Positions 1-64,000 of a DNA stretch of 64,000 nucleotides are shown here, one piece after another; the stretch's first letter is position 1, and each line of letters starts with the position of its first letter. Position numbers and translations under genes: made by a program. The notes beneath the pieces were generated by a model. That model saw only the letters and a program-made list of their open reading frames with translations. It was not told the origin of the DNA and made no database searches. This DNA is from an uncultured Candidatus Bathyarchaeia archaeon (lineage in GTDB: Archaea; Thermoproteota; Bathyarchaeia; Bathyarchaeales; Bathyarchaeaceae), in NCBI GenBank assembly GCA_964623205.1, contig CAZUQX010000010.1, positions 5,152 to 69,151 of the forward strand, read 5' to 3'.

Positions 1-143
1 ATATCGAAGAAGCACTTAGAAACTTTAGGAGTAATGGCGCAATTATTATTTCTGGTCCAGTTCCTGCAGAGCTTTACGAAGGCAAAAGAATTGCTTTCGT
101 TTACACCCCTGACAAATATGTAGTTGAACTACTAGAGAAATAG
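1..143 (+). CDS. 3' end of a CDS truncated by the window edge; C-terminus resembles VOC/glyoxalase-fold proteins
   Basis: Frame 3 reads ...GAIIISGPVPAELYEGKRIAFVYTPDKYVVELLEK and stops at TAG 141-143. The terminal 'riaF..DPD..vEL.e'-like strand is typical of the glyoxalase/bleomycin-resistance fold. Only ~46 codons are visible. Confidence 0.35.
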   Translation, partial: IEEALRNFRSNGAIIISGPVPAELYEGKRIAFVYTPDKYVVELLEK

Positions 144-373
144 GACTGCCTGAACAATTACGATAGATTTTTACGAATGTTTACCGTTGAATCAATACAC
201 AGCTCATTTATTCGGGACTACGTTTCCAATAACGGAAGTGTAGTAATTCTTGTTGTTGCCATAATAAAGAAAGCTGCTAAATCTTCAATGTGCATTTCCC
301 TCAAGGAGAAACCAAGAGCCCCCGTTAATTGTAGTTTGTTACTCAGAAGACCACGGGACCATGCACTTTTGTG

Positions 374-436
374 TTAGTCAAGAAACCTTGACTAAAAATG
401 CAGTACGTATTATTTGTTTAGTCAAGAAATCTTTAC
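374..436 (+). promoter_or_regulatory. Two operator-like boxes upstream of the secreted-protein gene
   Basis: The boxes are TTAGTCAAGAAACCTTGACTAA (374-395, a perfect 9-nt inverted repeat with a 4-nt spacer) and TTAGTCAAGAAATCTTTAC (418-436). Related boxes occur at 48987-49036. Confidence 0.4.
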
Positions 437-490
437 AAAAATCCTTTTAAAAGATAAAAGGAATAAATAAATGGATGTTGGAGACTAAAA

Positions 491-1687
491 ATGAAGAAAA
501 ACGTATCAAGATTGTTTGCACGCATGAGAAGTTTTCGCGTTTTTTTGTTACTTGCTGTGTTGATTTCTGCGTTTAGCGTTGGAATTTTGGCAAGCTTCTC
601 TATGCAGCCTTTAACTATACCTCTTGAGGTTAAAGATCCAATAAACATACTGGATTATCCTTCGGACTTTAGCCTTTTTCCTGGTGAAACCAAAGAATTC
701 AGTATAACAGTAGAAAATCTTGCTTCAGTAAACTACTCTATTTCCTTGGATTTCCGCTTGAACGACACGACATATCAAGCTAAATACATTACCTTCAGCA
801 ATGAAAACTATACTATTGTCCCCGGAAAACAAAACCTTGAAGCTTGGTTGACAATTGCACCCACTGCTCCACCAGCAAGCGTTATGATAACTGTAAACCG
901 CAAGGAAGACGAACAAACCCCTATACCCTCACCTCCCCCGCCTGATTCGTCTCCAACTCCATCACCCACACCTGAACTAACACCATGCATGGAACTTCTT
1001 GGAGGCGGAGCCCGATGGGCTGCTCGCAATGGTACATCTGCATTGTACATTAACTGGAAAGACAACTGGGATGCTCACCATCTCACAGATGGCGCCGGTT
1101 GGGGTCCATGGCCAACGGAATTAGAAATGGAAAACCGACGTTATTGTGAAGCCTATTCCCTTGAACAAACTGGTTTCAATGTTGACTTTGCGGGCGATAT
1201 GCCCGAAAGCTTGAGTGACTTGAGTGGTTACGATCTTGTAGTGATCTCTGCAAATTGGGCTACTGAACCACAACACGCACCTCTCATCAGAGATTACATC
1301 TTTAATGGAGGAGGGGTAGTTATTCTGGGTGGCACACCTTGCTATTTCACGGTCTATTGTAAAGACATGTGGCCCTATCGAGCGTATGGAGCTGAGTTTG
1401 ACGGCATTAGGTTTGATTTGGCTCCGATACAGGAATGGTTTGGTACTCGATACTACGTCAATACAGGTGGAACTGCAACGATAACCATTGATAATCCATT
1501 TGGCACAGCACTATCGAGTGGTGACCCTATAATCTACGCAGATAATTCCCCCTGTCCTGCAGTAATGTCACCAAATAATGGCGCACAGACAATCGCCCTA
1601 TGGAATTCAGGTTCTATCTTTGCCTTCACTCATGAATACGGTGAAGGCCGAGTCTACTACCAAGCAAAACTTGCCACCATTAGGTAG
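491..1687 (+). CDS. Secreted or membrane-anchored protein of unknown function (N-terminal signal/anchor, Pro/Thr/Ser-rich linker)
   Basis: The N-terminus has a basic stretch followed by a hydrophobic helix (RSFRVFLLLAVLISAFSVGILA). A linker TPIPSPPPPDSSPTPSPTPELTP separates two domains. The C-terminal part (DLVVISANW...GGGVVILGG) is vaguely like the class-I amidotransferase/ThuA fold. Confidence 0.6.
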   Translation: MKKNVSRLFARMRSFRVFLLLAVLISAFSVGILASFSMQPLTIPLEVKDPINILDYPSDFSLFPGETKEFSITVENLASVNYSISLDFRLNDTTYQAKYITFSNENYTIVPGKQNLEAWLTIAPTAPPASVMITVNRKEDEQTPIPSPPPPDSSPTPSPTPELTPCMELLGGGARWAARNGTSALYINWKDNWDAHHLTDGAGWGPWPTELEMENRRYCEAYSLEQTGFNVDFAGDMPESLSDLSGYDLVVISANWATEPQHAPLIRDYIFNGGGVVILGGTPCYFTVYCKDMWPYRAYGAEFDGIRFDLAPIQEWFGTRYYVNTGGTATITIDNPFGTALSSGDPIIYADNSPCPAVMSPNNGAQTIALWNSGSIFAFTHEYGEGRVYYQAKLATIR

Positions 1688-1775
1688 AAGCACGTAAATC
1701 CCTCTGGTGAATTTGAAAAAACATTCAATAGTAGTTTTTGACTTTAGCCAGTGGCCAAGAATATAAAATGGGGGT

Positions 1776-2711
1776 TTAGAGGGAGATTATGAACTGGAGG
1801 CGTTCAACCAGTTCTTTATAGCGGTTCCTTATGGTTACTTCCGTCACTTGAGCAATCTCGGCAATCTCTCTCTGGGTTTTTCTCTCTCCTGTCAGAACCG
1901 ACGCGATGTAGCTGGCTGCCGCGGCTATGCCTGTCGGTCCCCTTCCTGACGTAAGCTTCAGCTCTTTGGCTGTAGCAAGAATCTTGTGGGCAATCTCCTC
2001 AACCTTTCCCTGCATAGTTAGCTGGTTAGAAAACTTCGTTATATACTGGCTAGGCTTCAGGGGCGGAATAAAATAATCGAGTTCCTTTATTAGAAAACGA
2101 TAGCTTCGTCCAATCTCTTTTTTATTCACAGTAGAAGCCTGAGCGATCTCATCCAAAGTTCTAGCCACACCACACTGTCGACAAGCAACATAAATAGCAG
2201 CAGCAGTTACGCCCTGAATCGACCTTCCCCGAATCAGACGCTCCTTAACCGCTTTACGATAAATAACCGAAGCCGTTTCAAGAATATTTTTGGGCAAATT
2301 AAGGTTATTCGCAATCTTAGATATCTCAGAGAGGGCAAAGGCAAGGTTCCTCTCCGTAGCATCAGAGACCCTAATACGCCGTTGCCACTTCCGCAACCGA
2401 TAAATCTGAGCCTTCTGACCAGGAGCAATCCTCTTGCCGTAAACGTCCCGATCATGCCAATCAATCATAGTTGAGAGACCCTTATCATGAATTGTAAAGG
2501 TAAGGGGAGCACCAGCTCTGGCGCGTTTAGTGCGCTGCTCATCATCAAAGGCCCGCCACTCAGGTCCTTGATCTGCAAGTTTAGCCGCGACAACAAAACC
2601 ACAGCCCATGCAAACTATCTCGGCACACTCGTAGTCTCGCATGAGGCGGCTGCTTCCACATTCAGGGCACTTTCTAATCATTCGAGGTTGTGGGAGGTTT
2701 TCTTTTTTCAT
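1776..2711 (-). CDS. tfb: Transcription initiation factor IIB (TFB)
   Basis: It has an N-terminal zinc ribbon (CPECGSS...CMGCGFV), a B-reader region and two cyclin-fold repeats ([18 protein letters not shown]..., [15 protein letters not shown]). Confidence 0.95.
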
Positions 2712-2983
2712 TTTCTCTTCCTCTTTTTTCTAGCAGCTTTAGAGGGGATCACGTAAAGAACATGGTTAACAAGTTGCTCTGGACTTTGGACATGGGGTTT
2801 CACAGCCACATAGGGGGAGGATGTAGGACCGAAGACGTCAAAAACCATTCCCACGGGTTTGAGATTTTCATTTGCCACCTTGTCGCCGATGCGAGGAATG
2901 TTTTCCGCTTTAATAATAATGTTTCTGGTGGCGCTCACGTGAAGGACATAACCTATTCTATTCAAAACCCCTTTTCCCCTCAC
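2708..2983 (-). CDS. gar1: H/ACA RNP protein Gar1
   Basis: The sequence LGYVLHVS...[31 protein letters not shown] is the typical archaeal Gar1 barrel. Its stop overlaps the tfb start by 4 nt. Confidence 0.85.
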
Positions 2984-3263
2984 AAAACCTATGGTTCAAT
3001 CGAGCCGCTTTATTTAAACGTTTCTGAGGGAATTTTCCACTTTACGCCACCGATTCCCACGTTTGAAATTGTTAGACTAAACAAGAGAATTGTAAATTAA
3101 TTTTACCGTGAAAAATGTTAAATTACTTTCATCATTGACCAGAAAGCCCTCACCCTTTTCGAGGAAAAGTGCCTAAACGCAACCGACCGCAAAAATCTCA
3201 GAGAACCGAAAGTGACCACCGCAACTAATAAAACGCTCTAAATCGATAGCAGAACAGATCGAA

Positions 3264-3548
3264 ATGCGAAAACAAAACAAAATTTTTCTCTGGTCCATTT
3301 ACTTCGACGCTAACAAGACTAGAACGGAGGGACGGAGGGTCCCGAAAAAGCTCGCTGTATCTACACCAAAAGTGGAGGAGCTTCAAATAGCAGCAAAAAG
3401 GTTGGGACTGCAACCTGAGATAGTGTCTGATGCTGCACATCCAAGTTCTCCATGGCGAAGAACTGGGCTACTTATTATTCCCAAAAAAGAATCTAAAGGT
3501 AAAACTTTGAACAAGATTGCGAAAGAACTCTTGAATCTACGTAGATAA
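3264..3548 (+). CDS. srp19: Signal recognition particle protein SRP19
   Basis: The motif IFLWSIYFDANKTRTEGRRVPKKLAV..P...EL matches the canonical SRP19 N-terminus. Confidence 0.85.
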   Translation: MRKQNKIFLWSIYFDANKTRTEGRRVPKKLAVSTPKVEELQIAAKRLGLQPEIVSDAAHPSSPWRRTGLLIIPKKESKGKTLNKIAKELLNLRR

Positions 3549-3555
3549 CAAAGGG

Positions 3556-3951
3556 TTATTCTTTTTCTTCTTTGGGGACAAGAATCGCGTTTACTATGCC
3601 ATCTTGTCCAGGGCGGGATGTTACCCGAGCGGTTCCCAAGGGTGTTGCAATCATTGTTCCTTTTGTGATTACACCCCGTCGGTCATAGTCCACGTTAGCT
3701 GGGTTCTTTATCACGCGAAGAATCTCTACTTTCGCGGTTTTTCCAGAAGGGCCAGAGATGTTTGCTTGTTTAACGGCTAATAGTGAAATCTTCTTGTTAC
3801 CGCCATGCTTTCGCACTGTTCTGCTCTTAGGTTTGCCCAGCGTGGTTTCCGCTGGAAAGAAGCCTTTTTCATATCTTCTTTTCTTTCGATTTACTGTTTT
3901 CCTTCCACCCGAATCTTTTCGTTTATGTTGATCTCCATGCCACACGGACAA
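3556..3951 (-). CDS. rps8e: 30S ribosomal protein S8e
   Basis: The basic N-terminus (HKRKDSGGRK...KKRRYEKG) and the C-terminus (NILRVIKNPAN.DY.RRGVITKG) match the S8e family. Confidence 0.9.
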   Translation of the reverse strand: MSVWHGDQHKRKDSGGRKTVNRKKRRYEKGFFPAETTLGKPKSRTVRKHGGNKKISLLAVKQANISGPSGKTAKVEILRVIKNPANVDYDRRGVITKGTMIATPLGTARVTSRPGQDGIVNAILVPKEEKE

Positions 3952-4017
3952 GCTTTCATCATCTCATAGGGTCTGATGAGACTAACAAAACTTCCCATAT
4001 AAGCTTATCTTCGCAAT

Positions 4018-4614
4018 CTATTTCTCAGGATTCATCTCCGCCTCTGCTTCGGGTTTGGCAAAATCCTCGAATACGCTTTTAAGTTGACGTTTCATGGCTC
4101 GCAAGTCATGGCTTAGACCGAAGAAGTCAGCGAAGAACTCTGTTGTTCTTATCATTTTTTTTCTTCCAACCCCTTCGCGGACAATCAGTTCCATGTCTTC
4201 CAGCTGTCTAAGATGCCCGTAGGCGTGGTGACCTCTGACATCGATGACTTGGGGCTGAGGAACTGGCTGCCTAAAAGCAATATACGATAAAGTCTTCAGC
4301 GGACCCGAAGAAAGAAGCGGTTTTGTTGCTAACTTCCTAACTTTAACTGTGTACTCAGCTTTTAATTGCATAACGAACCGTTCCCCCTCAAGTTCAAGAA
4401 CCTCAAGAGCTGTGTCACGATTCTTATAATTCTCCACAAGAGCCTTAGCCAGCTTTCTCACCTTTCTTTTAGAACGGATTCCCGTTACACTTCCCAAGGT
4501 CTTTAGATCAAGGGGGCGTCCTGCCACGTAGAGCCCAGCCTCTAGTAAAGCTAATTTCCGAGCGAACCTCTCTTTTTTGGGTTCGTTAGACGATTCCTGT
4601 TCCTCTTCCTTCAA
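4018..4614 (-). CDS. scpB: Segregation and condensation protein B (ScpB)
   Basis: It has tandem winged-helix domains (LEAGLYVAGRPL... / LKTLSYIAFRQPV.Q..V..VRG). It lies immediately downstream of scpA and smc. Confidence 0.85.
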   Translation of the reverse strand: MKEEEQESSNEPKKERFARKLALLEAGLYVAGRPLDLKTLGSVTGIRSKRKVRKLAKALVENYKNRDTALEVLELEGERFVMQLKAEYTVKVRKLATKPLLSSGPLKTLSYIAFRQPVPQPQVIDVRGHHAYGHLRQLEDMELIVREGVGRKKMIRTTEFFADFFGLSHDLRAMKRQLKSVFEDFAKPEAEAEMNPEK

Positions 4615-5287
4615 AGGTAGGGTCTCCTGTGACGGTTATGTACAGCTCGCTGATGTCGTCCTCCTGCCACAACCCTATCTTTCCTCTTTGGGCGAGGAAG
4701 AGAAGGATTATAAAGGTTTTAACTGCTTCAATCTTTTCTAATCCAGCCACGAGCTTGGAGAATCCTACAAGCTCCGTTTTGCCTGCAAGCTGGCAGAGCT
4801 GACTGTAAAGGATCTTCATACGTTTCTCGATTTCTACCAAATAGAGGTCGACTGAGGGAATAATCTCCGGGACGGGTAAGACTGGTAGCAGAGGCTGTGG
4901 TGTAGAAGGACCTAACCGTTCGCCCCTCAACACCTCATCCAACACATTCAACAAGTTCTCTAGAGTAGTTGAAGATAACTCGTAACGTAGGGGAAGGAAC
5001 ATTGGCGGAGGAAGAAAATCCGGTGGGCTTTTGGGTGGAGGGGGTGGCTCCTCAAGTTTCAGCAAGAGTTTGGATTTCATAAGGTATATTATGCTGGATG
5101 ACTCTAAAGCAACGCCTGAGGCTCTGAAGTCTATTTCTCCTCTGTGCTCCATCTCCTCCAAGAAAGTGGTTAAGAGAAAGGAGATGTTGATGTCCCAGGG
5201 CATTATCTTCTCTAATCTGTGAATCTCAAAGAGTATACTCAAAGGAGGCTGAAAATAGAAAGGCTTCTCCATGGACTGGGACATCAT
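4586..5287 (-). CDS. scpA: Segregation and condensation protein A (ScpA kleisin)
   Basis: The likely start is the MMSQSMEKPF ATG at 5287-5285, which forms an ATGA overlap with the smc stop (5284-5286). The ORF-track start at 5350 lies inside smc. The product has a kleisin-like N-terminus, a PPPP linker and a C-terminal winged helix. Confidence 0.8.
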   Translation of the reverse strand: MMSQSMEKPFYFQPPLSILFEIHRLEKIMPWDINISFLLTTFLEEMEHRGEIDFRASGVALESSSIIYLMKSKLLLKLEEPPPPPKSPPDFLPPPMFLPLRYELSSTTLENLLNVLDEVLRGERLGPSTPQPLLPVLPVPEIIPSVDLYLVEIEKRMKILYSQLCQLAGKTELVGFSKLVAGLEKIEAVKTFIILLFLAQRGKIGLWQEDDISELYITVTGDPTFEGRGTGIV

Positions 5288-8200
5288 GCAGCCTCCTGAA
5301 TGTTGGTTGAGACCACACGAGAGAAGCCGCCGCGTTCGTAGATTCCCCAAACTTTCTTAGCTTTGCTGACCATCTCTGGCTTCAACGTGACAACCACAAA
5401 CTGGGACTTCATTGACTCTTCAGCGAGAAGGTCTCCCAGTCTGGATACATGGAAGGGGTCAAGGTGAGCATCGATTTCGTCAAAGAGGTAGAAAGCAGCG
5501 GGCATGAAATCCTGCAGAGCAAAAATGAAGGCAACCGCTGCCACGGACCTCTCTCCGCTACTGGCTCCGCTTACAAGGATAGAGGCTTTCCCTCGAAATT
5601 GAACATTCATATCCATTCCGCCAGCGAAGGGATCTTCAGGATTCTCCAGTATCAGAGCAGCGTCTCCACCGCCTGTCAACTTTGAGAAATATCTTCTGAA
5701 GCTCTCATGGATTTTGTCGAAGGCTTCCATAAAGACTGCCCGTTTTTTCCTTTCGATTTCGTCCATGAACGCGAGGATTGCCTGTTTTTCTTTCTCCAGT
5801 TCGTTCATGCGTATGGATAGTTCTTTGTATCGTGAAGCTTGCTCAATATAGTGGTCCATAGACAGCTGATTTACGGCGCCGAGGCGATTCAGTTCAAAAC
5901 GTAACAGTTTAAGGGATGATTCAGCTGTTTCCAGCTGTTCCGGAGGAATTTGCATAGGCTCTTCGTAGCCTAGTTCCTGCAATCGTTGAGAGTGCTGTTC
6001 CAGTTTCATTTTGCATGTTTGGAGGCTGATTTGCAGCTCATTATATAACCTGTCTGATCGTTCGTACACGGAATCCAATCGTTGCAGCTTTTTGTCGATG
6101 TCATCAATTTCGGAAGTGAAATTTTTGGATTCTTCTTTGGCGTTTAGAACGGTTCGAGACAACTCTTCCTTGGAATTCTCCAGTTCCATAAGCTCCTTGT
6201 CAAGGACTTCCTTTTCCTTACTGGCAGCTTCAACATCCTCTTCCACAGTCATGATCTGCTCTTTCAGCTTTCGTAGCTGAATTCTCATGTTGTCCGCGCC
6301 TATTTTGAGAACGTTTCCAAACGTGGATTCGAGAGTAGCAAGATTTGTCTCTGTGCTACCCATCCGCTGGCGAGACTCGATAATCTCCTCTCCTAACCTT
6401 TCCCGTTGAATCTCCATCTCTTGAATCCTAGCTGGATCCGTTTTTAGACGTAATTCCGCTAATTCTTCTCGGAGATTTTCCATCCCTTTTTCAAGAGCGT
6501 TACGCTGTCCTCTTAGAACACCCAATTGCGTCTTCTCTTCTTCCCTTTTTTCGTTGATTCTCGATACGTGATTCTCGATGCGCTTGATATTGTGTCTTGT
6601 CTGCTTAACGTTTCGCCGTACTCTTCCAATCTCACCCTCAAGAGTTACGATAGCCTCAGCCAATCTGACAAGTTCAACCCTAGTTTTGTCAATTTCTTCT
6701 CTGAAGACGCCTACGTCGCTCTCCCTTTTTGTCAAATGACGCTGAAGAGCTCCCACAGCTTCATCAAGGCTCTTCACAGCTGTTTCGCTAGGAATTATGG
6801 AAGAATAGTCGACCGGCGAACGATAATACCCACTTTCGAAGCCCCCATGAGCCTCATAAAGGTCACCATTAAGGGTGACCGTTCGGTGACCGTTTCGCGA
6901 AGCGGCAAAGGCAGTTTTATCATCTTTTGTTACAAGGGTGTCTCCGAAGACAAAATTTATGGCAGGCTCAAATTTTTTGGCGTGCCGGACGAAATGGGAA
7001 GCAGGACCGCTGACTCCTCTGACTGACGGGGAGTTAATGGATCTGATTGCGGACATCTCTTCAAGGGGGATTATCTTGATTCTACCTAATTTCATACGTT
7101 TCAGAGTCTCAGTACATGTGAATGCCGTGTCATAGTTCTGAACAACCATGGCGTCGAGCCAGCCGACTGCAGTTGCCTCGATGGCTTGCCTATATCCTTT
7201 CTCGATTTTAATCAGGTCTCTGAGGCGCCCGTGAACACCTGTAATCACGCCCAAATCTGCTAGTTCCTCGATGTTTCGCAGAGCGTTTTCTTCTGTGGCA
7301 ACTTTTTCAGCGAGTTCCCTTTGGGTTGCAAACTCGACAACGGCCTCTCGTGCGGATTCAGCGATCTTCTCTGCTTGGGCTATCTCTAACTTCACGGATT
7401 CTTTTTGCACGAGTCTCCTCTCTAAGGTTTTTTCAAGATTTTTGGAGCGGCTTATCTGCTCTCTGTGTACCGTCTTGAGGTCTGCGTAGGATTTTTTAAG
7501 AGCGATGAGGTTGGATTCGAAGTTTTTCTTTCGAGTTTCGAGGTCGTTTAGTCGCCGCGTAAGAACTTTTAAGGATGTTCGGCTCCGGATAAAATCGGTG
7601 CGTAGCTCAACGAGTTCTTGGGTAAGCTTTTCTAACTTTTCCTCAACTTTTCTAATTTTCTTGCTGTTTTCTCCCAAGTTGGATCGTAGTTGGGATGCCT
7701 CATCTGCAACCGCATCATATTGGGATTGTTTCTGGGCAATTTCTGTGAGGAGTCGCTCTCGTTCTCTTTTTGATCTTCGGAGTTCATTTCGGTTGTCCTT
7801 GATTTCGTTTTTTATGGCTTCTAGTTTTTGTAGGTCGTTCTCCCTCACTTTTCTGAGACCGTCAAGGCTTGCTGTTCCGGCTCCAATCTTAGTTGTCAGT
7901 TCAGATATCTTCGACCTAACTTCCCCTATATTGTATTGAACCTCGAGAAGGTGCGTTCCCCGCTCTTCAATCATTTCTGAACCGAGTTTTCTCCATTCTG
8001 TTTCGACTTCGTGCCTCTGAGACCTAAGCTGTTCCCTTAGCTGTTTCGATTTCTCTACCTTGCTCCGAACCGACTCGATTTTTGAAGTCACATCCATTGT
8101 CTTCTTCTGGACTTCCATGATTTCTCCGAAAATTTTCATAGCTTCGAATCGGTTGATCTCTTTTTTAAGAAACGTGTAACGAAGCAGTTCGTTGCGTTCT

Positions 8201-8832
8201 CTCTCCAGATCATCAACCCGTTTCTGCACTTCATCTATTCGACCCATGGCCGTGCGGATGGAAATCTCTGCTACCCGAAGTTTATCCTCTGCTTCAGCCT
8301 TCTCGGAGTCGTACTGGGCTATGCCAACTAGGTCAGATATCATTTTTCTGCGCTCGTGAGAAGAGACCTCAGCCAACCGTGTGATGGCTCCTTGCAAAAC
8401 AACGTTATGCCCAGTCGGGCTGATTCCTGCCATGGAGAGGATGTTAAGAATGTGGGACCTTGAAATTCTTCTTCCATTGAGACGATAGATACTTTGGCCT
8501 GCCCTGTTGATCTCACGGGAAATAGTTACTGTGCTTGTGTCAACGGGTAGGCGGTTGTCTGCGTTGTCAAACTGGATAACGACCTTAGCGGTCTTCGCTT
8601 TTTTAATCTGCAATTCAGGGTAACCGTGATACACAAGTTTGGAGAGGCTTCCAGCGCGCATTCTCCTCGCGCTTAGTTCGCCTAAGCCGAAGAGGACGGC
8701 GTCTGCAATGTTCGTTTTTCCGCTTCCGTTCGGTCCAGTTATGGCAGTGAAGCCCTTATCTAGCTTAACGGTGGCGGTTTTCGGACCGAAGGACTTGAAG
8801 CCTTTGAGTTCGATTTTTTTGATGTAAGGCAT
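5284..8832 (-). CDS. smc: Chromosome segregation ATPase SMC
   Basis: It has a Walker A motif (GPNGSGKTN), long coiled coils, a hinge (GVHGRLRDLI...AIE.A.G), the signature LSGGE-like motif (SGASSGERS) and Walker B (LFDEIDAHLD). Length is 1182 aa. Confidence 0.97.
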   Translation of the reverse strand: MPYIKKIELKGFKSFGPKTATVKLDKGFTAITGPNGSGKTNIADAVLFGLGELSARRMRAGSLSKLVYHGYPELQIKKAKTAKVVIQFDNADNRLPVDTSTVTISREINRAGQSIYRLNGRRISRSHILNILSMAGISPTGHNVVLQGAITRLAEVSSHERRKMISDLVGIAQYDSEKAEAEDKLRVAEISIRTAMGRIDEVQKRVDDLERERNELLRYTFLKKEINRFEAMKIFGEIMEVQKKTMDVTSKIESVRSKVEKSKQLREQLRSQRHEVETEWRKLGSEMIEERGTHLLEVQYNIGEVRSKISELTTKIGAGTASLDGLRKVRENDLQKLEAIKNEIKDNRNELRRSKRERERLLTEIAQKQSQYDAVADEASQLRSNLGENSKKIRKVEEKLEKLTQELVELRTDFIRSRTSLKVLTRRLNDLETRKKNFESNLIALKKSYADLKTVHREQISRSKNLEKTLERRLVQKESVKLEIAQAEKIAESAREAVVEFATQRELAEKVATEENALRNIEELADLGVITGVHGRLRDLIKIEKGYRQAIEATAVGWLDAMVVQNYDTAFTCTETLKRMKLGRIKIIPLEEMSAIRSINSPSVRGVSGPASHFVRHAKKFEPAINFVFGDTLVTKDDKTAFAASRNGHRTVTLNGDLYEAHGGFESGYYRSPVDYSSIIPSETAVKSLDEAVGALQRHLTKRESDVGVFREEIDKTRVELVRLAEAIVTLEGEIGRVRRNVKQTRHNIKRIENHVSRINEKREEEKTQLGVLRGQRNALEKGMENLREELAELRLKTDPARIQEMEIQRERLGEEIIESRQRMGSTETNLATLESTFGNVLKIGADNMRIQLRKLKEQIMTVEEDVEAASKEKEVLDKELMELENSKEELSRTVLNAKEESKNFTSEIDDIDKKLQRLDSVYERSDRLYNELQISLQTCKMKLEQHSQRLQELGYEEPMQIPPEQLETAESSLKLLRFELNRLGAVNQLSMDHYIEQASRYKELSIRMNELEKEKQAILAFMDEIERKKRAVFMEAFDKIHESFRRYFSKLTGGGDAALILENPEDPFAGGMDMNVQFRGKASILVSGASSGERSVAAVAFIFALQDFMPAAFYLFDEIDAHLDPFHVSRLGDLLAEESMKSQFVVVTLKPEMVSKAKKVWGIYERGGFSRVVSTNIQEAA

Positions 8833-8973
8833 CTTTTTCTGATCTGCCCTCGGTTTTTGTATAGCCTGGAATTAACTCGTGCTTTTCACACTTTTTCTGT
8901 AATATCTTCTATAAATAAGCTGTGCTTGCAAAAGAAGTTTAAACTAAACAGTACAAAAGTTTTGAGGGTGTTT

Positions 8974-9492
8974 TTATCCATTTCTGGCGCCGCGAAACCT
9001 CTTTGTCATCTTTTTCATGAAGGATTTTATGTTTTCTCCGCTACCGTAAACAAGTATGTACCCGTTTTTCTGAATTTTATAAGAAAGATTGCTTGCTTCC
9101 ACGAGTTTTTTTATGTCTTCAGGGGGTGTATCTTCCGAAGTTTGGATTCGCACCCAATTCTTGTCTCGGGGAACACCGGGGATAAATCTGGAAGCTGTCT
9201 CTTTCTTTTCTCTGTTTTCCCCTCTTTTTTCGATTTCGAGTTTTTTCAGCCACTCTTCCACGATTTCTGTTCCATGCTTTTCTGCGGTGAAGATGGCGTA
9301 CGATTCGACACTTCTCAGGTACGTGTCGATTCTAGAGATACTTTCTGTGTGGGTTGGGTCAGCTTTTAGAACTTGTATCATGGTCTTGGCGGAACGTAGG
9401 TCATGCATCACGTCTGCCGGAATCTTCTCGCCCCTTTTTTGGAGTTGTATCAGGAGATCGGCTAAAACTTTCCACTTCTCCTCGTAACTCAT
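8974..9492 (-). CDS. Conserved hypothetical protein
   Basis: The 172-aa ORF has coding-like composition and no motif I can assign. Its antisense ORFs are shadows. Confidence 0.5.
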   Translation of the reverse strand: MSYEEKWKVLADLLIQLQKRGEKIPADVMHDLRSAKTMIQVLKADPTHTESISRIDTYLRSVESYAIFTAEKHGTEIVEEWLKKLEIEKRGENREKKETASRFIPGVPRDKNWVRIQTSEDTPPEDIKKLVEASNLSYKIQKNGYILVYGSGENIKSFMKKMTKRFRGARNG

Positions 9493-9634
9493 CTTATTTT
9501 TCGCTCCATTTTGGGGGCTTCCAAGACCTAGCTACTGACTGAAGAACCGTAAGCCGCAGATAGCGTAAAAAGATATCCCCCTTCAACTGTTCTTCCCTAA
9601 GAAATTCTTGATTTATGAAAAATAAAGCTTCTTT

Positions 9635-10057
9635 CTATTTGTCGGGTTCGAGTTGGCGCGCTCTTGTTTTTATCCAGTCTGTAACTTTTCCTTCTGTGAC
9701 CGTCTCAGCTTGGCGTTGTTCTTCCAGTTTCTCTTTTATTAGGGCTAACAGTTTCGCTGGTTTAACGGGTTTTGTCACGTAGGCGTCTGCTCCTTCGTTC
9801 AGGGCTCCCATGGCGTTCTCTAGGCTGGGGTAGCCTGTGACCATGATCTTCACCATCTTCGGCGTGCTCTCGTGCAATTTCACAAGTAGCTGGGTGCCTT
9901 CTATGTCTGGCAACTTGATGTCCAACAAAGCCAAGTTGTAGAACCTATCTTTCACCTTCTCTTCAGCTTCATGTCCAGTCTCAGCAGTGTCAATTATGTA
10001 TCCACTCTGCTCAAGTATATTCTTCATTGTTTCACGTATGTTCTCGTCATCATCCAC
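9635..10057 (-). CDS. CheY-like response regulator (receiver domain only)
   Basis: It has the acidic pocket DDDE, the phospho-acceptor D in LALLDIKLPD, T in MVTGY and K in YVTKP. The ORF-track start is a GTG. The beta-1 strand residues (RILIV) are encoded upstream of it with no canonical start codon. Confidence 0.85.
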   Translation of the reverse strand: MDDDENIRETMKNILEQSGYIIDTAETGHEAEEKVKDRFYNLALLDIKLPDIEGTQLLVKLHESTPKMVKIMVTGYPSLENAMGALNEGADAYVTKPVKPAKLLALIKEKLEEQRQAETVTEGKVTDWIKTRARQLEPDK

Positions 10058-10079
10058 TATGAGAATTCTAGGTTTGTTT

Positions 10080-12323
10080 TCAGTCAGGTTTTACACCCCC
10101 TTTCCTTTGAATAGGTAACTTAACCGTGAAGACTGAACCTTCACCTTCTTTACTTTCTACCTTGATGTTGCCGTCATGAAGCTCGGCAAATCTCTTGGAG
10201 ATCGTCAAGCCTACACCCATGCCCTGAGCCTTGGTGGTGAAGAATGGGGTGAAGATCTTTCTCAAGTTTTCTTTTTTTATGCCATTGCCTGTGTCTTTGA
10301 AACTTATTTCGATGAAACCGTTTGTTTTTCTGGTTGAGATTTTCAGTGTTCCTCCTTTCTTTTCCATTGCTTGTATTCCGTTATTAGCCAAATTCACGAA
10401 AATGCTTTTTATCATCTCATTATCAACCTCTATTTTCGGTAGCTGATCTGTTTCTATGATGGCTTTCACGTTTTCTGGTGTTTTGACCTGTGAGAGAGTT
10501 TCTTTAATTGCCGCGTTGATATCGGTCTCCCTAAACGCGGGTTTTCTTGTTGATGCAAAACTTTGCACATCCTTCACTATTTTGTCTGCATATTCAATGG
10601 AATTGTGGATAGCTTGGAGTGTTTCTGTTGTTTTATGGGAAACTGGAAGACTTGACAATTCAGTGTTAATGAAGAATACTCCGTTTTCTATGGCTTGCAA
10701 GGGATTTCTAAGGTCATGTCCCACCATAGTTGCTGCTTGCCCGATCGCAGCCAATCTCTCGGATTTGACAAGTAATTCCTGAGACTTCTCCAATGCGATT
10801 GTTCTTTTCTCTACCAACTCTTCCAAGTGCTCAGAATAATTTCTCAACTCATTCTCCATCCGCTGCCGTTCAGTGATGTCCTTCGCTATAACAACAAAAC
10901 CTGTGGGGATGCCTGAAGGACCGCTAATAACGCTTACAGAGAACTCTACCGGAAATTCATGAGCGTCTTTCGCCAAGACAGCATATTCGAGATTTGTTAT
11001 CGAATTTTTCGTCAGAACGTCCTTTAAGGTTTTCACCGCTTTTTTTCGGTCCTTCTCTGCAACGAATCCAAAGGCACTTTTGCTAATTATTTCATCTTTT
11101 GTTGAGAACCCAAGCATATCTGCCGTTGCTTTGTTGCATTCAACTACGTTTCCCTGTAAATCAAGAACTACGATAGCGTCTGGAGACGAATTAAATATGC
11201 TTCGGAGCTTTTCCTCATTTTCTCTCAAAATCTTAGTTCGTTCTCTCACCTCTTCCTCTAGCTGCTCAGCGTATTTCTTACGTTGCTCTTCCAGCATTTT
11301 TCTTTCGGTGATGTCATGGAATACTACTAAATCTGCACTTTTGTTTTCGTATTCAATTTTCTTTGCAAGTACTTCAGTATATAGTATCTCACCGTTTTTT
11401 GTGTTAACTTCAATTTCGTATGGTTTAACGTGGATTCACGTCATTCTTTTTGCCAGATTCTTAATTAGAATAGCTTTGCTTTTCAGTGGGACAATATCTG
11501 TTTTGAAAAAGTTTTTTCCAAGCAACTCCTCTCTACTGAACCCAGTTAATTCTACTACCTTGTCGTTGATTTCCAGAAAATGACCCTTGTGATCAACAAT
11601 CACCACAGGTTCGGCGATGAGGTCCACCAGAGATTTGAAGTTATACTCGGCTTTGGTTAGTTGGTCCTGTGAGATTTCAAGCTCTCGTTTGGTTTGCTCC
11701 AATTCTCTTTCATGAGTAAAAAAAGTAGCGATGCCACTTCCCCCAATTTCCTTCGAGGTAACGAAAACAAGGGCTATAAATATATGGGCACAGGTATACG
11801 CAAAAACGACAAACTCTATTTCTGAACCCAACACTCTCTTTCCAAGTTCAGCTAAAGTGAAACTTACGGTGGCGAGCAAAAACATGAAGTCTGGAAGATT
11901 TCTTCGCTTCAAGATCGAGTAAATTGACACAAATATCGTAATCATTGATAAAACAGTGTATAAGATTACAGGCTGGGTGCCAACAGAAAATGGAAGAATT
12001 ATCAGTAATACTGCTGTGGCGGCAATGAAAAGAAATATTTTGAATGTTTTTCTGAAACTTTTCTGATTAAAAAAACTGGAAAAAACCGCAAGAAAGATGG
12101 CTGATACTGGGAATAAAGGACCCCAAGTGTATATGTTTTTCAGGATCTGCATATCTTCCCATCCGGTTACCATACTGGGTAACTGCATGAAAATGTTTGA
12201 AGCAAAAGCAATCATGAACATTAGTTTGCGTTTATCTCTATCTAACGAAAACAGGTAGCCGAAGATCGCCGTAAATGCCACTGAAAGAGCAATTAAATAG
12301 CTCCCTAATATTGCTGAGGACAA
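10080..12323 (-). pseudogene. Membrane-bound PAS-PAS sensor histidine kinase interrupted by one in-frame TGA (11436-11438)
   Basis: ORFs 11436-12323 (multi-TM region plus the first half of a PAS domain) and 10080-11297 (PAS + HisKA + HATPase) are in the same frame. The 46 codons upstream of the second ORF encode the missing PAS half (IHVKPYEIEVNTKNGEILYTEVLAKKIEYENKSADLVVFHDITERK). The H-box is MVGHDLRNPL, and the N, G1 and G2 boxes are present. Confidence 0.8.
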
Positions 12324-12656
12324 TCATGAATTCCCCCTCAACTCTCTTATGTAGTCGGGAAATTCATAGCCATTCTTTTCCTCAAATTCCAATCCTAACC
12401 TTGAGTACAAATTTCTGAGAATCGCTTGTTCTATCACTCGCGCTGCTGAAACCATCAGCCCCTCTAAACTAGCAGAAAAGACCTCTGGTTTCTCAGCAGC
12501 CTCTTCTAACTCCAAATGCGCATGGTTCGTCAAAAAATCATAAATAGCCTTTGCCCCCTCTTCTTTGAAAATCTGCTTCAGCGTCTCATCTACAACTTCA
12601 GCAAAAATATTGTTCCAGTTTTTGCATTCTTCCACGACATCAAGTCCATCGGACAC
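12324..12656 (-). CDS. Small acidic hypothetical protein, first gene of the sensor-kinase operon
   Basis: The 110-aa ORF ends with its stop directly abutting the start of the sensor ORF (12323/12324). It has no recognisable motif. Confidence 0.5.
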   Translation of the reverse strand: MSDGLDVVEECKNWNNIFAEVVDETLKQIFKEEGAKAIYDFLTNHAHLELEEAAEKPEVFSASLEGLMVSAARVIEQAILRNLYSRLGLEFEEKNGYEFPDYIRELRGNS

Positions 12657-12901
12657 TTTTCTCGTCTTCCACTACCCACTTCCGCCTAGCAGATGTTTTT
12701 AATCATTAAATTTAAATCATATGAAAGTGCAATATGTATTGCAATTAATGGCATTACTTCCGATTCCGAATCAAAATACACAAACGAGACACACCATTCA
12801 CGCTCCAAACAACCACCTATGAATGCACACTATTCGATAAACTCCAAAAACACGCCAAAAAACAATAAAAAGTAAATACCCCATCCTCTTCGTATTCACC
12901 A

Positions 12902-13846
12902 ATGGAGGAAAATAATTTGCACATTGCCCAAATAGGAACCGGAAGGGTCGGACGACCCACTGCTTACACAATAATGTCCGACAGACTGGCAGACACAATA
13001 ACCGTATGTGACGCGAAACCTGGTCTAGCAAAAGCCTTCGCCGAAGAACTAAGACACGTAACTGCAAGCCTAAACCTAGATATTGAAATTATTGCTTGCG
13101 AAAAGGATGAAGATGTTGCTGGTGCCGACATAATCTTAATTTCAGCTGGAAAACCAAGAACCCCGGGAGTAAGAATGAGTAGACGAGACCTAGCGGTCCA
13201 AAACGGACAAATAGTAAAATATATCACGGAATCAACGGCACCAAACAACCCAGACACAAAATATGTTGTGATCACTAATCCTGTTGATGCCATGGCAATG
13301 GTCTGCAAGAAATATTCTGAAGCAAAATTCGTGATCAGCACAGGAACCAATCTTGAATCGTTACGATTCCGGTCAAGATTAGCCAAATCTCTCAAAGTCC
13401 CGGTGTCTGCCGTGAAAGGCTGGGTTGGAGGAGAACATGGAAAAGATGCGATGATCCTATGGTCTACCGTCAAAGTCAACGACATTCCTCTTAAAGAATA
13501 TTTGAAAGAAAATGAAAAGACATTAAAAAAAGCCGAAATCGACTCCTATATGAAGGAAGTCTCAAAAACGATTGTAGACAACATTGGAGGAACCGAGTAT
13601 GGACCAGCAGCATCCTTCAGGGATATCATCAGAGCCATAACCAAAAATGCAAATGAAATCATGCCCATCGCTGCACCCCAAGAATTTGAAGATTTGCCTG
13701 AACCCATATTTGTCAGCATCCCCCGCAAACTCGGAAAAACAATTGGAGAAACAATATATGATGCTCTCCCAGCCGAAGAAAAAACTGGAATAAGAGAAGC
13801 AGCTGAAGCAATATATCAAAACTTCAGAACAACTATTCAAAAATAA
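12902..13846 (+). CDS. mdh: Malate/L-lactate dehydrogenase family (archaeal MDH-like)
   Basis: It has the NAD-binding motif IGTGRVG, the ITNPVD motif (VVITNPVDAM) and the catalytic region GEHG. Confidence 0.85.
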   Translation: MEENNLHIAQIGTGRVGRPTAYTIMSDRLADTITVCDAKPGLAKAFAEELRHVTASLNLDIEIIACEKDEDVAGADIILISAGKPRTPGVRMSRRDLAVQNGQIVKYITESTAPNNPDTKYVVITNPVDAMAMVCKKYSEAKFVISTGTNLESLRFRSRLAKSLKVPVSAVKGWVGGEHGKDAMILWSTVKVNDIPLKEYLKENEKTLKKAEIDSYMKEVSKTIVDNIGGTEYGPAASFRDIIRAITKNANEIMPIAAPQEFEDLPEPIFVSIPRKLGKTIGETIYDALPAEEKTGIREAAEAIYQNFRTTIQK

Positions 13847-13910
13847 TCTTAATTAGAGCACACATCATCTTTACCTTCTATCACTGTTAATGAGCGAGAG
13901 ATGACCCACA

Positions 13911-15386
13911 ATGAGAGGCAAAAGTGAAGTCTTGGTAATCGGGGCTGGTGTGGTTGGCTGTGCTATTGCAAGAGAGCTAGCAAAGTTCAAAATTGAGACT
14001 GTGCTGTTAGAGAAGGAGAATGATGTGTGTTCTGGCGTTAGTAAGGGTAACAGCGGAGTCCTTCATACCGGTCTCTACTATCCGAAAGGGAGTTTGAAGG
14101 CCAAGTTATGTGTTGAAGGAAGGCTGATGTTTCCAAAGTTGGCGAAGCAACTTGATGTGCCCTACAAACTCTGTGGAAAACATGTAATTGCTAGAACAGA
14201 CGAGGAACTTGAAGACTTAAAGGGCTTAAAAGCTGTGGGTGAAGGCAATGGAGTTCATGGATTAACCATAATCTCTGGGAGAGAACTGAAAAAGCGAGAG
14301 CCTAACGTAGATGCTCTTTACGCTTTATATTCCCCTGTGGCTGGAATCTTTCCCCCTTATCTTTTCACCATTGCCTTGGCTGAAAATGCCTTAAACAACG
14401 GTGTGAAAATTCACGTCAACACCAAAGTATTAGCAATAAAAGAAGTAAATGGCGGTTATGAAGTAGCAACAAATCAAGGAGTCTTCTACACTGACGTTAT
14501 TGTGAACAGTGCAGGTCTCTACGCAGATAGAATCACTGCAATGGTAGGCTTAGATAATTACAAACTCTATCCATGCCGGGGTGAATATCTCATCCTCGAC
14601 AAGAAGTGCAATGAACTAATCAACAGCATGATCTACCCAGTACCGCCAAAAGTTGCAGGGGTCCTGGGCGTTCATCTCACGCCCACACTAGATGGAAACA
14701 TATTGATTGGACCCAGCGCTGAATTCATCAACCAGCGAGAAGACTCAAGAACAACCAAAGAAAAGATCCAACAACTAATTGAGGGGGCAAAGAGTTTACT
14801 CCCATCCATCCCCCTAAACGAGATCATATACGCCTTCTCTGCAGTGAGATCTAAGATCACTCCACCAGAAGAGAAAGAGTCTCGCGACTTCATCATCCGA
14901 AAAGATGTTGAAAACTTCATCAACCTGATCGGAATCGAATCGCCTGGTCTCACGTCCTCTCCAGCTATCGCAAAAATGGTCGCTCAAATGATTAAGAGAA
15001 AAATGGATGTAAAAGAAAGAATAGACTTTGATCCTATAAGAAGAAGAACAACTCCATTTAGTGAATCATCACGAATAGAACAAGCCTCCTTAATCAAAGG
15101 AGACTCAGCATACGGCGAAATGGTATGTAGGTGTGAACAGGTATCCAAACGAGAAGTCCTAGACGCATTAAACAACCCCTTTTCAGCAAGAACAATATCT
15201 GCCGTGAAGTACCGTACTAGAGCCGGTATGGGTCGATGCCACGGAGGTTTCTGCCTACCCAAAATTGTAGAAATCCTAAAAAAGGAATATGGAATGCTCT
15301 CTGAAGAGATTAATTTGAAGAACCTAGACTCACCTCTGTTTATCGGAACAACCAAAGATCTGAGGGAGAAAGGAAAAAGTGAATGA
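13911..15386 (+). CDS. FAD-dependent oxidoreductase, GlpA-like (glycerol-3-phosphate dehydrogenase type) with a C-terminal BFD-like [2Fe-2S] domain
   Basis: It has the dinucleotide fold VLVIGAGVVGCAIARELA and a C-terminal CRCE...CHGGFC motif. Confidence 0.8.
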   Translation: MRGKSEVLVIGAGVVGCAIARELAKFKIETVLLEKENDVCSGVSKGNSGVLHTGLYYPKGSLKAKLCVEGRLMFPKLAKQLDVPYKLCGKHVIARTDEELEDLKGLKAVGEGNGVHGLTIISGRELKKREPNVDALYALYSPVAGIFPPYLFTIALAENALNNGVKIHVNTKVLAIKEVNGGYEVATNQGVFYTDVIVNSAGLYADRITAMVGLDNYKLYPCRGEYLILDKKCNELINSMIYPVPPKVAGVLGVHLTPTLDGNILIGPSAEFINQREDSRTTKEKIQQLIEGAKSLLPSIPLNEIIYAFSAVRSKITPPEEKESRDFIIRKDVENFINLIGIESPGLTSSPAIAKMVAQMIKRKMDVKERIDFDPIRRRTTPFSESSRIEQASLIKGDSAYGEMVCRCEQVSKREVLDALNNPFSARTISAVKYRTRAGMGRCHGGFCLPKIVEILKKEYGMLSEEINLKNLDSPLFIGTTKDLREKGKSE

Positions 15387-16632
15387 CTTCACATCTCGAG
15401 ATGTTGATCTAGTTGTAATCGGTGGAGGTCCAGCAGGACTCGCCGCAGCCATCAGCGCAAAGAAAAACGGCGTTCAGGATCTGATTATTATAGAAAGGAA
15501 CAATTGGCTCGGCGGCATCCTCCCACAATGTATACACGACGGCTTCGGTCTTGAACTCTTCCAAGAACCATTAACAGGGCCAGAATACGCTCAAAGATAT
15601 ATAGATGAAATGAAGGAATTAGAAATTCCATATATGCTTAATAGCATGGTGCTCGAGATCACACCTGAAAAAAAGGTGTTTGTAGCTAGCCCGAAGGGTC
15701 TGTTTTGTTTCCGCACCAAAGTAATAATCCTCGCCATGGGATGTCGTGAACGAACCCGGGGACAGATTTGCATTCCAGGGACCCGACCTGCGGGGGTGTA
15801 TACTGCAGGTGTCGCCCAGAACCTCATTAACTTAAAGAACGTGATGGTTGGCAAAGACGTAGTCATCCTCGGCTCGGGGGACGTAGGCATGATCATGGCT
15901 CGCCGACTTACCCTTGAAGGCGCTAAAGTCCATGCCGTAGTAGAGATTCTTCCTCACACCAATGGTCTACCGCGAAATATTCAACAATGCCTAATTGACT
16001 ACGAAATTCCCCTCCTTCTCTCTCACACCGTCACCGAAATCCAAGGACGAAATCGAGTTAGATCAATCACTATTTCCCCAGTAAACGAGAATTTGGAGCC
16101 AATTAAAGGAAAAGAAAAGAGGGTCACCTGTGATACTCTTCTCCTCTCTATAGGTTTGATCCCAGAAAACGACCTAGCAAATCCTTGCGGTGTTGAACTT
16201 AGCTCAGTTACAGGAGGAGCCATCGTCGATGAAAATCTTGAAACATCTGTGCCGGGCGTTTTTGCGTGTGGAAATGTTCTCCACGTCCACGATGTAGTGG
16301 ACTTCGTTACTCTTGAAGCGGAAAGAGCAGGGAAAAGCGCAGCAGAATACATCCTCGGAAAGCCACGAAAGGTGGAAAGAATCCGTGTAGAGGCAGGTAA
16401 CGGAATACGATATGTTTTACCCCACAGTATCCCCCGTGACACTGACCTTGAACTGTCGATTCGTGTGGTATGTCCTGGAGAAGGGATATCTATCGGATTC
16501 TTCGATGGGGAAAAACTGGTGAAGACTAAAAAGTTTCTAAAGGTTCATCCAGCTCAAATGATAAAGATAAAACTAAAAAGAAGCGAAACCAGAGCTATTC
16601 ACGCATTAAAAGCTGAGGTATTACAGAAATGA
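15379..16632 (+). CDS. NAD(P)/FAD pyridine nucleotide-disulfide oxidoreductase (GlpB-like partner)
   Basis: It has two Rossmann motifs (VVIGGGPAGLAAA; VVILGSGDVGMIMA) and overlaps the upstream gene by 8 nt. Confidence 0.8.
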   Translation: MNDFTSRDVDLVVIGGGPAGLAAAISAKKNGVQDLIIIERNNWLGGILPQCIHDGFGLELFQEPLTGPEYAQRYIDEMKELEIPYMLNSMVLEITPEKKVFVASPKGLFCFRTKVIILAMGCRERTRGQICIPGTRPAGVYTAGVAQNLINLKNVMVGKDVVILGSGDVGMIMARRLTLEGAKVHAVVEILPHTNGLPRNIQQCLIDYEIPLLLSHTVTEIQGRNRVRSITISPVNENLEPIKGKEKRVTCDTLLLSIGLIPENDLANPCGVELSSVTGGAIVDENLETSVPGVFACGNVLHVHDVVDFVTLEAERAGKSAAEYILGKPRKVERIRVEAGNGIRYVLPHSIPRDTDLELSIRVVCPGEGISIGFFDGEKLVKTKKFLKVHPAQMIKIKLKRSETRAIHALKAEVLQK

Positions 16633-16994
16633 AGAAAGAGATGATTTGTATCGGCTGTCCTCTGGGCTGCCCCCTCAGCGTTGACTACATCGGAAAAACA
16701 ATACTAAGCATTAATGGAAATCGATGCAATATCGGCTTAGAATATGCAGAAAAAGAGATTTTCAATCCTGAGAGAACGCTGACCACCACGGTGAGGATTA
16801 AAAACGGCCATCTCCCTCTGGTGAGCGTGAGAACCAGCAAGCCAATACCCAAAGATAGAATCTTCGACGCTATGAACTTACTGGCAAAAGTTGAGATAGA
16901 GGCACCCATCAGAATCGGAGAGACAATCATACAAAATCTCTTCGATACAAACGTGAGTGTAGTAGCTACAAAGAACATCTTGAAAAAAAGTTAG
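16629..16994 (+). CDS. DUF1667-type small Cys protein, third subunit of the GlpA-like trio
   Basis: It has the N-terminal motif CIGCPLGCPL and an ATGA overlap with the upstream gene. Confidence 0.7.
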   Translation: MKKEMICIGCPLGCPLSVDYIGKTILSINGNRCNIGLEYAEKEIFNPERTLTTTVRIKNGHLPLVSVRTSKPIPKDRIFDAMNLLAKVEIEAPIRIGETIIQNLFDTNVSVVATKNILKKS

Positions 16995-17001
16995 TGTTAG
17001 T

Positions 17002-17079
17002 TGGTAGCGGGGAGTTGATTTGAACAACCGATCTCTGGGTTATGAGCCCAGCGGGTTCACCTGGCTACCCCACCCCGCT
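17002..17079 (-). tRNA. tRNA-Met (CAT), initiator type, with encoded CCA
   Basis: The minus strand reads AGCGGGGTGGGGTAGCCAGGTGAACCCGCTGGGCTCATAACCCAGAGATCGGTTGTTCAAATCAACTCCCCGCTACCA. The acceptor pairs AGCGGGG/CCCCGCT with an A1:U72 end pair. The anticodon stem CTGGG/CCCAG has three G:C pairs next to the CAT loop, which is the archaeal initiator signature. Confidence 0.9.
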
Positions 17080-17300
17080 ACATTCAGGCTAACCCCCTTC
17101 GTCAACACTTGTTTTTTTAGCCCGCCGAGATAAACTCTGTCACGCCCTTTCTTAAGCTTTGCTTCTGAGATTTCACGAATGCCTAGTAACCCTTTTCCAG
17201 CACAGTTCACCAAAACCACATCTATAACACCGTTATAGATAAATATGGGGGAAACTATTTTAGTCATGTAGGAAACTTTCGGTTTGGTGGAGGCTTAAAG

Positions 17301-17543
17301 TTGGGTGACCAGAATAAACCTGACAAGGAACTTGATTGTGTGGGCCTTTACTGCCCTGAGCCCGTTTTCAGGACACGTCAAGAGATTGACAAATTGGACG
17401 TAGACCAAATTCTTGAGGTAATTGCGGATGACCCAGCGTCTGAACAAGACATCCCGCGTCTGGTCAAGAGACTTGGACATCAACTCCTCGAACTGCGCAA
17501 AGAAGACGATCAGTTTCATTTTATTATCAAGAAAATTAAATAG
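17301..17543 (+). CDS. tusA: TusA/SirA-family sulfurtransferase
   Basis: It has the CPxP active-site motif (LDCVGLYCPEPV) and is 80 aa long. It lies upstream of the cysteine desulfurase gene. Confidence 0.8.
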   Translation: MGDQNKPDKELDCVGLYCPEPVFRTRQEIDKLDVDQILEVIADDPASEQDIPRLVKRLGHQLLELRKEDDQFHFIIKKIK

Positions 17544-17558
17544 GAAGTATTTTAGCGA

Positions 17559-18734
17559 TTGAAAAAAGTGTATATGGACCACGGGGCTGGGATGCCCCTA
17601 GATTCCAGAGTCTTCGAAGTAATGAGACCGTATTTCTTCGAGAACTATGGCAATCCCTCTTCTTCACATTCTTTTGGGAACAGCGCCAAGGAAGCTTTGG
17701 CGGCTTCAAGAGAGAAGGTTGCCCAGCTGCTGGGGGCAGAGAAGCCTCAAGAGGTTATCTTCACTTCAGGAGGCACAGAATCTAACAATCTGGCGATTAA
17801 AGGGGTTGCTTTCCGTAATCGAGAGAAAGGGAATCACATAATCACCACAGCCATCGAGCACATATCCGTGATAAACATCTGCAAATACCTTCAGAAGCAG
17901 GGCTTCGAAGTATCTTACATTCCTGTGGACAAACAAGGTGTAATTGAACTCGAAAAACTCAAAGACACGATAACCGACAAAACCATCCTCATCTCAGTTA
18001 TGTATGCAAACGGCGAGATCGGAACCACTCAACCGATAAGGGAGATAGGAAAGCTAGCCCGGGAAAACCAGGTCATTTTCCATGTGGACGCCGTAGCTGC
18101 AGCGGGAAAGGTGCCTATCAACGTTGAGGAGGAAAACATCGATCTCCTATCTCTCTCTTCCAACGACATGTACGGACCAAAAGGAGTTGGAGCTCTCTAC
18201 ATAAAAAAGGGAACAAAAATTCAGCCAGTCATCCAAGGCGGAGGTCAAGAGAGAGGATTACGTTCTGGCACAGAAAACATTCCGGGCGTAGTTGGGATGG
18301 GCAAGGCGGCTGAGATTGCCCAAAGAGAGATGCAGAGTGAGGGCAAACGTTTGACCCAAATAAGGGACAAGCTGATTAAAGGTGTCTTAGACAATATTGA
18401 ATATTCTTTTCTGAACGGTCACCCTGTTGAGAGACTGCCTAACAACGCCAATCTCAGGTTTAGTTATATAGAAGGTGAGTCCCTCATCTTAGGTCTGGAT
18501 ATGCATGGAATTCAGGTGTCCTCGGGCTCCGCATGCACTTCAAAGACCTTGGAACCCTCTCATGTGTTATTGGCCATAGGCTTAGCTCACGAAGAGGCTC
18601 ACGGGTCTCTTGTCTTCACAATGGGCAAACAGAACTCCGAGGAGGACGTGGATTACGTGTTAACCGTATTGCCAGATGTGGTGAAGAGACTGAGAGCACT
18701 TTCACCGTTAACCCCGAAAGAAATCTTGAGGTGA
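17559..18734 (+). CDS. iscS: Cysteine desulfurase (IscS/NifS class)
   Basis: It shows the PLP-enzyme pattern (HVDAVAAAGK for the Lys, SSNDMYGPKG) and the active-site loop SSGSACTS. Confidence 0.9.
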   Translation: MKKVYMDHGAGMPLDSRVFEVMRPYFFENYGNPSSSHSFGNSAKEALAASREKVAQLLGAEKPQEVIFTSGGTESNNLAIKGVAFRNREKGNHIITTAIEHISVINICKYLQKQGFEVSYIPVDKQGVIELEKLKDTITDKTILISVMYANGEIGTTQPIREIGKLARENQVIFHVDAVAAAGKVPINVEEENIDLLSLSSNDMYGPKGVGALYIKKGTKIQPVIQGGGQERGLRSGTENIPGVVGMGKAAEIAQREMQSEGKRLTQIRDKLIKGVLDNIEYSFLNGHPVERLPNNANLRFSYIEGESLILGLDMHGIQVSSGSACTSKTLEPSHVLLAIGLAHEEAHGSLVFTMGKQNSEEDVDYVLTVLPDVVKRLRALSPLTPKEILR

Positions 18735-18739
18735 TGTGA

Positions 18740-19117
18740 ATGTATAGCGAGAAAGTTATGGATCATTTCATGAATCCCAGAAACGTAGGCGAAATTCCAA
18801 ACGCGGACGGTATAGGAACAGTAGGCAATCCCGTTTGCGGAGACCTCATGACGATGTACATCAAAGTTAAAGACGACAAGTTGGTGGATGTTAAGTTCAA
18901 GACTTTCGGTTGTGGAGCAGCCATAGCCACTAGCAGCATGACCACTGAACTCGCAATTGGGAAGACAATTGAAGAGGCAATGAAGATCACTAGAGCTGAT
19001 GTAGCGGAGAACCTTGGAGGTCTTCCCCCCATCAAGATGCACTGTTCCAACCTAGCAGCAGACGCCTTACATGAAGCCATAAAAGACTACAAGAAAAAGA
19101 AAGAAGCAAAGAAATAA
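18740..19117 (+). CDS. iscU: Fe-S cluster scaffold IscU/NifU N-terminal type
   Basis: The three conserved cysteines are present (GNPVCGD, FKTFGCGAAIA, KMHCS). Confidence 0.9.
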   Translation: MYSEKVMDHFMNPRNVGEIPNADGIGTVGNPVCGDLMTMYIKVKDDKLVDVKFKTFGCGAAIATSSMTTELAIGKTIEEAMKITRADVAENLGGLPPIKMHCSNLAADALHEAIKDYKKKKEAKK

Positions 19118-19222
19118 TCACCTTATGATTGGGCGATAGAAGCCTATATTCTATTAGGCGCCTAATAACAGCTGATTGTTGAAAAACAGCTTTTTCTTGA
19201 AAACAGACGAGAGCACATCTTT

Positions 19223-19537
19223 TTAGGTTTTTTTGGATAGTGCCTTAAGGGTTCCGGAGACGCCTACAACATGAATGGCTGCGGTTTTTTTGTTTATCTC
19301 GAGGGTTGAGGCGATGGCAGCTCTGACCTTTTCAAGCGCTTTGTGGCTACAACGGATCACCAATTGGCTTTTCTGTGGAATATACTTTATCAATTTGAGG
19401 TTGGCTTGGCTGGCGCCATATTCACCAAAGAGCCTTTGAACTGAAGCTTCAACAGCATCCATAACTGTCCTTTCATTGAGAGGTTGTTCGCTCTGAACCT
19501 CAAGAGCCAAGTAGCGTCTTCTCTCTCTTCTAGGCAC
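19223..19537 (-). CDS. RNase P protein component Pop5 (Rpp14)
   Basis: It has RRYLALEV near the N-terminus and VSGTLK near the C-terminus. It is adjacent to the Rpp30 gene. Confidence 0.75.
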   Translation of the reverse strand: MPRRERRRYLALEVQSEQPLNERTVMDAVEASVQRLFGEYGASQANLKLIKYIPQKSQLVIRCSHKALEKVRAAIASTLEINKKTAAIHVVGVSGTLKALSKKT

Positions 19538-20261
19538 CGCTTTTCCTTCCTACAATATGTATTCCGGGAGCTACGTAATTTGGATTCAGCTTTTTCCTGT
19601 TTCGCTCAACCGTAGCATAGGGGTTTTCTGAGAGTGCCTTTAAGGCAGAGGATTTAGGTAGGTCGAAGAGAGTTGTCAAGGCAGCGTAGTCGCGAGGTCC
19701 CCTCATGAGGATTTCGTCTGTTGCACCGCTGGAAATCGTGATTGGCACCCTACTCTTCTCTGCCGTCGCCACTTCCTTCTGTAGGCGAGAAAGGAGACGG
19801 ATTCTTGAAGCACCTGCCAACTTCAGAATGGGAGCCATCTCGATCTCGAGGGAAGAGAATGCCTGCGAAGCAAGTTCAGCCTCTGCCTCATCAAAGAATC
19901 TTCTTCGGAGGTTTGTGGCGGAAAATTGGAGGAGGTCCACTCGCCTGTCCTTAGCTGCCTGTCTGGCGACGTTCTTTGTGGGACACATTACGGATACTAT
20001 CTCGAATTTTCTTCTGAAACGCCGCAAGTCATGGAGAAGTTCGCTGGGGGTTCTGGGAGAAAGATTCACTCTTGTTGCAAGGTCTATTTTTGCTTCACCG
20101 CAGAGGTGTTGAAGCTGGCTAATCTGTTCTCGTGGAGCGTGGGGTGGTAGAGGTATGGCGATTAGGCTGTAACCTAACTCGGAGGCTTTCCTAACAATCC
20201 TCTCTGTCTTAGGCAGGTCATTTAGTGGCACCAGAAGATGCAGGTCAGCAAACCGTCTCAT
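19530..20261 (-). CDS. RNase P protein component Rpp30
   Basis: It has the FADLHL start of the TIM barrel, is ~240 aa long, and sits in the conserved DUF54-Rpp30-Pop5 order. Confidence 0.75.
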   Translation of the reverse strand: MRRFADLHLLVPLNDLPKTERIVRKASELGYSLIAIPLPPHAPREQISQLQHLCGEAKIDLATRVNLSPRTPSELLHDLRRFRRKFEIVSVMCPTKNVARQAAKDRRVDLLQFSATNLRRRFFDEAEAELASQAFSSLEIEMAPILKLAGASRIRLLSRLQKEVATAEKSRVPITISSGATDEILMRGPRDYAALTTLFDLPKSSALKALSENPYATVERNRKKLNPNYVAPGIHIVGRKSGA

Positions 20262-20701
20262 GTTAACATCCCAATCTCTCGGCAGATTTCGATTATGTCT
20301 TCAATCTTGGATTTCCTGAATCTTATGCGCATGCGGATGGGATCAGACGTAACAAGTTTAGTTTTGCCTTGGAGGGCAGCTTGTTTGTCGACTCTGAGGT
20401 AGAGACTTCCCTTCTCAACATACCGATGTATCATTCTGCCCAACTCCTCCTTATCCAAAGCACTGAGATGAGAGGAAAGATTCTTCACTAAGGCTCTGAT
20501 TGTTTCTTTGTCTTTGATTTTGGCTTCGAAAAGGGTTATGGGATTACCGTAGTGTCCCTGCAAGTTGCTTTTGTTGAATGTTATTTCTTCTATGTTGTCG
20601 CTTGGCAGAATATTTTGAACTGCTTCAACAACCTTGTCCAAGTCTTCGGTGGCATGGGCGAAGAATCGAATGTCAACGTAGGCTATAGGCAGCTGAGGCA
20701 A
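20258..20701 (-). CDS. DUF54/COG1325 RNA-binding protein (predicted exosome/RNase P-associated)
   Basis: It has the N-terminal motif VDIRFFAHATED and overlaps the Rpp30 gene by 4 nt. This matches the conserved archaeal superoperon context. Confidence 0.65.
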   Translation of the reverse strand: MPQLPIAYVDIRFFAHATEDLDKVVEAVQNILPSDNIEEITFNKSNLQGHYGNPITLFEAKIKDKETIRALVKNLSSHLSALDKEELGRMIHRYVEKGSLYLRVDKQAALQGKTKLVTSDPIRMRIRFRKSKIEDIIEICREIGMLT

Positions 20702-20854
20702 AACCTATCTCACACTCTTTCCGAAACTCTATTGCATCCTCTTGATATAAATATGTCAAGTAAGGTGTAACGGAGATTCTTAAACACAGGAATGGAGAGT
20801 TTTGAAGGTGTCCTCGGAAAACTGGGGTTGAATCAGATTTTGCATCATTATTGT

Positions 20855-21412
20855 TTATTGTTTTTGTTTCAGGACTGCTTTGCGGCTTGGTCGCGCTTTT
20901 TCGGCTCCCAGTCCTCTGTTGTGAAGTCCTCGAACCTCTTTGCCGGCGCTGGTTAAGCCACGAAACACGCGTCTTGTCTGATTTGCTATTGGATGATCCG
21001 GCAAAAGAATTGGATCAACCATGATAACTTCGAACCACTTGAAGCGGCCGTCCTCCCAGACCCAGTAGGAATTCAGAACCTCCAGATTCGGAAAACGTCT
21101 AGCCACCCTCTCTTCAGCAATCAGCCTCATGTTCTTGGCTAGCTTGAATTTGTTGACGCCCAACCGTTTCTGTCTACGACCGCCTGTGGGTCTCGTCTTT
21201 CTAAATCCTGAACGTCTAACACGAACCCGAGCCATGACAAATCCTTGTTTAGCTTTGTATCCTAGGTTCCTTGCTCGATCTAGTCGAGTGGGTCTCTCGA
21301 TCCGTACAATGGCGTGTTGTTTGCGCCATTCTATGGCTCTATGCCACATCAATTCTTTCACGAAAGACTCTTTCGGCTTTTTCCAAGCCTTCGCGATATA
21401 TTTGTAAGCCAT
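20855..21412 (-). CDS. rpl15e: 50S ribosomal protein L15e
   Basis: The sequence [13 protein letters not shown]...WRKQ...[20 protein letters not shown] matches the family. Confidence 0.95.
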
Positions 21413-21532
21413 TCTCTATTCCTCTAATTTTTGCGGTTCAACCCTAATGGGTCACATCCCAACGGAACATTCCTTACGGAAAGCTTGTAGCTAAAAGCTA
21501 AAGAATAGTTAATAAACCTTTTTCAGCCTACT

Positions 21533-23263
21533 TTAATTTTGGATAGGCAGCTTAATCGTGAAAATTGATCCTTTACCTTCTTCGCTTTCCACCTCAATAC
21601 TACCCCCATTACGATCGACAAATTTTTTGCAAATGGCTAAACCCATACCCATGCCTTGAGCCTTGGTAGTGAAGAAAGGAGTGAAGAGTTGCTTCATGAT
21701 TTCTTTTGACATACCAACACCTGTATCTTTGAAACTCACTTCAATGAAACCGTTTGTTTTTTTGGTTGAGACTTCTAAAGTTCCCCCATTCTGCATTGCC
21801 TGCATCCCATTTGTAACAATGTTTACAAAAGTCCTTTTTATCATGTCTTTATCCACCTCTATTAATGGAAGCGGATTCAGTTCTGTGATTATTTCCACGT
21901 TCTTTGGTGCTTTACATCTATGCAAAGCACCCCTGACTATCTTGTTAATATCAACCTTTTTGGCAACGGGTTTTCTTTCTGATGAAAAATCTTTCAAATC
22001 TTTTACTATGTTATCAGCATATTCAATTGAAACCTCCATAATTTCAAGCATGTTTAACGAATTTTCAAAAATTGGATTTGTTGCATTAATGCTTTTTAGT
22101 TCGTTTTTGATGCAATATGCTGCGTTTTCGATTGCTTGTAAAGGATTTCGGAGGTCATGACCAACCATAGTAGCTGCTCGACCTATAGCAGCAAGCTTCT
22201 CGGACTTGAGAAGAAGCTCCTCCATCCGCTTGTTTTCGGTGATGTCACGGACAATGACAACAGCTCCATTAATTTGTCCTTCCTTGTTTCTCACTACTGA
22301 AGCAGAAAAACTGACAGGAATTTCTTCATTAGATTTTGTTTTATATCTTGTCTCATGATTTTTAAATCCCCCTTTTCTAAACAATCTTTCTAACTTTTTG
22401 CTCATAAATTGTTCTTCTTTGAAAAGCACATCAACTGATTTCCCAATCAGTTCAGCTTCTGTGTATCCTAGAAGATTGACTAATGATTGATTAACTGTCA
22501 GTATTTTTCCTTCACGGTCGATCAGAATAAGCGAGTCGGGCATTGTCGAGATAATATTTTCTGCTACTGTTACTGGATTTAACGCGAACAATTCATATTT
22601 CCAAATCGCATATCCAACAAAAATGCACAGCATAGTAGTAGAGATTACGCTAAGATCTGGAACTCTGAATTGTGACAGTATGGGTAAAAACTCTGATGCT
22701 AAAGAAACAACAATTGGAATTGAAAACGCGACGCTCACAAATTTAGCCTGTTTTTTCTTTCTACCCGTCTCTTTCAAATAATATCTAATACATAAAAGAA
22801 GCGCCAAAAATCCTAATGCAAAAAGCCAAATGGAACTCGTCCAGAAAAGCAAAGAATTTTCTGGAATGGAATACGTATAAACCCCATTTGCTTTTACTGG
22901 TTCACCACTTATTAGATCAGTAGTTAATCCAAAAATAGAGAAGAATAACGCTGGAAAATATATCAGAAAATTGGTGAAAAATTTACTTAGTATTTTTGTA
23001 TTCCCAGTAAAAAGAAGTGAAAAATGAAACAAAAGCGCGACAGAAAAAGGCCATAAGAACCCAATTTTAAACCATGAATAAGCAGCGGCAAAGCTTTCCG
23101 CTTGAAGAATCATAAAATCGGTGAAAGCCCAGTAGGAAATCGACACGCACATGAGCATAAAAATTTTGTTGATCTGATTTTTCTTGTTCAGGTGGTATAC
23201 AAAATTTCCTAAAAGCAAACAAAGACAAAAAGATATCAAAGAAGAAAAAGCAAAAATGTTCAT
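21533..23263 (-). CDS. Membrane sensor histidine kinase (multi-TM N-terminus + PAS + HisKA + HATPase)
   Basis: It has about seven hydrophobic helices, a PAS domain ending in RDITENK, the H-box MVGHDLRNPL, and ATPase boxes that are near-identical to those of the 10080-11297 kinase (TNGFIEVSFKDTGVGM, FTPFFTTKAQGMGMGL). Confidence 0.9.
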   Translation of the reverse strand: MNIFAFSSLISFCLCLLLGNFVYHLNKKNQINKIFMLMCVSISYWAFTDFMILQAESFAAAYSWFKIGFLWPFSVALLFHFSLLFTGNTKILSKFFTNFLIYFPALFFSIFGLTTDLISGEPVKANGVYTYSIPENSLLFWTSSIWLFALGFLALLLCIRYYLKETGRKKKQAKFVSVAFSIPIVVSLASEFLPILSQFRVPDLSVISTTMLCIFVGYAIWKYELFALNPVTVAENIISTMPDSLILIDREGKILTVNQSLVNLLGYTEAELIGKSVDVLFKEEQFMSKKLERLFRKGGFKNHETRYKTKSNEEIPVSFSASVVRNKEGQINGAVVIVRDITENKRMEELLLKSEKLAAIGRAATMVGHDLRNPLQAIENAAYCIKNELKSINATNPIFENSLNMLEIMEVSIEYADNIVKDLKDFSSERKPVAKKVDINKIVRGALHRCKAPKNVEIITELNPLPLIEVDKDMIKRTFVNIVTNGMQAMQNGGTLEVSTKKTNGFIEVSFKDTGVGMSKEIMKQLFTPFFTTKAQGMGMGLAICKKFVDRNGGSIEVESEEGKGSIFTIKLPIQN

Positions 23264-23706
23264 TGAGATCAGCCTAGATTGAAAGCAGATTCCTTATCCA
23301 ATTGAAACGTAGCTGCATTTTCAACATTGTTTCATGACCAAAAGCATATAGATTATCGTTCAAATGCAAAACTAGTATCCAAGCGTTCTCTTTCAAGTCT
23401 ATTATGACTTCGGGTAATGACTTGACTACGGATTTGACCATTCACCCACCACTCCCAACTAAGAATTCCTGCAAAATTTGGTCACATGGTTTTGTGTCTA
23501 GTTGTAGAATTATAATGGTTATGAAAGTGGTGTATGAATTAATAATGTTGCGGAATCGGATTCGGAATCTAGGAAACAATATTATGTAAATTCATGCGAT
23601 ATTGCTAAAAAATGGCTAGAAAAAGAATTTATGAGAATTAGCCCCCTCCCTCTCTGAGAAAACAAAAGCACCAATTACTTAGAATAAACCTTTTTAGCCC
23701 TTTCCC

Positions 23707-23871
23707 TTAAGGTGCCTCTTTCAGGTCACAGGGAAGATAGAGCGTTTGTTCTGCAAGGAGGGCTCCTAGTAACCTGCAGTAGTGGCGCCCCTCCAGCTTG
23801 GTGAGGTGTTTACAGGATTTACACACGCTTTCTGTTTTGGAGAATTTTGCTAGCACAGTTTGTTCAGTCAT
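23707..23871 (-). CDS. Possible 54-aa Cys-containing small protein
   Basis: An ATG at 23871 opens MTEQTVLAKFSKTESVCKSCKHLTKLEGRHYCRLLGALLAEQTLYLPCDLKEAP, ending at TAA 23707. It has a CxxC plus two more Cys but no clear SD. It lies in an otherwise ORF-free ~0.9-kb gap. Confidence 0.2.
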   Translation of the reverse strand: MTEQTVLAKFSKTESVCKSCKHLTKLEGRHYCRLLGALLAEQTLYLPCDLKEAP

Positions 23872-24011
23872 AACTGGCTCTCTGTCTTTCGTTCACACTA
23901 AAAATCCTTTCGCATCGAACGCGAGAGAAGACAAAATTTTTTCAACTAACAGTCAAGCCTTAATGGGTAAGCAACCTGAAATTTTCTAACAACAAACTTT
24001 CGTGCACGCGC

Positions 24012-24047
24012 AAGAAAAAAGGGTGGGAATATGCCGAAGATTTCGGC
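24012..24047 (-). terminator. Hairpin plus oligo-T after the desulforedoxin gene
   Basis: The minus strand reads GCCGAA-atc-TTCGGC (24033-24047), followed by CCCACCCTTTTTTCTT. Confidence 0.5.
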
Positions 24048-24051
24048 AATA

Positions 24052-24168
24052 TCATTCCATTAGATTCATGTCTTGTCCGCAGCAAACTAGAGTTCCAAAA
24101 CTTGCTTCTATAACTTGCACTTTGTTTCCACATATCGCACAAAGGTAAATTTGCCCTTTCTCAGTCAA
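24052..24168 (-). CDS. Desulforedoxin-type small iron protein (38 codons, TTG start)
   Basis: The translation (M)TEKGQIYLCAICGNKVQVIEASFGTLVCCGQDMNLME ends at TGA 24052-24054. It matches the desulforedoxin signature Y.C..CG..V.V......GTLVCCG.DM. A GGAGGTG lies 5 nt upstream of the TTG. The gene starts 32 nt downstream of rubrerythrin. It is absent from the ORF track because it is under 60 aa. Confidence 0.75.
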   Translation of the reverse strand: MTEKGQIYLCAICGNKVQVIEASFGTLVCCGQDMNLME

Positions 24169-24200
24169 GTTTACACCTCCCTTTCATGAAGCAGATAAGT

Positions 24201-24779
24201 TCAGTAGTTTTCGCACCAAACTTCGAAGTAGCTTCTCTCGTGGTCGCAGACTGGGCATCTCTCAGGGGCTTCGCTGCCCTCGTATATATGACCGCAGTTT
24301 CTGCATTTCCATTTGATAGGTTTGTCTTTTTTGAAGACTTTTCCTTGCATAACGTTTGCCAGCAGTTTCCGGTACCTTCGCTCATGCTCCTTCTCTACTT
24401 TTGCAACCATACGAAAAGTATCGGCTACTTTCTTGAACCCTTCTTTGTCTGCCACCTCAGCAAAGTCCGGATAGAGAGTTCCCCACTCCAGTTTTTCTCC
24501 TTCTGCTGCTTCCTTCAGGTTCTCCGCTGTTGTCCCAATTACTCCTGCAGGATAGGATGCTGTAATCTCCACCATTCCGCCCTTCAATAGTTTAAAGAAC
24601 AGTTCAGCATGCTCTTTCTCGTTGCCGGCTGTTTCTGTGAAAATGGCTGATATTTGCTCGTAACCTTCCTTCTTTGCCTTGCTCGCAAAGAAAGTGTATC
24701 GGTTTCTAGCTTGAGATTCACCCGCAAATGATGCCAACAGATTCTTCTCGGTTCGACTTCCCTTCAATTCCACCTTCAA
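24201..24779 (-). CDS. rbr: Rubrerythrin
   Basis: It has ferritin-like diiron E..H motifs (EKEHAELF, EKEHERRY) and a C-terminal rubredoxin-like motif CRNCGH...CPVCDH. Confidence 0.9.
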   Translation of the reverse strand: MKVELKGSRTEKNLLASFAGESQARNRYTFFASKAKKEGYEQISAIFTETAGNEKEHAELFFKLLKGGMVEITASYPAGVIGTTAENLKEAAEGEKLEWGTLYPDFAEVADKEGFKKVADTFRMVAKVEKEHERRYRKLLANVMQGKVFKKDKPIKWKCRNCGHIYEGSEAPERCPVCDHERSYFEVWCENY

Positions 24780-24903
24780 AACCTCACTAAACTGAAAAAT
24801 GCCCTCTCAAACACACTCTTAAACCTATCTGAAAATTAGATTATGCACTCATTAACAGAAATGCTGTGTGCGGGAGATATTACATTCTATGTACAGAACC
24901 TTC

Positions 24904-25578
24904 TCAGCATTTGTCCACGAGGGTAGCTTCCTTTACAACAAGAACCCCGCTATGTTCTTCATAGTTTATCTCACTCCGGAGAATATTGATGCGCTTCTTG
25001 AAAAACGGGGCGTCCAGAACCAAGGTCTCGTATTCGCCGCCCTCACCCACCAACGAAATCTTATACCTGTCATGTAGTTCCACAAGCTTCTCCAGAGTCG
25101 CAGAGTTAATTTCTCTTCCCAGCCAGCTCTCATCAAAGCCGTAGGCGTACACTCCCACGATTATTACCTGAAATTCTAGGTCAATTATCTCTCTCAGAAG
25201 GTCGAGGGGGTCTTCGTGCCAGAGGGGTGTAATTGATTTGATGTGTAGCTCTTTGCATATCCTCTCGATTCGTTCCTTCTGATAACGCGATGATACTGCA
25301 CCTGACACGACTCCATCCACATCGAGGGGTGCAAGCAACTTTTTGAGGTCCTCCAGTTCTTTCTCTTTGATTCCAGAGGTTTCAGCTTTCACCAACGGAA
25401 TTCCAACGGCTCTGGAAAGATGGTCTGTCAGGTGAATGTTGGGAAAATGGAACATGTAGCTGTCAGCTCGTTTCGGAATCATTGTAGCTAAAACTTCTAC
25501 ATCGTAGCCCATCTGTTGGGCACGGTAAAGAGCTAGGATAGAATCCTTTCCGCCAGTAACTAATGCAGCTACACGCAT
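24904..25578 (-). CDS. dph6: Diphthine-ammonia ligase (Dph6; MJ0570-type PP-loop ATPase)
   Basis: It has the PP-loop ALVTGGKDS and the internal motif GEGGEYETLVLD. Confidence 0.8.
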   Translation of the reverse strand: MRVAALVTGGKDSILALYRAQQMGYDVEVLATMIPKRADSYMFHFPNIHLTDHLSRAVGIPLVKAETSGIKEKELEDLKKLLAPLDVDGVVSGAVSSRYQKERIERICKELHIKSITPLWHEDPLDLLREIIDLEFQVIIVGVYAYGFDESWLGREINSATLEKLVELHDRYKISLVGEGGEYETLVLDAPFFKKRINILRSEINYEEHSGVLVVKEATLVDKC

Positions 25579-25611
25579 ATTCTACGCACTCGACTGTAGA
25601 TTAAGTTCTTC

Positions 25612-26979
25612 TCAAAGCTTCTTTGCTTTCTCAACTACAAGATTTACCTTCTCTTCCCACTCCTTCAGTCCCTGAGGAGACGAAGGATAACTTCTGTACA
25701 AAGCTTTAATTTCCCTCATGATCTTGGCAGTAGTATTCAATTTCTTGAGAAGAGACAGACTTCCAAGTCCCTTGAAGAGCCGATTCGTCTTCTCAGTTAT
25801 GTTCAGTTTCAGGTCCTCGCCCATACTCGCCTTGAGCAGGTCCTCGTCCGTGATCAAATGATGGGCCATACCATAATTCATTTCCTTGTTAGTTAACCGC
25901 TGAAGAAGCATACGGAAGATGTCAAGTCCAGCCTGTTTAGCGCCATACAATTCCATGAACATACCGGTGTAAGGCCAAAGACTTTCTCGGCTCACATCCC
26001 CCTTCTCCAGAGCTTTAATGATCACTTCCCCCGCTTTCACTCCGCCCATCATTGAAGAACCAATTCCGCCCCCGTGAATCGGATTAACTTGGCAAGCAGC
26101 ATCGCCAATAATAATCACCCCATTTCCCACCATGGGACTTTTGGGTCTCCGAGTTGGAACAAGACCTCCACCCCCCGTCAAAGCCCGCGAACCCTTGAAG
26201 AGAGCCATCGGCAAAATCAGTTCATTATAAAGGTCTTTTGGGTTAGGAAACCCTTCTGTCATGGCTACACCCAAACCCACGTTAACAGTGGTTGAACTTT
26301 TAGGAAAAATCCAGAAATATCCTCCTGGAACACGTTTCAGGTCCAAGTAGATTCTACAGAAACCTGGGTCAGTAATCGTCTCTTTCACCTCACGAATTTC
26401 TCGGTAACAAACCTCCACGTCTTCATTTTTGACTTCAGTTTCGATACCGAATTCGGGAGGAAGCCTCTTTCGCAAAACCGCTGAATGCCCACTTGCATCC
26501 ACTACAATCTGGGCAGAAAATTCAATTTTTCCACCTGTTTTAAGGTCTTTAGCTGAAACGCCGACGACATACCCGTCTTTTATTATTGGTTCTGAGACAA
26601 CTGTCGAGTCAATCAGGATTGCTCCCGCATCTTTCGCCTCTTTCAGTAGTCTCTGACCGAAAAGTTGGCGATTAACTAGGTATCCGTGGACGCCTTCACC
26701 CTTGACGGTGACGACGGTCTCCATGTCTGGCGAATAGATTTTTATGCCGTCTATTTTTTGCTCCAGTTCTTCTCCTGTGGGATGTTTCAAGTTTAGAGTG
26801 TCAAAGTGATGTTTTCCTATGGCGTCCCCGCAGACTTTGTCGCCTATGTCCTGTTCTCTTTTTCGGTCTATCAGGCAGACTTCAAATCCAGCTTTGGCAA
26901 CAGTTTTTGCTGCTAAGCATCCTCCGCTTCCAGCGCCGATGATAATTACGTCAAAATTCTTCAAGGGTTTCTTCTCCAC
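25612..26979 (-). CDS. Geranylgeranyl reductase family flavoprotein (digeranylgeranylglycerophospholipid reductase-like)
   Basis: It has FDVIIIGAGSGGCLAAK...DRK, the CGD motif (KVCGDAIG) and IIGDAACQVNP. Confidence 0.8.
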   Translation of the reverse strand: MEKKPLKNFDVIIIGAGSGGCLAAKTVAKAGFEVCLIDRKREQDIGDKVCGDAIGKHHFDTLNLKHPTGEELEQKIDGIKIYSPDMETVVTVKGEGVHGYLVNRQLFGQRLLKEAKDAGAILIDSTVVSEPIIKDGYVVGVSAKDLKTGGKIEFSAQIVVDASGHSAVLRKRLPPEFGIETEVKNEDVEVCYREIREVKETITDPGFCRIYLDLKRVPGGYFWIFPKSSTTVNVGLGVAMTEGFPNPKDLYNELILPMALFKGSRALTGGGGLVPTRRPKSPMVGNGVIIIGDAACQVNPIHGGGIGSSMMGGVKAGEVIIKALEKGDVSRESLWPYTGMFMELYGAKQAGLDIFRMLLQRLTNKEMNYGMAHHLITDEDLLKASMGEDLKLNITEKTNRLFKGLGSLSLLKKLNTTAKIMREIKALYRSYPSSPQGLKEWEEKVNLVVEKAKKL

Positions 26980-27205
26980 TAGTCCTTATTCGTTATTTTT
27001 GGCTGAAAGGGGCTTCATAACCTTTACTATGCTTAAAGAACGGGTGAAGAGTTAATTTAAGTTTGTTAACTTTTCAGCTATGTTATCAATAGAGGAGAGC
27101 CATCTTCTCTCTCAGGAAGCTCTTTTTGCCTTGAAAGGATTAAAAAACAAGAAAAAAATAAGAATCTGGAAGAGGTAAAAATCAAGTGAGGCGAGAGACC
27201 AGACA

Positions 27206-27526
27206 ATGGAAAGAACTATTCGGGTGAAAACTTGGGAAGAATTTAAGGCGTTAGCCTTAGAAAAAAAGCCTAAGAGTGTCGTTTACATCATCGCCCAGAG
27301 CATCCCCGCCAAGAACTATACTGGACTAAAACTGATCCTGCCAGTCGAGGGCGCCCAGTACATCTTCACCGATTCCGCCAAAGGTGATAAGCTACGAAGA
27401 ACAGGAATTCCAATTCAAACCGATAAGAAGGGAAACCGCTTCCTCACAGACGAGGACGTGAAAAAATTTCTTAGAACACAACTCCAAATAGATAATCTGC
27501 AGATCTTTTCATACTGGACAGCCTAA
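27206..27526 (+). CDS. Hypothetical protein
   Basis: The 106-aa ORF has coding-like composition and no motif I recognise. Confidence 0.45.
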   Translation: MERTIRVKTWEEFKALALEKKPKSVVYIIAQSIPAKNYTGLKLILPVEGAQYIFTDSAKGDKLRRTGIPIQTDKKGNRFLTDEDVKKFLRTQLQIDNLQIFSYWTA

Positions 27527-27653
27527 GTGAAGCATGTGGGCCTATATTGAAAAATGAAAAAGGGATAGTTTTGCCGAGTCTTAGGTCCTTGGATTCAAGA
27601 CCGAGCCGACGCGGCATATGTGTTGTGGATTTTGTTTTGCAGTTAGGACGAAG

Positions 27654-27923
27654 TCAAGGTTGCGGTGTGAACATCGATAACATGGTCTCGGTGTGGATTA
27701 CGTTGGGATGTTGCTCTATCATTTCGTAGATAATCTTCGTTAGCTCTTCTGAAGTTCCTGCTTCTATCACCGCTATAGCATCGAATCTCCCAAGAACCGA
27801 GCTAGCTAACTTTACGCCCTTAATTCGCCTCGAACTCACAATCTCCTCCGAAGTTCCAGGCTTCATAGTCAAGAGGACGAAAGCCCTTATCGTCTTGCGG
27901 CGAAGATCTTTATTTGTAGACAA
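27654..27923 (-). CDS. Stand-alone Lrp/AsnC ligand-binding (RAM) domain protein
   Basis: AFVLLTMKPGTSEEI...VLGRFDAIAVIEAG..EEL...I.E.I...P.V..TET is the typical RAM alpha-beta sandwich. Confidence 0.7.
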   Translation of the reverse strand: MSTNKDLRRKTIRAFVLLTMKPGTSEEIVSSRRIKGVKLASSVLGRFDAIAVIEAGTSEELTKIIYEMIEQHPNVIHTETMLSMFTPQP

Positions 27924-27938
27924 CCTAGGTCTCTCCTT

Positions 27939-28169
27939 CTAGAACAGAGTTATCGACGTCTCGGTGTGGACAATGTTTGGGTCCTTTTCAATTACCTTGT
28001 AAACGAACTCGTTGAGCTTTTCGAGGTCAGGAGCTTCTAAGACAACTATAACATCGTGTCGACCGTAAACAGAGTCAGCGTGCAGAACGTTTTTGAAACG
28101 CATTCGGATGGCTTTGACGACATCTTCGGATGTTCCGGGCCTCGTTTCGATCAGTATATATGCTTTCAT
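27939..28169 (-). CDS. Stand-alone Lrp/AsnC ligand-binding (RAM) domain protein
   Basis: The 76-aa product contains AYILIETRPGTSEDV...VYGRHDVIVVLEAPDLEKLNEFVYKVIEKDPNIVHTET. Confidence 0.75.
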   Translation of the reverse strand: MKAYILIETRPGTSEDVVKAIRMRFKNVLHADSVYGRHDVIVVLEAPDLEKLNEFVYKVIEKDPNIVHTETSITLF

Positions 28170-28198
28170 ACTTATTCACCTCTCCTCATTTTCTCATT

Positions 28199-29665
28199 TT
28201 AGTAGTCTAGGTATTTCATTATTTCCCACGGAGTGACATAGAGGCAATACTGGTTCCAGTCATTAGTCTTGTAGTCGATGAAAGCATCGAATATGTGGCT
28301 TCCAAGGGTTCTATGAACCACCTCGTCGCTCTTCATCGATTCTAAGGCGTCTTTCAGCGTAGTTGGCAACTCCTTAATACCAAGGGCTCGCCTCCTCTCA
28401 GGAGTCAGTTCATACACATCCTCGTCCACAGGGTCACCTGGATCAAGTTTCTTCTTTATGCCGTCAAGCCCAGCCATAAGGATGCATGAAAAGGCTAGGT
28501 AGGTGTTGCAGGACGGATCAGCGGAACGTAATTCAGCGCGTTTGGCTGAGGCGAACTCGGCACCCTTGAAGTATACGGGAACCCGAACCATGGCTGACCT
28601 GTTGCGGCGTGACCACATTATGTAAATGGGTGCCTCAAAACCTGGTACAAGACGCTTGTAAGAGTTCACTGTGGGACAACTCACAGCAGTTATCGCTCTG
28701 GCGTGCTCTAGTAGGCCTCCTATGAAGTATCTGCCCGTCTGGCTTAGCTCAGCATACTCATCCTTCTCGTCATACATTATGTTTTTTCTGCCTTTCCATA
28801 ATGAGGCGTGGACGTGCATTCCGCTGGCGTTGTCAAGGTAAACTGGCTTAGGCATGAAAGTAGCGATCAATCCATGTTTCTTTGCCACATTTTTGGCAAC
28901 GAACTTGTAGTATAGGGTAGTGTCAGCGGTTTTCACCAAATCTCCATATTTGAAGTCTATTTCTATCTGTCCTGCCGTAGCAACCTCGTGGTGGTGCATT
29001 TCAATCTCTGTGTCGAAGTTTTCCTCCAATATTGAAGCGACTTCGTTGCGATACTCCACAGTCGTGTCTTCTGGCGGCGGCCTAAAATATGCCTCTTTAG
29101 GTCTTAGAGTGTGGCTTCCTGGAGTGGTTTCTGGGGATTGAGGTACAACTCGTGGTGCGCCCCAAGAGTCTCCTACGCCACCTTTTGGGCTAACCCACAT
29201 GTCCCAAACAAGCTTTGTGGGGTCGATGGAACTGAAGACGAAGTATTCCAGTTCTGGACCGAAGAATCCGGTGTAACCCATCTCTTTTGCTGCTTTAACT
29301 GCTCTCTTTGCGACGTAGCCTCTGGGGTCTACGTCTGAGGGTTCTGTGCCTCCGAAGGCCTCGTAGACGTCTCCGAGGATTATGGCGCTCTTTTGTCTTT
29401 CGTCGGTTGTCCATGGGAGGATAGCTAATGTGTCAGGGTCTGGTTTGAGGATCATGTCTGATTCTTCGATGGTTTTGAAGCCGCGTATAGATGATCCGTC
29501 GAAGCCGATGCCGGCGGTTAGGGCTTGTCCCTCCGTGTAATGTTTTGCGGGTATCACTACATCCTGCATTAGACCGCGTATGTCTACGAAGGCTGTGTGT
29601 ACCCAGCGGATTTTGTTTTTCTTCAGGGATTCTACAGCTGTTTTTGTAGCCTCCATGTTATACAC
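28199..29665 (-). CDS. glnA: Glutamine synthetase, type I
   Basis: It has FDGSSIRGF, the GPELEYF-type motif (FFGPELEYFVF), the SGMHVH motif (ASGMHVHASLW) and NSYKRLVPGFEAP. Confidence 0.95.
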   Translation of the reverse strand: MYNMEATKTAVESLKKNKIRWVHTAFVDIRGLMQDVVIPAKHYTEGQALTAGIGFDGSSIRGFKTIEESDMILKPDPDTLAILPWTTDERQKSAIILGDVYEAFGGTEPSDVDPRGYVAKRAVKAAKEMGYTGFFGPELEYFVFSSIDPTKLVWDMWVSPKGGVGDSWGAPRVVPQSPETTPGSHTLRPKEAYFRPPPEDTTVEYRNEVASILEENFDTEIEMHHHEVATAGQIEIDFKYGDLVKTADTTLYYKFVAKNVAKKHGLIATFMPKPVYLDNASGMHVHASLWKGRKNIMYDEKDEYAELSQTGRYFIGGLLEHARAITAVSCPTVNSYKRLVPGFEAPIYIMWSRRNRSAMVRVPVYFKGAEFASAKRAELRSADPSCNTYLAFSCILMAGLDGIKKKLDPGDPVDEDVYELTPERRRALGIKELPTTLKDALESMKSDEVVHRTLGSHIFDAFIDYKTNDWNQYCLYVTPWEIMKYLDY

Positions 29666-29749
29666 CTTTTATTCAACTGAAACTCAGAATATTACATGTT
29701 TGTATATAAATGTTTCTAATAAACTGAAGGAAAGCTTATATATGTGTTA

Positions 29750-29777
29750 GTTCAATGAACAGGTGTTCATGATGAAC
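29750..29777. promoter_or_regulatory. Two adjacent palindromic boxes in the glnA/lrp divergent intergenic region
   Basis: The boxes are GTTCA-a-TGAAC (29750-29760) and GTTCA-tga-TGAAC (29765-29777), 4 nt apart. A TATA-like GTATATAAAT lies at about 29700. Confidence 0.4.
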
Positions 29778-29828
29778 TAAAATCACAGCAAGCTAAACGT
29801 CACCAAACAATCAAGGAGGAAATGTAAA

Positions 29829-30293
29829 TTGAATCACATTTCATCTCATAAAGTGGATGAAGTCGACCGCAAGATCATCCGTTTATTACAGGAGGACTCG
29901 AGAAAAAGCTTCAACAAGATAGCTGAGAGCTTGGGCATAGCCGTTGGAACAGCTTATAATCGCGTCAAGAACCTAGAAGACAAAGGAATCTTGAAGGGCT
30001 ATACGATAATCTTGGACCCCGCTGAACTAGGTTATGGTTTGACGGGTCTTATACTTATTCAAGCTGACGGAAGGTATCTCTCCGAAGTTGAAAAAGAGCT
30101 TGCTCAGCTAGACGAGGTCATATCCATCTACGATATCACTGGAGACTACGACATAGCGGTTGTCGCGAGATTCAAGGACAGGGTTATGCTAAACAACTTC
30201 ATCAAATCAACCCTGAAGATGCCTCACGTGAACAAAACAGTAACAAACGTTGTGCTTAACGTCGTCAAAGAAGACTTCAGAGTAAAAGTATAA
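29829..30293 (+). CDS. Lrp/AsnC family transcriptional regulator (HTH + RAM)
   Basis: It has VDRKIIRLLQEDSRKSFNKIAESLGIAVGTAYNRVKNLEDKGIL plus a RAM domain. It starts with TTG and is divergent from glnA. Confidence 0.85.
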   Translation: MNHISSHKVDEVDRKIIRLLQEDSRKSFNKIAESLGIAVGTAYNRVKNLEDKGILKGYTIILDPAELGYGLTGLILIQADGRYLSEVEKELAQLDEVISIYDITGDYDIAVVARFKDRVMLNNFIKSTLKMPHVNKTVTNVVLNVVKEDFRVKV

Positions 30294-30406
30294 ACTACTG
30301 CGGCTCAAACATCCCCAAGACATAACTCGAGTTCTCCCCCCACTCTTACTTACCTAGACTGCATTTTACCCTTCTTCATCCAAAAGATTTGGTAGGCTCG
30401 AATTAA

Positions 30407-30433
30407 GGGTTAAAATTTAACCCAACCAACCAA
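30407..30433. repeat. Palindrome-core repeat, copy A
   Basis: GGGTTAAAATTTAACCC followed by AACCAACCAA. Its reverse complement matches copy C apart from the central AT swap. Confidence 0.8.
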
Positions 30434-30490
30434 TTGCTCTTGAATAATAACTAGATAAGTGAAGATCATGGGGCACATTGGTTTAATTAT

Positions 30491-30895
30491 TTATTTATAA
30501 ATTCCTATTCCGCCAGGCCAGTCTATTTGCTTCAAATGGTTGAATGCATCGTATATTTTTTGTTCCTCTTCCCTAGTTGGTTTCTTTGTTTTAAATCTAA
30601 TTCCGAAAGAGTAATTACCTGACCAAAACGTCACAAACGGTATTACTCCCGATTTCCCAGTTTCTTTCTTCAACTTTTTTATTGCTTTCTCAAGCTTTGT
30701 GTTGCTAGGTCTAAAAAAAATTTCTATGGGATAGGCTATGAGCCAACCAGAACTGTGGAAATACAAATCTGGATAATGATATGAATTGATGGGCTCTAAG
30801 GGATGCGCTATTTCAAAAAAAAGTTCATCATTACAAATACCTAAAAATTTATTCTCATCCTTACGCACACACCCAGTCCTCTGTGCAAATGTCAT
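30491..30895 (-). CDS. Hypothetical protein (134 aa) in an AT-rich islet
   Basis: It has an ATGA overlap with the upstream 80-aa ORF and no recognisable motif. Confidence 0.45.
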   Translation of the reverse strand: MTFAQRTGCVRKDENKFLGICNDELFFEIAHPLEPINSYHYPDLYFHSSGWLIAYPIEIFFRPSNTKLEKAIKKLKKETGKSGVIPFVTFWSGNYSFGIRFKTKKPTREEEQKIYDAFNHLKQIDWPGGIGIYK

Positions 30896-31134
30896 TTCTT
30901 TATATCCGAAATACCGAATTTAAGATAGAGCATTTTGTGGGCAAAGATGCCTGGATTTATTTTGTGAATTTCGCCACAATTCTCACAAATTAAAAGAATT
31001 GTTTCTGGTGCAATGCGCTCAACTTTGAAATTAATGTTCCCACATATCGAACAACAGATTTCATTTTTTGCATTTTCAGGTATCAATTTACTTTTTCTAA
31101 GAATAACATTTGACTGAAAAGCTTGTTTTGACAT
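30892..31134 (-). CDS. Hypothetical zinc-ribbon protein (80 aa)
   Basis: It has two CxxC pairs (CSICGN ... CENCGE) and is translationally coupled to the downstream 134-aa ORF. Confidence 0.45.
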   Translation of the reverse strand: MSKQAFQSNVILRKSKLIPENAKNEICCSICGNINFKVERIAPETILLICENCGEIHKINPGIFAHKMLYLKFGISDIKK

Positions 31135-31304
31135 TTTTTCACCAACCTAACAATAAGTGACAGAACACATTCAACATTTAGATATATTATTCACTATTCA
31201 TATATAAATTTTTCTTATATGCTGAACATTTATCGGTTTTATTAAATTATTATTGAATATCTATTCATTTAATGATACGTTTACTCGTCTGTCATTCCCT
31301 TCTT

Positions 31305-31350
31305 GGGTTTGGGTTTGGGGATTAAATTTTAACCCCCACAACCCAAAAAC
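31305..31350. repeat. Palindrome-core repeat, copy B
   Basis: GGGTTTGGGTTTGG-GGATTAAATTTTAACCCC-CACAACCCAAAAAC. It lies 130 nt upstream of nadE. Confidence 0.7.
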
Positions 31351-31479
31351 AGTTCACACACTTGATCCTCAAGTCGCATATACTTGGAAGGTTATCTATT
31401 CTTTTTTAAGGGACAACAATTTATTAAGTTGTGAATTGGATCTCTGCATTTTGAGATTGGTAAAAAGCTGGGGGATATA

Positions 31480-33153
31480 ATGTTAAGGATTGCCATGGCA
31501 CAAATCAATTCAACTATGGGGGATTTGAAGGGAAACGCAGAAAAAATTAAGAAATTCCTTGCTGAAGCAAAGGGTTGTCAGGCTGATTTGGTGGTCTTTC
31601 CAGAATTAGCCATTACTGGTTATCCCCCTCAGGACTTGCTGCTTGAAGATGATTTTGTTAAGCGAAACAAGGAGTTGCTGGAAGATTTGGTGGAGGATAA
31701 CTCTGTTGACATTGCTGGGGTGGTTGGTTTTGTTGATTACAGAGAAAAAGCTTTGTACAATGCTGCAGCCGTTTTTAATCGGAACAGATTGGTGGGGATA
31801 GTTCACAAGGCGCTTTTGCCAACTTATGATGTGTTTGATGAGGACAGGTACTTCAAGCCTGCAGATGTTGGGGAGATAGCGCCTGTTTCATTGGTTATCA
31901 ATCGAAGAGAGGTTAGATTGGGTGTGGAGATTTGTGAGGACCTGTGGGATCAGGATTATGATGTGAAGGTTACCGCTTTGCTGGCTGAGAAGGGAGCAGA
32001 CCTGATTGTTAATATTTCTGGTTCACCGTTTCATGCCGGAAAGATGCTTGAACGGCATAAGCTGCTGGAAGAACAGGCAACAAGAAACAAGGTGCCATTA
32101 TTTTATGTGAACCTTGTTGGTGGGCAGGATGAGCTTGTTTTTGATGGTCAAAGCTTGGCAGTGGATAGGGCGGGTAATTTGATAGCGGTGGGCAAGCAGT
32201 TTGAGGAAGACGTGATAGTTACTGACCTTGACTTGGAAAGTGGGGTTGCTCAAAAGGTTGAGCCTCCTGTGCATAATAAGACGCGAGAGATGTTTGATGC
32301 TATAGTGCTGGGGATACGTGACTATTTTAGGAAGACGGGTTTCGAGAGAGCTGTTGTGGGGATGAGTGGTGGAATTGACTCGTCTTTAACTGCGTGTATA
32401 GCCGCTGAAGCCTTAGGCAAGGAGAATGTTATTGGGGTGTCTATGCCTTCCAAGTTCTCCAGTGGTCATAGCAGGAGTGATGCGCGGCAGTTGGCTGAGA
32501 ATCTTGGAATATTTTTTGTTCGATTCTCTATTCAGGGCATCGTTGACAATTATCATAGGAACTTGGAGAAGCCTTTGGGACAGATAAGAGAACACTTCGG
32601 TGTGGCGAGGGAGGATGATGATCCTGTTGCTGACGAGAATGTTCAGCCTAGAGTGAGGGGTAACTGTTTAATGGATATTTCTAATCGGCTGAAGGATTTG
32701 AGAATCTTGGTTTTGAATACTGGAAACAAAACTGAGGTTGCTCTTGGCTATTGTACGTTGTATGGGGATATGACGGGTGGGATTGGTGCGTTGGGTGATG
32801 TGAGTAAGCTTGAGGTCTATAAACTCGCAAAGTATGTGAATGAGAAGGCGGGTAGAGAAGTGATACCGAGAAATGTACTTGTGAAGAAGCCGTCGCCCGA
32901 ACTTAAGGAGGGGCAGTTTGATCCATTCGATTTTGATGTTGTCAGTCCGCTGGTTGATGAGATTATTGAGAATCGGAGAAGTAAGCAGGAGTTGATTGGG
33001 ATGGGCTATCCGAGGGAGGCTGTGGAGGATACTTACAGGAGAATCAGAAATGCGGAATACAAGAGGCGGCAAGCAACCCCATCAATCAAAATCACCCCCA
33101 AAGCCTTCGGCATAGGATGGAAAATGCCAATGGTCAACAAATACAAAGGCTAA
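31480..33153 (+). CDS. nadE: Glutamine-dependent NAD+ synthetase (nitrilase-like domain + NadE domain)
   Basis: The N-terminal CN-hydrolase domain has VFPELAITGY, ICEDLW and the catalytic Cys region. The C-terminal domain has the PP-loop GMSGGIDSS. Confidence 0.9.
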   Translation: MLRIAMAQINSTMGDLKGNAEKIKKFLAEAKGCQADLVVFPELAITGYPPQDLLLEDDFVKRNKELLEDLVEDNSVDIAGVVGFVDYREKALYNAAAVFNRNRLVGIVHKALLPTYDVFDEDRYFKPADVGEIAPVSLVINRREVRLGVEICEDLWDQDYDVKVTALLAEKGADLIVNISGSPFHAGKMLERHKLLEEQATRNKVPLFYVNLVGGQDELVFDGQSLAVDRAGNLIAVGKQFEEDVIVTDLDLESGVAQKVEPPVHNKTREMFDAIVLGIRDYFRKTGFERAVVGMSGGIDSSLTACIAAEALGKENVIGVSMPSKFSSGHSRSDARQLAENLGIFFVRFSIQGIVDNYHRNLEKPLGQIREHFGVAREDDDPVADENVQPRVRGNCLMDISNRLKDLRILVLNTGNKTEVALGYCTLYGDMTGGIGALGDVSKLEVYKLAKYVNEKAGREVIPRNVLVKKPSPELKEGQFDPFDFDVVSPLVDEIIENRRSKQELIGMGYPREAVEDTYRRIRNAEYKRRQATPSIKITPKAFGIGWKMPMVNKYKG

Positions 33154-33165
33154 AAAACATACCTG

Positions 33166-33192
33166 ATGTGCGTGTGCGTGCGCGCGTGTGCG
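33166..33192. repeat. 27-nt perfect alternating purine-pyrimidine tract (Z-DNA-prone)
   Basis: ATGTGCGTGTGCGTGCGCGCGTGTGCG. It is followed by (GTAG)n, (GGTT)3, (CT)n and further GC/GT-alternating blocks up to about 33360. Confidence 0.85.
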
Positions 33193-33280
33193 GGTTTTCT
33201 GTGTGAGGGTAGGTAGGTAAGAGACCGAGAACATGAACAAGAACTAGGGAGAAAAAGCGTAGGCACGTAGACACGTGAAA

Positions 33281-33308
33281 GGTTGGTTGGTTGGGTTAAA
33301 ATTTAACC
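33281..33308. repeat. Palindrome-core repeat, copy C (inverted relative to copy A)
   Basis: GGTTGGTTGGTT-GGGTTAAAATTTAACC. Confidence 0.8.
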
Positions 33309-33453
33309 TTTCTCTCTCGTATCCGTGCTCGTGCGCGTGGGTGGGCGGGTGCGTGCACCCTCTCGCTCGCTCACCCTATATAAACAAAAAAACTAACTAA
33401 AAAACTCACACAAAAAGTCGATTATCTGTCTGTCTTTATGCGCGCGAAGCGTT

Positions 33454-33666
33454 CTACAGGTTTTCGCTGCTCCTGCGAATTAACCATGCGGCTACAGATA
33501 TGGCGATTAGTAGAATGCCGATAAAGAATAAGACCGTTGCGTAGTTTAGAAGAGTTGTCTTGGTGGACAATTCTGTGTCTTCTAGGGCTAGAAAAGTGAG
33601 GTATGCCGATAATGCAAACATGAGAAAGGCTGGTAATAGAGTAATTTTTTCGATTATTGAAGCCAT
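33454..33666 (-). CDS. Small two-TM membrane protein, hypothetical
   Basis: The 70-aa product has two hydrophobic helices (LLPAFLMFALSAYLTFLAL; VLFFIGILLIAISVAAWLI). Confidence 0.45.
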   Translation of the reverse strand: MASIIEKITLLPAFLMFALSAYLTFLALEDTELSTKTTLLNYATVLFFIGILLIAISVAAWLIRRSSENL

Positions 33667-33833
33667 AAGCTAATACTGACGAACCCTAAAACATTAACTT
33701 TTTGCATAAACATTCGCGGGCGCAGTAGACTCGCGCGCGCATTAAAATGTTGGGATTCTTGGAATCCATTCTTTCCTTTCATTCCTCAGATACTTAGCTA
33801 ACAAAAGAGTCTCTTCGTTAATCATAGTTTTCA

Positions 33834-34670
33834 CTATTCTAGTCTTCTGTAAATGATTGTGAACAGGAAGAAGCCTGCTGCAGTGAACACTATGACTCCG
33901 CTTGTTGCCACATTGTAGATTGCTGAGAGCAGTATACCCGTGATCATGCTGAGAACCCCGAAGCCTATGGCAACCAGTGTTGTTCCCTTAAACGAAAGAT
34001 TCAGCTGAAGGGCAGCGAGTCCGGGAAGAACCAAGAGAGCAACTACAAGAATCACCCCTATCACTTTTATAGAAAGCACAATTGTGATCGCCACCAGCAA
34101 ATTGAAGGCTAACGACAGCAGCCTAACAGGGATACCCATCAACCTCGCATCCTCTTCGTCAAAGGTCATGGAAAGAAGCTCCTTGTAGAAGACCCCCAGA
34201 ATGAGAATCGTTGATAGTCCAAGAATCGACACTATAATGAGGTCAGTTTGATCGATTGTGAGAATTGAGCCGAAGAGAAAACTGAAAAGTTCAACATTGA
34301 ATCCGCCAGCCAAACTGATTATAATCAGACCGGTAGAAAACCCTAGGGTCATCATCACAGCTATGGCAGAGTCAGACTGAGCTAACCCTCTTCTTCTCAT
34401 GTAAGATATGCCCAAGACTGCTAGAATCGCAACAAACAAAGCAGTCAAGATGGGATTAATGCCCAATAACAATCCTAAGGCTATGCCTCCAAAGGCGGTG
34501 TGGGCTATTCCATCGCCTATCATAGCTTCCTTCCTCAATATCAAAAAGAGACCAACCCATGCACAAGCCAAGGCTGCTATGGTTCCGCCTAAGAGTGCGT
34601 TCTGGAAGAATTGAAATCCAAGAAGCCTGAAAATGTCAACGAGCTCATTCATCTTCGAAAACCCGCTCAC
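33834..34670 (-). CDS. znuB: Metal (Zn/Mn) ABC transporter permease, ZnuB-type
   Basis: It is a polytopic membrane protein of the ABC-3 family type (DGIAHTAFGG, EEDARLMGI). Confidence 0.85.
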   Translation of the reverse strand: MSGFSKMNELVDIFRLLGFQFFQNALLGGTIAALACAWVGLFLILRKEAMIGDGIAHTAFGGIALGLLLGINPILTALFVAILAVLGISYMRRRGLAQSDSAIAVMMTLGFSTGLIIISLAGGFNVELFSFLFGSILTIDQTDLIIVSILGLSTILILGVFYKELLSMTFDEEDARLMGIPVRLLSLAFNLLVAITIVLSIKVIGVILVVALLVLPGLAALQLNLSFKGTTLVAIGFGVLSMITGILLSAIYNVATSGVIVFTAAGFFLFTIIYRRLE

Positions 34671-35457
34671 ATTTATGCTCGTGGAAGACGAAGTGGAAGT
34701 GTTCGCCGTAAGCTTTCCTCAGAACCTTATCGGGTTCCAAACCTTCAGTTATTTCAGCCAAGTTAGCCCATCGGTTAATGCATATAACCTTAGACATCCG
34801 ACAGAAAACCGCTGTCAAGTCATGGGTAACTAACAGGATAGTGATGCCCTTCGCAATATTAAGGTCGCTAAGTTTCTTGTAAAATTTCTCTTGTGTCCTA
34901 GCGTCCACACCGACCACGGGCTCATCCAAGAAAATTATTTCAGGCTTCCTCACCAAAGCTTTAGCCACAAAGGCCCTCTGTTTCTGCCCTCCAGACAATT
35001 GCCCAATCCTTCTGTCTGCAAGGTCAGATAATCCCATGAAATCGAGGGATTCATCCACCGCATCCCAGTCCCCTCGCTTCAAGGTTCTTCCTATATTGCT
35101 CCGGTTCATCCTGCCAAGGGCTACCAGTTCTCTCACAGCCAAAGGAAAATGAGGGTCGAAGCTGATGGCGTCTTGGGGCACATAAGCAACTTTCTCCCAG
35201 CGGGAGAAGGACTCTATGTCCTGTCCAAAGAGACGAATGGTTCCCTTGGTCCTAGGTAGGAGATTTAGGAGAGCAAGGAGTAGAGTGGTTTTGCCTCCTC
35301 CATTGGGGCCTACTAAGCCGACATAGTCTCCTCGCTGGATAGTGAAACTGGCGTCTTCGATAACCAGAGAATTAGACCTAGCTACATGAAGGTGTGAAAC
35401 CTCCAACACTGGAGACTTTTCTTTTTTCATGGTGCCCGATTGAACATTGTTTAACAT
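34645..35457 (-). CDS. znuC: Metal ABC transporter ATPase, ZnuC-type
   Basis: It has Walker A (GPNGGGKTT), the signature LSGGQKQR and Walker B (IFLDEP). Confidence 0.9.
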   Translation of the reverse strand: MLNNVQSGTMKKEKSPVLEVSHLHVARSNSLVIEDASFTIQRGDYVGLVGPNGGGKTTLLLALLNLLPRTKGTIRLFGQDIESFSRWEKVAYVPQDAISFDPHFPLAVRELVALGRMNRSNIGRTLKRGDWDAVDESLDFMGLSDLADRRIGQLSGGQKQRAFVAKALVRKPEIIFLDEPVVGVDARTQEKFYKKLSDLNIAKGITILLVTHDLTAVFCRMSKVICINRWANLAEITEGLEPDKVLRKAYGEHFHFVFHEHKCERVFEDE

Positions 35458-35474
35458 TTCATTTCAACTTTACC

Positions 35475-36431
35475 TTATTCTAATGAAGCTTCAAGGCCTA
35501 TCTTTAGGTTTTCCAAGTTTTCCTCTTGTTGCCCAAAATAATCTAATCCGTCTATGGAGCCGAGCATGATGTAGAGCTTCAGAATCTGGACGTCTTGACC
35601 TGACAGCCGCTTCAGCTCGTTCCTGACGGTTTGGGCGTATTCGTCAGAGTAAACTGGGTCCACATACACCACATAGGTTTCATGCTCCAGCATCAGTTCT
35701 ACCAGATTTTCGTATTTCAAGGCACTTGGCTGTTCGTCTGCGGAGATGCCAATAACCCCATGTTGTTCGAAGCCGTACCTATCAGCCAGATATCCGAAGG
35801 CAGAATGAGCGACAAAAATCTCTTCTTTCTGTTTAGTTGAGAGTTCACTCATGTAGCTGTTGTCCAGTTCCTCGAACCTCGTCTCTAGGTTTTGCCAGCG
35901 CTCAGTATAGTAATCCAAATGAGTTGGGTCCTTCTGGATTAAAGCCGCGTATATGTTTTGAGCCTGTTGTTTTGCTAGGAAGGGGCTTATCCACGTGTGA
36001 GGATCATAGAGTCCTTCATGCTCGTGCTCGTCAGCGTGTTCTTGTTCAGTTTCAAGAAGATTTACTCCCTCGGTAGTTTCTATGATGGTTTTGTCGCTTG
36101 ATTGGATGTTGGAAAGAATTTCTTCTTCGAACCAGTGGTCAAGGGATGCACCATTATATATTATCACATCAGCCTCGTCTACGGCTAGGATATCAGCGAA
36201 GGATGGTTGCCAATTGTGTACCTCCGTGTTGTCGGGTATAAGTTGCTTGACGGTTACTTCTTCTCCGCCTATTTGTTGGGCGAAGAAGGCGAGGGGATAA
36301 AATGTGGCTACGACTTTTAGCTTGTCAACTTCCATTTCCTCTTGCAGAATCGAATAGTAAGCAGTAGCAACCGCTGAAGCTAAAACAATTATGATTACTC
36401 CCGTTACAAAGATTTTCTGTCGCTTGTTCAT
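35475..36431 (-). CDS. znuA: Metal-binding lipoprotein/solute-binding protein, ZnuA/TroA type
   Basis: It has an N-terminal anchor, and a His/Asp/Glu-rich loop (EQEHADEHEHEGLYDPH) characteristic of Zn-specific cluster A-I SBPs. Confidence 0.85.
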   Translation of the reverse strand: MNKRQKIFVTGVIIIVLASAVATAYYSILQEEMEVDKLKVVATFYPLAFFAQQIGGEEVTVKQLIPDNTEVHNWQPSFADILAVDEADVIIYNGASLDHWFEEEILSNIQSSDKTIIETTEGVNLLETEQEHADEHEHEGLYDPHTWISPFLAKQQAQNIYAALIQKDPTHLDYYTERWQNLETRFEELDNSYMSELSTKQKEEIFVAHSAFGYLADRYGFEQHGVIGISADEQPSALKYENLVELMLEHETYVVYVDPVYSDEYAQTVRNELKRLSGQDVQILKLYIMLGSIDGLDYFGQQEENLENLKIGLEASLE

Positions 36432-36600
36432 GTCGCTGTACCTTTTTGCGATTTAAAGTGTGCAACACGGAACTTTATTAAATTATTCGCGCTCACATAG
36501 ACGAAGATTACTCTCTGAAATGATTCTCTCAAGGCTCATAGAATATTTTGAACCAAAGTTACACTGGTCTGAAAAACATCAAGCTTTACTGCCGATGGCT

Positions 36601-37617
36601 CTATTTTATCATAGCCGAGTAGTATCTTTGGTTGTCCACAAGAAAGAACTTTTTGAGTATGTCCAAGAAGGAATTTTCCAATTCAATGTTCTTTCGAGTG
36701 GCATATTTGGAATCGTAGAATGTTTCTCCATAGATTTGTTTTCCTTGTCTAAGCGCTCGCTTTACCCATCCTAAATCGAATCTGTCTTTGATTCCGTACA
36801 TTGGCATTTTTTTGAACATAGGATGAAGCTCTTGGTATTCTCTCGTGAAATCATTGTAAAGCTTGTGGAATTCATCTGTCCAGAAACTGGGATGATAGCA
36901 AGGCGCGTTCTCGTTGCAGACAAGAGTCATCCTTTCGTCAGATTTGCCTTCTCTAAGCAGAAATGATTCATTTATTCCAAACCCTGCAATAATCATTGAC
37001 CTCAGGTTTGGAAGGTTCAACTGCTCCAGAGCAAAATAACTGTTGAGATTATACTTGAATAGCTCATCTGATGATTGCCGTGTGAGCAACTTAAATTCTT
37101 CAGGATTCGTTCCCTTTATTGATGTTTCTATCGCTACCTTCACTGAAGAATTAATATCGTATAACTCTTCGAGATATCTTTTGATTTGGTTTGTGTTTCC
37201 CATACCTGGATAAATCCCATTTGTCTGGATTATTATTCCATTATTGAATTTTTTGCTATCTATTTCGCTTATTTTGATTAGCGCTTCAAAAAGGTATTTT
37301 ACATACTTTTCACCGAGAAGAGGTTCTCCTCCAAGCACTCTAAGCCAATTGTAATTACTGTACCCTGAAGGATAAGGAATCACCTTGTAATCCTCAACAA
37401 CGTCATCAGTTGTCTTCTCATTTGTAACATTTCTATTTTTGATGTATTTTTCTGGCCAAGAATAACCAGACGCGAAACACAAACCACAACTCAAATTACA
37501 CCCCGCAAATCTCAGTGAAATTTCATAAGGAGCATTACCACATTTTTGAACAGCCATCGTCTTATCGTAATTTCTGTTCGGAGATCCATATGATTTCTGC
37601 AAATAGATATAAACCAT
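36601..37617 (-). CDS. Radical SAM enzyme of unassigned subfamily (QueE/activase-like core + unknown C-terminal extension)
   Basis: It has the Cx3Cx2C motif CNLSCGLC inside LRFAGCNLSCGLCF, plus GGEPLL and IIQTNG core motifs. The C-terminal ~150 aa have no motif I recognise. A GGAGG lies 8 nt upstream of the ATG, inside the 3' end of the HNH gene. Confidence 0.8.
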   Translation of the reverse strand: MVYIYLQKSYGSPNRNYDKTMAVQKCGNAPYEISLRFAGCNLSCGLCFASGYSWPEKYIKNRNVTNEKTTDDVVEDYKVIPYPSGYSNYNWLRVLGGEPLLGEKYVKYLFEALIKISEIDSKKFNNGIIIQTNGIYPGMGNTNQIKRYLEELYDINSSVKVAIETSIKGTNPEEFKLLTRQSSDELFKYNLNSYFALEQLNLPNLRSMIIAGFGINESFLLREGKSDERMTLVCNENAPCYHPSFWTDEFHKLYNDFTREYQELHPMFKKMPMYGIKDRFDLGWVKRALRQGKQIYGETFYDSKYATRKNIELENSFLDILKKFFLVDNQRYYSAMIK

Positions 37618-37618
37618 G

Positions 37619-38209
37619 TTAATTCCTCCCGAGGCTGACTTTGAAATCTGCTGGAGACGTAAATTGTAATGACCCTTCTAAGCAATAAACCGTAAATTTT
37701 GTTTCGTTACATAAACCGCCTAATCGGCAAATTTGGCAAAGCTCAACGAGCAAAGGAGTTCCTTTATTTAGTGTGCCATTTTTCTTATGAAGTTTGTAAA
37801 GGAGTTTTAGATATTTCCCCTCAACTACTCGAGGCAATTCATCACGGCGTTCGAGGCCATACCATTCGTAAACTCCTTTGTCACTTTTTGAGGAATTACA
37901 GCTTTTGCAGGCTAAGATTGCGTTATCTCCAATATCTGGGCCACCTCGACTTCGAGGAATCAGGTGATCAATTGAAAGGTCGCCTTGATTTCCGCAGTAA
38001 ATGCAAACTTTGTCACGTTCTAGATCTCGTATATATTCTCGAATTGAACCTGACCAACTAATTTTGCCACTTTGCAGTTTCTTGAACTGGCTCATTATAA
38101 AACCATAGTCTTTTTCATGACCAGATGACTTTGCCATGAGTTTTGCATATTGCCAATATATAATATCCCGAATTGTCTTCACTGCCGCGGGAGGCAAAAT
38201 GGACCCCAT
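37619..38209 (-). CDS. HNH endonuclease-domain protein
   Basis: The beta-beta-alpha-Me motif reads CIYCG...DLSIDHLIPRSRGGPDIGDNAILACKSCNSSK, with CxxC pairs flanking the D-H...N...N residues. The C-terminus is additionally Cys-rich (CQICRLGGLC). The TAA stop at 37619-37621 lies 1 nt from the radical-SAM ATG. Confidence 0.85.
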   Translation of the reverse strand: MGSILPPAAVKTIRDIIYWQYAKLMAKSSGHEKDYGFIMSQFKKLQSGKISWSGSIREYIRDLERDKVCIYCGNQGDLSIDHLIPRSRGGPDIGDNAILACKSCNSSKSDKGVYEWYGLERRDELPRVVEGKYLKLLYKLHKKNGTLNKGTPLLVELCQICRLGGLCNETKFTVYCLEGSLQFTSPADFKVSLGRN

Positions 38210-38511
38210 TAAACAGTAGGAGACTCACAATATTAGACTTTGGTTAAATCGCGAAAAAATAGAACGCTGGCGAAAAATATAACCCAAGCCGAGGCAATGG
38301 TAGTCCAAATGTTTCCTTTACATATACCAAGAACGGCGGCACATTTTAGTCGTTAAATTCATTGTTTATTGCAGGTAACACATTGGTTAATGCAGATGTC
38401 TGAGGTTTGTTTTTTCGCCTTGGTTGGATGTGTGACCTTTCGGGGGAATTGTTCATGGGGAAGTGTTTAATATATAAACAAGATTAAACAGTTTACGTTT
38501 AGAAAATAAAC

Positions 38512-39090
38512 ATGGTGAATGGGTTGGACGAAGTCGATCGAAAGATAATTTCGCAACTTCAACAGAACGGAAGAACAACCCTTGAAGAGCTGGCGAAAAT
38601 TGTTGGTTTTTCAAGCATGGGAGCAAAGAAAAGAGTTGATAAGCTTGTGGAAAAGGGAATCATCAAAGTTACATCACTTCTCAGCATCAAAAAACTAGGA
38701 TTGCAGGCCGCGATTGTGTTAATGGAGATTGAAAGCTCTGAAGCATTGGACAAACTTCTTGAACGCTTCAAGGACTGCCCTCGTGTAGTAAACATATTCA
38801 CAACCTTAGGTGGGTACAATTTGATTGCCGTAGTGGTTGCTGAAGACCAAGATACATTAGAGAGCATTTCCCTGGAAAAATGTTCATTAAGAAGTAGCGA
38901 AGGAATACGGCGTTCTGAATTCATTCCCATCGGCAACATTCTCTACTCTCCATTTCTAGCTTTTCGGGAGCATCTAACACACAGAGAGAAAACAACGGCG
39001 CCGTGCAATGTAGATTGCCGAACTTGCAAAAGATACAAGGCAGAATGTGCTGGATGCCCAGCAGCAAATTACTATGTTGGAAAGTTGTGA
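38512..39090 (+). CDS. Lrp/AsnC-type regulator with a C-terminal Cys-rich extension
   Basis: It has the HTH VDRKIISQLQQNGRTTLEELAKIVGFSSMGAKKRVDKLVEKGII, a RAM-like middle region and a tail APCNVDCRTCKRYKAECAGCPAANYY. Confidence 0.7.
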   Translation: MVNGLDEVDRKIISQLQQNGRTTLEELAKIVGFSSMGAKKRVDKLVEKGIIKVTSLLSIKKLGLQAAIVLMEIESSEALDKLLERFKDCPRVVNIFTTLGGYNLIAVVVAEDQDTLESISLEKCSLRSSEGIRRSEFIPIGNILYSPFLAFREHLTHREKTTAPCNVDCRTCKRYKAECAGCPAANYYVGKL

Positions 39091-39108
39091 ACAGGAAGAA
39101 CATAAAAA

Positions 39109-40083
39109 ATGGAAGAGCAAGTAGCGCTTAGGGAAGTTGATGGCGTAGAAATAATAAGTCTGATAGATGACACTGTTGATTTTGCTTCTACAGTTCAGAG
39201 GAGAGAGGTCCAGAAGGTCCGAAAATGGACTAGAAACCGCATGGGCATAGAATGGACAAAAAAGCATTTTAGCCTGCCATTTGCTGAACACGGTTTCTCA
39301 GCATTAATTAAGATATTTTCCAAAGATTCCCATCACACTATCTTGTTTGACACCGGTCTCAGTCCCGAAGGAGTTGTAACTAACGCAAGGAGGATGGGAG
39401 TAGAACTTGCTGATGTTGAGTGTATAGTTCTCTCCCATGGTCATTATGATCATTTCGGCGGATTAGTGAATGTTCTAAAAGTTATTGAAAAGAAAGATTT
39501 GCCAATCATTGTTCACGATGACATGTTCAAAACCCGTGGCGTGATTAATCCAGACGAGTCTATAAGAGAGTATGCAAGCTTTCCGTCCGAAAATCAAGTG
39601 ACTCCTGCCCGATATTTACGCACAAGGCAGCCTCATCTCCTAATGGCTGATAATATACTTGTTAGCGGAGAAATCCCCCGCAAAACTGACTTCGAAAAAG
39701 GTTTCCAAAGGCACCGTGTTTTTTCGGGGGACAAATGGCATCCAGATCCATGGATTTGGGATGATCGAGCGATCATAATGAATGTCAGGAATAAGGGTTT
39801 GGTGGTAATTTCAGGCTGTGCCCATGCAGGCATTGTTAACACAATCCTCTTTGCACAAAGAATTACCGGAGTTGCTAAAGTTTATGCCATAATGGGCGGT
39901 TTTCACTTAGCTGGAAAAGATTGTGAGTCGAGAATTAGTCAAACAGTTGAGATGCTGCGGAATTTTAGTCCTGAAATCGTGGTACCGATGCATTGCACGG
40001 GTTGGAGAGGAAAATATGCAATTTTAAAGGATATGCCTCGGGCTTTCGTATGGAATAGTGTCGGAAACCTTTACCGTTTGTAG
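39109..40083 (+). CDS. MBL-fold metallo-hydrolase (COG1237-like)
   Basis: It has the HxHxDH motif (SHGHYDHFGG) and downstream His/Cys ligands (GCAHAG, PMHCTG). Confidence 0.8.
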   Translation: MEEQVALREVDGVEIISLIDDTVDFASTVQRREVQKVRKWTRNRMGIEWTKKHFSLPFAEHGFSALIKIFSKDSHHTILFDTGLSPEGVVTNARRMGVELADVECIVLSHGHYDHFGGLVNVLKVIEKKDLPIIVHDDMFKTRGVINPDESIREYASFPSENQVTPARYLRTRQPHLLMADNILVSGEIPRKTDFEKGFQRHRVFSGDKWHPDPWIWDDRAIIMNVRNKGLVVISGCAHAGIVNTILFAQRITGVAKVYAIMGGFHLAGKDCESRISQTVEMLRNFSPEIVVPMHCTGWRGKYAILKDMPRAFVWNSVGNLYRL

Positions 40084-40872
40084 CTAGCCCTCTTGTTTCT
40101 TTATTGCCTCTGCAACTGCCATCTTCGTTGAGACACCGATTAGTTCGCCTATTTTGGTGTGTCCACCAGTGCATAGTATCGTCTTTCCCGGTCCTTTTCC
40201 CGAAACGACGATCATGTTGTCGGTTCCCGTGCCTGTTGCTTGGTTTTGAGGGGAAACCGAGCTTCTGGCGTCCATATCCTGAAGGGCAGCGGTTTTTGCT
40301 TCTGTAGCCGTAATAATAGCGCGAGCCATAGCGCCCTCACTTAGAGGGGCGTTGGTCAAGAGAATTATGTTGATTGTTCCAAGAAGATTAACATAATTTC
40401 CATCCCACTCCATCCAATCTGCCCCATCGACTCCCGTTCTAAGTGCGTTGCCTACGCCTCCAGTAGCCAGACAGGACACTGTGAGTTCCTGATAAGACTT
40501 CTCGCAGACTGCCACGTTTTCCATATTAGCTCTTGTGCTCAAGAATGTGAGGTCGCTACGAGGGATTTTTAGGCTGGTGGGGAATTTTTCTTGGAACTCT
40601 TGATAGTTCAGCATTGTAATGTCTGACAGGACAGGGGGCTGATAGGTGTTGGCGACAAAGCTTAATTCCCTGTATCCATCCCAAGTAGAAAGAACCCGGC
40701 GCTTTTCTCCAAAGGAAACAAGCAGAGTGTTTACCTCAAAACTCTGATAAGTATGGTAAAGTATCTCGGCTTTCACACACTCTATCCTTAACTTGATTTC
40801 CCTTCTCTTCATTTCAAATCGCTCTGCCCGCTTACGGTTATTCTTCTGTTCCCTCAAATAACTCTTTAACAT
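40084..40872 (-). CDS. cbiZ: Adenosylcobinamide amidohydrolase (CbiZ) family protein
   Basis: LATGGVGNA, IITATEAKTAAL and ATGTGTDNMIVV resemble conserved CbiZ blocks, recalled from the family rather than searched. Confidence 0.55.
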   Translation of the reverse strand: MLKSYLREQKNNRKRAERFEMKRREIKLRIECVKAEILYHTYQSFEVNTLLVSFGEKRRVLSTWDGYRELSFVANTYQPPVLSDITMLNYQEFQEKFPTSLKIPRSDLTFLSTRANMENVAVCEKSYQELTVSCLATGGVGNALRTGVDGADWMEWDGNYVNLLGTINIILLTNAPLSEGAMARAIITATEAKTAALQDMDARSSVSPQNQATGTGTDNMIVVSGKGPGKTILCTGGHTKIGELIGVSTKMAVAEAIKKQEG

Positions 40873-41025
40873 TTAAGTTTCTGTAGTTTTTCCTTCATTT
40901 CGCTTTTGGCTTCCCAAATTCCCTAACCAGAGAAACTTTGTCGATAGCCATTAATAATATTAGGTGCCTAATCACAGCAGATTGTTGAAAACAAGCTTTT
41001 CCAACAGTTCTCTCTCTTTCAGATT

Positions 41026-42003
41026 TTATATTGCAAGTATCTGTGCAAGTTTTAGCAAGCTCAAGTCCAATGGTTTTTCTGTTTTGCATGATTTCTCGAG
41101 TTTGATGCTGGTTATTCTCCCTTCCTGTAAACCAACCATCCTCTTTCCTTGTTCTTCCAGCAAAAGTTCAACGGCTCTGTTCCCAAATAAATTGGCTAGG
41201 AGTCTGCTTCTGGCTGTGGGGTTGCCGCCTCTCTGTGCGTAACCTGAAACGCTTAGCCTAACCTCAGTTCCAGTTTTTTCCTCGATTTCTCTAAGGAGTT
41301 TACGGGTGTCCCCTATCCCCTCCGCTGCTACGATTATGCCCGACTTCTTTCCTTTAGCACTGCTCTCCTTTAACGTTTTAATGATCTTCTCCAACGAATA
41401 TTCCACTTCCGGAACCAAAATTGTCTCAGCTCCAACCGTCAGCCCAATTGTTAAAGCTAGAAAGCCTCTTTTCCGTCCCATAACCTCAACTATGAAGACC
41501 CGCTCGTGGGAGTTCGCTGTGTCCCGAATTTTGTCGATCTCCGTGATAGCCGTGTTTACGGCTGTATCAAAACCTATAGTCTCTTCTGTTCCAAAGACAT
41601 CATTGTCAATTGTCGCAGGAATCCCCACTATCCGGGCATCGGTCTCTCTGCTTAATTCCAAGGCTCCTCTTAAAGACCCGTCACCACCGACGACAACGAG
41701 CCCGTTAACCTTGTTCAAAGCAAGAGTCTCCGCAGCTTTCTGGATTCCCTCTCTCTTTTTGAATTCTGGGCTTCTTGATGTTCGGAGAATCGTGCCACCC
41801 AAATGAAGTATTCCACCAACAGATCGGGGAGTCAACCTTCTAAAAGTGTTAGTTAACAAACCTTCCCAGCCCCTTTCGAAACCTAACACCTGCAGACCCT
41901 TTGAGTGAGCGACACGAACAACTGCCCGGATGGCAGCATTCATGCCGGGAGCGTCTCCTCCACTTGTCACCAATCCTATCTTCTTCATCACTCCATCTCC
42001 CAT
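41026..42003 (-). CDS. pfkA: 6-phosphofructokinase, PFK-A family
   Basis: It has IGLVTSGGDAPGMNAAIRAVVR, VVGGDGSL, GIPATIDND and GYAQRGG. The probable start is the MKKIG ATG at 41988. Confidence 0.9.
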   Translation of the reverse strand: MGDGVMKKIGLVTSGGDAPGMNAAIRAVVRVAHSKGLQVLGFERGWEGLLTNTFRRLTPRSVGGILHLGGTILRTSRSPEFKKREGIQKAAETLALNKVNGLVVVGGDGSLRGALELSRETDARIVGIPATIDNDVFGTEETIGFDTAVNTAITEIDKIRDTANSHERVFIVEVMGRKRGFLALTIGLTVGAETILVPEVEYSLEKIIKTLKESSAKGKKSGIIVAAEGIGDTRKLLREIEEKTGTEVRLSVSGYAQRGGNPTARSRLLANLFGNRAVELLLEEQGKRMVGLQEGRITSIKLEKSCKTEKPLDLSLLKLAQILAI

Positions 42004-42118
42004 CAGTAAACATTCGAGATAATGTTACTCTAATCAAAATAATAAACTTGAGTGCTCGGTTCCTTCGAGAGTAGCTTTTACAATTAAGTTTAAAAGTCCC
42101 TTTCGGGACATTAATGCA

Positions 42119-42754
42119 ATGAAACGGGAGGAACAACATTTGAGTGATGAAGCCCAGGGTCGTTTTTACATTCCAGGAGCCACCACTATTGGTCTTGTTT
42201 TCTCTGACGGCGTGATCTTAGCTTCAGAAAAACGAGTTTCCTACGGCACTATGATAATGAGCAGAACTGGAAAAAAGGTTTTCAGAATTGCGGACAGAAT
42301 CGGTGCAGCATGTGCAGGCTTGGTTTCCGACATGCAGGTTTTGGTGCGAGAGGTGGAAGCCTATGCAAAGCTGTTTGAATTCGACGCGAAGAGATCGATG
42401 CCCGTGAAATCAGCCGCAAAAGTTATGTCAAACGTTCTTTTCGGCAGACGGTTGATTCCTTTGATTACACAAACTATCGTAGGCGGAATGGATGATGAAG
42501 GGCCGTCAATATATGTGCTTGACGTTTTAGGGTCTGTTTTACCTGATAATTATGCTGCCGTAGGCTCAGGAGCCCAGATTGCCACGGGAGTACTAGAGGA
42601 CGGATACAAAGGGAACATGTCCCAGAAAGACGCGAAAGCGCTGGTGCTGCGAGCCATAAAATCGGCTGTGAGCCGAGACGTCATGAGCGGCGACGGAGTA
42701 GATTTCTTCACCATCACAAAAGAAGGAATCAAGGAAGAATCCAGTAACTTCTAA
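42119..42754 (+). CDS. psmB: Proteasome subunit beta
   Basis: It has a propeptide followed by GATTIGLVFSDGVILASEKR (Thr1 nucleophile) and a GSG motif. Confidence 0.9.
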   Translation: MKREEQHLSDEAQGRFYIPGATTIGLVFSDGVILASEKRVSYGTMIMSRTGKKVFRIADRIGAACAGLVSDMQVLVREVEAYAKLFEFDAKRSMPVKSAAKVMSNVLFGRRLIPLITQTIVGGMDDEGPSIYVLDVLGSVLPDNYAAVGSGAQIATGVLEDGYKGNMSQKDAKALVLRAIKSAVSRDVMSGDGVDFFTITKEGIKEESSNF

Positions 42755-42856
42755 TTGTAAGGGAAATCTGCTCAAGGCTTAGTAGATTTTACGGGAATAG
42801 TTTAGAAAGTTTAATACCGTTAGGAATGAATTGTTTCTTGAGCAGGGGCAAACATC

Positions 42857-43474
42857 GTGTCGTTTCAGCTGACTATTGAGGAAGGCAAGTTTCTGGTTAA
42901 TTTAGCTAGGCAAGCTGTAACTGAGTACCTAGAAGGCGGGAAGGTGTTGCAGGTTCCTGAGGGCGTTTCATCCGAGCTTATGGAAAAGTGTGGGGTTTTT
43001 GTCACATTAAATAGTGTCCTTAGCGGAGAGAAGGCGTTGAGGGGTTGCATTGGTCTCCCCTATCCCACTACGCCCCTAAGTCAAGCAGTGATAGAGGCTG
43101 CCCTCAGCGCTGCAATGCGTGACCCTCGTTTTCCTCCAGTCTCCCTTGAAGAACTTGATCAGATAACCTTTGAGGTAAGTGTCCTAACTCCCCCTGAACG
43201 TGTCGAAACAGAGAAACCCACACAGTACCCCTCAAAAATCAAAGCTGGACGAGATGGACTAATAGTTGAGAATGGCTACTGCAAGGGTCTTCTTCTGCCC
43301 CAAGTCCCAGTTGAGCTTAAGTGGAGAGAAGAAGAGTTTCTCTGTCAATGCTCCATGAAGGCAGGACTACCACCAGATGCTTGGCTACTGAAAGATACAA
43401 AAATCTACAGGTTCCAAGCGATAATTTTTGAAGAAGCCTCACCCAAAGGTAAAATTACATTGAAAAAAATTTGA
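42857..43474 (+). CDS. AMMECR1 domain protein
   Basis: It has LRGCIG, DPRFPPV and LLPQV motifs. Confidence 0.85.
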   Translation: MSFQLTIEEGKFLVNLARQAVTEYLEGGKVLQVPEGVSSELMEKCGVFVTLNSVLSGEKALRGCIGLPYPTTPLSQAVIEAALSAAMRDPRFPPVSLEELDQITFEVSVLTPPERVETEKPTQYPSKIKAGRDGLIVENGYCKGLLLPQVPVELKWREEEFLCQCSMKAGLPPDAWLLKDTKIYRFQAIIFEEASPKGKITLKKI

Positions 43475-43487
43475 GGAACAAAGGCTT

Positions 43488-44660
43488 ATGCGTGTTCTAT
43501 TCTGTCCTTCTGGTGTGGGATTGGGGCATGTTGGTCGTTGTATCCCCATAGCCCGGAGGCTTGAAAGGGATGGAGCTCAAGTTTTATTCTCTACGTACAG
43601 GGAGGGCTTCAGATATGTTGAGCATGAAGGCTTTCCAGTTGTGGAGGCTCCATCTATTGGGGTCGCGGTTAAACCCGACGGAACCATCGATTTCAGGCAA
43701 ACAACAGTGAAGCCTGGGCCTTTCATGGCTGTCTTCACTTTCTGGAAACAGGTTGACGCTGAAACTAAATTCATGAAGGCTTTTGAGCCCGATGTAGTCG
43801 TTTCGGATTCGCGGGCTTCTTCTCTCATGGCTGCAAAACTGCTTGGAATACCTAAAATCTGCATTTTGAACCAATTTCAGGTAATTATTCCCAGGCGAAC
43901 AAGATTTCTGAGACTCGCCCGAATAGCAGACGCCTTCACATTGACGATTATCGGAAAAATATGGACAAGCGCAATCCAAGCTTTAGTTCCAGACTTTCCT
44001 CCACCCTACACGATTTCGACAAGAAATCTAAATATCCCAAAGGCTTACCACAAGAAGATTAAATTTATAGGTCCAATTCTTCCTGTGCGTCCTGATGGTT
44101 TGCCAGACCAGAAGGAAATTCGGAGAAGGCTAGGTTTGGCTGTGGATAAGCCTTTGGTCTTTGCGCCCATTAGTGGACCTGTGAAGGAGCGTGCTTATTT
44201 CACAGGCATCCTTAGGCGAATCTTCCGTGAATTTCCTGATGATTATCAGATAGTTATGTCCCTTGGCTATCCGAAGGCTTCGACAGAACCAGTTAAGGAT
44301 GGGAATCTAATTATTCACGGATGGGTTCCTAACCGTTTTGAGTATTTGAAGGCTTGTGATGTTGTTGTCTCTAGGGTTGGTCATGGAACTGTGTCTCAGG
44401 CGGTTTGTTATGGCAAGCCGCTGATTCTTGTTCCTACTCCAAGTCACACCGAGCAACTCAACAACGCTAGAAAGGCTGTTGAATTAGGCGTGGCGGAGAT
44501 TATCCAGCAGGAAGACCTTAACAGGGAGGTTCTGGTGGTGGCTGTCAGAAAAATTTTGGGGAACAGTAATTTTCAAGAGAGGACAGAACAAATCCGGAAG
44601 GAAGTCATGAAATGGGATGGCTTGGAAACCGCCGCCAAAATAATCACTGATGCTGCATAA
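43488..44660 (+). CDS. Glycosyltransferase, MurG/GT1-GT28-like
   Basis: It has the GT-B fold pattern: N-terminal GVGLGHVGR and C-terminal SRVGHGTVSQAVCYGKPLILVP...HTEQ.NA. Confidence 0.75.
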   Translation: MRVLFCPSGVGLGHVGRCIPIARRLERDGAQVLFSTYREGFRYVEHEGFPVVEAPSIGVAVKPDGTIDFRQTTVKPGPFMAVFTFWKQVDAETKFMKAFEPDVVVSDSRASSLMAAKLLGIPKICILNQFQVIIPRRTRFLRLARIADAFTLTIIGKIWTSAIQALVPDFPPPYTISTRNLNIPKAYHKKIKFIGPILPVRPDGLPDQKEIRRRLGLAVDKPLVFAPISGPVKERAYFTGILRRIFREFPDDYQIVMSLGYPKASTEPVKDGNLIIHGWVPNRFEYLKACDVVVSRVGHGTVSQAVCYGKPLILVPTPSHTEQLNNARKAVELGVAEIIQQEDLNREVLVVAVRKILGNSNFQERTEQIRKEVMKWDGLETAAKIITDAA

Positions 44661-44729
44661 AAACAGGATAAAGGCTGGGATTCACCCTCATTTACGGGGG
44701 GGTTATGCTGAATTGCCGCATTATGTTTT

Positions 44730-45335
44730 TTATCTGAGGTTCATTCCAAGAACATATAGTTCAGCGCTCTTTGCTCGGCTAGCCTTTGGTTTAACCAACT
44801 TCACAAACCTGAAATACTGGTTTACTTCCTCAACGAAATCGTTTAGTGTGCTTCCCTGAAAGACCTTAACAAAAAAGTTTCCTCCAGACCTAAGAATTGA
44901 AGCAGCTATATGCAGAGACTGTCTTGCCAGATCAATTTGGCGAGCATGATCCAGCTCCCAGATTCCAGAGATGTTAGGCGAAACATCTGCGATAACAACG
45001 TCAGCTGAACGGGGCAAAAACTCCAGAATATCCTGGACTGTTTGCGGCTCAGTAACATCGCCGATGATGGTGCGAACGTTGGGCGAGTCAATTGGTTCTA
45101 TCTGTTTTAGGTCAACTGCCAACACGAAACCTGAAGAACCCACAAGTCTTCTGGAAGCCTGTGTCCACCCTCCGGGAGCAGCCCCTAAATCCACTACTAC
45201 ATGACCAGCCTTGATGAAGTTGTATTTCTTTACTGCCTGAAGAAGTTTATAGGCTGCCCGTGAACGAAGTTTTTCTTCTTTCGCTTTCCGATAATAATAT
45301 TCTCTTTTTCGTTCGTTGACCCATGCTTTAGGCAA
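44730..45335 (-). CDS. rlmE: rRNA 2'-O-methyltransferase RlmE/FtsJ
   Basis: It has RSRAAYKLLQ, the SAM motif VVDLGAAPGGW and DVVIADVSPN. Confidence 0.9.
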   Translation of the reverse strand: MPKAWVNERKREYYYRKAKEEKLRSRAAYKLLQAVKKYNFIKAGHVVVDLGAAPGGWTQASRRLVGSSGFVLAVDLKQIEPIDSPNVRTIIGDVTEPQTVQDILEFLPRSADVVIADVSPNISGIWELDHARQIDLARQSLHIAASILRSGGNFFVKVFQGSTLNDFVEEVNQYFRFVKLVKPKASRAKSAELYVLGMNLR

Positions 45336-45337
45336 AA

Positions 45338-45715
45338 CTAGATTTCACCAGAAGATTCCGTTTCCCCTTTTGCAAGATCTAAAAGCCACTGGGTCATTTT
45401 CTGGCATTCGTTAGGAGAAATGGTGCTCCAAGCTCCGCATCTTGCATCGTTCGAGCACATTAGACAGGGGGAATTAATGATGGAATTGAGAGATGCGGGT
45501 TTCCTTTTAGGAAAAAGGCGGTACGTCCATCTTCCTTCATAGAGTTCCTTCTCACGACGGATCAATTCTTTGGTCTCCAGTTTTAAGGCTATTCTGCTGC
45601 CTTCCCTGCTTGTGGCGTCCAGTTTTCGCCACAATTCGGACTGAAGTACACCGTCGTTTCCATTGTTTACAATTACATGTAATGCTTTATGCTCTAGTTC
45701 GTTGCGTCTCGGCAT
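45338..45715 (-). CDS. Winged-helix + 4-Cys protein, TFE-beta / RPC34-like
   Basis: It has a WH domain (VLQSELWRKLDATSREGSRIALKLETKELIRRE). This is followed by PCLMCSNDARCGAWSTISPNECQKMTQWL, which matches the C..C....C....ISP..C....WL Fe-S module of RPC34/TFE-beta. Confidence 0.5.
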   Translation of the reverse strand: MPRRNELEHKALHVIVNNGNDGVLQSELWRKLDATSREGSRIALKLETKELIRREKELYEGRWTYRLFPKRKPASLNSIINSPCLMCSNDARCGAWSTISPNECQKMTQWLLDLAKGETESSGEI

Positions 45716-45893
45716 TTACATCTGTCCTACAAGTCTTCATACTAATAGGGCTGTTAAGGCATAAAAAGATGTATGGTGTTCTACCCCATTCAGGCATTTG
45801 TGGAAGAGGCGTTTCTAGATGGACTGCGAAACGTTTTAACACCCCGAAATCGGTTGATATACCATTACATCCTATCGCGAGGAACCAAAAAAG

Positions 45894-46925
45894 TTGCCAG
45901 TGAATAATTCAGCTTACTCTTACTGTCTAGGCATCGAATCCACAGCAGACGATTTCGGCGCCGCAATCCTCTCCTTTGAAGGCAAGGTTCTCTCCAACGC
46001 AAACGACGCCTACATGCCAAAGAAAGGAGGAATCCATCCGCGAGAGGCGGCTAGGCATCACGCTGAAGTCGCAGAAAAAGTCCTTGCAGAAGCCTTCGAG
46101 AAAGCGGCAATAAGACCCCGAGACGTTAACTTGGTGGCTTTTTCTCAGGGACCGGGATTAGGTCCGTGTCTTCGTACAGGTGCAACTGCAGCCCGTGCCC
46201 TAGCTTCTTATCTCGGAGTTCCCTTGGTGGGAGTCAATCACTGTGTTGCACATATAGAAATCGGCAAGTTGGCAACTGGAGCAAGGGATCCTGTTACTCT
46301 CTACGTTTCGGGCGGAAACACTATCGTTTCAGCTTTTGAAGCCTGCAGATACCGGGTTTTCGGGGAGACCTTGGATATTGCTGTTGGGAATTGTTTGGAT
46401 GTTTTTGCCAGGGAAGTGGGGTTAAAGCAGAGACGGGGAGCGCCTTTCGGTGCCATAGTTGAGGAATTGGCGGGTAATGGCACGTCTTTCGTTTCTCTTC
46501 CTTACACTGTGAAGGGTATGGATTTGTCTTTTAGTGGGCTTCTCACTGCGGCTGTGCAGGCGTTTCGTAAAAGGCAGTTTGCTTTGGAGGATGTTTGTTT
46601 CAGTCTTCAGGAGGTTGCTTTTTCCATGTTGACTGAGGTGACTGAGAGGGCTTTGGCTCACACGGAGAAGCCTGAGGTTCTTTTAACTGGGGGAGTAGCA
46701 GCTAACAAGAAGTTGCAGTCAATGCTTGCTGCGATTGCGGAGGAGCATGATGCACGTTTCTGTGTTGTTCCCCGGGGGCTTGCAGCAGACAACGGGGCTA
46801 TGATCGCTTGGACAGGAATTCTTGCCTACAAAAGCGGGTTGTCGGTTCCGGTGGAGAAGAGTTACGTCAATGTGAAGTGGCGGCTGGAAGACGTTTATGC
46901 GCCTTGGGTTGAGGGGGATGAATAG
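45894..46925 (+). CDS. kae1: tRNA t6A threonylcarbamoyltransferase Kae1 (KEOPS)
   Basis: It has LGIESTADDFGAAI, HHAE, GVNHCVAHIE and GGVAAN. Confidence 0.9.
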   Translation: MPVNNSAYSYCLGIESTADDFGAAILSFEGKVLSNANDAYMPKKGGIHPREAARHHAEVAEKVLAEAFEKAAIRPRDVNLVAFSQGPGLGPCLRTGATAARALASYLGVPLVGVNHCVAHIEIGKLATGARDPVTLYVSGGNTIVSAFEACRYRVFGETLDIAVGNCLDVFAREVGLKQRRGAPFGAIVEELAGNGTSFVSLPYTVKGMDLSFSGLLTAAVQAFRKRQFALEDVCFSLQEVAFSMLTEVTERALAHTEKPEVLLTGGVAANKKLQSMLAAIAEEHDARFCVVPRGLAADNGAMIAWTGILAYKSGLSVPVEKSYVNVKWRLEDVYAPWVEGDE

Positions 46926-47557
46926 TGCTAATAACGAAGGGTGCTGAAGCCAGCTTATTCTTGGAGGATTGGCACAACCGTAAAGTCATAATGAAGCGGC
47001 GATTACCCAAGAAGTATCGCCTCCCAGAACTGGACCTGGAGATTCGTTCTCAACGGACAGTGCATGAGCCAAACATCATCCACAAAGCTAAGGAAGCGGG
47101 GGTTCCTACGCCCACAATCTTCATGGTTGACGTGGCAGACGCCAACATCATCATGGAGTTTGTGGAGGGAAAACAGATTAAAGAAATATTAGACCACGTT
47201 TCCATGGAAGAAAGACTAAGTTTGAGTGATCTTATTGGTGGAATGATTGGGCGCCTCCACAAGCACGGAATCATCCACGGCGACCTCACAACATCGAATA
47301 TGATTCTGACGCCTTACGGCAAGGTTGTTTTCGTTGACTTCGGATTAAGCGAAAGGTCCAAAGAGCTGGAATCTAAGGGTGTTGACCTTCATCTCATGAA
47401 GAGGGCTCTCCAGAGCACCCACTACAAATTTGCAAAGGAGTGTTTTGAAGCTGTCATGAAAGGATACACACAAGTGGTGGGAAAAGAAGAGACAAAAAAG
47501 GTTACAGAAAAGATACGACAGATAGAGAAGAGAGGACGCTACGTTTCAGAGAGATAA
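46925..47557 (+). CDS. bud32: KEOPS kinase/ATPase Bud32
   Basis: It has GAEA, a lysine in VIMKRR, and HGDLTTSNM...DFGLS. Its GTG start overlaps the kae1 TAG (TAGTG), so the two are separate genes rather than a fusion. Confidence 0.85.
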   Translation: MLITKGAEASLFLEDWHNRKVIMKRRLPKKYRLPELDLEIRSQRTVHEPNIIHKAKEAGVPTPTIFMVDVADANIIMEFVEGKQIKEILDHVSMEERLSLSDLIGGMIGRLHKHGIIHGDLTTSNMILTPYGKVVFVDFGLSERSKELESKGVDLHLMKRALQSTHYKFAKECFEAVMKGYTQVVGKEETKKVTEKIRQIEKRGRYVSER

Positions 47558-47577
47558 AAAGTTGTTTTTTCATAGGC

Positions 47578-48945
47578 TTATGGGCGAAACGCTCGCTTTT
47601 TGATTATTATCGCCAATAATGTAGCCGTCAATAATAGTGGCAGAAGCATCCATGTTGGAAACTCTGAAATTACTGCTGTTTCTACTTGTTTCATCAAAGG
47701 ATAGTTGTCTTGGTTGTTCTCGTCTATGACGTATGGTGTGTCTCCTATACCGTCACCATTCGCGTCTCCGCCGCTGTAGTCGCTCCAGTAGTTGCCGCCT
47801 GAAGGATAACCATCATCCCAACTGTTAATCGAAGAAGAATACTCTGGATGGTCCCATGAATAATCATAGACTTGTTGTGTGTTATTTGTGAAGTGGTTAT
47901 GGTAAATGATGTTGCTAGCCGAAAGGTAGAGTTTGACGCCTAGGTTATTGTTTGTTACGTTGTTTCCAGAGATAGTGTTATTAGACGACAGGTAGTAAAA
48001 GCGTGTTCCGTTCTCATACGATACGATAACACCGTTGCTGGCGAAACCATAGCTGTTATTTGTTATCGTGTTTCCTGTAACAATATTATTGTTAGATGAC
48101 CAGTAAAGGTTGACACCATAGCTGTTGTTTATGATGTTATTTTCAGAAACAACATTGAAAGCCGACGAGTGGATGAAGACACTGTAGCCATTGTTTGTCA
48201 TATTGTTTTGATAAATGGTGTTATTGAGCGACTTGAAGAGATAGAGGCCTGTGTAGGGGTTGTTTGTTATGTTGTTTCCACAGATAGTGTTAAAAGACGA
48301 CTCGTCTATGTGGACGCCCGAGTGGTTGTTTGTTACGTTGTTTCCAGAAATAGTGTTGTTAGATGAAAGAAAGAGTTGGACACCTAAGGGCGTCCTTTCT
48401 CCTGCATAAAGGTGTTTTGTTATGTTGTTAGTAATAATAGTGTTGTTAGAGGAACTGCGAAGATAGACGCCCCAGCCGTTGTCTGTTATGTCGTTTCCAG
48501 AAATAGTATTGTTAGATGACCAGAAAAGGCCGATGCCGTTTGAGTTGTCCGATATGTTATTTTCAGAAATAACAATAAAAGATGACGAGTTGAGCTTGAT
48601 GTCCATTGAAAACCTTTTGATAAGCGCCCTCTTGATTGTCACATTGTTTACGCTATCCAAGTAAAATCCGTTTCCGATTCCCTGACCTTGAAGCGTGTAT
48701 CCGCTTCCATCCACTACGATGTCGTTTCTCTCGACCACAATCTCATCATAAATGTTATCAGTAAAGGTGTAAGTAACATTGTCGACACTCGAAATAGGTG
48801 TTGTTTCAGGCTCAACGCTTCCATCAGCTCTGATATATATTATGCTTTCTGCGTTCACTACCCCGATTTCTGGAAGAGAAACAAGCATAACAGAAAGAAT
48901 CAGTAATAAAGCAAATGTTGTGGCTTTCTTCAACTTATATAGCAC
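47578..48945 (-). CDS. Secreted right-handed beta-helix (PbH1/NosD-like) repeat protein with a C-terminal membrane anchor
   Basis: It has a signal peptide. It has more than 10 tandem ~22-aa repeats of the type SSNNTISGNN(V/I)TNN..G(V/I). The C-terminus reads SEFPTWMLLPLLLTATLLAIIIKKRAFRP. Confidence 0.75.
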   Translation of the reverse strand: MLYKLKKATTFALLLILSVMLVSLPEIGVVNAESIIYIRADGSVEPETTPISSVDNVTYTFTDNIYDEIVVERNDIVVDGSGYTLQGQGIGNGFYLDSVNNVTIKRALIKRFSMDIKLNSSSFIVISENNISDNSNGIGLFWSSNNTISGNDITDNGWGVYLRSSSNNTIITNNITKHLYAGERTPLGVQLFLSSNNTISGNNVTNNHSGVHIDESSFNTICGNNITNNPYTGLYLFKSLNNTIYQNNMTNNGYSVFIHSSAFNVVSENNIINNSYGVNLYWSSNNNIVTGNTITNNSYGFASNGVIVSYENGTRFYYLSSNNTISGNNVTNNNLGVKLYLSASNIIYHNHFTNNTQQVYDYSWDHPEYSSSINSWDDGYPSGGNYWSDYSGGDANGDGIGDTPYVIDENNQDNYPLMKQVETAVISEFPTWMLLPLLLTATLLAIIIKKRAFRP

Positions 48946-48986
48946 AACTTTTAATTGTATGTCTAATGAAACCTAAAAGTGTTTTT

Positions 48987-49036
48987 GTTAAGGTTTCTTG
49001 ATTTTACAAACGATTCCTTAGTCAAGATTTCTTAAC
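48987..49036. promoter_or_regulatory. Two operator-like boxes upstream of the beta-helix protein gene, related to those at 374-436
   Basis: The boxes are TTAGTCAAGATTTCTTAAC (49018-49036) and GTTAAGGTTTCTTGATTTTAC (48987-49007), whose reverse complement contains TCAAGAAACCTT. Confidence 0.4.
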
Positions 49037-49150
49037 AACCTATTGCTCAGCTTTCTAATCATTTGTGGAAGAAACAGTTGTTAGATGTGCATGGTTAGGT
49101 ATAAATCGTAAGTCTCTAAATATGTTGATAAGCTTACAAGATGAGGTGGT

Positions 49151-49438
49151 TTGTTGAAGCTTCTACTTGACGAGATGTACGCTGGCTTAAAAGAATATTT
49201 CGAGATTCTAGGATGGAAAGTAATAACCGTTCAAGATGCAGGAATACAAGGAGCCAAAGACAGAGATGTCGTAGAATACGCAGTAAACAACAACCTGCTG
49301 CTCGTAACTGAAGACCAGAAACCTGCAGAACTGGCGCATCTCAAGGGAGCCAAACACGTGCTTATCTCCAACGTAATGATTGCCAAGATAGCTGACGAAA
49401 AAATCAGGGAAAAATACCCCAACCTCAAACAGAAATAG
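49151..49438 (+). CDS. Mut7-C/DUF5615-like PIN-fold small protein
   Basis: LLLDEMYAGLKEYFEILGWKV...D.DVVEYAVNNNLLLVTEDQ fits the DUF5615/Mut7-C N-terminal pattern. It starts with TTG and has GAGGTGG upstream. Confidence 0.55.
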   Translation: MLKLLLDEMYAGLKEYFEILGWKVITVQDAGIQGAKDRDVVEYAVNNNLLLVTEDQKPAELAHLKGAKHVLISNVMIAKIADEKIREKYPNLKQK

Positions 49439-49484
49439 CATTAACACATGAAATTTACACAGATAACTGAAGGGACACAAAAAC

Positions 49485-50099
49485 ATGAACCCAAAAAACA
49501 AAGCTTCCCCGAACTATCCAAGAGCCAAAGTAGCTTATTTCGTAACAACCAACATCCACAAGTTCCAAGAAGCCCGTCGCGTCCTCTCAGAATACAAGAT
49601 TGCAACCGCCATGCTCAGAGTAGGAGCCATCGAAATTCAAGATGACAAAACCGAAAACATCGCAAAGGCAAGCGCCATAGATGCAGTGAAAAACTCTGGG
49701 CTCCCCATCTTCGTAGAGGACGCCGGCATCTTCATCAAATCCCTAAAAGGTTTCCCCGGACCCTACTCCAGCTACGTCTACCGAACCGTGGGAACAAAAG
49801 GCATCCTCAAATTAATGAAGAACATAAAAAACCGAGACGCCCACTTCCAAGCCGTAATCGCCTTCAGCAGCCCAGAAGAACAGCCAACCTGCTTCCACGG
49901 CAAAGTAAAAGGAAAAATCTCTCTAGAAGAGCGGGGAACTTCAGGTTTCGGCTACGACCCCATATTTGAACCATTAAAGGGCGAAGGCAGAACCTTTGCG
50001 GAGATGACAACAGAGGAAAAGAACCAGTTTTCCCATCGGGCTGAGGCTCTAAGAAAGTTCGCTGAATGGTATGCCTCTGGCGCTAAACGAAGATTTTAA
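49485..50099 (+). CDS. Non-canonical purine NTP pyrophosphatase (HAM1/RdgB family)
   Basis: It has FVTTN.HKF.EA, EDAG, FGYDPIF and SHRA motifs. Confidence 0.9.
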   Translation: MNPKNKASPNYPRAKVAYFVTTNIHKFQEARRVLSEYKIATAMLRVGAIEIQDDKTENIAKASAIDAVKNSGLPIFVEDAGIFIKSLKGFPGPYSSYVYRTVGTKGILKLMKNIKNRDAHFQAVIAFSSPEEQPTCFHGKVKGKISLEERGTSGFGYDPIFEPLKGEGRTFAEMTTEEKNQFSHRAEALRKFAEWYASGAKRRF

Positions 50100-50144
50100 A
50101 TAGCCGCATTCCTTCCGCCTTTAAGGAGTTTCGGAGTAGAAAAT

Positions 50145-50585
50145 ATGCCTAAGAAAGAAAAGGGAATATCCCATCAAACAAGACCAGTCACCAAGAGACC
50201 GCCAGCATGGTGCAGATACACGGCTGAGGAAGTGGAAGCCACAGTCATGAAACTGGCTAAAGAAGGGCATCCTCCCAGTAAGATAGGAACAATTCTTCGC
50301 GACCAGCATGGTATCCCCTTGGCGAAGCCTATCACCGGAAAATCCGTTACTCAAATTCTTAAAGAGAGGAACGTGGCTTCGTCTCTTCCCGAAGATTTAG
50401 AAAACCTTTTGCGAAAAGCTACACGCCTTCATGTTCACTTCGACAAAAACAAGGCAGATTTACATAACAAAAGGGCTCTACAGATTGTAGAGGCAAAAAT
50501 TTACAAGCTCTCCAGATACTATAAACGAAAAGGCGTCCTTCCTCCAGACTGGAAATACCAACCAAAAGCAATCGCTCTCTTCTAG
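50145..50585 (+). CDS. rps15: 30S ribosomal protein S15 (eS13-type)
   Basis: It has N-terminal PAW..YT.EEVE..V.KLAKEG..PS.IG..LRD.HGIP and a C-terminal S15 fold. Confidence 0.9.
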   Translation: MPKKEKGISHQTRPVTKRPPAWCRYTAEEVEATVMKLAKEGHPPSKIGTILRDQHGIPLAKPITGKSVTQILKERNVASSLPEDLENLLRKATRLHVHFDKNKADLHNKRALQIVEAKIYKLSRYYKRKGVLPPDWKYQPKAIALF

Positions 50586-50600
50586 TTTCGGGGTTCACTT

Positions 50601-52055
50601 TTGACCGTAACGAAGAAACAGATTGCCGACCTCATGAAAGACGCGACCGAGGCGGCTAACCTTATTCAGGAACATATAAAAAAAGACGACGTTATTCACG
50701 TATCCTCTCACATAGACGCCGACGGTTTATCAGCAGCAGGAATTATAGGAAAATCACTATTCAGGGCAGGAGGAAAGTTTCGACTTCGCCTCGAAAGGTG
50801 GATGGACGAAAAAGTGGCTGACAGGATAGCCGCAGAGAAACCTCCCCTAACAATATTCACCGACATGGGAAGCGGCTACCTTGACCTCCTAGGAGAAAAA
50901 CTCTCTAAACGAGACGTAATCATCCTCGACCACCACCAACCCGTCGCAGAAATTCCTCCCAGCTTCGTCCAAGTTAACCCTCACACTCACAAAATAGATG
51001 GAACACGCGACATCAGCGGCGCAGGAGTAGCCTACTTCGCCGCCAAGGCACTGGACAAAGCCAACCTAGACCTAGCCTGCCTCGCTGTTGTGGGAGCCCT
51101 CGGAGACCTGCAAGATAAAAATGAGGAGCGAAAATTGGGAGGCGCCAACGAAACCATAGTGGAAGACGCGGTCAAGTCTGGTGTTCTAGAAGTAGAAACT
51201 GATCTCCTCTTTTTCGGAAGGGAGACGCGACCCATCCATCAAGCTCTTGCGCGCACCACGAATCCATTTATTCCGGGAATAAGCGGTGAAGAGGACAAGA
51301 GTCTTGCCTTCCTTGTAAATCTGGGAATAAAGCCTAAACGGGGAGAAAAGTGGCGGGCTTTAAGGGACCTTTCGGCGGAGGAGAAGAAAAAGCTTCTTTC
51401 AGCCATCGCTGACTATCTTGTGTCTAAGGGTTTAGCCGGAGACGCTGCCCTGAATCTGGTTGGACAGGTTTACACGCTCTCAAATGAGGAGCCTTGGACT
51501 CCTCTCCGTAGCGCTCGGGAATTCACTGTTATGCTTAATGCCACCGGACGCATGGATAAGGCTGGTCTCGGCGCAGCCATCTGTATGGGTGACCGAAAGA
51601 AATGTCTGGAAGAGGCAATGACGATAATGCAGGAATATCGGCAGACCATCACTAAATATCTCCGCTGGGTGACCGAGAAACCGGGACGGCTAGAAGAGCT
51701 GGAAAACATCTATGTTGTTCGAGGCGACGGCTTTATCGACGAAAAGGTCATCAGCCCAGTCTCAACAATCCTCTCAACATCTCTCTCCCAACTGGGAAAA
51801 CCTATCATTGCCTACTCCACCATCTCTGGGGAAGACATGGTTAAAGTCTCAGCCAGAGGGCTAGAGCCTTTAATAAAGAGGGGCTTGAACCTCGGCGAGA
51901 TTCTACAAGTTGCATCTGAGAAATATTCTGGCAGAGGAGGAGGACATGACGTGGCTGCTGGAGCCCAGATACCCATAAAAGATGTGGAACCTTTCATCAA
52001 GCTGGTGGACAAGCTGGTTAAGAAGCAGTTGAAGGGAACGCAGCTTGGAGGCTGA
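50601..52055 (+). CDS. DHH/DHHA1 phosphoesterase, archaeal RecJ/GAN (Cdc45-like)
   Basis: It has DHH motifs (SHIDADGLSA, ILDHH) and a DHHA1 GGGH motif (GRGGGHDVAAGA). Confidence 0.8.
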   Translation: MTVTKKQIADLMKDATEAANLIQEHIKKDDVIHVSSHIDADGLSAAGIIGKSLFRAGGKFRLRLERWMDEKVADRIAAEKPPLTIFTDMGSGYLDLLGEKLSKRDVIILDHHQPVAEIPPSFVQVNPHTHKIDGTRDISGAGVAYFAAKALDKANLDLACLAVVGALGDLQDKNEERKLGGANETIVEDAVKSGVLEVETDLLFFGRETRPIHQALARTTNPFIPGISGEEDKSLAFLVNLGIKPKRGEKWRALRDLSAEEKKKLLSAIADYLVSKGLAGDAALNLVGQVYTLSNEEPWTPLRSAREFTVMLNATGRMDKAGLGAAICMGDRKKCLEEAMTIMQEYRQTITKYLRWVTEKPGRLEELENIYVVRGDGFIDEKVISPVSTILSTSLSQLGKPIIAYSTISGEDMVKVSARGLEPLIKRGLNLGEILQVASEKYSGRGGGHDVAAGAQIPIKDVEPFIKLVDKLVKKQLKGTQLGG

Positions 52056-52317
52056 GATTCGCCTCTGCTACGGAAACGAGAGGGAGGCAGAAGCGGTGGC
52101 AAAGGCTGTTTCTCCAGACAACGTAGAGGTTCCGTCGGGCTTAACCGTAAAAACTGTCCGAAAAAGAGCTGAGGTTCTCACAAGGGTGGAGTGTCAAACA
52201 AGACTGCAGACCTTCATAGCTACTCTCGACGACCTTTTGTCCTGCGTCTCAGTGGCAGAGAAGTCTTTTACTGTTGCAAAGAAATTCAAAGCGCCCAAAA
52301 ACGCTCTGGAGCCTTAA
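52045..52317 (+). CDS. pcc1: KEOPS subunit Pcc1
   Basis: The ~90-aa product contains EAEAVAKAVSPDN...L.....L.....A.....LRA-type pattern (TFIATLDDLLSCVSVAEK). Confidence 0.65.
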   Translation: MEAEIRLCYGNEREAEAVAKAVSPDNVEVPSGLTVKTVRKRAEVLTRVECQTRLQTFIATLDDLLSCVSVAEKSFTVAKKFKAPKNALEP

Positions 52318-52400
52318 TGCTTTTGTTTTAAGCATAGGTGTAAAAGGTAAAGGTTAAAGGGTATGTTGGGTATATGCCGGATGTTAGTGGGTGAAAGTGT

Positions 52401-52784
52401 ATGAGTAGCGGTGAAGTCGAAAAGGAAGATCCCATCAAAATTCACAAAGAAGGAACAACCTTTGCTGATTTGGGGAAGTTTGAGGAGGCAGCAGAGAAGT
52501 ATTTACGGGCGTCTGAACTGTATGAAAAGGACAAGAACTTTTTCGATTCTTCTTATGCTCTGTTTAAGGCGGCAGAATGCAATTATCAGCTGAAGGATTA
52601 TGATAAGGCGAAGGAACGCTTTCTCAAGTCGGCAGAGCTAGCGTTTAAGATGGGTTATGACCGTTTCGGAGTCAGCGCTCTAGAGTATGCCCTTGACTGC
52701 TACAAAGCTATGGGCGAAGAAGATCAAACAGAGGAACTTGAACAGAAAATAAAAGACGTGAAAACCAAGCTCCAAAATTTCTAA
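52401..52784 (+). CDS. Hypothetical helical-repeat (TPR/SNAP-like) protein
   Basis: It has repeated A/Y/L-rich helical hairpins (AAEKYLRASELYEK..., ALFKAAECNYQLKDYDKAKERFLKSAELAF). Confidence 0.5.
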   Translation: MSSGEVEKEDPIKIHKEGTTFADLGKFEEAAEKYLRASELYEKDKNFFDSSYALFKAAECNYQLKDYDKAKERFLKSAELAFKMGYDRFGVSALEYALDCYKAMGEEDQTEELEQKIKDVKTKLQNF

Positions 52785-53032
52785 ATTCATTATTCTGTTG
52801 GTAAACTATTCTGCACTATTTTTTGCAAAAAGCTTCGAAATCATGGTTGCTATATTCAGTCATCAGCTTCACATCAACAACTATCCTTGATTTCGTTCAG
52901 CTTTTTCGTCTGGATACGCACACGGAACGGTTTCCGAGCCTTCGTATATCGGTTTTTGACATATGTCGCCTGTTAGAACTCCCTTTTTATAGCATAAAAT
53001 CCATTATCTCATATCTTAAGGAATTGGATAAC

Positions 53033-53287
53033 ATGGGCTTCAACTGGGCTTTCGGCAAAAAACGGAAAATGCGCAAGTTAATAGGGAATTATATCAGCTT
53101 TAGAGTCAAAGAAAAAAGAGCCTTTAATGAGCAACTAAAACGGCTTGATGCTCAGCTGCATGACAAAGAAATTGAACCAGACATCTATAAGCGGCTAAGA
53201 GAAGTTCTTGAGATCAAATATTTCCAGCAACAACACGAAGAATGGGCAAATATAAAAGACAAATTCTTTAATCCTCTCATTTCTTAA
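53033..53287 (+). CDS. Small hypothetical protein (84 aa)
   Basis: The ORF-track ORF 52823-53287 starts at a TTG and has an implausible N-terminal 70 aa. The internal ATG at 53033 gives a charged helical protein. Confidence 0.35.
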   Translation: MGFNWAFGKKRKMRKLIGNYISFRVKEKRAFNEQLKRLDAQLHDKEIEPDIYKRLREVLEIKYFQQQHEEWANIKDKFFNPLIS

Positions 53288-53428
53288 ACTAAAAAAGAGA
53301 AGCGCGCACGCTGTTTAGGTAATTTTTTTCGCATCAAGAGACATTCTATTTCGTTTATCTAGGACCTCAGCATCCTTTTTAAGAGACAAAACCCATAAAA
53401 CGTTGCTCAGACGTTTGAGGGCTGATTT

Positions 53429-54628
53429 ATGCCACAATATTCCAGTGTTTTCAAGGATGAAAGCAAACTTGACATCAACTATGTTCCACAACACCTACTC
53501 CACAGAAGACTACAACTTAATCTCCTGAACCAGTTTTTCCGTTTTGCAATTGAAAACCCTGGAAAAATGACCCAACGCGCCCTGATCATCGGAAAAATCG
53601 GCACCGGCAAAACAGTTCTCTCCCAACACTTCGGTTTAAAGTTAGTCAAGGAGGCAGAGGAACGTAACATCAACCTCGAATACGTCCATGTTAACTGCCG
53701 AGAATGCAAAGGCAGCCTCTTCATGATTCTTCAACGAATCATCATGAAGTTCATCCCCACTTTTCCTAGGCGTGGCTACTCGGCAGAGGAGCTGTTGCAG
53801 GCGCTTATGCAGGTTCTTGACGAGAAAGATGCCTACCTAATCTTGACTTTGGACGAGCTGGAAGCCCTTGTCCGCAGTGAAGGATCAGACCCTATCTACA
53901 ACCTCTCCCGCATCCAAGAAGACCGACTCAATGCGCCCAAAAGGCTCTCTCTCATCTGTATCCTCCGCCAACCCGAATACTTGGACAAACTGGACCCGAG
54001 TACAAGGAGTACTCTTCAGCGCAATATAATTCGGCTTGAGGAATACTCGGAGTCACAGCTAGAAGACATTCTCGTCGACCGGGTGAACCTTGCCTTTAGA
54101 GAGGGAACCGTCTCAACCCAAACAATGAGTCTAATCGCTGAGTTGGGCTATTCGGAAGGAGGAAACGCCCGTTACGCCATCGAGCTTCTGTGGCGAGCAG
54201 GAAAGTATGCTGACGCTTCGGAGATGCGGGAGGTTTCGCCTGAATGTGTTCGGAGGGCGGTTGTCAGCGTCTACCCAGTTGTACGGAGGGATATGATTCC
54301 CTCTTTCAGCCTTCACGAAAAGTTGTTTCTTTTGGGGATCGCGCGGCATTTCAAGCACACCGATTTGGCTTACATGTCTATGGGAGAGGCGGAGGAGGCT
54401 TATGCTCTAGTCTGCGAAGAATATGGTGAAAAGCAGCGGGGTCACACTCAACTTTGGAAGTATGTTAAGGGGATTTCTGCATCCGGAATAATTGAAACAA
54501 TGGTTTCTGGAGTTGGCCAGCGGGGGAAGACCACCCTCATCAGCCTGTCTAGGGTTCCAGCCTCTGATCTGGAGCAGGAGCTTGTCAAAACTCTTATGCA
54601 TAAGGAGGGTGAGGCTCGTTGGCAATAG
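53429..54628 (+). CDS. cdc6: Orc1/Cdc6 replication initiator
   Basis: It has L...YVP..LLHR, Walker A (GKIGTGKT), Walker B (LDELE), a sensor region and a C-terminal winged helix. Confidence 0.9.
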   Translation: MPQYSSVFKDESKLDINYVPQHLLHRRLQLNLLNQFFRFAIENPGKMTQRALIIGKIGTGKTVLSQHFGLKLVKEAEERNINLEYVHVNCRECKGSLFMILQRIIMKFIPTFPRRGYSAEELLQALMQVLDEKDAYLILTLDELEALVRSEGSDPIYNLSRIQEDRLNAPKRLSLICILRQPEYLDKLDPSTRSTLQRNIIRLEEYSESQLEDILVDRVNLAFREGTVSTQTMSLIAELGYSEGGNARYAIELLWRAGKYADASEMREVSPECVRRAVVSVYPVVRRDMIPSFSLHEKLFLLGIARHFKHTDLAYMSMGEAEEAYALVCEEYGEKQRGHTQLWKYVKGISASGIIETMVSGVGQRGKTTLISLSRVPASDLEQELVKTLMHKEGEARWQ

Positions 54629-54885
54629 AGGAAGTTTTCTCGTCTAAAGGGAGGGTAAAGATTCTCAGAATTTTATCGGAGATCGGGGAGCTGAACATCT
54701 CAGAGATTGCTAGGCGAGCGGGATTAAACTACACCACTACAAACCAGCACTTGCAAGTATTGGAGAACCACAAGCTTGTACGCCATAAGACGTTTGGGAG
54801 AATCCGCATCTTTCGTTTTGATGCGGAAAATCCTAGGGCAAGAATGATCAAAAAACTCATGGAATTCTGGGAACAAACAAAATAA
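54619..54885 (+). CDS. ArsR-type winged-helix transcriptional regulator
   Basis: It has RVKILRILSEIGELNISEIARRAGLNYTTTNQHLQVLENHKLV. It starts with TTG and overlaps the cdc6 end. Confidence 0.7.
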   Translation: MAIEEVFSSKGRVKILRILSEIGELNISEIARRAGLNYTTTNQHLQVLENHKLVRHKTFGRIRIFRFDAENPRARMIKKLMEFWEQTK

Positions 54886-54911
54886 GCCAAGATCAAATAA
54901 TGGATAATTAG

Positions 54912-55364
54912 GTGAAGTTTATGTCGATGGTTGATGTTACCTCGAAACCAGAGGTTTATCGGGAAGCCAAGGCGAAGGGAGCTATCAAGCTGAAGGCTGA
55001 GACTATAAGGCTGATCAGAGAGGGAAAAGTTGAGAAGGGTGACCCCTTTCAAGTGGCAAAGGTCGCCGGAATCTTGGCGGCGAAGAACACAAGCTCTCTG
55101 ATTCCCCTCTGTCACCCCTTACCTTTAACTGGCGTAGAAGTTGAAGTACACATCATTGATGACTCTAAGGTGGAAGTTGAAACAACAGTTAAGACTAGAG
55201 CCCAGACAGGAGTGGAGATGGAGGCTCTCGTCGCAGCGGCAACAGCACTGTTAACGGTTTGGGATATGACCAAGCAGTATGAAAAGGATGCAAATGGGCA
55301 GTATCCCCACACCAGCATCCAAGAATTACGTGTGGTCAGCAAGGTGAAGGAGAGACGAGTGTGA
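54912..55364 (+). CDS. moaC: Cyclic pyranopterin monophosphate synthase MoaC
   Basis: It has MVDVT.K, IPLCHPLPL and GVEMEAL motifs. Confidence 0.9.
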   Translation: MKFMSMVDVTSKPEVYREAKAKGAIKLKAETIRLIREGKVEKGDPFQVAKVAGILAAKNTSSLIPLCHPLPLTGVEVEVHIIDDSKVEVETTVKTRAQTGVEMEALVAAATALLTVWDMTKQYEKDANGQYPHTSIQELRVVSKVKERRV

Positions 55365-55894
55365 GCGAGACCGCACGCAAACACAAGAGTGAAGCACCTA
55401 AAAAGCTCAACTTTACAGTTATAGTCTCCAGTTCATCTCGGTATCAGAAACTCAAGGCTAGAAAACCTTTCAGCGATCCCTCAGGAGACTTGATTGTTGA
55501 ACTTTTACAGAAGGCTGGTCACAGCATCGCTTCAAGAGACATTTTGCCTGACGATCGCGTTTTAATCGGAAAAAATGTAGGCAACGCCATAGGATCAGAA
55601 GAGGTGGATGCTATAATAGTGTGCGGTGGAACTGGAGTCAGCCTGAAGGACGTGACAATTGAGACAGTTAGACCTCTGCTGATTAAGACATTGCCTGGAT
55701 TTGGAGAGTTGTTCAGGAAACTGAGCTTCGACCAGATCGGTTCAGCAGCCATCATGACTCGAGCCTTAGCTGGAGTCACAGATCAGGGAAAAGCAGTCTT
55801 CTGCATCCCCGGCTCCCCACAAGCAGTCGAACTTGTCATGGAAAAGCTCATCCTGCCCGAAACAGGCCACATACTGAAACACGCCCGCGAATAG
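55361..55894 (+). CDS. moaB: Molybdenum cofactor biosynthesis protein MoaB/MogA family
   Basis: It has GGTG (VCGGTGVS) and PG.P motifs and a 4-nt overlap with moaC. Confidence 0.85.
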   Translation: MSETARKHKSEAPKKLNFTVIVSSSSRYQKLKARKPFSDPSGDLIVELLQKAGHSIASRDILPDDRVLIGKNVGNAIGSEEVDAIIVCGGTGVSLKDVTIETVRPLLIKTLPGFGELFRKLSFDQIGSAAIMTRALAGVTDQGKAVFCIPGSPQAVELVMEKLILPETGHILKHARE

Positions 55895-55959
55895 CCGCCC
55901 AAGTTTTTGGGGTTAACCTTCAAAAAATACTGGGCAACCTTGTAGGGGCACGTTGTTAC

Positions 55960-56694
55960 TTAGCTTATGTATCGCGGTTCTTTTTGTTTGCCCACTTCGG
56001 GAGTTCTGCGTTCCAGGATTTTCTCTATTTTTTGCTCCATCTCTTCAGCTTGGCGTTCCAGCTCAGATAGGTCTATCTTGGCCTTCAGAATCTTGGTTAG
56101 CGTGCTGAGGACGGTTTGAACTGATCTGGGTTGTGGGACATCTAGGTATCTTATCTCACAAAGGAGACATATGCCGTCAATCCCCCTCTGTTGGGCGATG
56201 CCGATTAGGAGACCGTTGAGCCCAGTGATCCTTCCGTCCCCACTGACTAACTTAACCCCATTTTCCTTCAAAAAGTCTCTGAGCTCAGGCTTGTTCACCA
56301 CCCCAAAGACCCGTGGCTCCACATCGCGAGGATTTGGAACCGCTGCAATAGTGTAGACCCTTTTGACGCCAAACTCGTCAGCGACATCCAAAACTTGGTT
56401 AGCCAGCTGGTGTATGGCACTTAGCGATTGGGGCTGAATCTCCCCGCTACAAATTATCAGGTCGCCTTGTTCTCCATGCCAATAGTGAAAATGCTGTCTG
56501 TATTGGCTGAGTTTTCCCACGCCATCCTTGAAGTAGATGTCATTGCTTGGGCTGCGGATTTCAGCAAACTGTTTTGCGTCTAACTGTTGGATTAGATAGT
56601 CAGCTGACATCCTAGCTAGCATCGCCATGCCAGGCCAAGAAGCAATTAAGGTTGGGTTCCTAAGTGAGGGCTTTTCCTTGAAGTATACTTCCAT
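55960..56694 (-). CDS. PAC2-family proteasome assembly chaperone (COG1938)
   Basis: It has LIASWPGMAMLA near the N-terminus, is ~240 aa long and has a C-terminal coiled tail. Confidence 0.7.
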   Translation of the reverse strand: MEVYFKEKPSLRNPTLIASWPGMAMLARMSADYLIQQLDAKQFAEIRSPSNDIYFKDGVGKLSQYRQHFHYWHGEQGDLIICSGEIQPQSLSAIHQLANQVLDVADEFGVKRVYTIAAVPNPRDVEPRVFGVVNKPELRDFLKENGVKLVSGDGRITGLNGLLIGIAQQRGIDGICLLCEIRYLDVPQPRSVQTVLSTLTKILKAKIDLSELERQAEEMEQKIEKILERRTPEVGKQKEPRYIS

Positions 56695-56781
56695 GCTCCC
56701 ATCTCTGTTGATAAAAACTTTCTATATTTTTGAAATATGAGTGGAACTTATTAATCGTTCCTAGCGTTATGGCAATCGTTA

Positions 56782-57273
56782 GTGGTGGGTAATTGCAAGT
56801 GCGGCAAAACTGAAAACCTAAAAGCAGCACACAACCATATCTTCCATCGAACTCTGGAGTGCCGTTCGTTGATTTTGCGTTTACAGCCCCACCATCTTGA
56901 TTTGTTGAAGCAAGAAACAAGGAAGGTACACCCAGTTGAGGCCTGCGCTCTGCTCTTCGGAAAATTATCTAAGAATGAAGCTTTTGTGGAAAAGGTTGAG
57001 GTCGCTCCAAACGAGTTACGGTCCACGGTAAGGTTTGAAATTGACCCTATGAGGGTTGTTGCCACTTTCAATGAGGCGGAGGAAGAGGGTTTAGAGTTTA
57101 TAGGTCTGTTTCATTCTCATCCAGCCCCAGCAGTCCCTTCACCGATTGACCTCAAATTCATGAAATTATGGGGGGACGCCCTCTGGCTAATCCTGTCTTC
57201 AACTGACGGCAACTTGGCTGCATATCAGATCAAGGACGATAAGGTAGAGGAAGCAGCTATAAGAATCGAATAG
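56782..57273 (+). CDS. JAB1/MPN/Mov34 (JAMM) metalloprotease
   Basis: It has E in EACALLFG and the JAMM motif HSHPAPAVPSPID. The true start is probably a downstream TTG (around 56869), giving ~134 aa. Confidence 0.8.
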   Translation: MVGNCKCGKTENLKAAHNHIFHRTLECRSLILRLQPHHLDLLKQETRKVHPVEACALLFGKLSKNEAFVEKVEVAPNELRSTVRFEIDPMRVVATFNEAEEEGLEFIGLFHSHPAPAVPSPIDLKFMKLWGDALWLILSSTDGNLAAYQIKDDKVEEAAIRIE

Positions 57274-57303
57274 CAAAATCTTACAAAATGAGGAATAAAC
57301 CAA

Positions 57304-58524
57304 TTGATTCATTCAGTGGATGTGGTTATTGTCGGGAACGGTGTTGCTGGCGTAACAGCGGCAAGCATCACAAAAGAGAAAAATCCGGAAGCAAGAGTTT
57401 CCATTTACACAGATGAAAGCCATCATTACTACCCTCGCCCCAGACTATATGAAGTTCTGTCTGGGAAAGCTGAACCCCGAGAAATCTACATGTTTTCTGA
57501 GAAGTGGTATGAAAAGAGGGAAATCATGGTTCATCTAAACACGAAGGTGCTAAGCATTGATAAAGACAAGAAAGAACTATTGTTGGAGGATCGGTCAAGA
57601 GTAAGCTATGACAAACTTCTCTTGGCAAACGGAGGCCACTCATTCATTCCCCCCATCAACGGTGTGGAAAAGGCTGGGGTTTTCACTCTACGCTCCATCA
57701 GAGACGCCCTGACCATAAGAGAATTCACGAAAAAGACGAAAAAAGCCATTGTTATTGGCGGCGGGCTACTAGGTTTGGAATTCGCTGCTTCCTTGAAGAA
57801 ACTGGGACAGCAGGTAGAGGTTATAGAGATATTCCCACGGTTATTGCCGAGGCAACTAGATCAGGATGGAGCAGCGATTTTGAAGAATCGAATTGTATCT
57901 CGCGGCATAAACATTATTTTAGGCGCCAAAACCGTTGAGATTTTGGGCAGAGATAGCGTTTCAGGTATTTTGCTTGAGAGCGGAGAAACGATTTCTGGAG
58001 ACCTTGTTCTGATTTCAGCAGGAGTGAGATCTAACGCCGAGTTGGCTTTGGAATCTGGAATCAAAGTTAACAGAGGAGTCGTGGTTGACAGTTATCTTCG
58101 AACTAGTGCCGAGGACGTTTATGCTGTGGGTGATGTAGCGGAGTTTGAGGGAAGAGTTTATGGCATAATTCCGGCTGCGTTGGAACAAGCGAGGATAGCA
58201 GTCACGAACATTCTGGGGGAGGAACAAAGGGTCTATACAGGGACTGTTCCATCCAACACATTGGATGTTGTTGGCATAGACCTAACTTCCATGGGAATCG
58301 TCAACCCCGAGGAAGCAAAGTATGAAGAGGTTAAAAAAGTAGATGATGAAAAAGGCGTCTACAAGAAACTCGTTTTGGACCAAGGAAAAATCGTGGGAGC
58401 CATATTCTTAGGAGACAGAAAAGGTCTCACATCAATAAAGAGACTCATGACCCAAGAAATAGACATCACCAACTACAAAGACTCAATCCTAAAAGATGGC
58501 TTTGACCACAAAAAAGTAACCTGA
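57304..58524 (+). CDS. NAD(P)/FAD-dependent pyridine nucleotide-disulfide oxidoreductase (NADH oxidase/rubredoxin-reductase-like)
   Basis: It has VVIVGNGVAGVTAA, a second Rossmann motif (IVIGGGLLGLEFA) and GDVAE. Confidence 0.8.
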   Translation: MIHSVDVVIVGNGVAGVTAASITKEKNPEARVSIYTDESHHYYPRPRLYEVLSGKAEPREIYMFSEKWYEKREIMVHLNTKVLSIDKDKKELLLEDRSRVSYDKLLLANGGHSFIPPINGVEKAGVFTLRSIRDALTIREFTKKTKKAIVIGGGLLGLEFAASLKKLGQQVEVIEIFPRLLPRQLDQDGAAILKNRIVSRGINIILGAKTVEILGRDSVSGILLESGETISGDLVLISAGVRSNAELALESGIKVNRGVVVDSYLRTSAEDVYAVGDVAEFEGRVYGIIPAALEQARIAVTNILGEEQRVYTGTVPSNTLDVVGIDLTSMGIVNPEEAKYEEVKKVDDEKGVYKKLVLDQGKIVGAIFLGDRKGLTSIKRLMTQEIDITNYKDSILKDGFDHKKVT

Positions 58525-58586
58525 AAGATTGCACATGCTGTCACAGAGGGAACTTTTTCAGATTCGAGTGCAACCTTTGGCAGCTT

Positions 58587-59588
58587 TTATTCTTCAGCGT
58601 CCTCAACGCCTTTCTCCGTGATTTTAAATCGCGTCTTATTTTCGGGTAGGTTTGGAGAGTCTATAACTGTAGCTATCCTAGTTCCTTTTCCCCCTTTACG
58701 CAGGTAGACTCTGTGCGTGCAAGCGTGGGCCATGACGTTTCCGCCTGCGGGTCTGTTGGGATCTCCGAAAAATGCTGTAGGGTTTGCTTGAACCTGATTC
58801 GTGACCACGACAGCTATGTTGTATGCTTCTGTTAGCCTATTCAGCTTGTGAAGTTGGCTGTTAAGTTTCTGTTGGCGCTCGGAAAGATTTTCTCTGCCAA
58901 CATATTCGCCTCTGAAGTGACCAATCATCGAGTCTACGACAACTAGTTTTACGTTGTTTTCTGGACAAAACTTGAAGAGGTGCTCTGTCAACAAAGATTG
59001 ATGGCTGCTGTTGTATGCTCGGGCTAGAAAGATGTTTCCCAAGGTTTCGTGGGGATCAAGTCCTAGCGCCTCAGCTATTTGGTAAACTCGTTCAGGTATG
59101 AATGTTCCTTCCGTATCGACGTAAACAGCGTTTCCATTTAATCCTCCCTTCCCTTCTGGAAGCTGGACCATAACGCAGAGCGTCAGAGAAATCTGGGTTT
59201 TTCCTACTCCATATTCGCCTATGAGTTCGGTCATGGCTTGGGTTTCGATTCCGCCTCCCAAAAGCTCGTTTAGGTTCTTGGAGCCCGTGGAGCACTTGAG
59301 CATGTCCTGTCTCTTTTTCCACAGTTCCTCTGCTGTTATGAAGTCTACACCCAGAATTTCTCTGGCGGCGGATACAATGTTAAGGATGGTATTGAATCCG
59401 ATTCCCGTCTTTTCCGTTATCTCTCTGGGTGGAGTTACGGCAATTGCCTCTGCCGTTGTGAGTCCGGCTGATTTTAGTTTGTTGGCTGTGGCGGGTCCGA
59501 CGCCGGGAAGGTTTTTTAGATCATTATCTTCCATCTCAATCTCACCTTTTTCAAGAGTTAAATCATCAATTCGATATTGGATATGCAA
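58587..59588 (-). CDS. radA: DNA repair and recombination protein RadA
   Basis: It has the HhH motif LPGVGPATANKL, Walker A (GEYGVGKTQ) and Walker B (LVVVDS). The probable start is the internal MEDNDL. Confidence 0.95.
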   Translation of the reverse strand: MHIQYRIDDLTLEKGEIEMEDNDLKNLPGVGPATANKLKSAGLTTAEAIAVTPPREITEKTGIGFNTILNIVSAAREILGVDFITAEELWKKRQDMLKCSTGSKNLNELLGGGIETQAMTELIGEYGVGKTQISLTLCVMVQLPEGKGGLNGNAVYVDTEGTFIPERVYQIAEALGLDPHETLGNIFLARAYNSSHQSLLTEHLFKFCPENNVKLVVVDSMIGHFRGEYVGRENLSERQQKLNSQLHKLNRLTEAYNIAVVVTNQVQANPTAFFGDPNRPAGGNVMAHACTHRVYLRKGGKGTRIATVIDSPNLPENKTRFKITEKGVEDAEE

Positions 59589-59762
59589 TCTTCGATGAGT
59601 TGTTTTAAACTCTGTGGCACAACATATGACTACAAAGAGGGGGGAGACCAGTGAAAGTAATTCTATTTTTTCGGAGAGAGTAAGGTATATTTACTTTTGT
59701 TTACTTACAACCCTTCCAAACTGATGTTAGTTTAATATAAAGGCAGAGAAGATGGTTGACCC

Positions 59763-60260
59763 ATGGTCTTGACGGCTAACTATCGGCTTCGACAATTTAA
59801 GCCCTCTGATTTGGAAGGGGTAATTCGAATAAACCGAGAATGCCTTCCCGAAAACTACACAACCCTCTTTTTCATGAATTTATACAAACGCTTCCCAGAA
59901 ACATTCATCATCGCTGAAGCAAACGGAGAGATAGTGGGCTACATTATGTGCCGTATCGAAACCGGAATTCCAAGTTTCAAAGTGTTAGGAATAACAAGAA
60001 AGGGTCATGTGATCTCCATCGCTGTTCTGCCTGAGCATCAGAGGAAGGGCATAGGTTTTGCGCTTGTACAAGAGGTGATGCAAGCCATGATAAGTTACAA
60101 GGTGAAGGAGTGTTACTTGGAGGTTAGGACAAGCAATTCACCCGCTATAGAGCTTTATAAGAAATTGGGATTTGAAACCACGCGTACAATGAGAGACTAC
60201 TATGCGGACGGAGAAGATGCTTTCCTCATGGCAAGGCAACTGCACCTTTCTCCAGAATAA
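59763..60260 (+). CDS. rimI: GNAT N-acetyltransferase, RimI/Ard1-type
   Basis: It has the acetyl-CoA motif QRKGIGFAL and LEVR.SN..A..LY.K.GF. Confidence 0.85.
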   Translation: MVLTANYRLRQFKPSDLEGVIRINRECLPENYTTLFFMNLYKRFPETFIIAEANGEIVGYIMCRIETGIPSFKVLGITRKGHVISIAVLPEHQRKGIGFALVQEVMQAMISYKVKECYLEVRTSNSPAIELYKKLGFETTRTMRDYYADGEDAFLMARQLHLSPE

Positions 60261-60382
60261 ACAACAAGTATCAATTGTTAAATTCAATCATGTTTTTCCT
60301 TTTGTTACATGACTCAGGCAATTAGCCACAGGATTCCCCAAAGAAGCAAATTGCAGAAAATTTTTTTCCTAAAAATAGAAAT

Positions 60383-60554
60383 GCCCGAGATGGGTCGAAG
60401 CCGAGGCAGACTAACCAAGCATCGTTAGCCATCCAGCTGCCAGCCGCAATCCGCCTCAGTTGATGCGATCGCGCGAGACAGACTATGACCAACTGCTGGG
60501 CAACCAATCTTGCCTAGTTGACCTATCCAAGCGTGCTCCCCAACTCGGGCGATC
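60383..60554 (-). ncRNA. Candidate structured non-coding RNA of unknown class (~170 nt)
   Basis: It is a GC-rich island in an AT-rich intergenic region. The termini GCCCGAG/CTCGGGC pair, extended by UGGG/CCCA. Internal hairpins include CAACUAG-GCAAGA-UUGGUUG and CAGUUG...CAACUG. TATATA at 60576-60581 lies ~26-31 nt upstream of the minus-strand 5' end. The 3' end is followed by UUUCUAUUUUU. The overlapping ORFs look non-coding. The strand assignment is tentative. Confidence 0.4.
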
Positions 60555-61011
60555 ATGTATCTTGGATTTGTAATCTATATAGGTTATCAAAATGAGAGTT
60601 AGCATAAGATTGGATAAGAACAGCGATTTTTGACAGATTCTTTTGCATCTAACAACATTAGTTTGAATTTTCACTTGGCGTATATATTAAGCATATAAAG
60701 AAAATGGGCTGTCAAAGCGCATTTCACTCTTTCTTTCTTGAAAATTTTCACGTAGCCAAATAAAACAGGTTATGCTAAGGCTACAAATTAGCGGAAAGAT
60801 AGGGGACAGCAGATCTATTTTCAGCTTTCATCATTGTACCGAAATATGCCAAAAGAGAGAAAGCAAAAGAAGGCAACAAGCAGAAAAGAAATTTCGGTGG
60901 AAGAATATCTGAAAAAGTTGCCTCCCCTCCTGAAGAACATGCCATGAGTTAAAGATGGAGAAACGCCTCAAACGCCTGATTGAGGAACAAGAGAAGACGA
61001 ACTGAAAGCAG

Positions 61012-61320
61012 TCAACCACCATGAACCATTGGAACCAGAACAACTTCTTCAGCGTCTTTGACCTCAGTATCAAGCCCCTGTAACGCGCTAATCTCCTTTC
61101 CTCCCACGAGAATGAGAGAATTTGGTCTGGGGTCCTTAAGCCCTGAATCAACTAAAACTCGCTTGAACTCGGATGAAAAAGTTTCCGTAAGCTTCATTAT
61201 GACTTCTCTAACGGTTGCAGGTTCCTCCAAATTCACCTGAAAGCGTTTTTTGCCGGAAAGCCGTTGGAATATTCCTAAAAACCTAACTTCTACGTTGACA
61301 ACCATAGCTAACTCTCTCAT
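61012..61320 (-). CDS. MoaD/ThiS-fold ubiquitin-like small protein ending in Gly-Gly (SAMP-like)
   Basis: It has a C-terminal ...VLVPMVHGG and a beta-grasp pattern (VEVRFLG...EVVLVP). It forms an ATGA overlap with the upstream 127-aa ORF. Confidence 0.75.
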   Translation of the reverse strand: MRELAMVVNVEVRFLGIFQRLSGKKRFQVNLEEPATVREVIMKLTETFSSEFKRVLVDSGLKDPRPNSLILVGGKEISALQGLDTEVKDAEEVVLVPMVHGG

Positions 61321-61700
61321 AAACTACTGGGGTTTTCGCCTCCCAAAAGCTCCACTATCTCCGATGCAAATTCAATTATATCGCTCACTTGTGTCAGTGT
61401 CTTTTCGTTATCCGATGTAGAGTTATGTGCCAATTGTTGGAGGGCTTTTTCGATTTCGATGAGCAAGTTCAAAATCGGCTCTTTAATATCCTGTCCTGTG
61501 TAGAGGGTCTCATGGACTATCGGCACAATAAAAGCGGGATCCCCCAGGCTATAGTAGATAGATGCTTGGGCTTTGGTCAAGGCTTCCATGATAAAACCTG
61601 TTGCCATGTAAGGCGTTTTTTTAGCCGCGGTCAACTCTGCTTTTGCTTCTCTGAGATAACGTATTGCCCAGCCTTTTCGATAACCATCCATCGTTAACAA
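61317..61700 (-). CDS. Hypothetical helical protein, translationally coupled to the Ubl gene
   Basis: The 127-aa product is all-alpha by composition and vaguely HEPN-like (YLREAKAEL.AA...EALTKAQASIYY). It has no catalytic motif. Confidence 0.45.
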   Translation of the reverse strand: MLTMDGYRKGWAIRYLREAKAELTAAKKTPYMATGFIMEALTKAQASIYYSLGDPAFIVPIVHETLYTGQDIKEPILNLLIEIEKALQQLAHNSTSDNEKTLTQVSDIIEFASEIVELLGGENPSSL

Positions 61701-61820
61701 TCCGGTTGCCTCTCTCTATCTGTTTACTTATTCATGAGAAATACGTAAGTGATTATAAAAGATTTGACGGAACTTACCAAAGAAGGAACTGAACAGCCCC
61801 ATTCGACTTGGTAAGTTTCT

Positions 61821-62039
61821 CTATTCCTCCTCAGTTTCGGGAGCTTCAGAACCATAAATTGTGCTTGCCAATCGGGCGGTGTAACCAGCTACACGGTTTC
61901 TCAGTTTCGTTGAAGAAATGTTTGTGAGGGCTTCCACAAGTTTTTTGTTGTTTTCAAAATCAGTTGTAAATCTGTCCGGATACTTGTCTAACAGCTCTCG
62001 AGCTATCCTCTTCACCTGCTCAGTTCGCACTTTCCCCAA
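61821..62039 (-). CDS. rps17e: 30S ribosomal protein S17e
   Basis: The sequence is [35 protein letters not shown]. Confidence 0.9.
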
Positions 62040-62079
62040 ATCTCAACATGTCCTCCATGCAAGCGGTTCTTTCACTTCT

Positions 62080-62910
62080 TTAGACATGAATCCCCTCATC
62101 ATGCCTTTTATCCCTTACGCCTTCCACTCCAAAGAAATCTGTGAAATTCTGGAAAATCTGGTCAGCAACCTCACTTTTCTCCTTTCCTTTCAGCTGAGCT
62201 ATAGCTTCAACTACCGTGGGAATGAAAGCAGGCGTAGTCATCTTACCTTTAAATGGACCCCTGAAACGGACAGGCCCATCCGTTTCTGTCATCAGATTCG
62301 TTAAGGGTATGCGCCTAATGACCTCGCGGATACCCGTTGAAAATACTGAGGGCGGTCCCTCGGTGATGTAGTATCCTCGGTCTACGATTTTTGATATCAG
62401 GCTGTGGGGTCGGCTGAACCAGTGCAGCAGAACTTTCTTGACTGTGTACGATGGAAGAAGGCTCACAATCTGGCTTGTGGTTCCCCTAGAATGTATTATT
62501 ACGGGTAAAGACAGCTTCTCAGCCGCGGAAAGCAGTTTGTGGAAGACCTGCATCTGGATTTCTGTGGGTTCTCCGCTTCCCGAGTAGCTAGAATCTAATC
62601 CTATCTCCCCAACAGCAATCACTCTTTCCCTGTTCTCTCCATTTTCGAAAATCAGATCGATTGTCTCTTGTAATTCGTCGGAGGATAGATTTTTGGTATT
62701 CCACGGATGAATTCCTAGAGCAGCGTATACCTGATTGGGATGTTCCTCAGCTAACCGAAGGCTTTGACGGCTTGTCTCTAGATCCATGGAATTTGAGACC
62801 AAAGCAATAACGTTTGATTGCTTCGCGTCTTCCACAATTTCTCCAACTTTCTGTGAATAATCACTGTCTGAAAGGTGAACGTGGGCGTCAACGAATTTCA
62901 TGGCCAACAC
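62080..62910 (-). CDS. tatD: TatD-family metal-dependent hydrolase
   Basis: It has FVDAHVHL, IGEIGLD, IIHSR and TETDGP motifs. Confidence 0.9.
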   Translation of the reverse strand: MLAMKFVDAHVHLSDSDYSQKVGEIVEDAKQSNVIALVSNSMDLETSRQSLRLAEEHPNQVYAALGIHPWNTKNLSSDELQETIDLIFENGENRERVIAVGEIGLDSSYSGSGEPTEIQMQVFHKLLSAAEKLSLPVIIHSRGTTSQIVSLLPSYTVKKVLLHWFSRPHSLISKIVDRGYYITEGPPSVFSTGIREVIRRIPLTNLMTETDGPVRFRGPFKGKMTTPAFIPTVVEAIAQLKGKEKSEVADQIFQNFTDFFGVEGVRDKRHDEGIHV

Positions 62911-63302
62911 TAAAGTTCTTTTAACTCTTGACAGGTTTCCTTGGAGCTAAAAACTTTTCTGCTAGTTCAGTTCAGCCACTAGCCTCTCCAAAGTTTCCTT
63001 TACTCGAAGAATATGCCGTAACGTTTCTTCTGAGCCCTCAAAATCTCTAGTTGCCTCTTCACACTGTCTCAGAACACCTTGGAAGGCTCTTCGGCAACGA
63101 AATCTCTCCAAACCCTCACCGATTATCTCGGTTTCATGGAAGAGGCTTAAAAGACAAGCGCTTCAACGAACAAGACTACCCTGAACAGACTAGAGTGAAA
63201 GTAAAAGTAGCAAACTTCACAGTTAACCAGCTTTTCTGCAACGATGCAGCTAAGCTATGAGTTAGAAGACCTCCTGTATGAAGATTCGCTGAAATAGGAG
63301 AG

Positions 63303-63719
63303 TCACTCAGTGATTGTTTCTAATTCTATCTTTATCGGTATCTTATCCTCAAAGATGGATACAACTGGACAGTTTGCTTCGGTTCTCCTCCAGACAGCTT
63401 CAATTTTTTGTTTTCTCGCTTTCGCTACTACAGTAACTTTCATGTTTACGCCTGTCAATTTTGGGGAATCAGCAGGCTTTTCCGCTTCTGCCATGGCCGT
63501 CACTTTGCTGAGTTCCACTTTGCTCTTTTTGCAAACATCAGCAAATATTGTTACGGCACAGTCAGCCAGAGCCATAATAGCTAACTACAATGCGCTTGGT
63601 CCCGTATTGTCTCCACCTTTTGCAGTTCCCAAGTCCAACACTATACTATGGCCTCGAGAATTATCTGCGATTGACCGAACATTTTCCACTAATTTCGCTG
63701 TTGCTTTAATTGTGGGCAT
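63303..63719 (-). pseudogene. osmC: OsmC/Ohr-family peroxiredoxin-like gene interrupted by one in-frame TAG (63585-63587)
   Basis: An ATG at 63719-63717 opens MPTIKATAKLVENVRSIADNSRGHSIVLDLGTAKGGDNTGPSAL. A TAG follows, and then in the same frame comes LAIMALADCAVTIFADV... (ORF 63303-63575). Together they form a ~138-codon OsmC-like protein with the G.sP.ELL..AL..C block. Confidence 0.75.
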
Positions 63720-63864
63720 TTTTCTCACCAATGATTCTTGATGTTACGCTCTTTTCTAAGTTAAATATTTTGGGTTCTAAGGAATTTTCTGAGGCTGGGT
63801 GAGAAACTAGTCTTTATTAAGGTTTATATTCGGGGCTTTTCACTAGGGTTTTTAGGTGGATGGT

Positions 63865-64000
63865 ATGAGTGAAACACTAGATGACCGGGTGAAAAAAGCT
63901 CTTGAAGAAGTGAGACCTCAATTGCAGGCTGACGGCGGAGACATCGAGTACGTGGGATTTGATAACGGCATCGTGAAAGTGAAACTGAAGGGATCATGCA
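63865..64000 (+). CDS. NifU C-terminal (Nfu-type) domain protein, 5' part truncated by the window edge
   Basis: The sequence is MSETLDDRVKKALEEVRPQLQADGGDIEYVGFDNGIVKVKLKGSC... with GGTGGA upstream. Confidence 0.75.
   Translation, partial: MSETLDDRVKKALEEVRPQLQADGGDIEYVGFDNGIVKVKLKGSC

Follow-up and report, generated by a model that had tools for sequence, protein, structure and literature searches.

Two minus-strand genes were found in tandem in the 64,000-nucleotide stretch of DNA analyzed here (hereafter, the window). The upstream gene, identified from its ORF and translation, encodes an HNH endonuclease of 196 amino acids (37619..38209), and the downstream ORF encodes a radical-SAM (rSAM) protein of 338 amino acids from an unnamed family (36601..37617). 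Reading of the junction placed the HNH stop codon TAA at 37621–37619, followed by the single base 37618 and then by the rSAM ATG at 37617–37615. A Shine–Dalgarno-like GGAGG lies on the same strand within the 3′ end of the HNH gene (37625..37629), 7 nt before the rSAM ATG, and GGAGG or GGAG-like motifs were also present in the short HNH–rSAM spacers of close relatives (L012, L013, L043, L061, and L063). The 1-nt gap was unique to the window locus; the gaps of the relatives were 11–47 nt, indicating that co-transcription is kept and stop/start coupling is not. A TAATATT element (38229..38235, minus strand), ~23 nt 5′ of the HNH ATG, is a candidate archaeal TATA box, and its placement would mean a leaderless or short-leader bicistronic transcript. 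A T5 run (36572..36576, minus strand), 25 nt past the rSAM stop, is a candidate archaeal terminator that would part the pair from znuA, which has a TTTAAAT box ~19 nt (centre ~22 nt) 5′ of its own ATG.

The znuA, znuC, and znuB genes lie downstream of the pair, and a divergent regulator of the Lrp/AsnC type, whose C-terminal tail is Cys-rich, lies upstream (38512..39090, plus strand; Pfam HTH_24, HTH_AsnC-type, and AsnC_trans_reg). This regulator is a possible local regulator of the pair; the gene was not kept beside the pair at the other loci compared. No methylase, integrase, or other defense gene was found among the 8 nearest flanking genes (about 31.5–42 kb), and the context of the pair in the window is housekeeping, not a defense island. 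The GC content of the rSAM gene was 0.370 (z −2.3), compared with a mean of 0.449 ± 0.034 over 60 window ORFs, and the GC3 of the HNH gene was 0.340 (z −2.2 relative to the same ORFs, n = 60). The znu genes had a GC content of 0.45–0.47, and the pair was AT-richer than its surroundings. A sequence-only reading of this DNA had described a tight cassette with a 1-nt gap and a GGAGG in the HNH 3′ end, set between a znu operon and an Lrp-type regulator, more AT-rich than the znu genes and with no methyltransferase or integrase present; the present analysis confirmed each of these points.

The HNH protein begins with a helical region, which is followed by a Cas9/IscB-type beta-beta-alpha-Me core and, toward the C-terminus, by a four-Cys motif. 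The motifs CIYCG, DHLIPRSRGG, and NAILACKSCN were found in the translation, as that reading had noted, and the protein matched the Pfam HNH model (PF01844; E = 1.2e-12, 48.1 bits vs. a cut-off of 21.4). Across the family alignment, the core residues C69xxC72, D81-H82, N96, and C101xxC104-N105 were all invariant, and the same was true of C158, C161, C167, and C176 in the tail, which form a CX2CX5CX8C motif. The catalytic D-H and Asn residues and the CxxC...CxxC zinc site of the HNH superfamily are present, and the protein carries a complete Cas9/IscB-type catalytic core and two putative Cys4 metal sites. The best partial NCBIfam matches were the HNH domains of Cas9d and IscB. Foldseek searches with the AF2 model (pLDDT 78) gave matches confined to the Cas9 and Gme HNH domains, with no fold match for the N- and C-terminal parts. 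The PADLOC model mREase_IV matched the window HNH protein no better than E = 1e-3, and no SRA, EVE, or SBD reader domain was recognizable in it.

In the rSAM protein, the motifs LRFAGCNLSCGLCF, GGEPLL, and QTNG were confirmed in the translation. The Pfam Radical_SAM model (PF04055) covered residues 38–216 (E = 2.9e-8, 34.5 bits vs. a cut-off of 29.5), and the C-terminal ~120 aa had no Pfam match, which bears out the earlier description of an rSAM core with a motif-less C-terminal extension. C40x3C44x2C47 was invariant in 29 aligned homologues, C26 being the sole invariant Cys beyond this CX3CX2C. Further motifs were GGEP (invariant), IQTNG, and ExSxKGxN, and the family-specific C-terminal part was marked by H242, W246, P272-M273-x-G275, and FFLVDNQxYYS. 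The AF2 model (pLDDT 95.7) showed a single compact fold of alternating beta and alpha elements, and all of its significant Foldseek matches were rSAM enzymes. The CX3CX2C motif, barrel fold, and GGE-type SAM-binding motif place the protein in the radical SAM superfamily, and the SAM-cluster site is complete. No PDB or BFVD structure reached a TM-score above 0.43 in Foldseek, the closest viral QueE-like structure scoring 0.43, and a profile search of PDB sequences returned core matches to CteB and MoaA only. Inspection of longer rSAM relatives revealed no informative domain fusions. The rSAM protein is a member of a small, unnamed, mostly archaeal family without a close solved or viral structure.

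The conservation of the pair was assessed in related loci. The HNH gene was directly upstream of the rSAM gene, on the same strand, in 24 loci besides the window, so that the adjacency check raised by the sequence-only reading gave a positive result within one clade with variable flanks. Loci L098–L101 share the arrangement and may partly repeat contigs of the metagenome scan (e.g., L101 and L023). In the tree, the HNH-linked rSAMs formed one monophyletic clade of 23 tips. The HNH gene was present at 24/24 clade loci with upstream sequence, no loss was seen, and orientation and short spacing were always retained. No gene clusters were common to the flanks of these loci, which included znuABC and Lrp in the window, purine genes at a locus with 82% identity, and a methylase, large unknown ORFs, and HEPN_AbiV at one with 67% identity. 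The two genes co-diverged (Mantel r = 0.79, a value reached in 0/2000 permutations), and dN/dS was ~0.08 for both, with dS of ~0.7 or more (medians 1.5–1.8). These results show that both genes are intact, under purifying selection, and inherited as a unit across the clade while their neighbors turn over. At L016, the rSAM protein was 74–80% identical to those of the clade, and the HNH protein in the same position was only ~40% identical and of the same HNH family. The HNH linkage arose once, and its persistence could partly reflect operon inertia.

Outside the linked clade, rSAM family members (≤61% identity) had no such HNH neighbor. An exhaustive HMM search found 24 representatives of the rSAM family at E ≤ 1e-30 among 1.84 billion, together with a wider set of relatives that is likewise unnamed. 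A pattern-based scan of 185,579 species genomes placed the family at 7 loci, which is therefore a minimum count. Relatives in Bathyarchaeia and a match to an archaeal ribosomal leader were the indications as to the taxonomy of the window. The HNH family is large, with at least 772 clusters, usually free-standing in unrelated, housekeeping contexts; free-standing homologues were 59–67% identical across Thermoplasmata, Methanoperedens, Promethearchaeota, and Rokubacteria, and most members kept the Cys tail without any rSAM. A free-standing HNH had been named as a finding that would count against the module, and this is partly the case. The rSAM family had no match in IMG/VR, INPHARED phages, or PLSDB plasmids, and the HNH protein had partial or domain-level matches only in these sets; such absence is neutral with regard to defense. 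On a Halomarina megaplasmid, a homologue stands alone beside a restriction endonuclease.

The neighborhoods of the rSAM family were then surveyed. N6_N4 methylases were encoded 1–5 genes away from the pair at L015, L020, and L100, a linkage that was not constant, and DndB lay near the rSAM gene in L022. In a marine clade, a convergent MazG-like gene and an N-domain–HNH protein were found beside the rSAM gene, and the HNH half of the latter matched PADLOC mREase_IV (E = 2.7e-8) and an NCBIfam PT-DNA restriction model. The N-domain occurred alone directly upstream of the rSAM gene in L054, MazG-like genes were near it in L041 and L025, and the MazG/N-domain module was also found without any rSAM in L108. 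A DCD protein was encoded directly upstream of the rSAM gene in L040, DCD being confined to L036/L040. DCD is a PUA-like modified-base reader (PMC7641849). For the N-domain found with HNH in clade B, neither Pfam nor PDB sequences gave a match, and hhalign against the DCD neighbor gave a probability of 0.3%; its reading as a PUA-like reader is therefore unproven. Among 148 flanking ORFs of the whole rSAM family, there were 4 integrases, 2 methylases, and 2 DndB, in a raw tally with no background model. Likewise with no background model, methylase, DndB, HEPN_AbiV, Cas1-like, or MazG-like neighbors were present in ~5 of ~10 informative clade-A contexts, and some rSAM–neighbor associations rest on one lineage. 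Housekeeping contexts also occurred, with ribosomal proteins and DTD in L002 and with TIM, acylphosphatase, and ARMT1 around the relative in L082.

Of the readings considered, the one we favor, with a confidence somewhat short of even, is that the HNH and rSAM genes form a bicistronic accessory nucleic-acid operon, most likely one linked to conflict (anti-virus or anti-mobile-element) or to DNA modification. By way of a 5′-deoxyadenosyl radical, the rSAM protein would change either a nucleotide or a DNA or RNA base, making or removing a mark, and the HNH protein would cut DNA in dependence on this chemistry, serving the same pathway as its effector or telling marked from unmarked DNA. Many genomes tolerate HNH homologues that stand alone, which makes indiscriminate restriction by the HNH protein improbable; a requirement for a certain substrate state or for a partner is more likely. 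The kept adjacency, the co-divergence under purifying selection, the HNH replacement in place at L016, and the low GC of the pair relative to its neighbors count in favor of this reading. The rarity and patchiness of the rSAM family fit an accessory gene, and the independent links of this family to conflict genes support a role in nucleic-acid conflict. Against the conflict reading, the window and several relatives have housekeeping contexts, the HNH family is mostly free-standing, and most rSAM clades are HNH-less. The earlier interpretation as a defense or modification module is therefore partly supported: the two genes are a conserved, co-diverging unit with some conflict-gene neighbors, but the window itself is housekeeping and the QueE and viperin matches are weak. 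The pair is a credible candidate for a new module of nucleic-acid conflict or modification. A more specific version, which we regard as rather improbable, is that the rSAM protein makes or removes a novel radical-derived DNA or nucleotide mark, that the HNH protein reads this state and cuts DNA that is unmarked or foreign, and that the family is reused elsewhere with DCD, N-domain–HNH, and MazG-like proteins. Such a system would resemble restriction-modification immunity, with radical-SAM chemistry in place of methyl transfer as the modifying step.

The pair was compared with known systems. Searches of Pfam, NCBIfam, and PADLOC gave superfamily-level or sub-threshold matches only for both proteins and no named family, in line with the earlier statement that no named defense system could be matched. 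In PADLOC-DB v2, there were HNH-domain-level matches (PtuB, PDC-M01B, and Cas9; E ≥ 6.5e-6) and a weak match to pVip, and no system in it joins an HNH protein with this rSAM. None of the papers covered by the literature search describes an rSAM and HNH system; the systems that it did yield, Ophion and an EVE-linked B12-rSAM, differ from the pair. Ophion is an antiviral rSAM/PHP/PRTase system (bioRxiv 10.1101/2025.09.30.679545). As with pVips and Ophion, the rSAM protein is encoded by an accessory gene, sometimes in defense-type neighborhoods, but in the window it is partnered with an HNH nuclease instead of a kinase, PHP, or PRTase.

The analogies to viperin and QueE drawn in the sequence-only reading were weakened, as both were sub-threshold and neither enzyme was among the best 50 PDB fold matches of the rSAM protein. 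The PADLOC pVip match (E = 6.5e-5) covered the cluster-binding region 40–148 only, and the NCBIfam model viperin_w_prok (NF038283) scored 19.5 bits (E = 4.5e-4) vs. a cut-off of 180. With these scores and no viperin among those fold matches, a viperin or pVip identity was rejected; the C-terminal half of the rSAM protein, unlike that of viperins, is family-specific. The rSAM protein shares with QueE a compact activase/QueE-like cluster-binding N-terminus (Fer4_12, GGEPLL, and TNG), and the QueE/Dpd pathway offers a parallel in idea, namely a radical-SAM step feeding DNA modification coupled to restriction. However, the QueE model TIGR03963 scored 17.6 bits (E = 2.4e-3) vs. a cut-off of 260.1, and no QueC, QueD, FolE, DpdA, or TGT genes were among the flanking genes of the window pair, and a QueE identity was rejected on both grounds. 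ScoMcrA and SBD-HNH represent the Type IV/McrA-like HNH restriction enzymes and reader–HNH fusions (PMC7461809). The parallel to the present case is an HNH nuclease in a DNA-modification context, and it extends to the two-domain N-domain–HNH neighbor in another rSAM clade, whereas the window HNH protein has no recognizable reader and a core closest to the Cas9d/IscB HNH.

A different picture is suggested by spore photoproduct lyase (SPL), which, like the rSAM protein, is a ~340-aa single-domain enzyme with one extra conserved Cys. Its query-normalized TM-scores against the rSAM model (0.41–0.42 over ~330 columns) were weak but near the highest of any rSAM class in the PDB search. SPL uses a Cys/Tyr radical relay, and the invariant C26 of the rSAM protein could, by analogy, form a similar relay with Y52. 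The rSAM protein might then be a DNA-repair or housekeeping nucleic-acid enzyme, acting in SPL-like lesion reversal or as a tRNA/rRNA modifier, with one clade having recruited a nicking HNH helper and with no conflict function. The MazG-like house-cleaning pyrophosphatases and the ARMT1 damage-control phosphatase beside relatives, the housekeeping contexts of many loci including the window, and the chromosomal position of the rSAM genes, none of which occurred in the virus and plasmid sets searched, are consistent with this account. However, a TM-score of 0.42 with an rmsd of ~8 Å reflects the shared barrel and does not establish homology beyond it, and there was no sequence-level match to SPL. 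The rarity and patchy distribution of the rSAM family are also far from what a core role in repair or translation would require, and the methylase, DndB, HEPN_AbiV, type-IV-like HNH, DCD, and integrase neighbors better suit conflict systems. We consider a repair or housekeeping role unlikely.

The possibility that the two genes are functionally unrelated is held to be unlikely to the same degree. Here, a mobile free-standing HNH gene, selfish or with a role of its own, would have landed upstream of the rSAM gene once and since hitchhiked on a common transcript. The size of the HNH family, the high identity of its lone members across distant lineages in unrelated contexts, and the single origin of the linkage speak for this account. 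So does L016, where a distant HNH occupies the same site, as site-preferring mobile nucleases might do, and a small HNH ORF immediately upstream of another gene recalls free-standing homing endonucleases. Such nucleases, however, are expected to be sporadically present and to show decay, and the HNH gene was lost in 0/24 clade members with upstream sequence, although synonymous sites are close to saturation and the flanks have turned over completely. Its low dN/dS (0.08), invariant catalytic and Cys residues, constant orientation and short spacing, co-divergence with its partner, and single copy in the 64-kb window are also unlike them, and other rSAM clades have independently associated with a second, unrelated HNH protein. 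The idea that the rSAM protein is a maturase acting on the co-translated HNH protein, for example on its invariant CX2CX5CX8C tail, draws on the tight SD-coupled junction, the best partial NCBIfam matches (the peptide-modifying GggB, SCIFF, and PapB), and the activase-like Pfam Fer4_12 match, but it is very improbable, as these models scored 18–25 bits vs. cut-offs of 340–650, no SPASM/twitch auxiliary-cluster domain is present and no invariant Cys other than C26 was added to the CX3CX2C motif, most rSAMs are HNH-less, and most HNH proteins keep the Cys tail without an rSAM.

Should the two genes prove to be a working system, they would add a radical-SAM mechanism to nuclease-coupled immunity or genome-marking systems, and one from Bathyarchaeia-type archaea, whose defense biology is almost unexplored. 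The predicted rSAM fold is confident and compact and has no characterized relative, so that its substrate, once found, would establish a new class of radical-SAM reaction. The HNH protein, small and highly conserved, is related to the Cas9/IscB HNH domain and has an additional Cys4 site; it bears on the origin of those nucleases and might itself serve as a compact nuclease. Whether or not the defense reading holds, two conserved uncharacterized families and their recurrent partners (the N-domain/MazG-like module and the DCD protein) have been defined.

Elsewhere in the window, a low-GC ORF of 576 aa (21533–23263) was compared with an ORF of equal length that precedes the HNH–rSAM pair in L100, and their kinship was rejected, as BLASTP found no similarity. 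By our reading of its sequence motifs, the window ORF resembles a sensor histidine kinase.

Two minus-strand genes of the window, an HNH nuclease ORF (37619-38209, 196 aa; TAA stop 37621-37619) and a radical-SAM (rSAM) ORF (36601-37617, 338 aa; ATG start 37617-37615), are separated by a single base between stop and start, and a GGAGG (37629-37625, minus strand) lies within the HNH gene, 7 nt ahead of the rSAM ATG. ORFs, junction and GGAGG were all found as the sequence-only reading had described them. Downstream of the pair, znuA/C/B follow on the same strand; upstream lie a divergent Lrp/AsnC regulator, an MBL-fold protein, CbiZ and phosphofructokinase. The GC content of the rSAM gene was 0.370 (z -2.3, third lowest among 60 window ORFs) compared with a mean of 0.449 +/- 0.034 for window genes, and the GC3 of the HNH gene was 0.340 (z -2.2), in agreement with the earlier impression that the pair is AT-richer than the znu genes. 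Three candidate signals were read by eye: a TAATATT box (~23 nt ahead of the HNH start codon), a T5 run 25 nt beyond the stop codon of the rSAM, and a TTTAAAT box in front of znuA. They suggest that the pair is transcribed on its own as a bicistronic mRNA, which may be leaderless.

For the linkage survey, 86 loci encoding rSAM relatives were gathered (handles with the prefix L; coordinates local to each locus). Loci that included upstream sequence and had an rSAM at least ~61.5% identical to that of the window numbered 25. In 24 of them, all except L030, the gene immediately upstream encodes the same HNH in the same orientation as the rSAM; among the gathered loci below ~61.5% identity, none had the HNH upstream. 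The stop-to-start gap of the linked pairs was 1-47 nt throughout. In a neighbour-joining tree, the HNH-linked rSAMs all fell within one clade of 23 tips, with the unlinked L030 outside. No gene clusters were common to the flanks of different HNH-rSAM loci: an 82%-identity relative lies amid purine-biosynthesis genes, and the neighbours of a 67%-identity relative are a DNA methylase, four large unannotated ORFs, an Hjc/Cas4-like fragment and HEPN_AbiV. Pairwise protein distances of HNH and rSAM were correlated (Mantel r 0.79, 0/2000 permutations as high), and dN/dS was ~0.08 for both genes, with dS of 0.7-1.4 among the closest relatives and medians of 1.5-1.8. Together, the adjacency, single clade, unshared flanks, co-divergence and low dN/dS show that selection holds HNH and rSAM together within the HNH-linked clade. 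At L016, the rSAM is 74-80% identical to the clade, and the HNH at the same position (L016:4265-4849) is ~40% identical to other linked HNHs and carries two small insertions, yet keeps every family invariant; either a distant relative from the family has taken the place of the usual HNH, or the HNH is mobile with a preference for this site.

The rSAM matched Pfam PF04055 (E 2.9e-8, residues 38-216), and no Pfam match was found for its C-terminal ~120 aa. In profile searches, neither protein reached a curated-family cut-off; weak partial rSAM matches to peptide maturases, viperin, QueE and MoaA scored 15-25 bits against cut-offs of 170-650. The rSAM family is a small one, with ~120 clusters seen at 90% identity; when 1.84 billion cluster representatives were searched exhaustively with an HMM, only 24 matched at E<=1e-30 and 84 matched at E<=1e-10, with more distant relatives equally unnamed. 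Named members belong to Bathyarchaeia, Nitrososphaeria/Nitrososphaerales, Methanomethylicaceae and Thermodesulfovibrio/Nitrospiraceae; searches of IMG/VR, GenBank phages and PLSDB plasmids yielded no family member. The alignment showed invariant C26, C40x3C44x2C47, GGEP, IQTNG and ExSxKGxN, and a conserved C-terminal part with H242, W246, PMxG and FFLVDNQxYYS. The AlphaFold model was one compact domain (pLDDT 95.7). Judged from this model, the rSAM is an uncharacterised branch of the radical-SAM superfamily, because the Foldseek TM never exceeded 0.42 against PDB (leading matches GDGT-MAS, MoaA, LipA and spore photoproduct lyase) or 0.43 against viral models.

The HNH protein matched Pfam PF01844 (E 1.2e-12). 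A conserved helical region at its N terminus precedes a catalytic core like that of Cas9d/IscB, and its C-terminal part carries an invariant CX2CX5CX8C motif. Its family is far larger than that of the rSAM (at least 772 clusters), and relatives 59-67% identical to the window protein were found in Thermoplasmata, Methanoperedens, Promethearchaeota and Rokubacteria. On four long contigs the HNH was a lone gene in housekeeping surroundings unrelated to it, away from any rSAM, partly realizing the free-standing occurrence that the sequence-only reading had named as counting against its proposal. Many genomes tolerate the HNH family on its own, so indiscriminate restriction is an unlikely activity for it; cleavage may depend on a partner or on a particular state of the substrate. 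The linkage arose once, and most rSAM clades lack such an HNH neighbour. We consider it unlikely that the two genes are unrelated and merely held in a shared transcript since the HNH inserted there a single time. Strong purifying selection and an invariant active site are not what a homing endonuclease in decay would show. The pair is well supported as a conserved operon of two uncharacterised families.

In other clades, the rSAM family repeatedly adjoins nucleic-acid conflict or modification genes, although these associations are raw counts and several rest on one lineage. A marine clade (45-49% identity), probably Marinimicrobia to judge from the source given for an adjacent protein, encodes next to the rSAM a MazG-like pyrophosphatase, in convergent orientation, and a 253-aa protein. 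The C-terminal HNH of the latter matches type IV methyl-directed restriction and PT-DNA restriction models; its N-terminal domain (~135 aa, 139 clusters, no Pfam match) was also found at L102:9008-10112 and, alone and directly upstream of rSAM, at L054:433-846. At L108:5001-5753 this domain is followed at once by a MazG-like gene in an evident defence island with GmrSD_N, DEAD/MZB helicase and AbiEi_4 and no rSAM, and the two genes look like a candidate defence module in their own right. A DCD-domain protein (PF10539, E 2.8e-21; L040:348-743) lies 62 nt upstream of, and in the same orientation as, an rSAM homologue (~53% identity), with a degraded copy at L036:186-434; DCD is a PUA-like modified-base reader, rare in prokaryotes (PMC7641849).

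Within the HNH-linked clade, the pair is flanked by N6_N4 DNA methylases in L015, L020 and L100, by a DndB-like protein in L022, and by a Cas1-C-terminal-like ORF of 91-176 aa (weak PADLOC match, E 4e-4) at L001:4885-5313, L024:6590-7120 and L025:2945-3220. Four co-directional ORFs (599, 408, 407 and 576 aa; L100:1374-7393) between methylase and pair had no Pfam match and only weak PADLOC matches, to AriA and mad2; with HEPN_AbiV and an Hjc/Cas4-like fragment downstream, this gene set may be a larger system of a new kind. A raw tally of 148 de-duplicated flanking ORFs included four phage-type integrases, three AAA_22, two methylases, two DndB, a Schlafen-type helicase and a DarT1-associated NADAR. 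Plainly housekeeping contexts were seen in the window, L002 and L082, among other loci. The links to defence and DNA modification are circumstantial, and an rSAM that serves nucleic-acid repair or housekeeping and has recruited a nickase is an improbable alternative on our estimate.

Both active sites are intact, and the genes are co-inherited and co-diverging. We tentatively regard the pair as a nucleic-acid conflict or modification module, giving this slightly less than an even chance; the rSAM would act on a nucleotide or nucleic-acid base, and the HNH would cut DNA, coupled to that chemistry. The defence or modification interpretation made earlier is supported in part: the pair is a conserved unit outside all named systems, but free-standing HNHs and a linkage limited to one clade weaken the proposal. 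The earlier reading could not match the pair to a named defence system, and likewise the pair belonged to no PADLOC system, the rSAM giving only weak pVip matches; its profile scores were below cut-off for QueE and viperin, and it did not qualify as a SPASM maturase. A maturase acting on the HNH protein is highly improbable. In its proposed working the pair is most like R-M, Dpd and Dnd, in which a nucleic-acid-modifying enzyme is coupled to a nuclease; alternatively it can be likened to pVip, Ophion (bioRxiv 10.1101/2025.09.30.679545) and similar antiviral enzymes of the rSAM type. No published rSAM+HNH system was found in the literature searched.

Several minor observations were made. Beside rSAM homologues of different clades, two uncharacterised small proteins recur: one of 73-77 aa (MLDRDVVEEF...; L030:1696-1929, L055:783-1016, L040:2302-2523) and a ~80-118-aa double CxxC zinc-ribbon protein, divergently upstream (L002:2-196, L036:412-768, L058:1094-1333, L062:5485-5736). 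In L002 and L062, the rSAM homologue is closely followed by a stand-alone AsnC ligand-binding-domain gene; the Lrp/AsnC regulator of the window (38512-39090, plus strand) has a Cys-rich C-terminal tail (CNVDCRTCKRYKAECAGCP) absent from the standard family. The lowest-GC window ORFs are 30491-30895 (minus, 0.356) and 21533-23263 (minus, 0.358). The latter looks from its motifs like a PAS/histidine-kinase sensor and was unrelated to the 576-aa L100 ORF by sequence comparison. An Rfam match to the eL15-Euryarchaeota ribosomal-protein leader was found at 21430-21478 (minus; 39 bits against a gathering score of 33.7), in keeping with archaeal DNA, and the sole tRNA of the window is tRNA-Met (17002-17079).
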